From positions 1-46,600 of the IMG/VR virus record IMGVR_UViG_3300048861_000262: a stretch of DNA of 46,600 nt. One strand, given 5' to 3'. Below, in pieces: positions 1 to 46,600 of the stretch. The notes under the pieces are model-generated. The model was given only the letters and a program-made list of their open reading frames with translations. It was not told where the DNA came from and searched no databases. A program made the translations under genes and the position numbers. Origin of the DNA: a virus. Its lineage: Duplodnaviria > Caudoviricetes. How positions within the stretch are numbered: the first letter of the stretch is position 1; each line of letters begins with the position of its first letter.

Positions 1-567
1 TCATCCCTTCTTCTCCTGGCTGGCGAGGGCCGTAGCAGTGGGGAGCGGCATCCAATGGGTGGGAGCCGAGAACATGTCGAAATCCAGTTCGGTGAATTCC
101 CATTGACCTGTTGGCTGAAAAACAATCGGGCCTATGTGATGGTTTGATCCCCATGCCGTGAAACCTATCAGGCATGGCCAAGCAAAGTAGCCTACCGTGT
201 CGGCGGGGGCGGTTTCGATGGGTTGCCAGTCTTCCACCACCTGCGGCGCGGGCTCGCTTGGTGGGGAGGAGAGAGCGGAGCGGGCGATATCGCGAATTCG
301 CTGACACACAGAGACAGCTACGGCATAAGTGCTGCTCGTTGCGCTTGACGCTTCCCTTTCGATCTCGCGAAGCACCTTCACGGCCCCCGGCTCCTGCGTC
401 ACCGTCCCGGCTGTTCCCATGGCGTCGAGATAGGCGCGGATGGCGGCATTCATTCGGCTTTCGTCGGTGCTGCCTTCGACGTGGTATTCTGCTACGCTGG
501 CGTTTATAGCCGCCTTGATCGCCCTCTCATGCCGTTCAGCAAGGATATCTTCCGGGTACTCGCTCAT
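1..567 (-). CDS. Phage protein with C-terminal DUF551-like domain
   Basis: WQPIETAP and PTHWMPLP motifs; ATGA overlap with upstream gene. Confidence 0.75.
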   Translation of the reverse strand: MSEYPEDILAERHERAIKAAINASVAEYHVEGSTDESRMNAAIRAYLDAMGTAGTVTQEPGAVKVLREIEREASSATSSTYAVAVSVCQRIRDIARSALSSPPSEPAPQVVEDWQPIETAPADTVGYFAWPCLIGFTAWGSNHHIGPIVFQPTGQWEFTELDFDMFSAPTHWMPLPTATALASQEKKG

Positions 568-767
568 TCAATCCAACCCTTTCTAAGTGCGAAGGCCACA
601 AACCCCGCCGTTGTGCCGCCGCCACCGACGCGATCACGAGCGCGTTTGACACTCAAGGAAAGCGCGCTTTCCTTCCTGCCGGTGACGTGTGAAATTTCCT
701 TGAGCATCTTGCCGTTGGCGAGCATTTGGAGAATGTCGCGCTCATGGCAATTGATACCGGTACGCAT
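564..767 (-). CDS. Stand-alone LuxR/GerE-type HTH protein
   Basis: ERDILQMLANGKMLKEIS...ALRKGWI pattern, 67 aa. Confidence 0.75.
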   Translation of the reverse strand: MRTGINCHERDILQMLANGKMLKEISHVTGRKESALSLSVKRARDRVGGGGTTAGFVAFALRKGWIE

Positions 768-769
768 TG

Positions 770-1153
770 CTAAATCTCTCTTCTGTAAATCACGCCATTA
801 ATCTCCAGCGTGTCGGGCATTTCCGGCGCAGCCTTGGCCGGATCAATGCCAAGCTCGGCAATGCAGGCGGCAAGGTGCGGCTCTTTGAGAGACGCGGTAA
901 TGTCGGCGTCGAAATCGATCCACGGCTTATCCTTGCCCGCGATGCTGGCGCGCTCGCTGATTTCCAGCCTGCCGCCAAACTCGCGCAAGACGATCACCTT
1001 AACCAGGGCGTCACCGGTTGCGAGGTTGCCGCGCCAGAAGCGCATAGCTGCCTTGCGGGCTTGCGTGGTGTCGTCTGGCCGTTCCTTGCGGGGCGGCTTG
1101 AAGACAACAGCGCCATTGCGGCGGAATAGGGCGACTGAGGCGTAGGGGGTCAT
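770..1153 (-). CDS. Hypothetical phage protein
   Basis: ATG at 1153 overlaps upstream stop (ATGA); MTPYASVALFRRNG... Confidence 0.7.
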   Translation of the reverse strand: MTPYASVALFRRNGAVVFKPPRKERPDDTTQARKAAMRFWRGNLATGDALVKVIVLREFGGRLEISERASIAGKDKPWIDFDADITASLKEPHLAACIAELGIDPAKAAPEMPDTLEINGVIYRREI

Positions 1154-1443
1154 TCTGGAGCCCCTAACAATAGCTGCTTCTTGTCGTCTTCCAGCGGTTT
1201 CGAGTGCTTCACTTCGCCAGTGCAGAGACGGCCGAACTGGTCTTTCCGCAACGCGCCGTCCCAACTCATGAAGTCGAGCCGCGTCTTGTCCTTCGTGGTC
1301 GAACCATCGGCCATAAGCCGAACGAAACCGCAGCCAACCTTGGCGTAGAGAAAGCCGTCACGCGTGTAGATCGGGACTTGCTTGTAAACGCCTCTCGTAA
1401 TGACGATTGCGGCCTCGCCCTCTACCTCCTTAAAAAATGCCAT
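1150..1443 (-). CDS. Hypothetical phage protein
   Basis: 97-aa ORF tightly packed in leftward operon. Confidence 0.7.
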   Translation of the reverse strand: MAFFKEVEGEAAIVITRGVYKQVPIYTRDGFLYAKVGCGFVRLMADGSTTKDKTRLDFMSWDGALRKDQFGRLCTGEVKHSKPLEDDKKQLLLGAPE

Positions 1444-1454
1444 GTGATTTACCC

Positions 1455-1694
1455 CTAGTAGAAATCGTGCGTTTCGCAGATATGCCGCTCGATCTGCTCG
1501 ACCTCTTTCGGTGCGAGCGCGAACGGCTGGCCGTCGTGGAACACTTCAAGTTCTTCGACTTCGCCGCCCGATGGCGGCTCGCAATCCTCGGGCAGGCCAT
1601 AGCGTCGGCCCGCGAAAAACGGCGTGACGGCGTAATCAATATCGAGATTGATTTCTTCGCCGCCGCGCTGGAGTGTGAAAGCCGTGTTATGCAT
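1455..1694 (-). CDS. Hypothetical acidic phage protein
   Basis: 79-aa ORF overlapping upstream stop; EDCEPPSGGEVE. Confidence 0.7.
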   Translation of the reverse strand: MHNTAFTLQRGGEEINLDIDYAVTPFFAGRRYGLPEDCEPPSGGEVEELEVFHDGQPFALAPKEVEQIERHICETHDFY

Positions 1695-1902
1695 GCTGCC
1701 GCTCTCGCGCGATCTCGCGATTTCTGCAGTTCCTGGCCTGACGCTCGCGAAGGCCGCGAACCTGTTCGCTTACGATCTCGTCAAGCTGCTCATCCGTGAG
1801 CCAGTCTGGGCCGTTGCGGTGAAAAGCAGCCTCGACTGCCCTTAAGAGCGCGAAAGGCCCGCACTCGTTGATGAACCGAATTTTTTTCATGCGGTCGGTC
1901 AT
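1687..1902 (-). CDS. Hypothetical phage protein
   Basis: AGGAGG RBS and ATGA overlap. Confidence 0.7.
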   Translation of the reverse strand: MTDRMKKIRFINECGPFALLRAVEAAFHRNGPDWLTDEQLDEIVSEQVRGLRERQARNCRNREIARERQHA

Positions 1903-2174
1903 CGGCTCGTGACCTCCTGATTAATCTGGTCTTCACGCACGACCTGATTGTTGAACTGGTGAAGGCCAAACGCCAGAAGCGCCACCATGAGGACGGTGAA
2001 GCCCATAGCCTCAAGCGTGTGGTGATGGCGACGGGCATTCACGCGTGCCATCTCCTGGGCGCTGATCATGCTAGGCTGCTCCAGATAGACGCAGCCGGTT
2101 CGATGCTGGCCGATACGCGGGCAGCATTGTCCGTCCGTGTCGAACCAGAGGGAGCATTTCTTACCTTCGGGCAT
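1899..2174 (-). CDS. Hypothetical protein with one TM segment
   Basis: GGAG RBS before ATG 2174 (MPEGKKC...); hydrophobic stretch FTVLMVALLAFGL. Confidence 0.65.
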   Translation of the reverse strand: MPEGKKCSLWFDTDGQCCPRIGQHRTGCVYLEQPSMISAQEMARVNARRHHHTLEAMGFTVLMVALLAFGLHQFNNQVVREDQINQEVTSR

Positions 2175-2210
2175 TGCGTTAATCTCCATAGTTAATGTGA
2201 TAACAACAAC

Positions 2211-2238
2211 ACTATATGCGCGTTTATAACCGTGTCAA
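2211..2238 (-). promoter_or_regulatory. Sigma70-like leftward promoter
   Basis: TTGACA-16 nt-TATAGT on minus strand; operator-like site at 2243-2261. Confidence 0.65.
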
Positions 2239-2468
2239 CATGTGTTGCGGTTTTCGCACGTCGTAGGGCAAAAAATATCGATCTGCGGCGCTCGATAGCG
2301 GCCCTCGTTGTGAGGAAGCGCTTGGCCGGTGCCGCTCGGGTAAGCGACAGCAATAAACTTGTGGTCCACATACAGAACCTCGGCGCGGTTCCAAATATAG
2401 CCGTCATGGGTGGCAAACCTGACTTCGATAGGATCGCCAGACTTGAATTGCTCGATGGCCTCTTTCAC
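2235..2468 (-). CDS. Hypothetical phage protein
   Basis: GGAG RBS; start overlaps upstream stop. Confidence 0.6.
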   Translation of the reverse strand: MKEAIEQFKSGDPIEVRFATHDGYIWNRAEVLYVDHKFIAVAYPSGTGQALPHNEGRYRAPQIDIFCPTTCENRNTC

Positions 2469-2635
2469 TCATAGCTCCTGTCAAAAACTGCCTGCATGCG
2501 CTTCGTCACGCGGTCAGCGTAATCTGTATCGCGGGCGCAGCTTTCTCGATAGGCTCGCATGACAATCAAAATCAAAATTGCCATCGCTAAAACACAAAAG
2601 GCGGTGTAGCTCGCGATGATGATAGTTCCGGTCAT
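2465..2635 (-). CDS. Small membrane protein
   Basis: GGGAG RBS before ATG 2635; long hydrophobic helix. Confidence 0.55.
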   Translation of the reverse strand: MTGTIIIASYTAFCVLAMAILILIVMRAYRESCARDTDYADRVTKRMQAVFDRSYE

Positions 2636-2677
2636 GTGATAAGCTCCCGAAATGGTGACTGGTGGCAATAGCTATTG

Positions 2678-2929
2678 CTACTTCGGCTTGTCGCGCTCGG
2701 CAAGCATGGCGTCGGCCATTAAATAGCAATGTTGGGCTACTGCCTGCATGTCTTGAAACCCTCTGATGTTTGCCGCGAAATGACCCGCGAGCGTCTGGCC
2801 GGCGAAGTGGTCGCGCAAGCTCATGCCGGTGTAGACTTCATTTTTGAGCGGAGCTCCGGTTCTGACATCAAATTCCATGACGACAGTCAACGGGAAGGCT
2901 GGCCCGCCGTCTCGTTTTTTGTCGGTCAT
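2678..2929 (-). CDS. Conserved phage hypothetical protein (GGPAFP...GMSLRD...ADAML type)
   Basis: Recognisable phage motif series; AAGGAG RBS before ATG 2929. Confidence 0.75.
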   Translation of the reverse strand: MTDKKRDGGPAFPLTVVMEFDVRTGAPLKNEVYTGMSLRDHFAGQTLAGHFAANIRGFQDMQAVAQHCYLMADAMLAERDKPK

Positions 2930-3099
2930 TTCGTCGTCTCCTTGTTTTTGATTAAAGCATTCCTGCTTGTTACCATCGTGTAGCCATCGGCAAACCGGAC
3001 GCAACAGCTATTCATGGTGCCGCGCGCTAGAACTTCGCAAGGCTGTCCTTTCCTGCCTTGGCGATCCCATCGATAGACATAGGGAAGCGGCGGGTTCAT
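2926..3099 (-). CDS. 57-aa phage protein absent from ORF track (MNPPLPYVYRWDRQGRKGQPCEVLARGTMNSCCVRFADGYTMVTSRNAL...)
   Basis: Translated manually; AAGGAG RBS, TGATG coupling upstream and ATGA coupling downstream. Confidence 0.7.
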   Translation of the reverse strand: MNPPLPYVYRWDRQGRKGQPCEVLARGTMNSCCVRFADGYTMVTSRNALIKNKETTK

Positions 3100-3563
3100 C
3101 ACGTCTCCTTCTTCTGCCGGTTTCTAGTCGTCGGCCTCTGCGCAAGCCCGGCCTCGCGGATTTCCGCCAAGGTGATAGGCTCGCCGTCCAGGCTGTATTC
3201 CGTCGCCCACGCGATCCGCTGGCCGTTCCTGCCGTTCCACACGCGGCGATAGGTCAAGGCCGTCAAGCGGCCTATGGGCGTGTCAATACCGGCAGTGGCG
3301 TCGTTGCCTGGGCCGGTGGCTGGCTGGTGGGGCAATCGTCCGCGTGTGGCCGTCCAGGCGGCTTGCGCGGCCTGCTGAACTAGCGTCAGGTAATCGACGC
3401 GGCTCAACGACGCCACGCGCACAGGATCGCGGCGCAAGCCCTTAATCGCGGCGATGATCGCCAATGCCTGGGCGGTCGGCTGCTCGTTGCCTAGCGCGTC
3501 ATTTGCGGCGCGCAAGGCTTCGGTAATGAAATCGTCTCGGGCTATTTTGGCGGCGTGGGTCAT
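3099..3563 (-). CDS. Hypothetical phage protein
   Basis: ATG 3563 in ATGA overlap with exonuclease stop. Confidence 0.65.
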   Translation of the reverse strand: MTHAAKIARDDFITEALRAANDALGNEQPTAQALAIIAAIKGLRRDPVRVASLSRVDYLTLVQQAAQAAWTATRGRLPHQPATGPGNDATAGIDTPIGRLTALTYRRVWNGRNGQRIAWATEYSLDGEPITLAEIREAGLAQRPTTRNRQKKET

Positions 3564-4255
3564 GGTTCGCGCCTCTTCGCAATCCAGTATCGAGCGGTAA
3601 ATTTTGTGTCTTCGTCCATATCGCTCTTGTCTCTGATCCACTCAAGGTAATCGAGCGGAGCGGCTTCAAACGTCGTACCTTTGTGCTTGCCGAAATTCAT
3701 CCTTTTCAGCAAAGCCGGGTACTTTGAAATGTGCACCATTTCATCCGGCGTCTTGTGTTTAAGCAACTCAATGAAAATGTGAGCCGTCACATAGGCGTCA
3801 GGCAAAGCACGGTGCGGCGGCTCGGCTAGTTCCGCATCGACTGGCAAGCCAAGCCAGTACCGCAAGACTTGATTAGAATGCCCTGGAGCATCCGGCCAAA
3901 CGACGCGCGCCACCTTGTATGTGCAAATCCAGGGGATACCGAAATCAGGCGTGAAATGCTGCTCAAACTTGGCGTTGTGGGCAACAAGGTAGGACGGCGG
4001 ATTTTCTTCGATAAACTCGGCCCATAGTTCGCGCGCCTGGGGAGCAAGAGCAACGTCGTTATCCGTGATGTGGTGCACGGCTTTAGTCACTGCCGGTATA
4101 TCGCCACGCGGCAACGCGAACGAACGCCAGAATTCGGTAATGGCGCTGTCTTGAATATCAACGTCAACCTTGCCAAATTCGATTATCTCTGCGGCTTCGT
4201 CGTCCTGTGTTCCCGTAGTCTCGTAGTCGATCACGCGGGCAATATTGGCTGTCAA
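3560..4255 (-). CDS. DEDDh 3'-5' exonuclease (ExoX/DnaQ-like) with C-terminal FGKHKG module
   Basis: IDYETTG, VAHNAKFE, HRALPDAY and MNFGKHKG motifs; likely TTG start after AAGGAG. Confidence 0.9.
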   Translation of the reverse strand: MTANIARVIDYETTGTQDDEAAEIIEFGKVDVDIQDSAITEFWRSFALPRGDIPAVTKAVHHITDNDVALAPQARELWAEFIEENPPSYLVAHNAKFEQHFTPDFGIPWICTYKVARVVWPDAPGHSNQVLRYWLGLPVDAELAEPPHRALPDAYVTAHIFIELLKHKTPDEMVHISKYPALLKRMNFGKHKGTTFEAAPLDYLEWIRDKSDMDEDTKFTARYWIAKRREP

Positions 4256-4314
4256 TGCCCTGCTCCTTCTTCTGGTTAGATATCCGGCCAACGCGGGCCG
4301 GATGCCGAAACAGA

Positions 4315-4551
4315 TCAGGAATATTTCTTGATGGCGTTTACGGTTGCTTTCGCGGATGACTTAAGGCCGGGCGGCAGTTGGTCCATTGCGTCGGATGCAT
4401 AGAATTCAGCATCTTCAAGCAAATCGTTCATAGCCGGGTCGTCGCGGTTTACGATGATATGCGCCTTGTTGCTTTGGACCATTTCAGGCGTCGGCAAATC
4501 GCGCTCAAGATGATCCCAATAAAACAAGCGCGGAAGGCTTATAGTTTTCAT
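4315..4551 (-). CDS. Hypothetical phage protein
   Basis: AAGGAG RBS; bounded by hairpin elements. Confidence 0.75.
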   Translation of the reverse strand: MKTISLPRLFYWDHLERDLPTPEMVQSNKAHIIVNRDDPAMNDLLEDAEFYASDAMDQLPPGLKSSAKATVNAIKKYS

Positions 4552-4608
4552 CTGCGTTTCTCCTTCATGCAGTTGGATGAGCGGGAAAACCCCGCTCGCC
4601 AAGCCGCA

Positions 4609-4815
4609 TCAAATCTCGATTTCGTCTGCTGTGTTGATAAGGCAGGCGGCAAGCGCCCTTGCTTCGGTCGGCGTAAGCAAAAGCCGCTGCGTTGCTCCGT
4701 TGATAGAAATGACAACGTGCACCGTCTCGGCTCCTGTCTCCTGCCCGACAACAAGCAAATTGCACTGTTCCGGGTGCGATTTGTGCCTGATCATTGGCTT
4801 AGGGTGTATCTTCAT
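4609..4815 (-). CDS. Hypothetical phage protein
   Basis: AAGGAG RBS before ATG 4815; bounded by hairpin elements. Confidence 0.7.
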   Translation of the reverse strand: MKIHPKPMIRHKSHPEQCNLLVVGQETGAETVHVVISINGATQRLLLTPTEARALAACLINTADEIEI

Positions 4816-4876
4816 TTTGCTTTGCTCCTTCGCTGGTGTGGTTAGATGACGGCTCGAAAGCCGTCGCCAAACCGCA

Positions 4877-5050
4877 TCAGGCGGCAACAACGCGGTATGT
4901 GCGGCGGTCAACGTATCCGTCTTGGTCAAGAGAACCGACGTAAGCCCAAGCATCATCCTCAGTCGCGAAGGTCTTTTTGAATATGCCGAAGTCGCGCCAT
5001 GACTTTGACGGCATACCGGACTGAGTGAGGCGAGTTTGAATTTTGAACAT
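4877..5050 (-). CDS. Hypothetical phage protein (57 aa)
   Basis: AAGGAG RBS before ATG 5050; bounded by hairpin elements. Confidence 0.7.
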   Translation of the reverse strand: MFKIQTRLTQSGMPSKSWRDFGIFKKTFATEDDAWAYVGSLDQDGYVDRRTYRVVAA

Positions 5051-5109
5051 CTGCGTATCTCCTTTGGTGCAGTTGGATAAGCCGGGCGAAACCGGCTTGC
5101 CTAAATGCA

Positions 5110-5322
5110 TCAGCGGGCGGTACCGGTCTTGGCGAAGCGAAGGCGTTCGCCATCGGTCATTACGGACACATCGCCAGCGGCTACGGCCATGCGGCGCTCA
5201 AGCTCGGCGCGCATTTTGTTGCGCTGCGCGTCAGTCAGCAGCGGGTTTTCCTTCACGGAACGTTCAAGCTCTTTGGTAGTGTATGCGGGGAATGCTGCGG
5301 TCTTGAATGCGCAATCGGACAT
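5110..5322 (-). CDS. Hypothetical phage protein, first gene of leftward operon
   Basis: GGAG RBS; directly downstream of promoter. Confidence 0.7.
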   Translation of the reverse strand: MSDCAFKTAAFPAYTTKELERSVKENPLLTDAQRNKMRAELERRMAVAAGDVSVMTDGERLRFAKTGTAR

Positions 5323-5340
5323 GCGTTTATCTCCATAGAG

Positions 5341-5387
5341 TGTTTCGATAAACGCAACACTACATGCGACCGATACGTTTGTAAATA
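5341..5387 (-). promoter_or_regulatory. Leftward promoter with overlapping operator-like palindrome
   Basis: TTTACA-16 nt-TGTAGT; TGTTTCG-N5-CGCAACA at 5341-5359. Confidence 0.55.
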
Positions 5388-5411
5388 GGTTTTTAAGAGA
5401 CCGAAAATTAA

Positions 5412-5687
5412 AAACCTACTCGCGCAACCTCACTGTGAACAATAATCCTAATTGTTCATACGTCAGTGAACAATCAACCATATCAATTTCCTTAAAAACC
5501 TCTCTGCCACTACTTATCTTATATATATCAATAACTTAACTAGAGACTAAGAGGATTGTAAGAGGTAGTAAACTTTTTATAATAGGGGGTTGAAGTCGGT
5601 GTTTAAAATAGAGCGCAATGTAAAATCGAAAAATATCGCTATTACAAAAAAGTTTGTGCCTCGTTAGAAACCTCCCCGCGCAACCTC
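5412..5687. other. AT-rich non-coding region with direct/inverted repeats and IHF consensus (candidate ori or pac region)
   Basis: 20-bp direct repeats 5412-5431 and 5668-5687; TGAACAAT x3; TATCAATAACTTA at 5526-5538. Confidence 0.45.
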
Positions 5688-5771
5688 GTTGACGTCCACG
5701 TCAATACAATGCGGTTAACGCAACAACCATTTCCCGCGTAATTCTGTCTCGCAATAAGAGGCTTGATTACG

Positions 5772-6305
5772 ATGTCTGAACTAACGCCAAAACAGGCGCT
5801 ATTTGTTGAAGCTTTCATGCTCGATCCCGATCCTAGTAAGGCCGCAATTGCCTCTGGATCGACCGCCAAACGCGCACGTCAAGCGGGTTATGAACTCCTG
5901 ACAAATCCTGACGTGAAGGCTGAAATAGAGCGTCGTCAGTCAATGCGCTCTGCAAAAACTCAGATTGATGCCGCATGGCTGCTGGAGCGCTTGGCCGCTG
6001 AGGCGACTGCCGACATTAACGATCTCTACAACAGCGAAGGCGGATTGAAGCCGGTTAGCGAGTGGCCTCTGATCTGGCGGCAAGGGCTCGTGCAAGGGAT
6101 CGAAGTTGAGCAGCTATTTGACGGCCATGGCGAGGAACGTCAGGCCGTTGGCACCGTGCGCAAGATCAAGCTCGATAACCGCATCAAGCGCCTTGAGTTG
6201 ATCGGCAAACATATAGGCGTGAACGCCTTCTCTGAAACTGTTGTCGTCAAGGGGCTCGATACGCTTGCGGATCGACTGGAAAGGGCAATGAAACGCGATG
6301 GATGA
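5772..6305 (+). CDS. terS: Terminase small subunit
   Basis: LTPKQALFVEAF...KAAIASG...ELLTNPDVKAEI N-terminus; KRLELIGKHIG; upstream of terL. Confidence 0.9.
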   Translation: MSELTPKQALFVEAFMLDPDPSKAAIASGSTAKRARQAGYELLTNPDVKAEIERRQSMRSAKTQIDAAWLLERLAAEATADINDLYNSEGGLKPVSEWPLIWRQGLVQGIEVEQLFDGHGEERQAVGTVRKIKLDNRIKRLELIGKHIGVNAFSETVVVKGLDTLADRLERAMKRDG

Positions 6306-6549
6306 CAAGTGGGAATGCGCCGCACGCAGGCAAGGTACTGCGGGCGGCAATGATCCGGCTGATTGTGATTGGCCCGTATGCGGGTGTGATCCTCACGCCT
6401 CAAAAGTCATCGAAGCCATTGAAGATCGCGGCGTGATTATGGCGACAGACCGCGCGTTAGAAGTCGTTCTTTCTCGGTGCCGAATGAGCAACCAGACAGC
6501 GAGCGATTTGAAATATTTGCTTGCGATGGAGAGGGCTAAGAATGGCTGA
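6298..6549 (+). CDS. Hypothetical Cys-containing protein
   Basis: Overlaps terS end; CDWPVCGCDP. Confidence 0.6.
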   Translation: MDDKWECAARRQGTAGGNDPADCDWPVCGCDPHASKVIEAIEDRGVIMATDRALEVVLSRCRMSNQTASDLKYLLAMERAKNG

Positions 6550-6703
6550 TGAAGTGACCGTTAAGCTCGCGCACGAATGGACGGCAAACCGAGACAAGCC
6601 GGGCGTCCTGACGTGTCGCATCTGTGGCGCTATCAAGCGTAGGACCGGGAAGAACGCGCCATGCGTGGAAGAGGTGCGAGTTGTCACTCAAGCCACGTCC
6701 TGA
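6542..6703 (+). CDS. Small protein with H...CxxC...C motif
   Basis: GGAGAGG RBS; overlaps previous gene. Confidence 0.55.
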   Translation: MADEVTVKLAHEWTANRDKPGVLTCRICGAIKRRTGKNAPCVEEVRVVTQATS

Positions 6704-6817
6704 CGCTCAAGGTCATCTGCTGACAGATGTACGCTTTGCATGCGGAACAATGAGCCGTTGCGTCAAATGCGCGTTCATCATCGATAAGGCCGCACCGTTC
6801 CAGTGCAAGGCGGCGTG

Positions 6818-8296
6818 ATGGCTGCTCCTGCAAAACGCGCCGATCCGAATGATGCGATAATCGAGCTTGCTGCCTCCTGCCGGTTCAAGCCTAAGCGCTG
6901 GTCGCGTCTCGCGTGGGATTGGGGCCACGGTGAACTATCGGACTATGACGGCCCGCGCGAATGGCAGGACGATATCAACGATATCATTGAGCGTCATCTT
7001 GCCGATCCAGAGACGCGCTATCAGCCTTTGCAAATCTCCGTTGCATCCGGCCATGGTATCGGCAAATCCGCCGAGATGGGCATGCTCTCCAATTGGGCCA
7101 TGTCCTGCTTTGCTGATGCAAAGATCGTCACGACTGCGAACACAGATGGACAGTTGCGCACAAAGACCGCGCCGGAAATCGGCAAGTGGTTTCGTATGTC
7201 GCTAACGGCTCATTGGTTTGACGTGCAGGCGACGACAATCAAGAGCCGCGATCCGACGCGCTCCGATAGCTGGCGACAGGACTTCATTCCCTGGAGCGAA
7301 CACAATACCGAAGCGTTCGCCGGTCTGCACAACAAGGGCAAAATCATCCTGCTCCTGTTCGATGAAGCGTCGAAAATTCACGATAAGGTTTGGGAAGTCG
7401 CGGAAGGCGCGCTTACCGACGAAAACACCATCATCATTTGGGTTGTCTTCGGCAATCCGACGCGCAACAGCGGTCGCTTTCGCGAGTGCTTCCGTCGCTT
7501 CCGTCATCGGTGGATCAACCGGCAGATTGATAGCCGCACAGTTCCCGGCACGAACAAGCAATTCCTGCAACGCCTCGTAGACGACCACGGCGAAGATAGC
7601 GACGTGGTGAAAATTCGTGTGCGCGGACAATTCCCGAGCCAATCAGCCATGCAGTTCATTTCATCCGACGACGCCGACAAGGCGCGCGCTGTCCACTTGC
7701 GCAAAGAGCAATACGCCTTCGCGCCCGTCATCATCGGCGTTGATCCGGCTTGGACCGGCGATGACAAGCTAGAAATCATGCTGCGGCAAGGGCTCTATTC
7801 GAAGTCGCTCGCCTCTCTGCCACGCAACGATAACGATATTGAGGTTGCGAACCTGATCGCCCGGCTTGAGGTCGAGCATCAAGCCGACGCTGTGTTTATC
7901 GACGCTGGCTATGGAACTGGCATCTATTCAGCCGGGCAAGTCATGGGCCGTTCGTGGCGTCTCATCTGGTTCAGCGGCAAACCCATCGATCAAGGCTACC
8001 TCAACAAGCGCGCCGAAATGTGGGGCATGAAAAAGCAATGGCTGAAAGCTGGCGGCGCGATCGATCCAAAGGATGACGGATTGTACCAGGATATTATTGG
8101 CCCTGAAACCGTGGCACGGCTCGACGGCAAGATTCAGCTTGAGAGCAAGGAAGACATGAAGGAACGCGGGCTCCCGTCGCCAAACAAGGGCGATGCGCTG
8201 GCCCTCACGTTCGCTGAGCCGGTCGCCAAGCGTACAACGCCGATTGGGAGCAACAACCATTCGTCCGTACAGGTGGATTACGACCCGCTTGCTTGA
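6818..8296 (+). CDS. terL: Terminase large subunit
   Basis: Walker A SGHGIGKS, Walker B LLFDEAS, GNPTR, nuclease IGVDPA and SPNKGDALAL. Confidence 0.95.
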   Translation: MAAPAKRADPNDAIIELAASCRFKPKRWSRLAWDWGHGELSDYDGPREWQDDINDIIERHLADPETRYQPLQISVASGHGIGKSAEMGMLSNWAMSCFADAKIVTTANTDGQLRTKTAPEIGKWFRMSLTAHWFDVQATTIKSRDPTRSDSWRQDFIPWSEHNTEAFAGLHNKGKIILLLFDEASKIHDKVWEVAEGALTDENTIIIWVVFGNPTRNSGRFRECFRRFRHRWINRQIDSRTVPGTNKQFLQRLVDDHGEDSDVVKIRVRGQFPSQSAMQFISSDDADKARAVHLRKEQYAFAPVIIGVDPAWTGDDKLEIMLRQGLYSKSLASLPRNDNDIEVANLIARLEVEHQADAVFIDAGYGTGIYSAGQVMGRSWRLIWFSGKPIDQGYLNKRAEMWGMKKQWLKAGGAIDPKDDGLYQDIIGPETVARLDGKIQLESKEDMKERGLPSPNKGDALALTFAEPVAKRTTPIGSNNHSSVQVDYDPLA

Positions 8297-8316
8297 CCGC
8301 GCTAGGAGCGCCGCGA

Positions 8317-8628
8317 ATGTCCGACGAAAATCAAACTGTGCCTATGCCGTATGAAGTCAATGTGAACGACCGCATGGTTGCCTATCGCAACGTCTCGACC
8401 AATGGGCGGCTCTTCTGCTGCATGCTGTTCGTCATGTGCATGGTCGCCTGGGTGTATCACCAGGGCAATGCATTCTTTCTTTCTGCGCTGTTCTCCGCGC
8501 TTCCGGTCGGCCTGTCCTGCATCTCTGAGCAACTCCCAATCGGCAAGTTGCGGTTGTGGCTATCGCTCACTGTCTACGGTCTGCCGTGCAGCGTCGTAGT
8601 CTTCATCATCATCAAAATCTTTGGGTGA
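8317..8628 (+). CDS. Membrane protein (about 3 TM)
   Basis: AGGAG RBS; three hydrophobic segments. Confidence 0.6.
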   Translation: MSDENQTVPMPYEVNVNDRMVAYRNVSTNGRLFCCMLFVMCMVAWVYHQGNAFFLSALFSALPVGLSCISEQLPIGKLRLWLSLTVYGLPCSVVVFIIIKIFG

Positions 8629-8634
8629 TTACCT

Positions 8635-8844
8635 ATGTGCATGTTCGGCTCTTCCTCTACTCCCGCCGCTCCTGTTCTCCCGCCTGAACCGGCGCAGATG
8701 AAGCAGCCAGACGCCACGGCCACTACCGCCGCTGGCCGTCGTACCGAGGATCGCATTCGGTCTGGTACGAACACCATTCTTACGTCTCCCTCTGGCGTCG
8801 ATACCTCTGCGCCGACTGACAAGAAAACTCTGTTGGGCCAGTGA
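8635..8844 (+). CDS. Small conserved podophage protein preceding portal
   Basis: MC..Pro-rich N-terminus, TILT..G..KKTLLG C-terminus typical at this position. Confidence 0.75.
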   Translation: MCMFGSSSTPAAPVLPPEPAQMKQPDATATTAAGRRTEDRIRSGTNTILTSPSGVDTSAPTDKKTLLGQ

Positions 8845-8848
8845 CGGG

Positions 8849-9067
8849 ATGACGACCGAAAAGCCAACTATTGGTTCGCGCTGGAGAAATTGGAAGACTG
8901 GCGATGTCTATACCGTCGTCAGGCTCTCCTTGTTCTGCGACACAGATCACGAAGCGCGCCTGCTTGTGATCTACGAAAAAGAGAATGGCGAGAGCTTCGC
9001 CCGATCTCTGCATGAATGGGATGACGTTATGCCCGGTGGCGTTCGTCGCTTTACCGAGGTCGGATAA
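8849..9067 (+). CDS. DUF1653-like protein
   Basis: WRNWKTGDVYTV...VIYE...FARSL.EW...RF pattern. Confidence 0.65.
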   Translation: MTTEKPTIGSRWRNWKTGDVYTVVRLSLFCDTDHEARLLVIYEKENGESFARSLHEWDDVMPGGVRRFTEVG

Positions 9068-9072
9068 CGCTC

Positions 9073-10761
9073 ATGGACGGCAATGCTGCACGGTACGAGA
9101 CGCAAATCTGCTATCATCGCCGCCGCCTGGAAGAGTTGAAAACCATTCGCTCTCCTTGGGAGGCTGAATGGATACCGCTTGCGGAGCATATCGAGCCGAC
9201 GCGCCTTCGTCTTGCGTCTCGCAATGAAGGCCCGCGCTCGCGTGCCAAGATCATCGACAGCACCGGAACATTCGCCCTCAGCACGCTGAAATCAGGCATG
9301 CATTCCGGCCTCACGTCGCCAGCGCGTCCATGGTTTCGCCTGACGACGTACGATCCTGACTTGAAGGACTTCGGCCCGGTCAAGGAATACCTCGCTCAAG
9401 TCGAGCAGCGCATGCGCGAAGTGTTCCAGGCGTCGAACCTCTACAACGCGTTTCATACCGGCTACGGCGATCTCGGCCAGTTCGGCCAATCGGTCGGCAT
9501 CCTGGCCGAAGACGATACGACCATGATCCGCATGCAACAGCTTATCCATGGTCGGTTCTGGATCGCCCGCGATACAAAGGGCCGCGTTACGACGCTCTAT
9601 CGTCAATTCCGTTGGTCCGTGCAGCGCATCATTGAGCGCTTCGGCTACAAGAACGCCAGCGACCGCGTTCGGACGCTTTACGACAACAGCAACTATCAGC
9701 AGTTGTTCGATGTAAACCACGCCATTGAGCCGCGCCTTTCCCGCGATCCTGGCAAGATCGACAAGCGTAACAAGCCGTTCCTGTCAAACTATTGGATGGA
9801 CGAAAGCGGCGATGCTGGAATGCTTGAGGAAAGCGGCTTCGATGAAAATCCGATCATCGCCCCCGCCTGGGAGCTTTCCGACGATGATCATTATGGGTTG
9901 TCGCCTGCCTCTATCGTGCTTGGCGATATCAAGATGCTCCAGCACGAACAGAAGCGGAAGCTTGAGGGCATTGACAAGAAGGTGCGCCCGCCGATGACCG
10001 GCCCGGTCTCGATGCGGAATAACCCGGCTTCGCTCCTGCCGGGCGCTGTGACCTACGTTGACGATCCTACGGGCAAGGGCTTTCGCCCGTCTATGGAAGT
10101 GAAACTAGACTTGAGCGAACTGCGCGAGGATATCCGCGAGACGCAAGAGCGTATCAAGCAAGGGCTCTATGCTGACCTGTTCTTTGCCATCACGGACATG
10201 GAAGGCATACAGCCGCGCAACACTATGGAGATTTCGGAACGCAAGGAAGAGAAGCTAATCGCTCTCGGCCCTGTTCTGGAGAACGTCTATAACGGCCAGC
10301 TTGAGCCGACGATTGACCGCACATACAACATTCTGAACCGTCGCCACGAACTGCCGCCGCCGCCGCCTGAATTGCACGGCCAGCCGCTCAAGATCGAATA
10401 CACGTCGATGCTGAGCCAAGCGCAAAAGGCTGTGGCTACCGGTGCGATCGAACGAGGCTTTGCATTCGCGGGCCAGATTTCAGCGGTCAAGCCCGAAATT
10501 CTCGACAAGCTCGACGGTGACGAGGCGATTGATCAGTACTTTGACATGATCGGTGTGCCGCCCTCCATCATCCTTTCCGATGACAAGGTGAAGGCACTCC
10601 GCGATCAGCGCGCGCAGCAATTGAAACAGCAGCAGAGCGCGGAAATGATGTCGCAAATGGCTCCCGCTGCCAAGGAAGGCGCGCAGGCCGCGCAAGTCCT
10701 CGCGAGTGCCAATCAGAACCCGAACGGCAACGCGTTGCTGCAACAGCTTGGGATTGGCTGA
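9073..10761 (+). CDS. Portal (head-to-tail connector, T7/BPP-1 type)
   Basis: 562 aa; DSTGTFAL...SGLTSPARPWFRL; EEKLIALGPVLE. Confidence 0.95.
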   Translation: MDGNAARYETQICYHRRRLEELKTIRSPWEAEWIPLAEHIEPTRLRLASRNEGPRSRAKIIDSTGTFALSTLKSGMHSGLTSPARPWFRLTTYDPDLKDFGPVKEYLAQVEQRMREVFQASNLYNAFHTGYGDLGQFGQSVGILAEDDTTMIRMQQLIHGRFWIARDTKGRVTTLYRQFRWSVQRIIERFGYKNASDRVRTLYDNSNYQQLFDVNHAIEPRLSRDPGKIDKRNKPFLSNYWMDESGDAGMLEESGFDENPIIAPAWELSDDDHYGLSPASIVLGDIKMLQHEQKRKLEGIDKKVRPPMTGPVSMRNNPASLLPGAVTYVDDPTGKGFRPSMEVKLDLSELREDIRETQERIKQGLYADLFFAITDMEGIQPRNTMEISERKEEKLIALGPVLENVYNGQLEPTIDRTYNILNRRHELPPPPPELHGQPLKIEYTSMLSQAQKAVATGAIERGFAFAGQISAVKPEILDKLDGDEAIDQYFDMIGVPPSIILSDDKVKALRDQRAQQLKQQQSAEMMSQMAPAAKEGAQAAQVLASANQNPNGNALLQQLGIG

Positions 10762-11114
10762 TGAGCGATTTGATCGAACAACTTTCTCCGCTGCAAACGG
10801 TCGAACAGGCCGAAATCAATAAGGCTTTTCATGACGTGTTCAGAACGTCGGCAGGCAAGCGCGTGCTGTTCTGGATGCTTGAGCAATGCGCGATTTATCA
10901 GGACGCATTTTGCGGAGAGATGACGAGCGCGACGAATTACACGCTTGGCACGCAAGCGCCTGGCCGTCGTCTGATCGCGAAGCTCGATCAACTCAACCCT
11001 CAAATGTATCCGCAATTGTTGATGGTCATCGCGGAAATGAAGGCCATCGACAAATTGGCGGCTGAGACAATCGCCAAAAACCAAGAAGGTGAAGAACATG
11101 ACGTTGATGCTTAA
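10761..11114 (+). CDS. Bbp19-like conserved phage protein
   Basis: VFRTSAGKRVLFWML motif between portal and scaffold. Confidence 0.75.
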   Translation: MSDLIEQLSPLQTVEQAEINKAFHDVFRTSAGKRVLFWMLEQCAIYQDAFCGEMTSATNYTLGTQAPGRRLIAKLDQLNPQMYPQLLMVIAEMKAIDKLAAETIAKNQEGEEHDVDA

Positions 11115-11913
11115 TCGTATCGGTCGCCCGGCTATCGCATTCGAAGCTGAGGGCGCTGGCACTGCCGCCGCTGTTGTCGAGCCCGCTGCCGCTGCTGCTG
11201 TTGCATCGCCGGAAAGCATTCTGTTCCCGAAAGAGGGCGAGGAAAGCAAGCCTGATCTCGCTGCCGGTGACGACAAGACCGGCAAGGAGGGCGAGGGCGA
11301 AAACAAGGCCGCTGACTGGAAAGAGTACGCCAACGATCCGGCAAAGTCGGAAGCTGAGAACGCCGCCGCCAAGGCCGAACACGACAAGACGAAGCCAGCC
11401 GACGACAAGAGCAAGGACGATCCGGCGAACAAGGTTCCCGAGGACGGCAAGTATGCGCTCACGATGCCCGAGGGCGTCGAAGTCGATCAGGCGCTGCTTG
11501 ATGCGGTCGGCCCTGAATTCAAAGAACTCGGTCTGACGAACGCGCAAGCTCAGAAGCTTGCCGACAGGTTCATCAAGGTTGAACAGGATCGCGGCGCAGA
11601 TCGCATGAAGCGTTGGGGCGAGACCGTATCGGGTTGGGTTGACACTGCCAAGGCTGACAAAGACATGGGCGGCGACAAGTGGAAAGGCACGGTTTCCGAC
11701 GCTCAACGCGCTGTCAACACCATCGGCACGCCCGATCTGAAAAATTATTTGGAAGCGACTGGTGGCGGCAACCATCCAGAGCTTATCCGTTTCATGGCGA
11801 AAGTCGGGGCCATGATCAAGGAAGACAATCCGGCTGACGGCGGCGCTGGCGGGGCAAGCAAGCCTGCTGATCCGGCTCATATCCTGTTCAAGAACGACGT
11901 ACCGAAAGGTTAA
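11098..11913 (+). CDS. Capsid scaffolding protein
   Basis: Acidic; PEDGKYAL.MPEG, LGLTNAQAQKL, GNHPELIRF; upstream of capsid gene. Confidence 0.85.
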   Translation: MTLMLNRIGRPAIAFEAEGAGTAAAVVEPAAAAAVASPESILFPKEGEESKPDLAAGDDKTGKEGEGENKAADWKEYANDPAKSEAENAAAKAEHDKTKPADDKSKDDPANKVPEDGKYALTMPEGVEVDQALLDAVGPEFKELGLTNAQAQKLADRFIKVEQDRGADRMKRWGETVSGWVDTAKADKDMGGDKWKGTVSDAQRAVNTIGTPDLKNYLEATGGGNHPELIRFMAKVGAMIKEDNPADGGAGGASKPADPAHILFKNDVPKG

Positions 11914-11918
11914 ATAGA

Positions 11919-12959
11919 ATGGCAATTATCGGTAGCTTTTACCCCGGCCTGATCGACGCCTACAAGGGCTCGACCGAAGGCATGGTGATTGAACTGCTCA
12001 AGCAGAACAACCCAATTCTCGATGATGCGATTGCAACGCAGTGCAATATGGATGCTGTTCACCGGCACACCATCCGCACCGGCTATCCAACCGCCTCCTG
12101 GGGCCGTCTCTACAAGGGCGTGTCTGCCTCCAAGTCCACCATGCAACAGGTGGACGATACGACCGGCTTCCTTGAAGCCCGTTCGGAAATCGATACGCGC
12201 TTGCTCGCTCTCGCTCCCGATCCGGCCAAGGCCCGCCTCGTGGACAGCGCTCCATATCTCGAGACCATGAACCTCGAAATGGCGTCTGGTATTTTCTACC
12301 ATGACACGGCCACGTCTCCCGAGAAGTTCAAGGGCCTCGCTGCTCGCTTCAACGCCTACAATACGAACCTTGTCGATCCGGCAAAGCCGAATATCGCCAA
12401 TCAGGTCATCCCCGGCGGCGGCGCGGGCTCCGACAACACCTCGATCTGGTTCGTCACCTGGGCCGATCATGCCACGTCCTTGCTCTATCCCAAGGGTACC
12501 AAGGCGGGCGTCTCGATGGACGATAAGGGCGAGGAGCCAGTTCGCGATGTCAACGGCGCGACCTATTACGCCAAGGTGAGCATGTTCAACTGGCATATCG
12601 GCGCGTTCGTCAAGGACTACCGATATAATGCCCGTATCGCGAACATCGACGTTTCCGATCTCCTGGCCGGCACCGTCGATGTGTGGGCTCTGATGCGCAA
12701 GGCATACTACCGCCTGTTTCAGGTCTATGGCTACGGCGCGATGGGCGGCAAGACTGCCATCTATATGAACCGTCAGGTTCTCGAAATCATGGATGCGCAG
12801 TCGAGCGACCGCGCATTGCTCGCGGCAAACCCGAACTATACCGGCCTCAGTCAGTCGGTAATTGAGGGCAAGGTCGTCAAGACCTACCGCGATATTCCGA
12901 TCCGCATGACGGACGCCATCCTCAACACTGAGGCTCTCGTTCCGTCCGTCGCCATCTAA
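11919..12959 (+). CDS. Major capsid protein
   Basis: 346 aa; IELLKQNNPILDD, RTGYPTASW, IPIRMTDAILNTE (BPP-1/epsilon15-type). Confidence 0.92.
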   Translation: MAIIGSFYPGLIDAYKGSTEGMVIELLKQNNPILDDAIATQCNMDAVHRHTIRTGYPTASWGRLYKGVSASKSTMQQVDDTTGFLEARSEIDTRLLALAPDPAKARLVDSAPYLETMNLEMASGIFYHDTATSPEKFKGLAARFNAYNTNLVDPAKPNIANQVIPGGGAGSDNTSIWFVTWADHATSLLYPKGTKAGVSMDDKGEEPVRDVNGATYYAKVSMFNWHIGAFVKDYRYNARIANIDVSDLLAGTVDVWALMRKAYYRLFQVYGYGAMGGKTAIYMNRQVLEIMDAQSSDRALLAANPNYTGLSQSVIEGKVVKTYRDIPIRMTDAILNTEALVPSVAI

Positions 12960-12972
12960 CCGGAAAGCGCCT

Positions 12973-13007
12973 TATCCCGTCGCCTAATCAAGCGACGGGA
13001 TAGCTTT
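12973..13007 (+). terminator. Hairpin after capsid gene (terminator/stabiliser)
   Basis: 11-bp stem TATCCCGTCGC/GCGACGGGATA with short T tail. Confidence 0.6.
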
Positions 13008-13025
13008 AAACGAAAGGCAATTGAA

Positions 13026-13436
13026 ATGATCACCAGTCAGCAAGAACTGCTTTCCGACGCGCAGGCAATCACGGCGACGGCGGCAAGCACCAACATTATC
13101 GACCTCGGCCCGGTTCAGAACGGTATCGTTCGCGACATCGGCAAGGGAAGGCCGATCCCGCTGCTCATTCAGGTGGTTGAAGCGTTCAACAACCTGACTT
13201 CGCTCACCGTCTCCTTGCAGGTAGACGGCGACAGCGCTATCGGCTCGCCAAAAACCGTATGGTCGGAAACGATCCCGCTCGCCAATCTCACGGTTGGCCG
13301 CGTCATCGTGCCGGAATACATTACTCGCGGCACGGATGAGCGCTATTTGCGCCTCAACTATACCGTGACCGGCACCGCGCCGACGACGGGCAAGATCACG
13401 GCGGCTATCACCATGGGCAACCAGTCCAATGGTTAA
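13026..13436 (+). CDS. Capsid cement/decoration protein (Bbp16-like)
   Basis: SDAQAITATAASTNIIDLG...RYLRLNYTVTG...GKITA. Confidence 0.85.
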   Translation: MITSQQELLSDAQAITATAASTNIIDLGPVQNGIVRDIGKGRPIPLLIQVVEAFNNLTSLTVSLQVDGDSAIGSPKTVWSETIPLANLTVGRVIVPEYITRGTDERYLRLNYTVTGTAPTTGKITAAITMGNQSNG

Positions 13437-13878
13437 AGTCCGCGCTCTGACAAGAGGCTTCATCGGCGGCGTGATCCGCGAGATGGGCGAAACATTCGAG
13501 TGGCCCGAAGGCCATAAGATGGGCAGTTGGGTGAAGCCAGTCGGCGGCGCAAGCGGCGGCGATGCTGCCGCCCTGGCGTCGTCTGGAAAGGCACAGGCTG
13601 AAATTCCGGGAGACTGGAAAAGCGCCCCTGCTGCCGATCGAAAGGCCCTGGCTGCTGAACTGAGCGGTAAGGAAGTATCCGACGCCAAAGAGGCGGATAA
13701 GATCATTGAGGCGTTCAACCTCGTTGGGTCTTTTCAGTCTGCTTTCCAGGCCGCACCGTTCACCGAAACGCCCGAACCGGCCACAGTGACCGGCAACGGC
13801 ATTCAAGCCGCTCTTGGTGGCGTTGCTCCTGACTGGATCGCTCCCGCCGCACAGACTCCGCAGCCGGTTGCCGATTAA
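13429..13878 (+). CDS. Hypothetical virion-module protein
   Basis: Overlaps cement gene; VRALTRGFIGG..RE.GETFE. Confidence 0.7.
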   Translation: MVKVRALTRGFIGGVIREMGETFEWPEGHKMGSWVKPVGGASGGDAAALASSGKAQAEIPGDWKSAPAADRKALAAELSGKEVSDAKEADKIIEAFNLVGSFQSAFQAAPFTETPEPATVTGNGIQAALGGVAPDWIAPAAQTPQPVAD

Positions 13879-13980
13879 ACGGAAAATGAAGGGGCGGTAA
13901 TCCGCCTCTCGTAGAGGTACCCACGCTTGGTTAATAAAGCGAGGTCCGTGGAAGTCGGACCACCTTTTAGGGGAACGTTC

Positions 13981-14274
13981 ATGAAGCTCACCAGCCTTAA
14001 GCAGTCCTTCAAGGATTGGAACGAAGTTTCCACCTCCGAGAAAAAAGATGACTACTATCCCTGCCTTTATCTCGAAGGCGATAGCCTGGACGCCATGGGC
14101 ATCGACAATCTGCGCGTTGGGACTGAATTGCAGATGGTCGCTACCGTTCGCGTGCAGTCTGCGACGGACAACAAAGGCGGCTCGCGCTCGATGTCCTTCG
14201 AAATAATCGATGCGGCCATGGAGCCGAAGAAGGCCGATAAAGAAGCCTCTTCCATCCTCTTTCCGAACGGCTGA
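13981..14274 (+). CDS. Hypothetical head-module protein
   Basis: ATG 13981; YYPCLYL...LFP C-terminus. Confidence 0.7.
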   Translation: MKLTSLKQSFKDWNEVSTSEKKDDYYPCLYLEGDSLDAMGIDNLRVGTELQMVATVRVQSATDNKGGSRSMSFEIIDAAMEPKKADKEASSILFPNG

Positions 14275-14277
14275 CAC

Positions 14278-14634
14278 ATGGCCACGCTACTGAATTTTAA
14301 GCGCAAGATCGGTATCCGCATTGTTGCTGATGGTACGAAGATTTTCAACAATCAGCCGGTCATTGGTGTTCGTGAGGCCGCTCAAGGCGTGGCCTTTGTC
14401 GACAATCAGCTTGTGACCGGCGTCGATGTTCTGAGCGCTGATCAGCCTGTTTACAATGAGCAACCTGTTCTTGGCGCTGTGATCGTTAGCGACAACAGGG
14501 CGATTTACAACAATCAGCGCGTATTGCCCGTTTCCGGCTCTGGTGGCGGTTCTGGCTCAAACTGGATACTCGCGAATGGCGCGTGGAACGATAGCGGTTC
14601 ATGGGATGATACCGCAGCTTGGAAGGATGCCTAA
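14278..14634 (+). CDS. Hypothetical structural protein with Trp-rich C-terminus
   Basis: Internal N-x-Q-P-V-x-G repeats; WILANGAWNDSGSWDD. Confidence 0.65.
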   Translation: MATLLNFKRKIGIRIVADGTKIFNNQPVIGVREAAQGVAFVDNQLVTGVDVLSADQPVYNEQPVLGAVIVSDNRAIYNNQRVLPVSGSGGGSGSNWILANGAWNDSGSWDDTAAWKDA

Positions 14635-15440
14635 TGGCTATTGGGACAATCAGTAACGGCGATACCGGCGCGGCGGCTCGTACTAAGATCAATTCAGGTC
14701 TACAGGCGATCGATTCGACGCCAAAGAACAACGTTGCAGCTACCGTTCCCGGCGCAACGAACGACAGTTCCGCAGGCCAGGGGTATTCGGTCAATTCAAA
14801 GTGGTTTAATTCGGCGCTGGGGATCGAATACCTCTGCCGTGATGCCACGGTAGGCGCTGCCGTTTGGGTACGGCAGGACAACGCGGATTTTTACGGGTAC
14901 GTCTCTGGCCGGTACTATTGGGGTATCCTTGGACAGGTAGCAGCCGGAACGGCTAGCGGCGGAAACCAGATCAAGCTCCATCCCGTCATCATTAAAGAGC
15001 GGGTGACGATTTCGGAACTAGCGTCCCGTGTCGCCACGGCTGATGCGTCTGGCTCTGTGCAGTTCGCCGTCTATGCGACTGACCCGACAACCAAAATGCC
15101 CACGGGTGTTCCGTTAGGCAGTACGGGGTCAATCTCCACAACGCCGGTTGGGCCGATCACTGGCGCGCTTGGTGCATCGCTTACGTTGGAACCGGGCATG
15201 TACTGGTTTGCGATGAACACAAACAGCGCAACCGTCGTTTTCCAGGTTATCAATATATCATCGAATAACCTCGGGGTTCTTCTCGGCGGCACCGCTGCGC
15301 AAGTGTCATCGGCGACAACGGGCAGTATGGCGCATCTCGCAATAGCGCAGACATTCGGCACGTGGCCCGATCTTACGGCGGCATCGTTCACCATCGGCAA
15401 TTCAGGGACGTACGCCGCGATCTTCTTTAAGGTGGCGTAA
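14634..15440 (+). CDS. Putative head fibre/decoration protein
   Basis: TAATG coupling; GDTGAAARTKIN N-terminal motif; Gly/Ser/Thr-rich. Confidence 0.65.
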   Translation: MAIGTISNGDTGAAARTKINSGLQAIDSTPKNNVAATVPGATNDSSAGQGYSVNSKWFNSALGIEYLCRDATVGAAVWVRQDNADFYGYVSGRYYWGILGQVAAGTASGGNQIKLHPVIIKERVTISELASRVATADASGSVQFAVYATDPTTKMPTGVPLGSTGSISTTPVGPITGALGASLTLEPGMYWFAMNTNSATVVFQVINISSNNLGVLLGGTAAQVSSATTGSMAHLAIAQTFGTWPDLTAASFTIGNSGTYAAIFFKVA

Positions 15441-15500
15441 GAGTTTCATCCTGACAACCATGTGCGACGTACTTCTAGGCCAACTCAAAAGGTTGGCCTT

Positions 15501-16148
15501 ATGTCTTCTGTCGTCTCCATCTGCAATCTCGCCCTGTCCAATATCGGCAAGAACACCATCAACGCCCTGACTGAGGCGAGCGCTGAGGCTCGCGCATGCA
15601 ACCAGTTCTATGAGCATACGCGTGATTTGCTGTTGCAAGCTTATCCGTGGCGCTTCGCCGGCAAGACGCTTTCCATGGCGGAACTGGAGAACGATAAGCC
15701 GGGCGCGTGGCTTCACGCCTACAGCCGTCCGACTGATTGCCTCAAGGTCCGGTGGATCAGGCCGCAATATACGGCTGATCCTTCCAATATCCCTTGCGGC
15801 GATGTTTCCGGCAATCGCCATCATCATCGCCACGACGACAACGAAGAAATCAGCATTCCTTACGAGATCGAGGCGACGACCCTTTATTGCAACCTGTCGC
15901 CCGCTCTGCTGCGCTACACCTTCCGCCTGACCGATCCCACAAGGTTCTCCCCGCTCTTCACTGACGCGCTCTCTTGGAATTTGGCGGCTCGTCTCGCCAT
16001 GCCGTTGACGCGTGACCAGGGGATAAGGACACAAGCATATCAGCTTGCGCAAGTCTCACAGGCGACCGCCGCACAAGCGGATGCAAACGAGGTTCGCGAA
16101 AACTCTGATCACGAGAGCGATACCGTGAGGGCTCGTCATCATGGCTAG
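15501..16148 (+). CDS. Tail adaptor (tail tubular protein A-like)
   Basis: VSICNLALSNIG...YPWRFA...FSPLFTDALSWNLA. Confidence 0.85.
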   Translation: MSSVVSICNLALSNIGKNTINALTEASAEARACNQFYEHTRDLLLQAYPWRFAGKTLSMAELENDKPGAWLHAYSRPTDCLKVRWIRPQYTADPSNIPCGDVSGNRHHHRHDDNEEISIPYEIEATTLYCNLSPALLRYTFRLTDPTRFSPLFTDALSWNLAARLAMPLTRDQGIRTQAYQLAQVSQATAAQADANEVRENSDHESDTVRARHHG

Positions 16149-18252
16149 TCAACCGCCCCCTCCGCTTCGCGCCTATCAGCCTGCGTTCACTGCCGGGGAA
16201 TTGTCGCCAGCCCTTGGCGCTCGCGTCGATCTGTCGAAGTACGCTAGCGGCTTGCGCACGGCGCTAAACCTGTTCGTCTATCCGCATGGCGGGGCGGCAA
16301 ACCGGGCCGGGTTTGAGTTCATCCGTGAGGTGAAATTCAGTTCGGCGTTTACGCGTCTTATCCCGTTCCAATTCAATACGGAACAATCGTATATCCTTGA
16401 GTTTGGAGAGGGATATTTCCGCGTATTCCGCGATGGCGGTCTTATCCTGTCTGGCGGCGTTCCATACGAAGTTGCAACGCCTTATCCGGCCTCAGAGGTT
16501 GACGATCTCGTATTCATCCAAGAGGCGGATGTCATGTACATCTGCCATGTCAATCACCCGCCGCAAAAGCTTTCGAGGTTTGCCGACAACAATTGGACGC
16601 TGACGACAGTCACGTTTCAACCGACAATATCGCCGCCTCCTGGCGCTCCTACAGTCACAAAGCCGGGCGATACTTCCGGCGATACAGGATACACGCCAAC
16701 TGTCTATACCTATGTCGTTTCCACTATTTCAGATGCGACCGGCGAAGAAAGCTTGCCGTCTGCATCTGGATCGGTCACGAACGATTTGACCATTGACGGC
16801 GGTATCAATCGTATTGCCTGGACGGCAGTCGCGGGCGCAAGCCGGTATATCGTCTACAAGGAAGACAATGGTGTTTTTGGCTTTATTGGCGGTACTTCCG
16901 GCCTCTCATTCGATGATGAGAATATCGTTGCTGATCTTTCTGACAGCGTGCAGACAGGACGAAATCCGTTTGTCGGCGCTGGAAACTATCCGCGCTGCGC
17001 ATCGTTCATTGAGCAGCGCCTCGGCTTCGCGTCAACGGCAAACGATCCGCAAGCCGTGTGGTTGTCGCAATCAGCCAATTACGAGAATTTCGGATTTTCG
17101 TCACCGTCGAAGCCAAGCGATGCGGTGACGTTCCGCATCAAGGGGCGGCAAGTCAATGAAGTCCGTTCCTTGCTAGCAGTGCGCGGCCTGTTGCTGCTCA
17201 CGTCTGGCGCTGAATGGATCGTGACGGGCGGCTCTCAATCGGATGCTATTTCGCCGTCTGCTATCAAGATCGATAACCAGGGCTATCGCGGCGCGGCGCA
17301 AGTGCAGCCGATTGTGGTCGGTAACGTCGTCCTTTTCGCTCAACGGCTCGGCGGTGTTGTCCGTGATTTCAGTTTCGACTTTTCGCAAGATAGCTATATC
17401 GGCAAAGACCTGACTATTCTCGCGCGCCATCTGTTCGAGAACAAGGACATCAAGGCGTGGGCGTTCGCTCAAGCGCCTTACTCCATGGTTTGGGTTGTCC
17501 TCAACGATGGCTCTCTTGTCTCGCTCACCTACATGAAAGAGCAGGACGTTTGGGCATGGACGCGCCATCAAAGCGGCGCTGGTGCATTCTTCGAAGACGT
17601 TGCATGCGTCGAAGAGGGTACGGAAGACGTGCCGTATTTCCTCGTGCGCCGCACAATCAACGGTGTGACGAAGCGATATATCGAGCGGCTTCATACGCGC
17701 TTCATGCCTACCGTGTCTGACGCTTTCTTTGTGGATTGCGGCCTTAGCTACATCGGTGCGCCGGTAACGACTATTTCCGGTCTAGGCCACCTTGAAGGGC
17801 AAGCCGTCGTGGCGTTGTCAGACGGCAACGTTGTGCGCAATCTTACGGTGACGGGCGGCGCTATCACGCTTCCTAATGCGGGTTCCAAGGTGCATGTCGG
17901 CCTGCCGATGGTCTCGGCACTGCAAACGCTCGATCTCGATCTTGGACAGGTCAAAGGGCTCGGTTCGGTGCAGGGCCGCGAGAAGTCAATCAGTGAGGTC
18001 ACCTTGCGCGTCGAAGATACGCGCGGGATTTGGGTTGGTGCTTACGACGGTGATCGCGATAGCGATAAGCTCGTTGAATACAAGCAACGCAGCACTGAGG
18101 ATTGGAATGAAGCTATCCAGCTTTTTACCGGCGATATCCGCATAACTCCGCATTGGGATTGGAACACGGAAGGGAGCATGTGGGTCAAGCAATTCGATCC
18201 TCTGCCGATGACCATTCTTGCGATCATGCCTGACGTGACGTTGGGGCGTTGA
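16141..18252 (+). CDS. Tail nozzle (tail tubular protein B-like)
   Basis: FTAGELSP, RLIPFQFN, QDVWAWTRH, PLPMTILAI; 703 aa. Confidence 0.9.
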   Translation: MASQPPPPLRAYQPAFTAGELSPALGARVDLSKYASGLRTALNLFVYPHGGAANRAGFEFIREVKFSSAFTRLIPFQFNTEQSYILEFGEGYFRVFRDGGLILSGGVPYEVATPYPASEVDDLVFIQEADVMYICHVNHPPQKLSRFADNNWTLTTVTFQPTISPPPGAPTVTKPGDTSGDTGYTPTVYTYVVSTISDATGEESLPSASGSVTNDLTIDGGINRIAWTAVAGASRYIVYKEDNGVFGFIGGTSGLSFDDENIVADLSDSVQTGRNPFVGAGNYPRCASFIEQRLGFASTANDPQAVWLSQSANYENFGFSSPSKPSDAVTFRIKGRQVNEVRSLLAVRGLLLLTSGAEWIVTGGSQSDAISPSAIKIDNQGYRGAAQVQPIVVGNVVLFAQRLGGVVRDFSFDFSQDSYIGKDLTILARHLFENKDIKAWAFAQAPYSMVWVVLNDGSLVSLTYMKEQDVWAWTRHQSGAGAFFEDVACVEEGTEDVPYFLVRRTINGVTKRYIERLHTRFMPTVSDAFFVDCGLSYIGAPVTTISGLGHLEGQAVVALSDGNVVRNLTVTGGAITLPNAGSKVHVGLPMVSALQTLDLDLGQVKGLGSVQGREKSISEVTLRVEDTRGIWVGAYDGDRDSDKLVEYKQRSTEDWNEAIQLFTGDIRITPHWDWNTEGSMWVKQFDPLPMTILAIMPDVTLGR

Positions 18253-18719
18253 TGGCTGCTGATATCCAGATCGTTCCGGCCCGCGCCGCGCATCTCCGCT
18301 CAATCGCCCGTCGCATGCGTCAGGCTGACCGTGAGGAGGTTTCCGCCGCGTCTGGTCGCTCGCCTGCCGGTGCGCTTGTCTACTCGCTGCGCAAGTCTGC
18401 TGTGGCCTGGACGGTCCTTATCGACGGTCGGCCTGAATGCCTTTTCGGCGTTGGGGATGTCAATATCCTGGCCGGTGTGGGCTGTCCGTGGCTGCTCGGT
18501 ACGGATGCCGTCGAAAAGAACTATCGCGCGTTCTTGCGCGGCTCCGTTGATTGTAGGGACCAACTGTTGTCGATGTATCCGACATTGAGAAACTTTGTCG
18601 ATGCTCGCAACGTGGTTTCCATCCGCTGGCTTCGGTGGCTTGGCTTTCGGTTGCTCGATCCTGTCGAAATCAAGGGCCATGAATTTCGCTTATTTGAATT
18701 GAGGTCTGGCGATGTGTGA
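18252..18719 (+). CDS. T7 gp13-like/GNAT-fold internal virion protein
   Basis: MRQADREEV, PWLLGT, NFVDARN.VSIRWLRWLGF. Confidence 0.8.
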   Translation: MAADIQIVPARAAHLRSIARRMRQADREEVSAASGRSPAGALVYSLRKSAVAWTVLIDGRPECLFGVGDVNILAGVGCPWLLGTDAVEKNYRAFLRGSVDCRDQLLSMYPTLRNFVDARNVVSIRWLRWLGFRLLDPVEIKGHEFRLFELRSGDV

Positions 18720-19230
18720 TCCTTCTATCATCCTTACTGTCGGCTCTACGCTGCTCGGCGCGGCGGGCCAAATCCAGCAAGCGCAAGCCACATCCGCCGC
18801 CAACAAGTACAATGCGCAAGTCGCGGACATGAACGCGACACTTGCCGATCGCAAGGCCAAGGATGCGATTGAACGCGGCGCGACTGCAGAACAGCAGAAG
18901 CGCCAGCAAACCGCACAGCTACAGGGCAGGCAACGCGCCGCCATGGCGGCAAACGGCGTTGACCTAACATTCGGTTCGCCGCTCGATACGCTCGTAGACA
19001 CTGCGCAGATGGGCGAGCTTGACGCGCTCAACATTCGGTCGAACGCCTATCGTGAGGCTTATGACGACAAGGTGCAGGGCGTCAATCAGCGGGCAGATGC
19101 AACGCTTGACCGCATGCGGGCCAGCAGCGCGGAAACTGGCGGATTTCTCAGCGCGGCGGGAACGGTCCTTACCGGCGCTGGCAAAGCGTACGGACAGTAT
19201 AAACAGCCCACTATTGGGACGATTTCTTGA
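18712..19230 (+). CDS. Small ejection protein (gp14-like position)
   Basis: MCDP start; GRQRAAMAANGVDL..GSPLD. Confidence 0.8.
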   Translation: MCDPSIILTVGSTLLGAAGQIQQAQATSAANKYNAQVADMNATLADRKAKDAIERGATAEQQKRQQTAQLQGRQRAAMAANGVDLTFGSPLDTLVDTAQMGELDALNIRSNAYREAYDDKVQGVNQRADATLDRMRASSAETGGFLSAAGTVLTGAGKAYGQYKQPTIGTIS

Positions 19231-19238
19231 GGTTCTAA

Positions 19239-21623
19239 ATGCCTACCGTTCCGACTTACGTTGACAGTCAAAACCCTGTTGCTCTTCGCCCGGCATTTCA
19301 GCAAGGCGTTGACGTGCGTGCTGATGCAAGCGCGTTCGGTGCCGATATCGGGCGCGGCATGCAGAACCTTGCGGGCGGCGTCGATAATCTTGGCGACTCG
19401 CTCACCAAGGTAAAGGAGCTTGACGACGTAAACCGGGCCAAGGACGCGGACAACAAGTATGCGGATTGGGCGCGCGATCGCATGTACGGCGACGGCGGCT
19501 ATATGACGCTTGAGGGCCGTAACGCGGTTGACGGTCGCGCCAATTTCGAAAAGGACGCCGCACAGAAGCGCCAAGAGTTCGGACAGGACCTTACGCCCGG
19601 CGCTGCGCAGCACTATCAGCAGGCGTCACAGGCGCGCATGAGCGGCATGCTCCAGCAGAGCATTCAGTATTCCGCACAGCAGCGGAAGGCTTGGTTTACG
19701 GACACGTCAAATACTCGTCTCGATACGTTCTCGAATGATGCTCTTGCGAACTACACCGATCCGAAACAGGTCAACAAGAATATCGCTGGCGGTCTCAATG
19801 AGATCGACCAGCAAGGCAATATGCACGGTTGGGATGCGGAAGCAATTCAACTGCGCAAATCGCAATATGTGTCGGGGATAAGCAAGAATATCGTTCTCCA
19901 GATGGCACAAACTGATCCGCTCGCCGCTGACAAATACATTAACGACGCTGGCGACCGTCTTTCGCCAACCGATCGATACGATCTTAGGCAGAAGCTTAAG
20001 GTTCCGATCCTGGCCGCGAAGGCAAACAAGAACGTTTCCGATATAACGGGCGGCTTGGCTACGCCTACCTATGACGATGATGGCAACGAAACGCTTGAGC
20101 CTACCGCAGCAGCCGCAGCAGCAGGCGGCACGGCCAAGGGTGTTGTTCCAAATTCCGAACCGTCTGACGCTGGTATTGTCGGCCCTGTTGCAGATGGCCG
20201 CATGCGCGTCCAGAATGGACAACTGATGTGGGGCGGCACTGGAACGACGCGGCGCACAGGGTCGCCAAACGAGAAAATCTTTAACGATGCCGTCAGTAGC
20301 GTTATCGGCCTGAATGAGCATAGCAATGCGGGGGCTATCTCCAGCTTTATCAAGAACTCAACCGGCGTTTCTATCAACCCGGCTGTGACGCCGTGGTGCG
20401 CCGCGTTCGTGAATGCCGCCCTTGGCTATGCTGGCGTCAAGGGAACCGATAGCCTCGCCGCGCGGTCGTTCATGCATTTCGGCACGGCAACAGACAATCC
20501 GAGACCGGGCGATATCGCCGTGTTTGGTCGCGGCGATGATCCGTCGAAAGGTCACGTCGGCTTTTTCCAGGGATACGACAAGAACGGAAACATTCTTGTT
20601 CTCGGCGGCAACCAGGGCAAGGATGGGCGCGTTAGCGTGTCGTCGCAAAGCCCTGATAGTCTGCTCGGCTTCCGCTCTGCCGGTGTCGTTGACGAAAACA
20701 CGATGAGGCTTCCCAACTACAGCCCGCAAGGCATCGGGAACATGCAGCAGAAGCTTGACGCTATCAGCGATCCGCAAGAGCGGGCCGCGACGGCGAAGGC
20801 TCTCGGCTCTTACTACACGTCGCAGAAAAAGGCCATCGACGCCAACCGCGAGAAAGCGCAGTCGTGGGCCGAAACGCAGTTGATGCAAAATCCGACGTTT
20901 GATCCCATGAAGATGCCGCTTGATATTCAGTCGGCGCTTGGTGCGAAGGGCATGACGACGCTGATCGACTATCAAGAAAAGGTCCGCACCTCTGGTCAGC
21001 CGGTCACGGATGACCATGTGTTGTATGATCTGCAAACGCAGTACGCCAGCGATCCCGACGCATTCGCCAAGCAAGACCTATTCCAGTACCGCGCCAAACT
21101 CTCCAATAACGATTGGGCAAAGGTCACTGGATGGAGACAAGACGCGCTCAAAGACCAGCGAACGGCGCGTGATGCTGGCCTTGATATATCCTCTGCCTTC
21201 ACTCAGTCGCGAACGCAGCTTGAAAGCATTGGCCTGATCAAAGAGCCGTCGAAGATGTCGGACACTGATCGCAAGCGCGTTGCTCAGTTTCAAAACACGT
21301 TGGCCGATCAGTTGCAGGAGTTTAAGCAGGCAAACCCGACAAAGAAACCGACGCAAACCGATGTGCAGGGGATTATCAACCGCCTCCTCCTGCCGATCGT
21401 CATTAAGACGCCTGGGCAGTTTTGGGACAGCAACCAAAACGCTTTCGCGTTCGAAGCTGGCACGCGTCCTGACAACACAACTGTTGTCGGTGCAGTAAAG
21501 TATGAGGATATCCCTATTGATCTGCGCCGCGCCGTTGCTTCGTCACTTGAAAGGGATTTAGGCCGCAAGCCGTCGCAGACTGAGGTCGAAGCCAAGTACT
21601 ACGATTACGCTCTCAACCATTGA
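19239..21623 (+). CDS. Ejection protein with central NlpC/P60-CHAP-like (TIGR02594-type) domain
   Basis: MPTVPTY start; TPWCAAFVN...PGDIAVF...GHVGFF...LGGNQ. Confidence 0.85.
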   Translation: MPTVPTYVDSQNPVALRPAFQQGVDVRADASAFGADIGRGMQNLAGGVDNLGDSLTKVKELDDVNRAKDADNKYADWARDRMYGDGGYMTLEGRNAVDGRANFEKDAAQKRQEFGQDLTPGAAQHYQQASQARMSGMLQQSIQYSAQQRKAWFTDTSNTRLDTFSNDALANYTDPKQVNKNIAGGLNEIDQQGNMHGWDAEAIQLRKSQYVSGISKNIVLQMAQTDPLAADKYINDAGDRLSPTDRYDLRQKLKVPILAAKANKNVSDITGGLATPTYDDDGNETLEPTAAAAAAGGTAKGVVPNSEPSDAGIVGPVADGRMRVQNGQLMWGGTGTTRRTGSPNEKIFNDAVSSVIGLNEHSNAGAISSFIKNSTGVSINPAVTPWCAAFVNAALGYAGVKGTDSLAARSFMHFGTATDNPRPGDIAVFGRGDDPSKGHVGFFQGYDKNGNILVLGGNQGKDGRVSVSSQSPDSLLGFRSAGVVDENTMRLPNYSPQGIGNMQQKLDAISDPQERAATAKALGSYYTSQKKAIDANREKAQSWAETQLMQNPTFDPMKMPLDIQSALGAKGMTTLIDYQEKVRTSGQPVTDDHVLYDLQTQYASDPDAFAKQDLFQYRAKLSNNDWAKVTGWRQDALKDQRTARDAGLDISSAFTQSRTQLESIGLIKEPSKMSDTDRKRVAQFQNTLADQLQEFKQANPTKKPTQTDVQGIINRLLLPIVIKTPGQFWDSNQNAFAFEAGTRPDNTTVVGAVKYEDIPIDLRRAVASSLERDLGRKPSQTEVEAKYYDYALNH

Positions 21624-21629
21624 CGTTGT

Positions 21630-21663
21630 AAGCCCCTATCGAGACACCACGATAGGGGCTTTT
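21630..21663 (+). terminator. Intrinsic terminator-like hairpin inside late operon
   Basis: AAGCCCCTATCG/CGATAGGGGCTT stem ending in TTTT. Confidence 0.7.
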
Positions 21664-21668
21664 ACGCA

Positions 21669-24600
21669 ATGGATACGGTTGACGATTTCAACGCCTGGGA
21701 CGCAAAGCAGCAACAGAACAAGGCCGGTGCGGCGCAAGTCGTCTTGAATGCCAGCACTGACACGCCTGATGCCGTTGCCGGTGATTTGAACCTTGCGCAT
21801 GAGTTCGCAAAGACGACGGGCGGCGTTGTTCCGCCTCTGCCGCTGGTGAAGGACAATCGCCCGGCATTCCAGCAAGCGATTGACGCCGCCAAAAACCAGA
21901 CGGTTCTTTCCGGCTCTCCGCGCCTCGCGTCCTGGCTGACCAATCCCGAAAACGCCGCCATCGCCAAGGATGACTTGAGCGGCCTGTCATGGTGGGAGAA
22001 GACAGGGGCGAACCTCGCCGAAGTTCCGAAAGCCATTCCTGGCGGCGCTGTGTCGTCTGTCGGCACGGCCTTGGAAGGAACCGGGCAAATCCTTACGCCC
22101 GCCGATCCTGCCGTACGTCAACCGCTGATGCAGCGCATCATTGATGCTCAGAACGCCACGCCTGACGAGCTTGGCGCGCTTCGGCAGGATATTTTCAAAC
22201 AGGGCAATATCAATCCTCAGATCGCGCAAACGGTGCTGTCGAGCGTTCTTGACGGCAGCATGAAGCCTGACGAGGCGATGCAGCAGCTTGCGCCGATGTT
22301 CGGCCCGGCGCTCAAGGTCGCGTCTCAAGCTCTGCAAAAGGGCGGTGAGACAACGGAGAATTTCGGCAATAGCCTTGTTCCGGCGCGTCCAGGCTTTGAG
22401 AACAGCATGGGCCGTCAAGTCGGCTCTGGCGTCGGCTCTCTGTTGACGATCCTTGGTGTTGCCTTGGCGACTGGCGGCACTGGCGCGGCGGCGTTCGGTG
22501 GCGCTATGGGCGCGGGACAATCGGCGTCTGATGCGCGGCAAGCTGGTGCTGATGAGGACACGCAAACAATTGCCGCATTCTATGGCATCGCGCCGGGTAT
22601 GACTGACGCAATCCCGATTGATCGGCTCTTGAATAACCCGGTGACAAAAGCCGGGTTTGCGTCGTTCCTTCGCGCGATCGGAAAGCAGGCTGCGACCGAA
22701 GGCGGGCAAGAGGCCGTGCAGCAGATCATGCAAAACATGATCGCACAGAACCTCTATGCTCCAGATCGTAGCATGATGGATCAGGTTCTAGACAACTTCA
22801 CGTCGGGCGGGATCGTCGGCGCTATGGCGGAAGCTGGCAAGCTCGGCATTGAAGCGCTGTTGCCCGGTCGTTTCCATGGCGCGCGGGCTCACGTCGAGCA
22901 GGCGCAACAGACGCGCGACCAACTAGGGGATATCTCGACGCAAGCGCAAAGCTCCGTGCTGCGCAATCGCTCGCCTGACAAGTTCCGCCAGTTCCTTGAG
23001 ACGGCCACGGCGGGAACGCCAATCGAGAACGTCTATGTTCCGGCTGACAAGTTCGTGCAGTATTTCCAAGGTGTCGGCGTCGATCCGCACGCCTTGGCGG
23101 ATACGCTTGAGGGCGTGTCGAGCGAGGACCTTGACGCGGCTCTAGCCGGTGGCAGTGACTTGCAAATTCCGACTGCGACCTATGCCGCCAAGATCGCCGG
23201 TACGGAGCATGACGCGTTCCTGCTCGACAACATGCGCTTTGATCCTGACGCCTTCACGTTCGAAGAGGCTCGCCAGTTCAATGATCATGCCGACGAACTG
23301 AAAGACGAAGCCTATCAGACGGCGGAAGAAGCCCGCCAGCGTGACGAGGAAATGCGTTCATTCGAGCAGCAGATTTACGACACGATGGTTTCTCGCCTGC
23401 GAACTGCCGGGCGCTCAACCGATGTCGCCACGACTGAGGCAATGCTTTATCCGGCCTTCTATCGCACCATGGCTGAACGCTCCGGTATGACGACTGAGGA
23501 ATTCATGCAGCGCTACCCGTTGCCACAGGTCGCCGGGGATATCCCGCAAGGCATGCAGTTGCGCAACGTCGATGAACTGAACCGGACGCTTGCCGCCGCT
23601 CGCAGCCGCAAGGATGTCAAGGACAACCGGCAATCGCTTCTTGAGTTCATCGACCAGCACGGCGGCATAAACGACGCTGGCGGCGAACTGCGGGCTCGTG
23701 ACGCTGCCACGGTGAAGCGCGGCAAGGGCAAGAAGGCGCTTCGGCTCGCTCGCGACGCATCCATGGATACGCAAGCCGATATGATCGGCGGCGGCAACAC
23801 TGGCCGCAAGCATGGCCCTGACGCCGTGGCTCAAGCGGCGATTGAGGCCGGGTTCATGTCGGATGATCCTATCGTGCATGAATATCAAGCAGCCGTGAAT
23901 GAGGGTCGCGAGGTGCCGGATATCACGCGGGCGCTCTACGATCACATCGATAGAGAATTGCGTGGTGAGCGTCAGTTTGCGGGCGAGCCTGACGCGGCTG
24001 TTGAGGAAGCGGCGCGGCTCGATCAGATCGAACAGTACTTGCATAGCCTGGGCGTCTCGTTGAATGACAGTGACGAGCAGATCAGGCAGGCGCTTGAAGG
24101 TGGACGCGAGTACGGGCAATCTGCCTTCCACGGCACGCCGCATCTGTTCAGCAAGTTTTCTACCGATCACATTGGAAGCGGCGAAGGCGCGCAAGCTTAC
24201 GGATGGGGCCTATATTTCGCTGAGAATAAGAGCGTTGCAAAAAGCTACCGTGACGCCTTGTCTGGTGGCAAAGACGGCAAGATTTACAATGTCGATCTGC
24301 CTGACAGCAACGAGTTGATGAACTATGACGCCAAGCTGAACGATCAGCCTCCAGAGGTTCTTGCGAAGCTGCAAGGGATCGCGGCGCGTGTTGCCAGCGA
24401 GGCGGAACCGTCTGGCCGTGGTATCTGGCACGATATCGCTCAAGGCAAAGCCGATCTGCTGACCGGTCGTCATTTCTACGATCTCCTTTCGGAAATCTTT
24501 GGAAGCGATCAAGCGGCGTCGTATGAGCTTAGCAAGGCTGGCATTCCCGGCCATATGTTCTTGGACCAGGGATCGCGCAGCGTTGGCAAGGGAACGCATA

Positions 24601-27600
24601 ACTTTGTCATCTATGACGGTGATACCGTTGGCATCCGCTCATTCGAACAGCGGGGCGAGGCGGGCGCGCGCGGCTCGATCCAATTTCCAGCCGCTGGCGT
24701 CGGTAACGGTGAGAGCATCATTCGGCTTTTCGAGAGCGCCAACCTCTCGACCATGCTGCACGAAAGCGGCCATTATTTCCTGACCGTCATGCAAGACATG
24801 GCAGGCAAAGAGGCCGGTTTTACGCCGAATGCAGCGGGCTTGAAAAACGAGGTTGGGACAGGCTCTAGCCAAGACTTTGACGTTGAAGCGCAGGCCATTC
24901 ACAAGAGCGTGACCGATGGGACGGCCAACGCAGAGGATGAGGCGATATTGCCTGTTCTTGACGGTCTTGTGACGCGCGATATTCATGGCCGTGAAGATAA
25001 ATTGTTGGCTGCTGCCATGTCTGCCGGGCGAAACGATCTTGCCGAGGCGCTGATTAATTTGTCTGTCTCTGGTGAAAACCTTGAGGCGAAATTGGTACAG
25101 GAGCGGCAGGAAGACGCCGAATACAAGGCAGAAAACCCGGAAGGTTACGCCCGCTCCCTTAAGCTGGCAAAGGAGCGGCAAGCGAACGTAAAGGCTGCAA
25201 CGGCTAGGATGCTTGACACTTACAACGCCTCTCGCGGCGGTGCCGGTGCCGCTACTGATTTCGATGCCGTCAAATCATGGTGGCGCGAAAATGCGAGCGA
25301 GGTAGCCAGCGACGGCAAGCGGGTCATGCCCGATGTTGCTGTGACCGCTGATGACGTGATTGCCGCGCTAGACAACGGCACGACTGGCGACCTTATGAAA
25401 GACGCTGCCGTTGATGTCGGCATGCAGGAGCAATTCGCGCGGGCATTTGAAGCATATTTGATGGAAGGAAAAGCGCCATCCGTCGAGCTTCGCAGTGCAT
25501 TCGAGAAATTCCGGTCTTGGCTGATTTCCATCTATCGGAAGCTTGCTAGCCTTCGCGTCAAGTCGTCGCCGGAAATTCAGAACGTGTTCAACCGCATGCT
25601 TGCCTCTGACGATCAAATCCGAAATGCGCAAGAGAATACCGGCGAAACCGCGCCGATCTTCACGACGGCGGAAGCTATGGGCCTTTCGCAAGAGGACTAT
25701 GACAAGTTTCTCAAGCTGCGCACTCAGTCGGAAGAACAGGCAAAGGCGCGGCTCCTGGGCGAGGCAATGGAACCGATCCGCCGCGAACAGGAGAAGGCTT
25801 ATAAGGCCGAAAAGGAAACAGTGCGGGGAGAGGTAGAGCGAAACGTCAACGGCTTCCGTTACTATCGCGCGCTTGAATGGATGGGAAATCGCCGTTGGCT
25901 TGGTGAAGGCCAGCCGGAAATCCTGCCTGACATGCGTCTCTCGAAAGAAATCCTTGTCGATCGGTACGGCGCGGGCGTCTTGGAAACCCTGCCGCGCGGG
26001 AAACAAACAGTCTATGCGGTCGAGGGCGGGATTGATCCTGATGACGCTGCCGGGTGGTTTGGCTTCGATAGCGGTGACGAGATGGTGCGCGCCATGGAGC
26101 AAGCGCCGAAGCGCGTCGATGCGATCAAGGCCGAAACTGAGCGCGTCATGCGTGAGCGCCATGGCGACATGCTGAATGACGGCTCGGCGGAAGCGGAAGC
26201 GCTCGACGCCGTTCATAATGACAAGCGCGGGCAGTGGATCGCCGCCGAACTGAAAGCCATTGTTGACGTGGCAGGAACCGGCGTCGGCCTGACGGCGAAA
26301 GAGGCGCGTGCTTCGGCCAAGTCTGCTACGGCTCGGATGCGCGTTCGTGATGCCTCAAACAGCCAGCGGTTTCTTGCGGCTGAACGCAAGGCGGCTGACG
26401 ACGCGGGGCGCTACGGTGCACAATTGGCGCGTGAAAAGATTTGGCTGGATGCGGCGCGGCGCAAGATCGCGACAACGGCACGGGCTGCGATCCGTGGCGA
26501 CGGCTCGCCTGATGCGGTCGCCGGGGCAATTGAGGCCCATAACGCCAAGTTCGAAACGACGCAAAGCACATTCACGGTTCCCGATCAGGAACGCGTTTCG
26601 AGCAAGGGCAAGGCGTTTACTATTCCAGGCGGCGAACGCACGACGACAAGCCTCGGCTATAACGATCTCGTCAACAAGCTGATCGAAGCCAAGCGCCGCC
26701 AACTGCTCAACCATGCGCTCTACATGGAAAGCCGCAAGGTCGCTGATGAAGTCGAGAAGGCGGAAAACTATGTCGCCCGGCTCGGCAAGAAAACGACGCG
26801 CGACCGTATCGCCGGGGCTGGCCGTCGCGAGAATGCGCAGATCGATTACCTCGGCGCTATCGATGAGCTTCTTGACCGGTACGACTTCCGCCGATTGAGC
26901 AACGCCGCTGAACAGCGTAGAGGCGCGCTGAACGCGTTTGTTGAACGCATGAAGGCAACGGGCCGGGAGAACGAGCTTGCTATTCCTGACGACGTTCTAG
27001 CCCAATCTGGCCGCGCTCCTTACAAGACTATCCCTGTCGAGGAATTGCGCGGCGTGATTGATAGCCTCAAGAACCTTGAGCATGTCGCCACTCGATGGGA
27101 TAAGCTGATTGATGCGCAGCGCGAGCGCGACCTTGAGCAAGCTGTTTCTGGCGTTGTCGATAGCTTCGATAAGAACATTAAGAAACGCCCGCCAAATCGT
27201 GTTGCGACGAATGGCGAGCGCCGCGCTACCGCTATTCGCCAGTACCTTGATTTGGTCCTCAACGCGAATACGCTCCTTCGCGAAATTGACGGTTTCACTG
27301 ATCAAGGATCGGCGCACGCGGCAATTAAAGCCCCCATTGACGAGGCAGTCAATCGGCTGATCGTCCGTAAGCAGGGCGCGGCCAAGGCGATTGAAGAGCT
27401 TTACAACGTCTATTCCAAGGCAGAGCGCCGGGCGATGGCAACGCGCATGCATATGCCAGAGCTTGGCTATGCACTGTCGAAGTGGGAGAAGATTTCTGTT
27501 GCCCTCAACACTGGCAACGCTGGCAATCTCCAGCGCATGACGGATGCTCGTGTGCCTGGCTCTCTGACTGAGGCGCAAGTTCGCGCCGTGCTGAACACTC

Positions 27601-29234
27601 TTGATGAACGTGACGCCAAATTCGTCCAGTCGGTTTGGGATTACGTCGGCACGTTCAAGGATGACATTGCCGCACGCGAGCGCCGGGCGACCGGTGTAGA
27701 ACCGGCATGGGTTGAGGCTGCGCCGGTCGAAATCGCGGGCAAGACCTTGCCGGGCGGGTACTATCCCTTGAAATACGATCCGCGCTTGTCGTCGGCGGCT
27801 CGTGACGATGCGGCGCAAGATATCGCCCAATCTCTGATGGCTGGCCGGTTCGGCAAGGCGCAGACGCGTAACGGCCACACCAAGGAACGCGCGCAAGCCT
27901 CGGGCCGGGCAGTCGAGCTTGATATGTCCGTCCTGCACCGTCATATCAATCAGGTCATCTATGACCTTGAACTGAGTGAGCCGGTTTCAAATTCCTGGCG
28001 TGTTCTGCAAGATGGGCGCGTGCGCGATGCCTTCACCAACTCGGGAAGATCGGCCGATTTCGACGCGCTCGAAAGCTGGTTGCTCGATGTCGGATCGGGC
28101 GAATTGAAAGCCGGTGATCTGGTCAGCCGCTCGGCCCGCATGCTGAAAAGCAACTTCACGGCGGCGAAGCTCTCGGTCAACCTCGTGACTGCCCTAACAC
28201 AGGTAGCCGGTCTAGCCCAAACTATGGTTGTCGTCGGGAAACGCGATTTTGCCGTTGGCCTGCAGAAGTCTTTCCGCGTCGGCGTCAGTGACGAGATTGC
28301 GCAGAAATCGGCCTATATGTCGCAGCGTCAATCAACGTTCAACAAGGACATTAACGACTTCTACGAGGATAGCAAAAACGGCGCGGTTGCCTCTCGCTGG
28401 AACGATTTCAAGACGGCATACGGCAAGCTCGGCTTCTGGCTTATGGAAAAACTCCAATGGCAGTTGGTCGATGTCCCTACGTGGCTTGCCGGGTATAACC
28501 AGGGCTTGCGCAAGTTCGGCAATGACGAGGCGAAGGCTATCGCTCATGCTGACGATATCGTGAAGCGGTCGCAGTCTTCCGGCCTGTTCCATGACCGATC
28601 CTCTATCGAGCGCGGCACTTTGTCGCGAAACACTCGGCAGAACGATGTAGTTCGCCTGTTCACGGCTCTTGGCTCCTATATGTTCGCGAAATTCAATATC
28701 GCCTACGACCGCGCCGGGCAGGCGGGGCAGACGTTCAAGCGCGAGGGCGTGTTCAGTGCAGCGGGCGCGAAAGCTGGCGTCTCCCTGGCTATGGATATGA
28801 CGTTCCTATTCATGGTCGATGCGGTGCTTACCGCTGCGATCAAGGGGCAGTTGCCAAGCGGCGGCGATGACGACAAGCAAGATGGATGGGCGGCGTTCCT
28901 CGCGAAGCAAACCGCGTTCAACGTCATGGGCGCTCTGCCGTTCATCCGTGACGCCTCCAGCGTATTCCAAGGCTTCGACGGCGGCGGCGCTTACGGTAGC
29001 ATTGTAGGTGATGCGGCCAAGGGCGCAATCGGGGCTTGGCATGCCGTGTCGTCTCCATTTACTGGCAACGATATCAAAATCTCCGATGTTAAGGGGATTA
29101 TCAATGCGACCGGCCTCGCGACTGGCGTTCCTGCCACGCAAATCAACCGCGCCGTTGATGCAGGATGGCGGCAACTCCAAGGGCAAGACGTTTCGCCTCT
29201 GGAGTACATGATGGGCAAAAAGTCTAGCAAATAA
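21669..29234 (+). CDS. Large ejection protein / polyvalent protein (2521 aa)
   Basis: Third internal-virion position; FHGT...GLYF ART-like module; HESGH zincin motif; YYPLKYD. Confidence 0.88.
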   Translation: MDTVDDFNAWDAKQQQNKAGAAQVVLNASTDTPDAVAGDLNLAHEFAKTTGGVVPPLPLVKDNRPAFQQAIDAAKNQTVLSGSPRLASWLTNPENAAIAKDDLSGLSWWEKTGANLAEVPKAIPGGAVSSVGTALEGTGQILTPADPAVRQPLMQRIIDAQNATPDELGALRQDIFKQGNINPQIAQTVLSSVLDGSMKPDEAMQQLAPMFGPALKVASQALQKGGETTENFGNSLVPARPGFENSMGRQVGSGVGSLLTILGVALATGGTGAAAFGGAMGAGQSASDARQAGADEDTQTIAAFYGIAPGMTDAIPIDRLLNNPVTKAGFASFLRAIGKQAATEGGQEAVQQIMQNMIAQNLYAPDRSMMDQVLDNFTSGGIVGAMAEAGKLGIEALLPGRFHGARAHVEQAQQTRDQLGDISTQAQSSVLRNRSPDKFRQFLETATAGTPIENVYVPADKFVQYFQGVGVDPHALADTLEGVSSEDLDAALAGGSDLQIPTATYAAKIAGTEHDAFLLDNMRFDPDAFTFEEARQFNDHADELKDEAYQTAEEARQRDEEMRSFEQQIYDTMVSRLRTAGRSTDVATTEAMLYPAFYRTMAERSGMTTEEFMQRYPLPQVAGDIPQGMQLRNVDELNRTLAAARSRKDVKDNRQSLLEFIDQHGGINDAGGELRARDAATVKRGKGKKALRLARDASMDTQADMIGGGNTGRKHGPDAVAQAAIEAGFMSDDPIVHEYQAAVNEGREVPDITRALYDHIDRELRGERQFAGEPDAAVEEAARLDQIEQYLHSLGVSLNDSDEQIRQALEGGREYGQSAFHGTPHLFSKFSTDHIGSGEGAQAYGWGLYFAENKSVAKSYRDALSGGKDGKIYNVDLPDSNELMNYDAKLNDQPPEVLAKLQGIAARVASEAEPSGRGIWHDIAQGKADLLTGRHFYDLLSEIFGSDQAASYELSKAGIPGHMFLDQGSRSVGKGTHNFVIYDGDTVGIRSFEQRGEAGARGSIQFPAAGVGNGESIIRLFESANLSTMLHESGHYFLTVMQDMAGKEAGFTPNAAGLKNEVGTGSSQDFDVEAQAIHKSVTDGTANAEDEAILPVLDGLVTRDIHGREDKLLAAAMSAGRNDLAEALINLSVSGENLEAKLVQERQEDAEYKAENPEGYARSLKLAKERQANVKAATARMLDTYNASRGGAGAATDFDAVKSWWRENASEVASDGKRVMPDVAVTADDVIAALDNGTTGDLMKDAAVDVGMQEQFARAFEAYLMEGKAPSVELRSAFEKFRSWLISIYRKLASLRVKSSPEIQNVFNRMLASDDQIRNAQENTGETAPIFTTAEAMGLSQEDYDKFLKLRTQSEEQAKARLLGEAMEPIRREQEKAYKAEKETVRGEVERNVNGFRYYRALEWMGNRRWLGEGQPEILPDMRLSKEILVDRYGAGVLETLPRGKQTVYAVEGGIDPDDAAGWFGFDSGDEMVRAMEQAPKRVDAIKAETERVMRERHGDMLNDGSAEAEALDAVHNDKRGQWIAAELKAIVDVAGTGVGLTAKEARASAKSATARMRVRDASNSQRFLAAERKAADDAGRYGAQLAREKIWLDAARRKIATTARAAIRGDGSPDAVAGAIEAHNAKFETTQSTFTVPDQERVSSKGKAFTIPGGERTTTSLGYNDLVNKLIEAKRRQLLNHALYMESRKVADEVEKAENYVARLGKKTTRDRIAGAGRRENAQIDYLGAIDELLDRYDFRRLSNAAEQRRGALNAFVERMKATGRENELAIPDDVLAQSGRAPYKTIPVEELRGVIDSLKNLEHVATRWDKLIDAQRERDLEQAVSGVVDSFDKNIKKRPPNRVATNGERRATAIRQYLDLVLNANTLLREIDGFTDQGSAHAAIKAPIDEAVNRLIVRKQGAAKAIEELYNVYSKAERRAMATRMHMPELGYALSKWEKISVALNTGNAGNLQRMTDARVPGSLTEAQVRAVLNTLDERDAKFVQSVWDYVGTFKDDIAARERRATGVEPAWVEAAPVEIAGKTLPGGYYPLKYDPRLSSAARDDAAQDIAQSLMAGRFGKAQTRNGHTKERAQASGRAVELDMSVLHRHINQVIYDLELSEPVSNSWRVLQDGRVRDAFTNSGRSADFDALESWLLDVGSGELKAGDLVSRSARMLKSNFTAAKLSVNLVTALTQVAGLAQTMVVVGKRDFAVGLQKSFRVGVSDEIAQKSAYMSQRQSTFNKDINDFYEDSKNGAVASRWNDFKTAYGKLGFWLMEKLQWQLVDVPTWLAGYNQGLRKFGNDEAKAIAHADDIVKRSQSSGLFHDRSSIERGTLSRNTRQNDVVRLFTALGSYMFAKFNIAYDRAGQAGQTFKREGVFSAAGAKAGVSLAMDMTFLFMVDAVLTAAIKGQLPSGGDDDKQDGWAAFLAKQTAFNVMGALPFIRDASSVFQGFDGGGAYGSIVGDAAKGAIGAWHAVSSPFTGNDIKISDVKGIINATGLATGVPATQINRAVDAGWRQLQGQDVSPLEYMMGKKSSK

Positions 29235-29283
29235 CCTTCTCTGCCTATGGTGCCTCTCAGATATTTGAGAGGCACAACGCCAA

Positions 29284-31638
29284 ATGACCGTTTCAAGCGA
29301 AGTAAGCAAATCTGGCCCGTTCAATGGTAACGGCGTCACGACTGCATTCAATTATGAATTTAAGATCGAAGATAAATCACAACTGAATGTAGTTAAAACC
29401 TCTGTCGATGGCGTCGAGACTTCGCTTGTTGTCGATGTAAACTACACCGTTACCAACGTTGGCAGTGAGGGCGGCGGGCAGGCTATTCTTTTCATCGCGC
29501 CGGTTACTGGAGAGACGATTACCAACCTCCGCAATGTACCATTCACTCAAGAAATGGATCTCGAAAATCAAGGCGCCTATTTCGCTGAAACCGTAGAGGA
29601 TGCGTTTGACCTCGCTGCCATGCGTGATCAGCAGCTAAAGGAAGAGCTTAGCCGCGCCGTTCTCGTGCAACTAGGTCAAGACCCGATTACGATTGCTCCC
29701 GGCTTGGAAGACGGCGACGTACCTATGTTTTCGGGCAATCAGTTCGTGAAGGGTCCGACCGCCGATCAGGTAAAGAACGCGCAAGGATTTGCTCAAGACG
29801 CCGAAGCATGGGCGGGCGTGTCTCAAGCTGCGGTCGTCAAGGGCAACAGCTACCGGCGACCCATTTTCGAATTCCCTGGCGGCGAGGCAGAGAAGGCGAA
29901 ACCCACGGCCACGGCTGACTTCCAGGCGGTTATAAATTACGCGCTAGCCACTGGCGAACTTATCGATTTCCCAAAGTGGGAATATCCTATTCGGTCTCTC
30001 GTCAGTGCTGACGGCGGCGTCGTTACGTCTGCTGTAAACATCGATGTGGATTGCGCTTTGGGTGCAAAGTTCATCGTCGGTGACGCCTTTTTCGGTGCGT
30101 TAGGTAATGTATTTCAGTTTGTTGGAGACGCTCCCACGGCTGTCGATAGCGCTCTTATGTCTAGGCTTAGATGGCGCGGTGGGGTCATTTCAGCGCAGCA
30201 ACTTACGGCTGATCATGGTCAAGGCTCCGGCTTTTCTGGCGGAATGATGAACGTCGTCGGCTTCTTCAAGCCCCTTGTCGAGCAGGTTTTCTTTGACGGT
30301 GGAACGACCGCTCCAGCATTCAACATTATAGGCGCGGGCGCAATGGATACCGGTCTAGGCTGGAACCAGAATATCGGAGGCGGCGCGCAATATAACGGCT
30401 TCCGGGGCTTCTATGACATTGCCTCTTATATCAATGGCTTTCGCGTTGTTTCGACGCTCGCGCACAATCCTATAACGACGGGTTCGGCAGGCTCGCCAGT
30501 CGTCACTGTATCCGCTCCTGCTCACGGCATGCGGAACGGAGACCGTTGCTTCCTACAGGGAGTTACGACCTTTGACGGAGTTACGCTTGCAACTAGCGAA
30601 TATGCCGTTTCTGGCGTGACGACAAACACGTTCCAAGTCACGGCGACTTCTGGAACTGCCACGACTGGCGGCATTGCTGGCGGCGGCGATGCCGTCATTT
30701 TCACCAACTCTAGCTCCAATAAGCGCTTGTCCTCTATGAGCGGCGAAAGCACAATTTTCTTTAAAAATTGGGTCACTCGCTGCACGAACTCATTCGCTGC
30801 CAAGCGTAACGCGCGCAACTTCGTCTTTGACAGCAACACATTCCGAGATACCGCTAACGGTATCGGAACCTCTGGTGTTGGTGAGTATGCAGGCGGCTAC
30901 GGCAAGCGTCTGAAGATCGTCAACAACGATTTTTACAACATTATGAACTGGCCTATTCGCCTCCAGGGCGGCGGGCCGGAGACCATCATTGAAGGAAATA
31001 CAATCGAGAACTTCGGCAGGCAGTATTACGACGGAGGCGCTACCGCCGTTAATGTATCTCTTGGCGCACCTATTTCCGGTATTCAAATTGACAGCATGGA
31101 TGCGGCTGTTGTCAAGAACAACACAATTCGAATGACTGATAACCACGTCGGCGCAACGTGGATCGCGGGTGAAGAGCCAGCGGCGATACGGTTAGGTAAG
31201 AATTCTGAATTCATTAGCGGCTGCATCGATTGCGAAATTGACGGCAATACGATTATTGACGTTCCACAACCCTACAATTTCGCTGTTGGCAATCTTCGCA
31301 CTCGTAGAGGTAACAGGAACTTTGTCCGTGGCGCGACTAAGGCTAGCGTTTACGGCGACACTGGTATGGAAATTAGCGAGAACAAGCAACTTGCCGCTAC
31401 TGGTATGAGCTTGGCGGCATCTGGTGTTGTGAGTGCCGCCGTGCCTCACGGCCTTGATTATACCCCCGCAGTTGGAAATTGCGTGGCCTCCCTTGGCGTA
31501 ACAACGACAAACTCGTTTGCCTTGGCATGGGGTCCGCGAGTTGTCAGCACGGATGGAACAAACGTTACCGTAGCTTATTCCGTCTCTACACAAGGGGCGG
31601 GTGGTTCGACCGCGCAAGTAAATATTCACATCAAGTAA
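29284..31638 (+). CDS. Tailspike/receptor-binding protein (beta-helix depolymerase-like)
   Basis: GNGVTTAF.YEFKI adaptor N-terminus; Asn-ladder repeats (IVNNDF, IEGNTI, VKNNTI, IDGNTI). Confidence 0.85.
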   Translation: MTVSSEVSKSGPFNGNGVTTAFNYEFKIEDKSQLNVVKTSVDGVETSLVVDVNYTVTNVGSEGGGQAILFIAPVTGETITNLRNVPFTQEMDLENQGAYFAETVEDAFDLAAMRDQQLKEELSRAVLVQLGQDPITIAPGLEDGDVPMFSGNQFVKGPTADQVKNAQGFAQDAEAWAGVSQAAVVKGNSYRRPIFEFPGGEAEKAKPTATADFQAVINYALATGELIDFPKWEYPIRSLVSADGGVVTSAVNIDVDCALGAKFIVGDAFFGALGNVFQFVGDAPTAVDSALMSRLRWRGGVISAQQLTADHGQGSGFSGGMMNVVGFFKPLVEQVFFDGGTTAPAFNIIGAGAMDTGLGWNQNIGGGAQYNGFRGFYDIASYINGFRVVSTLAHNPITTGSAGSPVVTVSAPAHGMRNGDRCFLQGVTTFDGVTLATSEYAVSGVTTNTFQVTATSGTATTGGIAGGGDAVIFTNSSSNKRLSSMSGESTIFFKNWVTRCTNSFAAKRNARNFVFDSNTFRDTANGIGTSGVGEYAGGYGKRLKIVNNDFYNIMNWPIRLQGGGPETIIEGNTIENFGRQYYDGGATAVNVSLGAPISGIQIDSMDAAVVKNNTIRMTDNHVGATWIAGEEPAAIRLGKNSEFISGCIDCEIDGNTIIDVPQPYNFAVGNLRTRRGNRNFVRGATKASVYGDTGMEISENKQLAATGMSLAASGVVSAAVPHGLDYTPAVGNCVASLGVTTTNSFALAWGPRVVSTDGTNVTVAYSVSTQGAGGSTAQVNIHIK

Positions 31639-31722
31639 GCGAATGATGGTGGCGGTAGTTTTTCCGCCAACTATCCGCCTCTATTTCTGGCGTAACGGAA
31701 CAAGGGCGGCGGCGAAACATTT

Positions 31723-32007
31723 ATGAGCGAAGTAACGCGAACCGAAATCGAAACGCTTCATGGTAGGATCAGCGACTTGAAAGAGCGCGTTGTCAATCTG
31801 GAAGCACAGCAGCCGCATATCAACGCTGCACTTCTTCGCATTGAAGGAAGCGTTGGTAAGGTTGGAGAGCAATTCGAGGAACGTTTTGACCGTCTCACCA
31901 AAAAGATCGGAAATGTAGCCTGGGCGTTCATCGTCCCTCTGATTGCTCTTATTGTTGGTGTAATCTTCAAGGTCATCTTTTCCGGCGCTCTAGCGCATTA
32001 TATTTGA
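31723..32007 (+). CDS. Coiled-coil protein with C-terminal TM (lysis region)
   Basis: Coiled coil followed by hydrophobic helix. Confidence 0.7.
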   Translation: MSEVTRTEIETLHGRISDLKERVVNLEAQQPHINAALLRIEGSVGKVGEQFEERFDRLTKKIGNVAWAFIVPLIALIVGVIFKVIFSGALAHYI

Positions 32008-32066
32008 TTTCATCTTGACAACTTTTCTAGGCGCATGTTGCGACCAATTCACTTTGAGGTCGCACC

Positions 32067-32270
32067 ATGACGCTTGTTCTCGTTCGTATCTTCCTTCGCT
32101 ACCTTGCCGCGTTCCTCGTGACGCGTGGCCTGATGTCTCAAGATATCAGCGATATCTTTTCGACCGATCCAGATTTTGCAAACGGTCTAGACCTACTTCT
32201 AGGTAGCGCCATCGCCGCCGCCGCCGAGGGATGGTATTACCTCGCGCACAAATTCGGGTGGCGGAAGTGA
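32067..32270 (+). CDS. Putative holin
   Basis: 67 aa, two hydrophobic segments, basic C-terminus; GAGG RBS; upstream of spanins. Confidence 0.65.
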   Translation: MTLVLVRIFLRYLAAFLVTRGLMSQDISDIFSTDPDFANGLDLLLGSAIAAAAEGWYYLAHKFGWRK

Positions 32271-32533
32271 TCTGGATGGCGGCGGCTTACAACGCGGTCA
32301 AGTCTGTACCGGCATGGGTCTATGCGGCCCTCGTTGCCCTAATCATCATCTGCGCTTCTGGCTATGGCCTGTATCGAGCCGGTGCCGCTTCTGAGCGCGC
32401 CAAGGCGTTGCAGCATTCCGTTGACGTGCTTCGCGAAAGGAAGTCTACCGATGAAGAAATTCACAATCTGTCTGACGCTGATCTTTGCCGCAAGCTTGGC
32501 GGGGTGCCAAACGACAACGGCGAATGTCTGTGA
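32267..32533 (+). CDS. Putative i-spanin (Rz-like)
   Basis: GTGA overlap; N-terminal TM, short periplasmic helix with Cys residues. Confidence 0.7.
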   Translation: MIWMAAAYNAVKSVPAWVYAALVALIIICASGYGLYRAGAASERAKALQHSVDVLRERKSTDEEIHNLSDADLCRKLGGVPNDNGECL

Positions 32534-32660
32534 TGGCTGGTCGAAGCTAACGCCATCGTCATCGACGCGTACATTCATTATAGGGCAAGACCGATCTTTT
32601 GCCGAACAGGTCGCAGCACACAATAGCTTCGGCGCTTCGCAATCCTGCTGGAAAAATTAA
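32451..32660 (+). CDS. Putative o-spanin lipoprotein (Rz1-like)
   Basis: MKKFTICLTLIFAASLAGC signal with LAGC lipobox; overlaps i-spanin in another frame. Confidence 0.8.
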   Translation: MKKFTICLTLIFAASLAGCQTTTANVCDGWSKLTPSSSTRTFIIGQDRSFAEQVAAHNSFGASQSCWKN

Positions 32661-33007
32661 AGGGCTTTGCCCTTCACGAGAATTTCGCCGCGCGGTAACG
32701 AGCCCTTGTCGAGTAGATTGGCAAGGGCTTTTTGCGGCGGCATGTACGCCTTGCGCCCGTCGCGCTCTGCCTCATCCTCATCGTTCCATTTCTTTTCAAG
32801 GCGGCAAAGCTCCGTCCAGATATTAAGCTCTTTCGCCTGGGAGCGCTCGCGTCGTAGCGCGCGAAACAGATCGTACATTTCAGCGCCGCGTTTCATGCGC
32901 CGATTGTTGAACGACATACGGCATGGAGACGAGCAGAACAATTTCCCCGAATATCCCCCATGGAGAGCGTTGCCGCATTCTTGGCAAGCATGAGACAGCT
33001 TAGACAT
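32657..33007 (-). CDS. Zinc-finger protein
   Basis: CQECG...FCSSPCR motif. Confidence 0.75.
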   Translation of the reverse strand: MSKLSHACQECGNALHGGYSGKLFCSSPCRMSFNNRRMKRGAEMYDLFRALRRERSQAKELNIWTELCRLEKKWNDEDEAERDGRKAYMPPQKALANLLDKGSLPRGEILVKGKAL

Positions 33008-33096
33008 TGGCGCGATCCTGAAACGAAAATAGGAAAACCGTTTAAACGGAATGCGCAACATGTAGCGATTGGATGCGAAAAACGCAACAGTTTATT

Positions 33097-33270
33097 TTAC
33101 GCCAGAATAGTCTTGCGACCGACGACGGCGGCGACAACCAAAAGCTCAACAGCCGGGACAAGCCAAGCCGAAACGCTGCCATTGAAGACAATGGACAGAA
33201 AGCCCCATAGAACGAACGTCACGAAAGCAAGTATCGGCGCAACTGCGATTATGCCCCATATGATTTTCAT
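33097..33270 (-). CDS. Small two-TM membrane protein
   Basis: GGAG RBS; 57 aa, almost entirely hydrophobic. Confidence 0.6.
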   Translation of the reverse strand: MKIIWGIIAVAPILAFVTFVLWGFLSIVFNGSVSAWLVPAVELLVVAAVVGRKTILA

Positions 33271-33288
33271 GTTTAAATCTCCGGTAAG

Positions 33289-33323
33289 AAAAAAGGGCGC
33301 TAGGTTTGTACCATAGCGCCCTT
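33289..33323 (-). terminator. Intrinsic terminator of recombination operon
   Basis: AAGGGCGCTA/TAGCGCCCTT stem with T6 tail on minus strand. Confidence 0.75.
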
Positions 33324-33348
33324 GGTTCAGCAATTGGCCTTGGCTGGC

Positions 33349-33756
33349 TTATGCGGCCTTGGCCTTGCCCTTCTTCAAGAACTCGGGAACGCCTTCGCTC
33401 GACGGCTCATCGTCGCCCTCCATCTGCGCGCCGCCCACGGTGCCGCTCGGCTCGCTCGCCGCGTCAACGTCGCCCTTGGGGTCAGCGCCGTCAAACGCTT
33501 CCTTGAGGCCGCTGGCGTCAAGGGCTGCCCCCTGGGCGTCTGTGGCGGTGGGCGTCGTTGCTGGCTTGTCCTCGATGCGGCGGGTCTTCTGCTCCGTCTT
33601 GACTTCCTCGACGGATGCGGCCTTGAGAAGGCCGGTATAGTCACCGCTTTCATGCGCGGCCTTGACGATGCCAAGGGCATTGAATTGCTCGTCCAGCGTC
33701 TTGCCTGTGGGCAGGAATGCTTTGATTACGATTGCGATACCTTGCTGATTTGCCAT
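33349..33756 (-). CDS. Hypothetical phage protein
   Basis: GGAAGGA RBS; acidic tail ending VPEFLKK. Confidence 0.7.
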   Translation of the reverse strand: MANQQGIAIVIKAFLPTGKTLDEQFNALGIVKAAHESGDYTGLLKAASVEEVKTEQKTRRIEDKPATTPTATDAQGAALDASGLKEAFDGADPKGDVDAASEPSGTVGGAQMEGDDEPSSEGVPEFLKKGKAKAA

Positions 33757-33812
33757 TTGGATTTCCTTCCGAGTTGGCGTTAACAATTAATGTTTTGGGG
33801 CGGCGGCTTGCC

Positions 33813-34013
33813 TTACTTGCCCCTAAGCTTCTGCGACGTAGCCTTGATCTTGTGGTGAGCGACGATCACGGCGGTTTCGTCGGGTTGCTCGCTGGCGACC
33901 GTCTCCAGTTCGCCAGCTAGCTTTTTCAGTTCATGCGCGGCAAGCAACAAATCATCCTTGCCGCGCGTGCGGATCTCCACGCGCGAAAATCCGGGGATGG
34001 TCGCAACGGTCAT
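33813..34013 (-). CDS. Hypothetical phage protein
   Basis: TAATG coupling with recT. Confidence 0.7.
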   Translation of the reverse strand: MTVATIPGFSRVEIRTRGKDDLLLAAHELKKLAGELETVASEQPDETAVIVAHHKIKATSQKLRGK

Positions 34014-34978
34014 TAGATGTCATCTCCTGACTGCTGCCGGTAATCGTCCATGTCCTGGCCGTCGTCGTCATGCTCGATGATCTCGCCCGTTTCTGGATCG
34101 TGATCCATGCGGTTGTTCTGCTCGACGGATGCGGCCTGCTTGGGCGTAACGTCCTTGAGTGCTGCCGCCGCGCCGCCGCGCTTCTTCGTGGTCGGCTGCT
34201 GCAACTGAACGACTTCGCCGCCGTTCGTCGCTTCGTATTCAAATTCCTCGTCAATGCGCTCGACGGCTTGCATGAATTCGTCGCGGTCGCTGCTCGACGG
34301 CAAATATTTGCTGATGCGGCGGATTACCGTTTTACGCCACCATTCGCCGTAATTCTTACCGCTGGCCGGGTCATATTGGCTCGGGTTCTTGGACTGCCCG
34401 GCAATACGCATAACCGCCGCTTTGTCCATCACTTCGCGCTGCATGCTGCCATCCTTGAGGCGCACGATGGCATAGACAGCGATCGGAGCGCCGCGATTGT
34501 CGAACGTCGGTTCATGCTCGATGCGCTCATCATCGCCAAGGACGTAAGCAAACTTGTCGTTCTTGTGGACAACGTGGGCGGCGATGCTCGCAATCTCGCC
34601 GCTGTTGCGCGCCTTCTTCATGAGGCCCGCGACCATGGGGATATACTGAACGCGATCTTCGTAGCGGTCTTTTTCGTTCCGCTCGCTGACCTTCTGCCGG
34701 AAGGTGACAAGTGTCGCCTCGCGACCGTCCAGAATGAGGCCATCGGTCGCGGCCTTGGTGCATGCGGCCAAGAGCGATTGCATGCCGCCCGGCGTCTCGC
34801 ATGCCTTGGCAATCTGCGGGTTCATCTGAATTGCGGTCTGCACCGTGCGGACGAAACGCTCGGCGGGGATATGGCCGGGCAGCGCCTTTTTGAATTCGGG
34901 CGTCATCTGGTCAAGGCGCTGGCGAAGAGTGACCGGCTTGCGGTCAGCCTGCGCGGGGAGGGTATTCGGCTGTGCCAT
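34013..34978 (-). CDS. recT: RecT-family single-strand annealing recombinase
   Basis: KALPGHIPAERFVR, GLMKKARNSG, KTVIRRISKYLP; HDPETGEI tail. Confidence 0.92.
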   Translation of the reverse strand: MAQPNTLPAQADRKPVTLRQRLDQMTPEFKKALPGHIPAERFVRTVQTAIQMNPQIAKACETPGGMQSLLAACTKAATDGLILDGREATLVTFRQKVSERNEKDRYEDRVQYIPMVAGLMKKARNSGEIASIAAHVVHKNDKFAYVLGDDERIEHEPTFDNRGAPIAVYAIVRLKDGSMQREVMDKAAVMRIAGQSKNPSQYDPASGKNYGEWWRKTVIRRISKYLPSSSDRDEFMQAVERIDEEFEYEATNGGEVVQLQQPTTKKRGGAAAALKDVTPKQAASVEQNNRMDHDPETGEIIEHDDDGQDMDDYRQQSGDDI

Positions 34979-35144
34979 TGTCAATTTCTTTCAAAAGGGT
35001 TGCGGCTCTGGCGTGAAGAGTGCCGGTTGAGTGTGCCGCGACATGACGCAAAACTGCCCTGATCATGGCCCGGCTTCTGTTCGGAGAGCGGCGCAATAAA
35101 TGAGCCGCGCTCCAGAATTTGCGTGTCTCTTCGGCAAGTGGCAT
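34944..35144 (-). CDS. Hypothetical protein between recE-like gene and recT
   Basis: TAATG coupling with exonuclease stop. Confidence 0.5.
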   Translation of the reverse strand: MPLAEETRKFWSAAHLLRRSPNRSRAMIRAVLRHVAAHSTGTLHARAATLLKEIDNGTAEYPPRAG

Positions 35145-36004
35145 TAGGCCGCTGCCTGTTCCTCATCCAAGGCGTTCGGCGCTTCGGTGTGACGGTAGGC
35201 CCAACGGTTGAATGAAAGTTCCTGCACGCCATCGCCATAAGCAGGCCAACGGTTGTTGGCTTTGCATTCGTGATAGGTGTCGAGCGCCTTGCGCATCATC
35301 ACGCGGCCTTCTTCGACAATCGACGGCGGAAGCTCGTAGACGGCGAACGCGAACGGCTCCTCTTTCTCGAAAGTGAGGAACGCGAACCAGTCAACCGGCA
35401 TATCGAGACTTTGCCAGCCGTCAGAATAGAACGCTTCCTGCGCGTGGTAGCCGTATTCGATAACCGATTTCGCGAAGGCGTCAGGGTGGGCGCTCTTGGT
35501 AGATTTTACGTCGAGAATGCCGCGCAAATCCTTGCGGTAAAGGTCGGGACGGATACGGCAAATCTCGCCGGTAACTGGATCGGTAAAATATCCAGACGCT
35601 TCAATCATCGGCTCGCCGCCCGTGACGATTGAGTTGATCCATGGATCAGCATGCACGACATCGCGGATGGCAAGCGTGTTGTCGTAGTCGCCGGAAGTGA
35701 GGAGCAGCTTTTTTTCAATCCGCGCCATCTCCATTTTATCGGTCCACTTATTCCCGCGCCGGTCATCAGGGCCGCGAATAACGACGACCTCGAATTCATT
35801 GGGCTGGAGGATGGCGAGGTGGCAGGCTTCGCCAAAGTCGAAATAAGTCTTTTCCTTGCGCTTCCCGAATTTGAAATGCGCTGGCGACTTTTTGCCGATC
35901 GTGAAGAGGCCGGATTTCGAAATGCCAGGTCCTTCGTGATAGCTCTCATTCGGAATGCCCTGGTAAATGCCGGGCTTAATGTTCTGATCTACGGCAAGCG
36001 TCAT
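35144..36004 (-). CDS. RecE/ExoVIII-like PD-(D/E)XK exonuclease (DUF3799 type)
   Basis: YH..PGISKS, FGEACH, CRIRPD, DVKST, YHAQEAFY; GGAGG RBS. Confidence 0.9.
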   Translation of the reverse strand: MTLAVDQNIKPGIYQGIPNESYHEGPGISKSGLFTIGKKSPAHFKFGKRKEKTYFDFGEACHLAILQPNEFEVVVIRGPDDRRGNKWTDKMEMARIEKKLLLTSGDYDNTLAIRDVVHADPWINSIVTGGEPMIEASGYFTDPVTGEICRIRPDLYRKDLRGILDVKSTKSAHPDAFAKSVIEYGYHAQEAFYSDGWQSLDMPVDWFAFLTFEKEEPFAFAVYELPPSIVEEGRVMMRKALDTYHECKANNRWPAYGDGVQELSFNRWAYRHTEAPNALDEEQAAA

Positions 36005-36118
36005 TGATGTGGCCTCCTGTTGTTAAATGCGAACAACGCAACAGTAAGCGCAACGATGCGAAAACGTCAATAGCTGAAATTCAGAAATTCAGAAATTCAG
36101 AAAAAATCGCATTTGCTG

Positions 36119-36148
36119 TTGACATATGATTAATCATGATGTGTAAAT
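36119..36148 (+). promoter_or_regulatory. Rightward promoter with no downstream CDS
   Basis: TTGACA at 36119-36124, AT-rich -10 region near 36142-36148, operator-like site 36137-36155. Confidence 0.55.
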
Positions 36149-36152
36149 CGCA

Positions 36153-36470
36153 ACAGCAAGAAGGCGACGGGTTGGGATTTCTAGCCGTCTCGTAGCGGCA
36201 TTCACCGGAAATGGTGCCAATCGCCTTTCTTGCGACAGTTTCGCCCTGTGGGCGTCCGAAAAGGTGGGCGGATTTCTGGTTCCTGCAACGCCTTTGTCCT
36301 GTGGAGTAACCAGCGCTTGGCCTCGATACCGGCTCGTGAAGGCACGACGTTAAAACCGGACCAATTGGCTGTACGTCCTTAAACTCTGTCAAGTTTCAGA
36401 CGCTCGCCGTTCCTCCTCCCAGGCGATGCGGCAGGAAGCGCCCGGCATCCTCCTCCCTGCCGGGCGCTTT
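36153..36470 (+). ncRNA. Putative structured sRNA ending in two CCUCCUCCC (cuckoo/alpha-r14-type) hairpins
   Basis: No credible ORF; stem 36156-36167/36221-36233; loops CCTCCTCCC at 36412-36420 and 36449-36457; last stem 12 bp. Confidence 0.7.
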
Positions 36471-36474
36471 CATC

Positions 36475-37101
36475 TCACGGTATGATCGCTAAGACAGGCG
36501 TTGCGGTTTCAAGCATCACCTCGATTATCTTCCCGTTGGCATTCATAATGCGTGCCTCTCCTGTCTTTCTGGCCCGTTCAAGCTTGGCAAGTATCTGCCC
36601 GCCATCACGCGACCGGCATATAGACAGGAAGCCAATCGCCGCATTTTCAACATGATCGGTGTGATTGAACAACACAACCGCATCATCCCATAGCGCGAAG
36701 CATCCGCTTGCCGCTCGCACTTGCGCAGCCAGTACCTTGCCGTTGCCTATCTTGCTGACGGCTGCTTGCGCCCTGTCTATTACCGATTGCGGTAATGGCC
36801 TCGGTTCTTTCAGGCGCTCAAGCGCGCCTGTTTCATTAATAGTTGCCGCAAGAAGTACTTGTGTCGGTAAACCGTCTAAATCGACGGCAACCCCCGCATG
36901 ACTAAGCACTTCCGCAACTGACGCTCCGAGAAACAGAGCAATTGATGTGGCCTCTTCCATTTTCATCCTACGCTGACCAGACAGCATTCGCGAAACGGCA
37001 GATGGATCAACTTCCAAATGCCTCGCTAATCCCCGCACAGATTTACCCCCGACCTCCAGTTTCTGGAGGAACCAGTCCTTATCGATAAGTTGCTTTTGCA
37101 T
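36475..37101 (-). CDS. Prophage repressor (XRE HTH)
   Basis: SVRGLARHLEVDPSAVSRMLSGQRRM HTH; divergent from Cro-like gene. Confidence 0.85.
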   Translation of the reverse strand: MQKQLIDKDWFLQKLEVGGKSVRGLARHLEVDPSAVSRMLSGQRRMKMEEATSIALFLGASVAEVLSHAGVAVDLDGLPTQVLLAATINETGALERLKEPRPLPQSVIDRAQAAVSKIGNGKVLAAQVRAASGCFALWDDAVVLFNHTDHVENAAIGFLSICRSRDGGQILAKLERARKTGEARIMNANGKIIEVMLETATPVLAIIP

Positions 37102-37267
37102 AATCGCCACGCTGATACATTCGGGCACACCATTGCGCACGACTCGTATCGATTGTTGCAAATCCCGCAACAAGTAGCAATGGTGATAGCAATAGCGCTT
37201 TTTTAGTAACGAGCAATACAAAAAATCATCACTAATAATTAATATTAATAGCACGAATGGTATCCTA

Positions 37268-37312
37268 TTGACGATGTGGTTAACGCATCGTATTGTTGCG
37301 GAAAGTGCACCG
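37268..37312 (+). promoter_or_regulatory. Rightward lytic promoter with overlapping operators
   Basis: TTGACG-17 nt-TATTGT (37268-37296); palindromic sites 37272-37290 and 37294-37312. Confidence 0.7.
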
Positions 37313-37327
37313 CTTCGGGATACGAAA

Positions 37328-37561
37328 TTGCAAAACATCGAAGAGAAACAAATAACTCCGTGGCGGAAGGCTTTCGTCAAAATCGGCCTTTCTCAGGCTG
37401 AACTATCCCGCGCAATGCGTTGTCATCGTTCGAAAATTAGCCGCGCTCTGAAAGATGAGACCGGCCTCATTAATGGCTGCGATCAACAAGACCTAATCAC
37501 TGTTGCGAAAATGCTTCACGTCGATTTGAGGCCGGAAGATATCACCCCGGATATCGGGTGA
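37328..37561 (+). CDS. Cro-like HTH regulator (start uncertain)
   Basis: GLSQAELSRAMRCHRSKISRAL; divergent from repressor. Confidence 0.75.
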   Translation: MQNIEEKQITPWRKAFVKIGLSQAELSRAMRCHRSKISRALKDETGLINGCDQQDLITVAKMLHVDLRPEDITPDIG

Positions 37562-37566
37562 AGAAA

Positions 37567-37782
37567 ATGGCCGAAAAACAACAGCCCTCAACACTGCGAC
37601 AACAGGCCGAATTTCTGGACTACATTGTTGCTCGATGCACGATGAGCGACGGAAAGCTAGCGGGCGAGGCCACGATAACGCTCACGCAATCAGACGCGGA
37701 AGAGCTTCACCAGATGGCTATGCGCCTACATCGCATGTCCATCTATGAGACAGAAATCAGGCGGGTGGTCACCCGTCGATGA
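37567..37782 (+). CDS. Hypothetical phage protein
   Basis: Packed between cro-like gene and helicase, ATGA overlap. Confidence 0.65.
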   Translation: MAEKQQPSTLRQQAEFLDYIVARCTMSDGKLAGEATITLTQSDAEELHQMAMRLHRMSIYETEIRRVVTRR

Positions 37783-39257
37783 TCACACTCAGGACAGATC
37801 AAGAAGACGTTCGGACGAAGTTGCGAATTGCCTTGCGCTCGTCTTCGTCGGTGCTGACCTATGCGCCTACTGGCTTCGGGAAAACCGTCCTCGCCGCTGC
37901 GCTGATCAAGATGATTTTCAGTGCTGGAAAGCGCGTCATATTTTGCGTCCACCGCGTTGACCTGATCGTGCAGACGGCGAAGACGTTCGAGAAATTCGGA
38001 ATTCCGTTTTCCTATATCGCCGCCGATCATCACTATAACCCGTATCACCGCGTCTTCATCGCGTCGATTGCCACGCTGAGAAATCGCCTCGGTAAAATCC
38101 CTGCTGATTACGTCATGGTTGATGAGGCGCACTTGAGCGCCGCGTCTGGTTGGGCCGCTGTCGCAAAACATTACAAGGACGAGGGCGCTAAGCTCATTGG
38201 CTATACGGGATCGCCGGAACGCCTGGACGGTAAGCCTCTCGGTGACGTGTGGGACGTGATGGTTATGGGGCCGTCTCCTCGCTGGCTGATCGAGCAGGGG
38301 TTCTTGTCTAAATATCGGGCGTTCGCTCCTGCCGGTCTTGACCTCTCCGGCCTTCATGTTCGCGACGGGAAATACGTTGACTCAGAAGTTGACGAATTAA
38401 TGTCGGGCAAGGCCGTTATTTCTAACGCGGTCAAACACTGGAAGAATATCGCGCACGGAAAGCGGACTATTGGTTTCTGTCCATCGGTGAAGCGCGCGGA
38501 ACAATACGCGGCTGATTTTCGGGCGGCGGGGATTATGGCCGTCGCTCTCGACGGTGAGACACCGCAAGCTGATCGACGGGCTGCGTTTATCGGCTTCGCT
38601 GACCGGCAGATTGATATCATTTTCAATTGCCGCCTCTTCTGCGAGGGCTTCGATCTTGCCGCGCAAGTTGACCGCGCCGTGACGATTGAATGCGTTCTCG
38701 ACAACTCACCAACGCAATCGCTCGCAAACCATCTGCAAAAGCACGGTCGCGGCCTGCGCCAAGACGAAACAGGCGTTCCGCATATCCTGCTAGATATGGT
38801 CGGCGGGTTCTCTCGTCTCGGCTTTCCAGACGATGAACGCGAATGGAGCCTTGAGGGCCGCGCGAAGAATACGCGCGAAGTCGAAAATATGACTTGCCCG
38901 AAGTGCTTCGCCAGCCATGCCGCCGCGCCGAAATGCGTCGAGTGCGATCATGTCTATCCCGTCAAGAAACGTGACGTTTTGGGAGAGGGCCGCGTTCTTA
39001 GCGAGGTCGATGGCGTTCTTGAGGAAATCGATCTTGAGGCCGCGCGCCGTGAGCGCAAACGCCTCCATGACGAGCAGGCCAGAGAGCTAGCCGCCGACTT
39101 CAAGGCGGGCCGCGACTTGGACAAGAGCATCAAGCATCAGCTTGAGGATTTGCTCAAGACGACCACGGCGAAGAAATCAAAATCTCCTGAAAAGTGGGCG
39201 GCTCACGTTCTTACGGCGAGGCTGGCGAAGAAGGACGAAAGGAAGATGGTAGGCTAA
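37779..39257 (+). CDS. SF2 DEAH helicase with C-terminal zinc finger
   Basis: APTGFGKT, DEAH, TGSPERLDG, EGFD, QKHGRGLR, CPKC/CVEC. Confidence 0.92.
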   Translation: MITLRTDQEDVRTKLRIALRSSSSVLTYAPTGFGKTVLAAALIKMIFSAGKRVIFCVHRVDLIVQTAKTFEKFGIPFSYIAADHHYNPYHRVFIASIATLRNRLGKIPADYVMVDEAHLSAASGWAAVAKHYKDEGAKLIGYTGSPERLDGKPLGDVWDVMVMGPSPRWLIEQGFLSKYRAFAPAGLDLSGLHVRDGKYVDSEVDELMSGKAVISNAVKHWKNIAHGKRTIGFCPSVKRAEQYAADFRAAGIMAVALDGETPQADRRAAFIGFADRQIDIIFNCRLFCEGFDLAAQVDRAVTIECVLDNSPTQSLANHLQKHGRGLRQDETGVPHILLDMVGGFSRLGFPDDEREWSLEGRAKNTREVENMTCPKCFASHAAAPKCVECDHVYPVKKRDVLGEGRVLSEVDGVLEEIDLEAARRERKRLHDEQARELAADFKAGRDLDKSIKHQLEDLLKTTTAKKSKSPEKWAAHVLTARLAKKDERKMVG

Positions 39258-39757
39258 TGGGGATCAAGCAATCTCATGGTTTCAGGTCGATGAATATCGA
39301 TCCTTCCCACGGCGTCCAGCCGAAGACTGGTTATACCAGGGACAAATCAGGGAAAGATTACCTTTCGTCATATGACGAAATTCTTGACGCACAAGCGCGC
39401 GTGGACGGCGGGTCTCGGTTCAAAAAAGTAGAACTGGAACACGCGTTGAATTGCCCTTGCTGCAAGCAGCCGGTTCGCGTTCCATCCGTCGAGATGGTCA
39501 TTGATCACTACGGCGTCACCCCGCTTGAGGCTCGCATCCTCGGTGCCGTCTGGAAGGGTCGCGGCATGCCCGTCATGACTGAAAGGGTTTTCGACGCGAT
39601 GTACGTCGATGATCCTGACGGCGGGCCAACTCCCACGAAAATGTATCTCGCGTTCAAGGTGGCGCTTTGCCATCTCCGCGAGAAGCTAGAGGGCTCCGGC
39701 ATCTCCATCGAGAATGTCGGTTATCGCCGGGGATACCGGCTTGTTTTGGGAAATTAA
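39257..39757 (+). CDS. Zn-ribbon plus OmpR-like winged-helix protein
   Basis: CPCC; TPLEARIL...LCHLREKL...IENVGYRRGYRL. Confidence 0.75.
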   Translation: MGIKQSHGFRSMNIDPSHGVQPKTGYTRDKSGKDYLSSYDEILDAQARVDGGSRFKKVELEHALNCPCCKQPVRVPSVEMVIDHYGVTPLEARILGAVWKGRGMPVMTERVFDAMYVDDPDGGPTPTKMYLAFKVALCHLREKLEGSGISIENVGYRRGYRLVLGN

Positions 39758-39766
39758 GGAGAAGAA

Positions 39767-39931
39767 ATGCACAAGGTTGAAGTTGCACTCGCGTCTATCG
39801 GTCGCCGTTTGATTGGCGGCTTCCGTACGCGTGATGCGTGGTACTACGCGCGGCGTTCTTACTATCGTCCTCACCAGGGAAAGCGCGAGATTGCGCGTCG
39901 TCTTCGTCAGGCTGCAAAGGTGGCCGCATAA
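39767..39931 (+). CDS. 54-aa Arg-rich protein absent from ORF track
   Basis: AAGGAG RBS; TAATG coupling to ssb; [14 protein letters not shown]...[22 protein letters not shown]. Confidence 0.7.
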
Positions 39932-40431
39932 TGGCGGGCTCTCTAAACAAGGTGCAGTTGATCGGCAACCTCGGGGCCGATCCTGAAATCAGGCGCACTC
40001 AAGACGGCAAGCCGATTGCAAATCTCAGTATCGCCACGTCGGAAACGTGGCGCGACAAGAACAGCGGCGAGCGTCGGGAAAAAACCGAATGGCACCGCGT
40101 CGTATGTTTCAGTGAGGGCCTTTGCGGCATCATTGAGAAGTACGTGAAGAAGGGCGATAAAGTCTATATCGAAGGCCAGTTGCAAACGCGCAAGTGGCAG
40201 GATCAGGAAGGCAACGACCGGTATTCTACCGAGATCGTTTTGCAGGCGTTCAACGGCACGTTGACCATGCTTAGCTCCAGCGGCGGCGGCGAACGTGATG
40301 GCGATGGCCGTGGAGATCACGACGCCGGGAACAATGGCAATCGTGACGGCGGGCGTGAAGAGCGCGACCGTGGGCGGCAAGATGGGCGCGGGAATTTCAG
40401 CCGCGATGTTGACGACGATATACCGTTTTAG
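39931..40431 (+). CDS. ssb: Single-stranded DNA-binding protein
   Basis: [19 protein letters not shown]...TEWHRVV...DDDIPF. Confidence 0.95.
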
Positions 40432-40446
40432 CAGAGGGCCGCGCCG

Positions 40447-40854
40447 ATGTCCGAAGCTGACTTTATGCGCCAACTTCAACGCCTTGCCTCCACACTTGGG
40501 GCAAGGCTCTTTCGGCAACAAACCGGTATGGGTTGGGTCGGTCGGAAGATTGAACGAATTTACGCAGCGCGCAAGGTGCGCGTTGGTCCTGGGGATGTTG
40601 TCATTCGTGGCGCTCGACCGTTCCACTCTGGATTTGATGGATGGTCGGACCTGGGCGGATGGTCGCCCCTTGTCATCACTGCCGAAATGGTCGGCTCAAC
40701 CGTTGCCGTCTACACACAAGTAGAGGTCAAAATTGACGCGGCAACAACGGAAGAACAAACCGCGTGGATCGATGCTGTCAACGCTGCCGGTGGCCGGGCC
40801 GGTGTTGCGAAAAGTGATGAAGACTTAACGAAAATTCTTAGCGGAAATCACTAG
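40447..40854 (+). CDS. VRR-NUC-like nuclease
   Basis: GWSDLGG...VEVK...EEQTAWIDAVNAAGGRAGV. Confidence 0.8.
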   Translation: MSEADFMRQLQRLASTLGARLFRQQTGMGWVGRKIERIYAARKVRVGPGDVVIRGARPFHSGFDGWSDLGGWSPLVITAEMVGSTVAVYTQVEVKIDAATTEEQTAWIDAVNAAGGRAGVAKSDEDLTKILSGNH

Positions 40855-40935
40855 AAAACGGCATCACGCCCTTGCGTTTTTCTCTGCACAGTGTTGCTAT
40901 AAACGCAACAGCAAATCACTAAGAGGGTTAACGAA

Positions 40936-41823
40936 TTGTCATCTGATGTTGAACGCCTTCGGCGTGATGTCTCCCTATCTTCTACCGTTTCTAGCTTCGG
41001 CTTCAAATTGGAACGGGACGGCGGCGAATATGTTTGCTGCTGCCCGTTCCATTCCGAAGAGACAGGCTCATTCACGATATTCGGCGGCAAGGATGGCGTT
41101 GAGCGTTTCCATTGCTTCGGATGCGGCGAGCGTGGCGATGTCATGGATTTCGTCCAGAAGATTAAGGGCGTAAACCTACCGGAAGCAATCAAGATACTCG
41201 GCGGCGGCGATAGCTCTCGCCCGAATATCGCCCCTCGCAAGGTCGAGGTAAGAGATATCTATGCTGGCATAGTTCCGTGTGTTCCGCCGTCTGATCCGAT
41301 CGAACGCGGCAAGCGCGTCAAGCTCTACAATCCGAAGCGCAAGGGAGAGCAATCCGAATGGGGATCGTTCGCGCCGTCGATGGTCTTTCCCTATCGCCTC
41401 GTGAACGGCGATCTTCTCGGCTATGTCCTGCGCCACGATATGAGCGACGGCAAAGAAACGCCAATGGTCATGTTCGTTTGCCTGCCTGACGGTACGCAAA
41501 CATGGTGCCGCTTCCCCTTTCCGAAACCTCGCCCGCTTTACGGGCTCGATCAGCTTGGCGATGCCCGGCAAGTGATCGTAGTCGAGGGCGAGAAGTGCCG
41601 CGATGGGCTCGTAAGGGCTACGGGGCGCACGGTCATCTCCTGGCCGGGTGGAACGCAAGGCGTCAAGCATACCGACTGGTCACCGCTGGCTGGTCGAAAC
41701 ATCGTCAAGTGGCCGGATGCTGATGGGCCGGGTCTCGCTACCGCCGACGAAATCGGCTCGATACTTGTCGCCCTTGGCTGCACCTATCGGGTTCTCAACG
41801 TCGTGCAGGGGGCCACGCAATGA
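40936..41823 (+). CDS. Primase: CHC2 zinc finger plus truncated TOPRIM
   Basis: CPFH.E.TGSF, CFGCG, RPLYGL, VEGEKC, WPDAD..G; terminal GWD.AD motif missing. Confidence 0.88.
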   Translation: MSSDVERLRRDVSLSSTVSSFGFKLERDGGEYVCCCPFHSEETGSFTIFGGKDGVERFHCFGCGERGDVMDFVQKIKGVNLPEAIKILGGGDSSRPNIAPRKVEVRDIYAGIVPCVPPSDPIERGKRVKLYNPKRKGEQSEWGSFAPSMVFPYRLVNGDLLGYVLRHDMSDGKETPMVMFVCLPDGTQTWCRFPFPKPRPLYGLDQLGDARQVIVVEGEKCRDGLVRATGRTVISWPGGTQGVKHTDWSPLAGRNIVKWPDADGPGLATADEIGSILVALGCTYRVLNVVQGATQ

Positions 41824-42029
41824 GCCATCACGTTTATTCAGTTCCCGAACTGGTCTTGAGGGAATTGCGCGAGCGCAATGCTCGTTGGGAAGTAAAGCCC
41901 GGCTCCATCCATGGAAAGCTGATCGTCAACGGCGTGTTCTGTGGTGTCGTCTCACAAGGTCGCGGTAAAGATGAGCCGCGTTTCGCCCGCAATCTGCGCG
42001 CACAGGTGAGGCAAGCTCTAGCGAAATGA
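41820..42029 (+). CDS. Small basic protein, HicA-like pattern
   Basis: Coupled at both ends (ATGA); WEVKPGSIHGKL...RFARNLRAQVRQ. Confidence 0.55.
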   Translation: MSHHVYSVPELVLRELRERNARWEVKPGSIHGKLIVNGVFCGVVSQGRGKDEPRFARNLRAQVRQALAK

Positions 42030-43564
42030 CATATTCATTTGATGATTGGCAATCAGGTGCTACGCCTCCCAAAGGATGGGATTGCGCGGATGCGATTGCT
42101 GATGGATGGACTAAGGAAAACCTTGACGCGTTCATGCGGGCGACCGTTCGCGCCTGGACGCCTCCGACGCCGCCAGCGGAAAAGACGCCAGAGAAGGCCA
42201 AGGAAGAGCGCCCGGCTCCTGCCGGTCCTGTCGTGCCGATCTCAAGCGGTTCGCCTGTACGCGAGGCGCGCACGACGCAGCAAGAGCAAGCCGAACCGGC
42301 GACCGTCACGCACTTTCAAACGCGGAAGACGGTCAAGGCTGATGATAATTGGCTGCTCGGCCTCGTCTGCAACGATGAGGGTAAAGTCAAGCCGGGCGTG
42401 ACGAAGAATTGGGCGCTGTTTCTGGAGAACCATGAAGACTTGAAAGGCGTGTTCGCATTCGACGCTTTTAAGATGCGCGTCATGTTGATGAGCAAGCCGC
42501 CGTGGGAAATGGCGCGTAGCTCCTGGGAACCGCGCATGCTCAATGATCGCGACTATAGCGAGGCGGTCATGTGGCTTGAGGCGAAATATATGACGCCGAA
42601 GCAATCGAATATCGCACCGGTAATTCAGACGGTCGCGGAACATTCGAGCTTTGACCGGCTGACGGAATACCTGACTGGCCTCGAATGGGATCGCAAGCCG
42701 CGCATTGCCAAGTGGCTCACATACTACATGGGCGTCGATCCTGATGGCTACTCGGAAACTGTTGGCATGCGTTGGCTAATCTCCAGCGTTGCGCGCGGGC
42801 TAAAGCCTGGGTGCAAAGTCGATACCATGCCGATCCTTGAAGGACCGCAAGGCGCGATGAAATCGACGGCGCTGCGCGTCCTTTACGGAAGCGAGTTCTT
42901 CACTGACGGACTTTCTGACATCGGCTCGAAAGATGCCAAGATGGAAATGCAAGGCGTATGGGGCCTTGAAGTCGCGGAAATGCACAAGTTTTCCGCCGCA
43001 GAAGTCAATGAAGTAAAGAAATTCTTGACGCAACAGATTGACCGTTTTCGCCCTCCATATGGTCGATCTGTGATCGACGCTCCTCGGCGCGTTGTATTGA
43101 ACGGCACAATCAATCCAGAGGGCAACGCCTATCTGCGCGATCCTACCGGAGCGCGCCGGTTCTGGCCTATCACGGTCGGCAGGATAGACATTGACGCGAT
43201 GGCCGCTGATCGCGATCAGCTATGGGCGGAAGCTGTGCATCTGTTCAATCAGAAAACTCCTTGGTGGGTGCAGGAGAATGAGCTTGAAGCGGTTGAGGCC
43301 GAACAAGCGAAGCGAACAGACGTTGACGTTTGGGTTGATCTGATTGTGCCTATGCTCAAGGGCCAAAAGTCCTTAGCTCAAGTCGATATCTTCGCCGGTC
43401 TCGGCATCCCGAAAAAGGATGCTGACTGGAGACATGCAACGCGCGTGGGCCGGATCATGAAAAAGCTTGGCTGGAATGTCGGGCGTGACCGTCGCGGCGG
43501 TGAAGACAAGGTGACGTTCTACAATCCGAGTTTCAGCGAAGACGAGCAAGAGGTTGAATTCTAG
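42026..43564 (+). CDS. VirE/VapE-like replicative ATPase/helicase
   Basis: KPGCKVD, LEGPQGAMKST, FRPPYGR, YLRDPTGARRFWP, RDQLWAEA; N-terminal PKGWDCADA. Confidence 0.9.
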   Translation: MTYSFDDWQSGATPPKGWDCADAIADGWTKENLDAFMRATVRAWTPPTPPAEKTPEKAKEERPAPAGPVVPISSGSPVREARTTQQEQAEPATVTHFQTRKTVKADDNWLLGLVCNDEGKVKPGVTKNWALFLENHEDLKGVFAFDAFKMRVMLMSKPPWEMARSSWEPRMLNDRDYSEAVMWLEAKYMTPKQSNIAPVIQTVAEHSSFDRLTEYLTGLEWDRKPRIAKWLTYYMGVDPDGYSETVGMRWLISSVARGLKPGCKVDTMPILEGPQGAMKSTALRVLYGSEFFTDGLSDIGSKDAKMEMQGVWGLEVAEMHKFSAAEVNEVKKFLTQQIDRFRPPYGRSVIDAPRRVVLNGTINPEGNAYLRDPTGARRFWPITVGRIDIDAMAADRDQLWAEAVHLFNQKTPWWVQENELEAVEAEQAKRTDVDVWVDLIVPMLKGQKSLAQVDIFAGLGIPKKDADWRHATRVGRIMKKLGWNVGRDRRGGEDKVTFYNPSFSEDEQEVEF

Positions 43565-43570
43565 GCAATA

Positions 43571-43606
43571 AGAAAGCCGCAACCGGCTCATTCCGGTGCG
43601 GCTTCT
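43571..43606. terminator. Hairpin between convergent genes (probable bidirectional terminator)
   Basis: AAGCCGCA(A)CCGG/CCGGTGCGGCTT stem. Confidence 0.6.
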
Positions 43607-43753
43607 AGCTTATCCTAATTTGCTCTAATTACACCGGCAACATGATGCCCTTACCCCTCGGCGGGCCGGTGACTTTCTTCAAGTACGATCAGAACCATTT
43701 TCAAGCAATCTCTTAGGGGCGATTGCCAAGGAGTCTCCGCGTCGGGGTGTTCG

Positions 43754-44002
43754 TTATTCGATGTCGGTTGGAAGCTTCACGCGGCCCGGCTGAAACACAG
43801 CTCGGTTGACCGCCATAAAGCCTTGCTCGATATGCGTACGGCCAACTGCAAGCCATCGGCCATCAATGCCGGGCATGTCCTTAAGGTAATCGAGGATGCG
43901 CAACACGCTTTCCTCTACCTGCTTGTTCGCGTTGACGAGAGTTACCTTTTCATCGCTCTGCGGCTTGTAGCCAGCAACGGGCAGTCCGTTATGGTCTGTC
44001 AT
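43754..44002 (-). CDS. Acb2-like anti-CBASS cyclic-nucleotide sponge
   Basis: GY....SDE.V..VN.NK...RWLAVGRTHIEQGFMAVNRAVFQP matches Acb2 motif series; GAGG RBS. Confidence 0.75.
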   Translation of the reverse strand: MTDHNGLPVAGYKPQSDEKVTLVNANKQVEESVLRILDYLKDMPGIDGRWLAVGRTHIEQGFMAVNRAVFQPGRVKLPTDIE

Positions 44003-44087
44003 CGTATGTCCTCGGGTTGATCGGTTCGACGGTGACAACCTTTGACTACGAATAGTTGTCGCGTTTTAACCAACGCGGGAAATTGAA

Positions 44088-44885
44088 ATGTCAAAGGGAA
44101 ATTTTGCAGCATGTTGCGCCGTGACGCTCGGATATGAGGGCGGCATGAGTACGGTAAAGACAGATCCAGGCAACTGGACAGGCGGAGCGGTCGGCAAGGG
44201 AACGCTTAAAGGAACGAAGTACGGTATTGCCGCTTCTGCTTTCCCGAACCTCGATATTGCGAACCTCACGGTTGCCGACGTTCAGCCGATCTATCAGCAA
44301 AAATACTGGACGCCGATCAAAGGCGAACTGCTGCCCGCTGGCGTCGATCTCGCGACCTACGATTACGGCGTCAACTCTGGCCCGGCTCGATCCTCTCGCG
44401 ATCTGCAATCCGTCGTCGGCGTCTGGCCTGATGGCATTATCGGCCCTGCTACTCTCAAGGCCGTGGCCGTGGCTGACGGCAAGGCCACCATTCAAAAGCT
44501 CTGCGCTAAGCGCCTCGGCTTCCTCCAGCATCTGAAAATCTGGAATGCGTTTAAACGGGGCTGGTCAAGCCGCGTTGCCAGCGTCGAAGCGAAAGCCGTC
44601 TCTATGTTCCTCTCTGCCGGTGCGCCGCTCACTGCCGACAATCGTCAAGCCCTCCTGGCGGAAAGCGATGCAGCCGACAAGAAGGCAACCACACAGGCCA
44701 GCACGGCGGGCGGCGCGACTGCTGCGAGCGGCGGGACGATGGTCACGACGGGCGATCATTCCTGGCTGATGATCGCGGGCGCTATCGTGATTGTCGTCGT
44801 CATCGTCGGCGTTCTGGTGGTCATGTACCAGCACAACAAGGCACGCGCCGCTGCCTATGCCGCCGAAGCGAAGGCAGGCGCGTAA
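44088..44885 (+). CDS. Endolysin, glycoside hydrolase family 108 with PG-binding domain and C-terminal TM
   Basis: EGG catalytic motif, DPGNWTGG, GTKYGI, DYGVNSGP, DGIIGPAT, F.RGW..RV. Confidence 0.9.
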   Translation: MSKGNFAACCAVTLGYEGGMSTVKTDPGNWTGGAVGKGTLKGTKYGIAASAFPNLDIANLTVADVQPIYQQKYWTPIKGELLPAGVDLATYDYGVNSGPARSSRDLQSVVGVWPDGIIGPATLKAVAVADGKATIQKLCAKRLGFLQHLKIWNAFKRGWSSRVASVEAKAVSMFLSAGAPLTADNRQALLAESDAADKKATTQASTAGGATAASGGTMVTTGDHSWLMIAGAIVIVVVIVGVLVVMYQHNKARAAAYAAEAKAGA

Positions 44886-44948
44886 TGCGCCTGCTTGTCT
44901 ATGGTCTGTTGATTGCAGTAGCCGCCGCGTCCTGGGGATTTGCGGCGG

Positions 44949-46031
44949 CTATTGTTTTTTACTGGTGATTATATCAAGCCATTTCCATCCCGCGTACTTG
45001 TCGCCTGTCTGGCGAATGTGGGTGTAGCGCTTCAAGCTGTTCCACGATCTATGTCCAGACACGGCGGCGGCATGCGGGATATTCATTCCCATCTCAAACA
45101 AGCGGGAAATCCCTTCATGGCGGAAGTCGTGAAAATGCAAATCCTCTATGCCTAGAAGCTGCATCTTTAGAGGGAACACGCTTGATATCGATTTCGTTCG
45201 AAAGGGGAAAACCTTTTTCGAAGTCCTTGGAAGTATGTTCAATACCCTTATGGCCTCGTCTGGAAGGTCGCACCATACATCATTGCCGATCTTCTCGCCT
45301 GGGTTCTTCATATCCCTGACAAGCATGCGTTTGCCGCCCTCGTCATAGTCCTCCCAATTCATCCTAACAATCTCATCCTGTCGTCTGGTCGAAAAGATCG
45401 CGAAGGGGATCATGATGTGCATTGGGACGGACTTAGGAAACTTCTTATTCCGCTCGACGTAGTGAGCCATGATCAAATCAAGCTCCTCCATCGTCGGGCG
45501 TCGGTCGCGTTCGTCCGATCGCTTGATATATCCTAGTTTCTTCGCGACCATCACAGCGTCATCCATCGCCTGTTTATCGAGCGGGTAATTCCATGCCGGG
45601 CGCGCGATTGTGAACAGCGATGCGAGGTGCGAAAAATAGTTGCCGACTGTCTGCGGCTTTCTGGTCTTGCCAAGCTCTTTCGCGTAGTCAACTAGGTCCT
45701 GGCTGCGGATATCCTCGCAAAGCTTTTTGGATATCTCATGAGTTTTGATTATGTCGAGCGTGTTCGCTTTTGTCTTGCCTAGCTCCTTGAGGCTTTCCGC
45801 TGTATAGGTGTCGATGGCGTCGGAAAGGGTCTTGCCCGATTTTCGCGCGCGCTCGATTGCGCCCGGTTTCGAAAGCTCTTCCTCTCGCTTCGCGATCCAT
45901 GCTGCGGCGGCTTTCTCGCGCTCGAAAGTCTTGCTCTCTCGATGGATGATTGTACCGTCACGTTTGATTATAATCTTCGCCATATGGGCGGTTGTTTTGT
46001 CTTGCCGTTGCCTGCTAACGATAGTTCCCAT
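44949..46031 (-). CDS. int: Tyrosine integrase, dusA-associated type
   Basis: STRRQDEI (R), K, HDFRHEG (HxxR), SGH...RYTH; divergent from dusA. Confidence 0.93.
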   Translation of the reverse strand: MGTIVSRQRQDKTTAHMAKIIIKRDGTIIHRESKTFEREKAAAAWIAKREEELSKPGAIERARKSGKTLSDAIDTYTAESLKELGKTKANTLDIIKTHEISKKLCEDIRSQDLVDYAKELGKTRKPQTVGNYFSHLASLFTIARPAWNYPLDKQAMDDAVMVAKKLGYIKRSDERDRRPTMEELDLIMAHYVERNKKFPKSVPMHIMIPFAIFSTRRQDEIVRMNWEDYDEGGKRMLVRDMKNPGEKIGNDVWCDLPDEAIRVLNILPRTSKKVFPFRTKSISSVFPLKMQLLGIEDLHFHDFRHEGISRLFEMGMNIPHAAAVSGHRSWNSLKRYTHIRQTGDKYAGWKWLDIITSKKQ

Positions 46032-46169
46032 TCCGGTATCACAAGCCTCCTGTTCGGGTTACATTGTGATACTTACCGGCAAAGAATACGCAGCGATATA
46101 GGTAAATGCGCAACGATACGCAACATGTTGCGCAACAGTGTCAACGGACAAAACAAGGAAAGTAAGTGA

Positions 46170-46182
46170 AATCAATGGATTA
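46170..46182 (+). promoter_or_regulatory. IHF consensus site next to att
   Basis: AATCAATGGATTA matches WATCAANNNNTTR. Confidence 0.55.
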
Positions 46183-46600
46183 TAAAAAGCCTGTTTTCGC
46201 CGTGGCACCGATGATCGACTGGACTGACCGGCATTGCAGGTATCTGCACCGGCAGATCAGCCGCCATGTGCTGCTCTATACCGAGATGGTGGCGGCGGAT
46301 GCGATTATCCATGGGCCGCGCGACCGGCTGCTGGGGCATGATGCCAGCGAGCATCCCGTGGCGCTGCAGCTCGGCGGCTCCGATCCGGCCAAGCTTGCGG
46401 AAGCGGTGCGGATTGCCGAAGCTTATGATTACGACGAGATCAATCTCAATGTCGGCTGTCCATCGGATCGTGTGCAGTCGGGCGCGTTCGGCGCCTGCCT
46501 GATGCTGACGCCGGAGACGGTGGCGGCTTGCGTCGCGGCGATGAAGGCGGTGTCCAAGGCGCCGGTGACGGTGAAATGCCGGATCGGCGTCGATGAGCAG
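46175..46600 (+). CDS. dusA: tRNA-dihydrouridine synthase A (3' truncated by window; not in ORF track)
   Basis: Manual translation: [22 protein letters not shown]...LLYTEMV...[13 protein letters not shown]...[23 protein letters not shown]...[11 protein letters not shown]. Confidence 0.95.
46203..46224. other. Probable att core of prophage within 5' dusA
   Basis: dusA-associated integrases target the region encoding APMxDW; partner copy not in window, so limits are approximate. Confidence 0.5.

Follow-up and report, generated by a model that had tools for sequence, protein, structure and literature searches.

Phage tRNA slots are customarily read as holding tRNAs only. The antitermination systems with which a structured phage RNA may be compared include EAR RNA and the lambda nut sites. 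Among the RNAs closest to those described below, the cuckoo sRNAs, i.e. CcsR1-4 (RF02791) and ar14/NfeR1 (RF02344), are defined in PMC4615179 as two to four adjacent hairpins in which every loop carries CCUCCUCCC. According to that source, the ar14 model assumes three hairpins and misses the HP2 members; the word 'phage' is absent from its main text, as far as this was available. CcsR1 is freed by RNase E, which cuts at GUUUCC, the CcsR1 5' end (PMC8034643), and NfeR1 silences many host mRNAs through such loops (10.1101/2025.11.14.688489). In the putL RNA of phage HK022, the stem II residues are essential and changes of G35 abolish anti-pausing (PMC9378689). The P1ban leader of phage P1 (dicF-like region, tRNA-Asn, tRNA-Thr) resembles the present locus in that a promoter under repressor control serves one untranslated transcript with tRNAs and a captured sRNA of host type; it differs in its other modules and in its host group. 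In this leader (L324:23700-24350; L numbers designate the loci compared), the dicF-like region is followed by ~450 unannotated nt and then by the two tRNAs.

An RNA slot between the exonuclease and repressor genes

The stretch of DNA analysed here (the window, 46.6 kb) is the provirus record of a temperate podophage. It encodes an integrase, RecE/RecT, a Bcep22-like cI and a Cro-like gene, as established with PHROGs and Pfam, and its end corresponds to the host dusA gene, whose best match within the plasmid collection is Sinorhizobium meliloti (75.5%). The RNA region is bounded by the exonuclease VIII gene on one side and by the cI 3' end on the other, and converges on the repressor gene, as the earlier note on this DNA had stated. 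The surroundings of the slot are as follows.

35144..36004, minus strand: gene of exonuclease VIII (RecE-like), flanking the slot on the side opposite cI (phrog_412, E 8e-80)
36119..36147, plus strand: slot promoter; the -35, TTGACA, occupies 36119-36124, and 36142-36147 is a weak candidate for the -10
36137..36155, unstranded: operator-like site, putatively bound by a CI-like repressor, overlapping the -10/start region
36475..37101, minus strand: CI-like repressor gene, convergent, with its stop codon abutting module M3 (PHROGs and Pfam HTH)

The promoter proposed at 36119 was recovered in part: the TTGACA hexamer is present and the spacing between the -35 and the operator is preserved ahead of a tRNA-Met gene in two relatives (L046 and L047), but no consensus -10 accompanies it and a consensus promoter scan made no call there. 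At the start of the RNA, where an operator had been suspected, an operator-like site was found; it agrees with 10 of the 12 positions of the palindrome TGTTGC-N7-GCAACA and is conserved in the same two relatives. This palindrome is perfect at 37154 and 40892, and is matched at 10-11 of 12 positions in five further places. From it, we infer CI control and lytic timing of the slot, repression by CI implying that expression would fall in the lytic phase. Operator-like copies are dispersed over the window (5341, 33071, 33931, 37154, 37294 and 40892), and the repressor may therefore govern several scattered promoters.

Two reading frames overlap the region, a 103-codon ORF on the minus strand (36081-36392) and a 50-codon ORF on the plus strand (36230-36382). 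Neither has a Pfam match and the homologs differ by indels of 1-2 nt, so that the earlier statement that no credible ORF is present stands.

The slot was compared in six relatives, retrieved via cI or the exonuclease; the CI-like repressor itself is related to Bcep22 cI-like proteins (~30% identity). In two of the six, L046 and L047, a tRNA-Met gene lies behind the same promoter and operator, and in L047 it starts at the exact position at which the first module, M1, starts in the window. The four others have the same cI-exonuclease layout with an empty slot, devoid of RNA; in three of these, a hairpin and U-tract on the strand of cI itself follow its 3' end. The cargo of the slot is thus optional, and the operator is a property of the slot, as it also stands ahead of tRNA-Met. 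Since four of the six relatives lack any RNA, the cassette is not a core component of the switch. An RNA layer of the lysis/lysogeny switch, which the earlier note had envisaged, is for these reasons not retained as the core function, all the more as cI has no Shine-Dalgarno sequence.

Three tandem 8-nt repeats occupy 36076-36103, between the divergent promoters, and a two-copy form of them is retained in five of the six relatives. Elsewhere in the window, primase and a VapE-like helicase are encoded separately, and a small ORF lies between their genes (40936-43564), and the endolysin gene (44088-44885) adjoins the integrase, distant from small membrane-protein ORFs at ~32000-32660.

Separately mobile modules and their folds

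When folded as a whole, the 351 nt of the region were no better than shuffled sequences (z -0.55). No Rfam family reached its gathering level in the window; below that level, ar14 and CcsR1 matched the 3' end of the region only. ARAGORN found no gene in the region, and no tRNA, tmRNA or Y RNA family of Rfam matched it at E<=10. The region was resolved into the following parts.

36156..36237, plus strand: M1, a 78-nt RNA with a 12-bp closing stem and a 4-nt 3' tail
36237..36254, plus strand: junction 1, the motif AGTTTC, which resembles a cut site, and behind it a spacer hairpin (36242-36254)
36260..36313, plus strand: M2a, a pseudoknot made of P1, P2 and P3, found at 10 loci, without Rfam match
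36260-36266/36289-36295, plus strand: M2a helix P1
36276-36281/36308-36313, plus strand: M2a helix P2
36283-36287/36300-36304, plus strand: M2a helix P3
36314..36357, plus strand: M2b 5' part, with a variable hairpin, a short hairpin (36335-36346) and an A-rich strand
36358..36392, plus strand: M2b 3' part, an H-type pseudoknot
36358-36361/36375-36378, plus strand: M2b helix S1, invariant in 7 sequences
36365-36369/36388-36392, plus strand: M2b helix S2, 2 pairs with two-sided changes
36379-36387, plus strand: M2b third strand, A-rich
36392..36397, plus strand: junction 2, AGTTTC, identical to the opening positions of Rfam's CcsR1 model
36393..36475, plus strand: M3, a two-hairpin cuckoo-type sRNA with loops CCUCCUCCC at 36412 and 36449 and a weak U-rich tail

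M1 corresponds to the branched 5' domain of the earlier note. The pairs that close it (36156-36167/36221-36233) have probabilities of 0.93-1.0 except at a sliding bulge, and the module folds with a z of -2.73; the two inner hairpins are not fixed, because several folds fall within 0.5 kcal. No clear homolog of M1 was encountered among phages, plasmids and the fetched loci. A 27/30-nt match to its 3' half, which may be due to chance, lies just past a gene end in a Rhizobiales genome (L165:1501-1530). As for a chromosomal origin of M1 or M2 in the order Rhizobiales, short matches were present in 8 of a sample of 401 genomes, and comprised one known prophage copy, the doubtful L165 and six seemingly unrelated matches.

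A motif related to the spacer of junction 1 was present at 30 viral loci, in 5 of them directly after a tRNA 3' end. In many phages, this motif (AGTTTC and a short hairpin rich in GC) recurs as a punctuation mark within long RNA arrays that are free of genes (L065-L094; L003:2540-3500), and these arrays contain many more unannotated modules. C-rich loop hairpins, also of the host-type anti-Shine-Dalgarno kind, precede it in L066 and L085. A near-cut-off suhB/MmgR match (39.7 versus 41 bits), i.e. a host-type anti-Shine-Dalgarno hairpin in a phage array, occurs at L067:2043-2125, and a weak match to YrlA, which is Y RNA-like (26 bits), at L068:1402-1507 in the RNA array of a jumbo phage. A likeness of the spacer hairpin to lambda boxB, and of the tail of M2b to boxA, was considered and dropped; the loop of the hairpin is variable among the M2a loci.

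M2a was identified at 10 phage loci, the window included. It was present in 3 of the 30 loci retrieved by the spacer motif alone, in 6 of 53 pattern matches, two of which are the same contigs as in the spacer-motif set (the 47 other loci were dropped as the M2a core was absent, and L131 is doubtful), in pLM21S1, and, when 100 loci were screened with a covariance model, in one (L198, 41.9 bits). The model had no match in 49.8 kb of P1. In the eight aligned sequences, 86% of the cells were paired and 5 pairs showed two-sided changes; the covariation score of 0.192, against 0.086 +/- 0.028, was reached by 1 of 500 shuffles. For six of the eight sequences, the pairing of P1 is built in, because they were fetched with a pattern containing both P1 strands. 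Unbiased support comes from L198, which was found without P1 and keeps this helix through three two-sided changes, and furthermore from L070 and from five different outer pairs of P2. Without pseudoknots, the fold of M2a was no better than shuffles (z 0.11). Taken together, the alignment makes the M2a pseudoknot a well-supported prediction.

M2a and M2b occur together in pLM21S1. Eight of the ten M2a loci lack M2b, and in five of these eight a different two-hairpin motif follows 25-62 nt on. In L132, M2a is flanked by genes for head closure and for the tail, and in L095 an exonuclease gene comes after it.

A companion two-hairpin phage RNA, the 'T-motif', whose last hairpin has a GGGAGAGAC loop, is widespread (L166-L285; L003, L095, L098, L121, L132, L198). 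It occurs at no fewer than 120 loci (~150 estimated) in 92 distinct contexts, often immediately ahead of a gene start. Upon comparison with putL, it is not an HK022 put by sequence. Matches in E. coli turned out to be a plasmid tandem repeat.

M2b was found in the N4-like phages ort11, X2_28B and X3_15. In ort11 and X3_15 it occupies, without M2a, the gap between two tRNAs; in pLM21S1 it lies within a gene-free array of ~1 kb. The 5' part is common to L063, pLM21S1, ort11, X3_15 and, in part, L061, and a Methylobacterium prophage (L045) has just the 3' part, located in the leader from which neck, terS and terL genes follow. Two of 17 metagenome matches bear M2b, followed by tRNA-Met in L061 and by a cuckoo pair in L063; the 15 others were dropped on inspection. 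Other homolog searches gave mostly chance matches (39 of 40 loci dropped in one; all but ort11 in a 36-locus set). Allowing up to 2 mismatches, the M2b pattern was present in 1 of the 401 sampled Rhizobiales-order genomes, namely in the known prophage.

In the seven sequences available, 95% of the cells of the M2b pseudoknot were paired, and its score was reached by none of 500 shuffles; S1 never varies, and the change in S2 amounts to one split that separates 4 sequences from the other 3. As for M2a, folding without pseudoknots gave no improvement over shuffles (z 0.96). The M2b pseudoknot is thus a moderately supported prediction. In 7/7 loci, a tRNA 5' end or a U-rich junction marks the point where its 3' helix stops, the flush neighbour being a tRNA, a cuckoo or a spacer hairpin.

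This position could also be explained if the conserved end of M2b were an internal promoter, with TAAACT (36380-36385) as the -10, from which the next RNA (tRNA or cuckoo) starts. The tRNA 5' ends do lie 6-8 nt past the hexamer in ort11, X3_15 and L061, an upstream conserved hexamer is found at a spacing of 16-18 nt, and S1 shows no covariation. On the other hand, the upstream hexamer is unlike a sigma-70 -35. Moreover, the variable letters of the spacer remain complementary to the variable letters past TAAACT: of 37 cells, 34 are paired (91.9%), and two pairs are changed on both sides. A promoter does not predict such complementarity, and the explanation appears very improbable.

The place of M2b between tRNAs is also like that of theta ribozymes, and M2b might be a self-cleaving ribozyme, hatchet- or pistol-like, which separates the tRNA/RNA arrays. 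With assumed letters between hatchet positions G63-G66, A73-A75 and C77, the segment 36341-36357 resembles the hatchet conserved 3' strand, for which PMC6561176 gives these positions. However, the Hatchet (RF02678) and Pistol (RF02679) models gave no match at E<=10, and the hatchet segments C20-A22 and U28-G31 of the same source were not recovered, U28-G31 having no counterpart in the ort11-type copies. A ribozyme is therefore the most improbable of the explanations weighed here. The HDV/theta topology was rejected, as the helix order does not fit.

At the 3' end, the two hairpins described earlier as exposing a cuckoo loop were confirmed: CCTCCTCCC occurs at 36412 and 36449, its sole copies on either strand of the window. 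The hairpin pair folds with a z of -5.0, the MFE structure being identical to the centroid, and as two adjacent hairpins each with CCUCCUCCC in its loop M3 conforms to the structural definition of the cuckoo sRNAs (PMC4615179), as their HP2 variant. Its 5' end, GUUUC, is like the RNase E site of CcsR1 (PMC8034643). The comparison with Rfam proposed in the earlier note gave plus-strand matches, but their scores, 41.7 bits for ar14 and 35.2 bits for CcsR1, are below the gathering values of 58.8 and 65.3 bits; a cuckoo-type RNA is present, short of formal membership. M3 is unlike the known cuckoos in being phage-borne, behind a repressor-type operator, and in having no DUF1127 gene visible alongside. 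Moreover, it is arranged with unrelated structured RNAs, whereas known cuckoos are arranged with further cuckoos. The hairpins have their U-rich tail in the plus-strand orientation, with no such tail behind them in the minus-strand orientation, so that they are not the terminator of cI.

The earlier note saw in the region a regulator fused to ~240 nt of extra structure, and described a large middle domain that GACAG/CTGTC would close. Both strings are present (36234 and 36386), but CTGTC is retained in only 3 of 7 homologs, and this 3' strand goes instead to the covarying pseudoknot helix. The term 'fused' is unsupported as well, because the modules travel separately among unrelated phages. 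A single unprocessed RNA of ~320 nt, belonging to the lysis/lysogeny switch and having 5' domains that scaffold the cuckoo loops or control them, would agree with the presence of one promoter and operator and one 3' U-rich end convergent on cI, and with the recurrence of the M2b-cuckoo junction in L063, where one loop base is changed. It is quite improbable in view of the reassortment of the modules, the enclosing helix that is not conserved, the z of the whole region, the four relatives without RNA and the absence of a Shine-Dalgarno match in cI. The 5' domains, whose lack of conservation or covariation had been named as an argument against the earlier reading, are conserved and covarying as M2a and M2b. 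We conclude with high confidence that the region is a modular cassette of separately mobile RNA modules in a prophage tRNA slot.

Probable processing and possible roles of the modules

Both main junctions of the cassette, at 36237 and 36392, consist of AGTTTC (AGUUUC in the RNA). As our best explanation of the whole, we propose, still tentatively, a cargo cassette controlled by CI and cut by RNase E, which would yield a cuckoo sRNA and a double-pseudoknot RNA. When CI leaves the operator, the cassette would be transcribed in the lytic phase. Cleavage by host RNase E at 36237/8 and 36392/3 would then give RNAs of ~80, ~155 and ~80 nt, of which the middle one would carry a hairpin cap at its 5' end and a pseudoknot cap at its 3' end. 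By analogy with the CcsR1 site, processing into separate RNAs is probable.

The cuckoo loops would pair with the Shine-Dalgarno regions of host mRNAs and silence them, as for NfeR1. Such anti-Shine-Dalgarno activity of the cuckoo is somewhat more probable than its absence. No Shine-Dalgarno sequence complementary to the M3 loops was found at cI, where the match is 2 nt only; host mRNAs are thus the likelier targets, since cI offers no such site to cover. A special phage target of the loops was considered and dropped: ahead of 25 starts, several of which were misplaced so that the survey is rough, complementarity amounted to at most 6 nt.

For M2, an action on the nascent transcript may be envisaged, similar to that of put or EAR RNA, by which RNA polymerase would read through untranslated RNA; read-through past the weak cuckoo terminator would result in antisense transcription of cI. 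This role is suggested by the likeness of fold and by the position of homologs inside operons and leaders, and it is doubtful, if possible; the little need of a 320-nt transcript for antitermination counts against it.

The likeness concerns stem I of HK022 putL, whose topology is that of the M2b 3' part: a short duplex, an AA loop, a pseudoknot helix and a UUAAAC third strand. A descriptor of this topology, composed post hoc when both RNAs were known, matched M2b once in the window and, in 1.30 Mb of loci, four M2b homologs and putL; it had no match in 150 resampled windows. By this post hoc descriptor and by pairing counts, M2b has the pseudoknot, the 5' duplex and the A-rich third strand of put stem I. 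Its identity to putL stem I (18/27) is equalled at 10 other places of the window and is therefore background. Where put has stem II (G45, A64), M2b is followed by a tRNA, a cuckoo or a spacer hairpin, and G35 of put corresponds to G in the window and to T or A in the homologs. Four natural putL variants retain the S2 letters, the bulge, G35 and stem II, which M2b lacks. In contrast to putL, M2b lies at a distance of 200 nt from the promoter, and no gene follows it on its own strand. As stem II is missing, the letters conserved in the variants are absent and the identity is at background, M2b is not a member of put.

With the same cassette and processing, M2 (and M1) could instead be a stable decoy or ligand acting in trans on an RNA-binding protein of host defence or translation, in analogy to the tRNAs of the same slot, which are thought to offset tRNA-targeting defences. 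The location of M2b between two tRNAs in ort11 and X3_15, where tRNA processing would release it, points in this direction, as do the M2b 3' helix at a processing boundary in 7/7 loci, the invariant loops with variable helices, and M1 itself, with a stem of 7+5 bp and a 4-nt tail at the position of a tRNA. M2 may, furthermore, have a likeness to type III antitoxin pseudoknots. Against the decoy, several M2a copies lie within operons between genes, which suits a role in cis; no partner protein was identified, and ARAGORN and Rfam find no tRNA, tmRNA or Y RNA fold. The decoy is on the unlikely side, yet nearly as likely as the read-through role of M2; the internal promoter and the ribozyme are weaker.

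Significance of the cassette

Arrays of tRNAs in phages are an established kind of element, as are cuckoo sRNAs; M2a and M2b are uncatalogued pseudoknot families. Rfam has no match for M2a, for M2b or, among the 20 loci tested, for the T-motif, and no report on such arrays or modules was found in the literature searched, mostly outside subscription journals. In a broader conjecture, to which we give a low probability, M2a, M2b and the T-motif might form an uncatalogued toolkit, widespread beyond the enterobacteria, of phage RNAs that act as antiterminators without a protein and are block-swapped among temperate, N4-like and plasmid phages. Here, they might drive antisense-cI read-through while the captured cuckoo rewires host translation, i.e. 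an all-RNA induction booster.

The locus reveals one slot type that holds exchangeable non-tRNA RNAs, two of which are covarying pseudoknots belonging to no Rfam family. These pseudoknots adjoin a captured RNA which is predicted to be a host-type global translation regulator. Since the modules are also present in cultured Sinorhizobium phages and in pLM21S1, their processing and function are directly testable. Should the pseudoknots act on RNA polymerase, antitermination by RNA alone would reach well past the HK022 group.

Follow-up and report, generated by a model that had tools for sequence, protein, structure and literature searches.

How does a phage obtain a complete primase when its primase gene stops short of the last acidic motif of the TOPRIM domain? 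The question is raised by the window, the whole 46,600-base stretch analysed here, a provirus record (97% complete) that codes for terminase, portal-like, head and tail genes and whose relatives were found in Rhizobium, Mesorhizobium, Bosea, Afipia and other alphaproteobacterial records. Its replication block ends, in order, with a primase, a 69-aa ORF and a VapE helicase, and ATGA overlaps lie at both junctions (Table 1), as the first-pass annotation had indicated in describing the small ORF as coupled at both ends. The primase carries EGEK at residues 217–220, WPDAD at 259–263 and a CHC2 zinc-binding domain (PF01807, E 5.8e-20); a Pfam search of this half returned no Toprim match. It lacks the final acidic motif, stopping about 8 residues past the last TOPRIM strand. 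The helicase has the Walker A sequence GPQGAMKS and belongs to a family related to the SaPI Rep-type structure 7PDS (7pds_A, E 1.6e-32, with the fused homologue P0017 as query). That the motif missing from the primase opens the helicase ORF had been claimed from the sequence alone, and the coordinates and sequences given for it proved right. This primase-completing module continues after G-W-D19-x-A-D22 with a pair of helices and one strand, which are predicted to lie packed against the TOPRIM sheet.

Table 1. Coordinates of the features discussed in the window.
Feature	Coordinates	Strand	Remarks
Likely terminase small subunit (TerS)	5772..6305	+	Island partners are Pfam Terminase_2
Primase N-half, 295 aa	40936..41823	+	CHC2 zinc finger, RNA-polymerase domain, TOPRIM core
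Gly-Ala-Thr match, first copy	41809..41818	+	8-of-10; not conserved, likely chance
69-aa passenger ORF, HicA-like fold likely	41820..42029	+	ATGA-coupled at both ends
VapE-family helicase, 512 aa	42026..43564	+	PF05272, E 2.7e-75, 253 bits vs cut-off 25
Primase-completing module, helicase residues 1-48	42026..42169	+	Y-x-F-x-D-W, then G-W-D19-x-A-D22
Gly-Ala-Thr match, second copy	42056..42065	+	8/10 identical to first copy, 247 nt apart

Distribution and history of the break

Scans with the primase and the helicase start identified three architectures among relatives. In compact fusions the two parts are joined directly, Y-x-F-x-D-W is absent, and WPD and GWD are separated by 36–40 residues; joining the halves of the window gives 39, so the earlier remark that this restores the usual TOPRIM spacing holds. 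Split forms have the same primase end, and their helicase begins with M-x-Y-x-F-x-D-W. In long fusions the parts are joined yet the segment is kept, giving 53–58 residues from WPD to GWD in most. This segment, the repeated re-fusions and the primase-less islands described below were absent from the first-pass annotation.

The same break was found in 22 distinct loci with adjacent halves, a count that leaves out duplicate contig records, a frameshifted long fusion (L031), two cases with remote halves and roughly nine distant loci (L141–L167) whose primase and helicase genes are separate and where the motif stays on the primase in both that were checked. A single in-frame start codon lies 14–19 codons before GWD in each of the 22. 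The primase stop abuts the helicase in 14 of them (offset −4 to +17), many of these direct junctions being −1 overlaps, and the other eight hold an insert of 193–484 nt; all three frame offsets, 0, +1 and +2, are represented between the halves. The inserts are of five unrelated kinds: HicA-like (window only), a CPCC-led family (four loci; related to window positions 39359–39754, with 31% identity for L025), a zinc ribbon, a DNA methyltransferase and one unknown. No endonuclease was recognised among the eight by PHROG or inspection.

The search for fused homologues and for conservation of the split point, proposed in the first-pass annotation, thus returned 22 split loci and, among the 120 helicases most similar to that of the window (ranked by whole-protein similarity), 32 fusions, 27 compact and 5 long, beside 80 module-led proteins; the remaining 8 were called without the module stretch. 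P0219 is the only fetched free helicase with GWD and no room for Y-x-F-x-D-W. The catalytic Glu is present in 98 of 98 primase rows, and its column played no part in row choice. The zinc finger is kept, and the primase ORF is open in all split loci, across 58–75% identity. The near-invariance of Asp19 and Asp22 is partly circular because rows were chosen with a pattern containing both. The split inside TOPRIM is thus real and conserved, a trait of the clade.

The first-pass annotation had also drawn attention to matching Gly-Ala-Thr junctions around a HicA-like mini-gene. The two 10-mers do stand where it placed them, identical at 8 of 10 positions and 247 nt apart. However, the shared tripeptide occurs in only 1 of the 22 split loci, the window itself, an in-frame match of at least 8 of 10 in two, and none of the duplication registers is enriched across these loci, which does not bear out a meaning for the junctions. 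Among 462 mismatched tail/head pairs, 7.4% reach 8 of 10 and 1.1% share a tripeptide; codon shuffling of the window’s own two stretches yields only 2.0% and 0.34%, respectively. By itself the match is thus somewhat out of the ordinary, though its selection was post hoc. Identification of the mini-gene as HicA-like is weakly supported: all three close homologues of the 69-aa protein match PADLOC HicA-like (E 6e-4 to 1.4e-3) and its Atlas model resembles HicA-named clusters (TM 0.56–0.58, under the tool’s naming bar), but the window’s protein itself had no match in Pfam, PHROG, PADLOC or the PDB. No HicB adjoins it, its neighbours being the primase and the helicase, and no other fetched locus has the mini-gene at this junction. 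Since inserts vary and many splits are insert-free, the mini-gene is best seen as a passenger at an insertion-prone junction and not as the cause of the split. Both the match and the mini-gene are likely incidental, with no part in the split.

In a 70-row primase tree, architecture changes 16 times, compared with a shuffled mean of 32, and the split label changes at least three times by starred branches; 29 of 99 rows had been dropped (near copies, long branches, L031). One starred clade groups 12 Rhizobium long fusions with 5 split rows, including the window. Grouping all carriers of Y-x-F-x-D-W, split and long-fusion rows together, as one clade was rejected (p-AU 9e-7). A 154-row FastTree of VapE helicases nests fusions among split forms and forces at least eight changes, and distant relatives are compact fusions. 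These trees come from quick or FastTree runs, and many of their forks are open. They are most simply read as a single old fission, acquisition of the segment and numerous re-fusions; recombination at the junction could mimic repeated re-fusion.

Predicted assembly of the active site and competing explanations

Modelling of the complex, another proposal of the first-pass annotation, was done with ESMFold2. Primase residues 100–295 with helicase residues 1–48 scored 0.88 in three of three runs and the best control 0.03, with contact agreement of at least 97% and partner pLDDT of at least 93 across the docking runs. Of 78 solved complexes 51 reach the docking mark, as do 2 of 108 mismatched pairs; because split-gene halves tend to pass through their resemblance to solved primases, a pass shows fold fit more than affinity. 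Predicted contacts join helicase residues 8–47 with primase residues 214–230, 257–263 and 284–294, i.e., the EGEK and WPDAD regions and the last strand. The confident contacts do not include helicase residues 1–7, which make up most of Y-x-F-x-D-W. An AlphaFold2 model of a natural long fusion (L002; pLDDT 95) has the extra segment ordered and matches, across some 200 columns, the primase domains of DnaG, T7 gp4 and Twinkle, and Foldseek matched a fused homologue to 2AU3 (E 4e-7).

A 127-row primase profile aligns to T7 gp4 (E 2e-4) over EGE, DxD and the final strand. Immediately beyond the strand at which the window primase ends stands T7 Asp237; it is matched to the GWD column by position, not by the profile alignment itself. 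In a docked model, D207, D209 and D237 are named as Mg ligands (PMC12839067); the available portions of two other reports do not mention Asp237 (PMC2910064, PMC9198812), and a literature search for residue numbers in E. coli DnaG gave none. We infer, from sequence position, that helicase Asp19 has the role of T7 Asp237. The two proteins are thus predicted to dock, with the helicase supplying the missing acidic motif.

Two further genomes separate the halves altogether. G001, a provirus (94% complete), and G002, which has terminal repeats (100%), each encode one split-type primase half, followed by a lysis-like gene, and carry a module-led helicase just before TerS. Round the circle, the distance from primase half to helicase is about 9.2 kb in G001 and about 7.3 kb in G002, and an integrase and opposite-strand genes lie between. 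Their helicases are only 41% identical to that of the window and fall in a starred clade with the island helicase L194. With halves 7–9 kb apart, recoding is excluded in these two genomes and assembly must be protein–protein. Reads for the window showed no joints; one DNA run, perhaps its source, contains the stretch and no RNA run was listed with it, which gives no evidence on recoding either way.

These results probably reflect a TOPRIM primase split at a conserved point, whose two proteins dock so that helicase residues 1–48 supply the motif. In the model, helicase residues 8–47 would pack on the primase and complete a polymerase domain of the DnaG/T7 gp4 type, so that priming would likely be possible only on the helicase. 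Y-x-F-x-D-W may have arisen with the split and may stabilise the assembly, although residues 1–7 lie outside the confident contacts. The split would be old in the clade and re-fused many times, with the segment kept in long and lost in compact fusions, while the freed junction would gather passenger genes and one primase half could pair with unrelated helicases. If two genes together build the active site, priming would be bound to the helicase chemically and not through a tether.

The opposite view, that the primase half needs no partner for activity, the helicase N-terminus being just a recruiting tether, can point to the zinc finger, EGEK and WPDAD, all kept on the half, to the rest of the chain, which still folds in control runs (pLDDT 73–84), and to RNase M5, whose TOPRIM domains match the primase profile only to about position 151. 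We consider it unlikely, as the missing piece has an acidic motif at the place of T7 Asp237, within the aligned polymerase domain, and as pLDDT of the primase chain climbs to 93 with the true partner. A primase half that is dead, with host DnaG used and the module a vestige, would agree with the decayed TOPRIM pieces carried by related islands. It is hard to reconcile with the invariant catalytic Glu, zinc finger and open ORF noted above, and with retention of the half in G001 and G002 despite its distance from the helicase, and appears very improbable.

Two explanations start from the Gly-Ala-Thr match. Ribosomal bypass, frameshifting or splicing there could rebuild a fused protein with the WPD–GWD spacing of compact fusions; the low codon-shuffle frequencies and the many −1 overlaps at direct junctions would fit. 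The tripeptide is not conserved, though, the halves stand in all three frame offsets with gaps ranging from an overlap to 9 kb, the helicase has its own conserved start codon, and the gap RNA gave neither a folding signal against shuffles (z 0.23) nor an Rfam match, leaving this second option of the first-pass annotation with very little probability. Its third option was a domesticated insertion, by which the mini-gene entered a fused gene, duplicated Gly-Ala-Thr and thereby created the split. The match does flank the mini-gene, and compact fusions at 72–74% identity are among the closest primases; the nearest neighbours in the primase tree (L190, L172) are nevertheless split, the window helicase starts with the clade-wide Y-x-F-x-D-W that compact fusions lack, 14 of 22 splits have no insert, the mini-gene is at this junction in no other fetched locus and no register is enriched, so that an origin of this kind is also highly improbable. 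The conserved break, the separate starts, the remote halves and the predicted complex lend good support to the remaining option, a primase that is naturally split and completed in trans.

The module on other helicases and in primase-less islands

The module is not confined to VapE proteins, as it also leads D5_N/DUF5906, DUF5906-alone and phrog_29234 helicases and one AAA_25 protein. Ten small elements (L175, L176, L179, L180, L182, L194, L222, L257, L258, and L259) have a module-led helicase from other families and no primase nearby, as judged with our own profile and Pfam on the DNA available around each. An integrase is present in nine and TerS in four. Because the window’s TerS shares 46–58% identity with those of four primase-less islands, these islands are tied to the phage group of the window. 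For L175, L176, L180, and L194 the known sequence extends just 3.5 kb on each side, and they might be the ends of prophages like G001; no att repeats were found inside the metagenome island loci within the same 3.5 kb. Four whole genomes, with completeness not given (G466, where the locus is a 3,952-base contig, G1015, G1047, and G1050), had no primase half, just a weak zinc-finger match that is likely host DnaG, and no TerL with that of the window as query.

The island in G1015 (L257:6798-15112) is fully bounded, by 49-bp direct repeats in tRNA-Val lying 8.3 kb apart, and has a GC content of 58% vs 68%. Its genes include an integrase (PF00589), a 68-aa regulator judged by eye to be excisionase-like, a module-led helicase at L257:9583-11322, a reverse transcriptase and a TerS (PF03592) 57% identical to that of the window; neither a primase (Pfam, own profile) nor structural genes were found in it. 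Over 42 codons and 45 pairs, island modules have a mean pS of 0.77 and a mean pN of 0.22, the latter lowered because rows were found by likeness to the module. On these codon comparisons, the island module is apparently old and under purifying selection.

In three related islands, those of G217, G1276, and G1046, the helicase is fused to a truncated TOPRIM in which EGEK has decayed and the module is kept, and G1116 has a frameshifted primase; these islands can therefore do without an active primase of their own. Accordingly the module can persist without catalysis, e.g., through helicase stability or slow decay. A search with the island helicases returned no close relatives among viral contigs, helicase residues 1–50 had no match in plasmid or annotated phage collections, and no island was seen beside a split-type helper. 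Module searches gave matches in 4 of 401, 3 of 202, 1 of 350, and 9 of 381 genomes, counts that are floors because only 17–34 candidates were scored per genome.

A tentative reading, which we hold as possible and somewhat doubtful, is that PICI-like satellites of the window’s phage group put the module on unrelated helicases that they encode themselves (VapE, D5/P4-type, and others), dropped their primase and capture the incomplete primase of a helper. As part of the same tentative reading, capture at helper induction might give the satellite fork priming and drain the helper, phage re-fusions being a counter-move. If true, this would be a new form of phage parasitism, in which a parasite completes the active site of a helper enzyme.

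Relation to known split enzymes, primases and satellites

A literature search, largely without subscription papers, found no earlier description of a split TOPRIM primase. The system resembles T7 gp4 and DnaG (1NUI, 1Q57, 2AU3) in having a zinc finger, a polymerase domain with EGE and DxD, and a helicase partner. However, T7 gp4 and DnaG have the catalytic domain on one chain, whereas here the final acidic motif is on the helicase chain, encoded in the window by the next-but-one ORF, and the helicase is of VapE or D5 type instead of DnaB type. The dozens of natural split and fused variants offer material for asking why primases and helicases fuse, and the 48-residue module could serve as a ready split-enzyme switch.

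The closest known case is the split NrdA-a/NrdA-b of phage Aeh1, where two genes separated by an inserted one encode an essential enzyme, the holoenzyme depends on new terminal tails, neither RNA nor protein is spliced, and the break, in one phage, is due to a homing endonuclease (PMC3045599). The window shares the enzyme in two genes and the insert. Unlike in Aeh1, the primase break is clade-wide, the insert is not needed, no endonuclease was recognised among the inserts, re-fusion seems to have occurred repeatedly, and the small piece is carried by another enzyme that can be exchanged. Y-x-F-x-D-W, associated with the split and ordered in the L002 model, may correspond to the Aeh1 tails, with the reservation already made for residues 1–7. 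In phage T4 gene 60, a replication gene, a gap flanked by matched codons is reportedly bypassed; the gap in the window, in contrast, is an unstructured 247-nt coding gene, and its match is not conserved.

PICIs, or phage-inducible chromosomal islands, are described with a primase–replicase module of their own, pri-rep in SaPIs (PMC10085698, PMC9371898). The islands reported here resemble PICIs in carrying an integrase, an AlpA/excisionase-like regulator, a helicase and TerS without structural genes, and SaPIs in that the VapE helicase is related to 7PDS. They differ in having just the 48 primase-completing residues and no primase of their own; G1015 otherwise fits the PICI plan. The Vibrio satellite PLE is said to use the whole helicase of its helper ICP1 for replication. 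Instead of using a whole helper enzyme, a satellite of the kind considered here would borrow an enzyme and contribute a portion of its active site.

Exchange and junction variation among relatives

Because the helicase (41% identity) and TerS (31-34%) of two phage genomes, G001 and G002, are both divergent from those of the window while TerL is 76-80% identical, the helicase-TerS block appears from sequence to have been swapped in both. The integrase of G002 shares 62% identity with an ORF at the provirus end that we take to be integrase-like, which lies beside what is presumably a host gene resembling dusA. A paralogue of the window's CPCC-led small protein is the commonest primase-helicase junction insert among relatives. 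The split locus L173 (protein P0012) is nested within compact fusions, in which primase and helicase are joined directly, on the primase and helicase trees alike, and may therefore have been re-split or be a junction recombinant.

Islands and chromosomal fusions

Several islands adjoin large phage virion-like genes (identified by eye), which suggests that they are satellites that reside within prophages or descend from them. Within the tRNA-Val-bounded G1015 island, a reverse transcriptase (RVT_1, E 1e-13) is flanked by the helicase on one side and TerS on the other, and could be defence cargo; another island carries QueC, followed by tRNA-Gly. The TOPRIM domains fused to three island helicases are truncated, lack the zinc finger and have a decayed catalytic motif.

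Long fusions in Rhizobium and Agrobacterium chromosomes are orphan genes or lie within decayed prophages, with three in one genome (G006). Their helicase Walker A is often changed or absent and their primase motifs are mostly intact; the primase part may have been domesticated.

Features of the window and of related loci
Feature	Position	Note
CPCC-led small protein	window 39359-39757	+
2521-aa ORF, phrog_9880	window 21669-29234	+; virion region
Presumed integrase-like ORF	window 44949-46031	-
Presumed dusA-like host gene	window 46166-46600	+
Helicase + TerS block	L206:4489-7173	G001
Helicase + TerS block	L207:8329-10966	G002
Truncated-TOPRIM-helicase fusion	L234:5871-7757	G217 island
Truncated-TOPRIM-helicase fusion	L261:9555-11525	G1276 island
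Truncated-TOPRIM-helicase fusion	L262:8388-10409	G1046 island
Reverse transcriptase	L257:11654-12415	G1015 island
QueC gene	L182:6195-7115	island
Virion-like genes	L259:13000-19877; L260:2-5561; L234:12452-16001	adjoining islands
Long primase-helicase fusions	L002, L004-L019, L022-L024, L028-L030, L033	Rhizobium and Agrobacterium records
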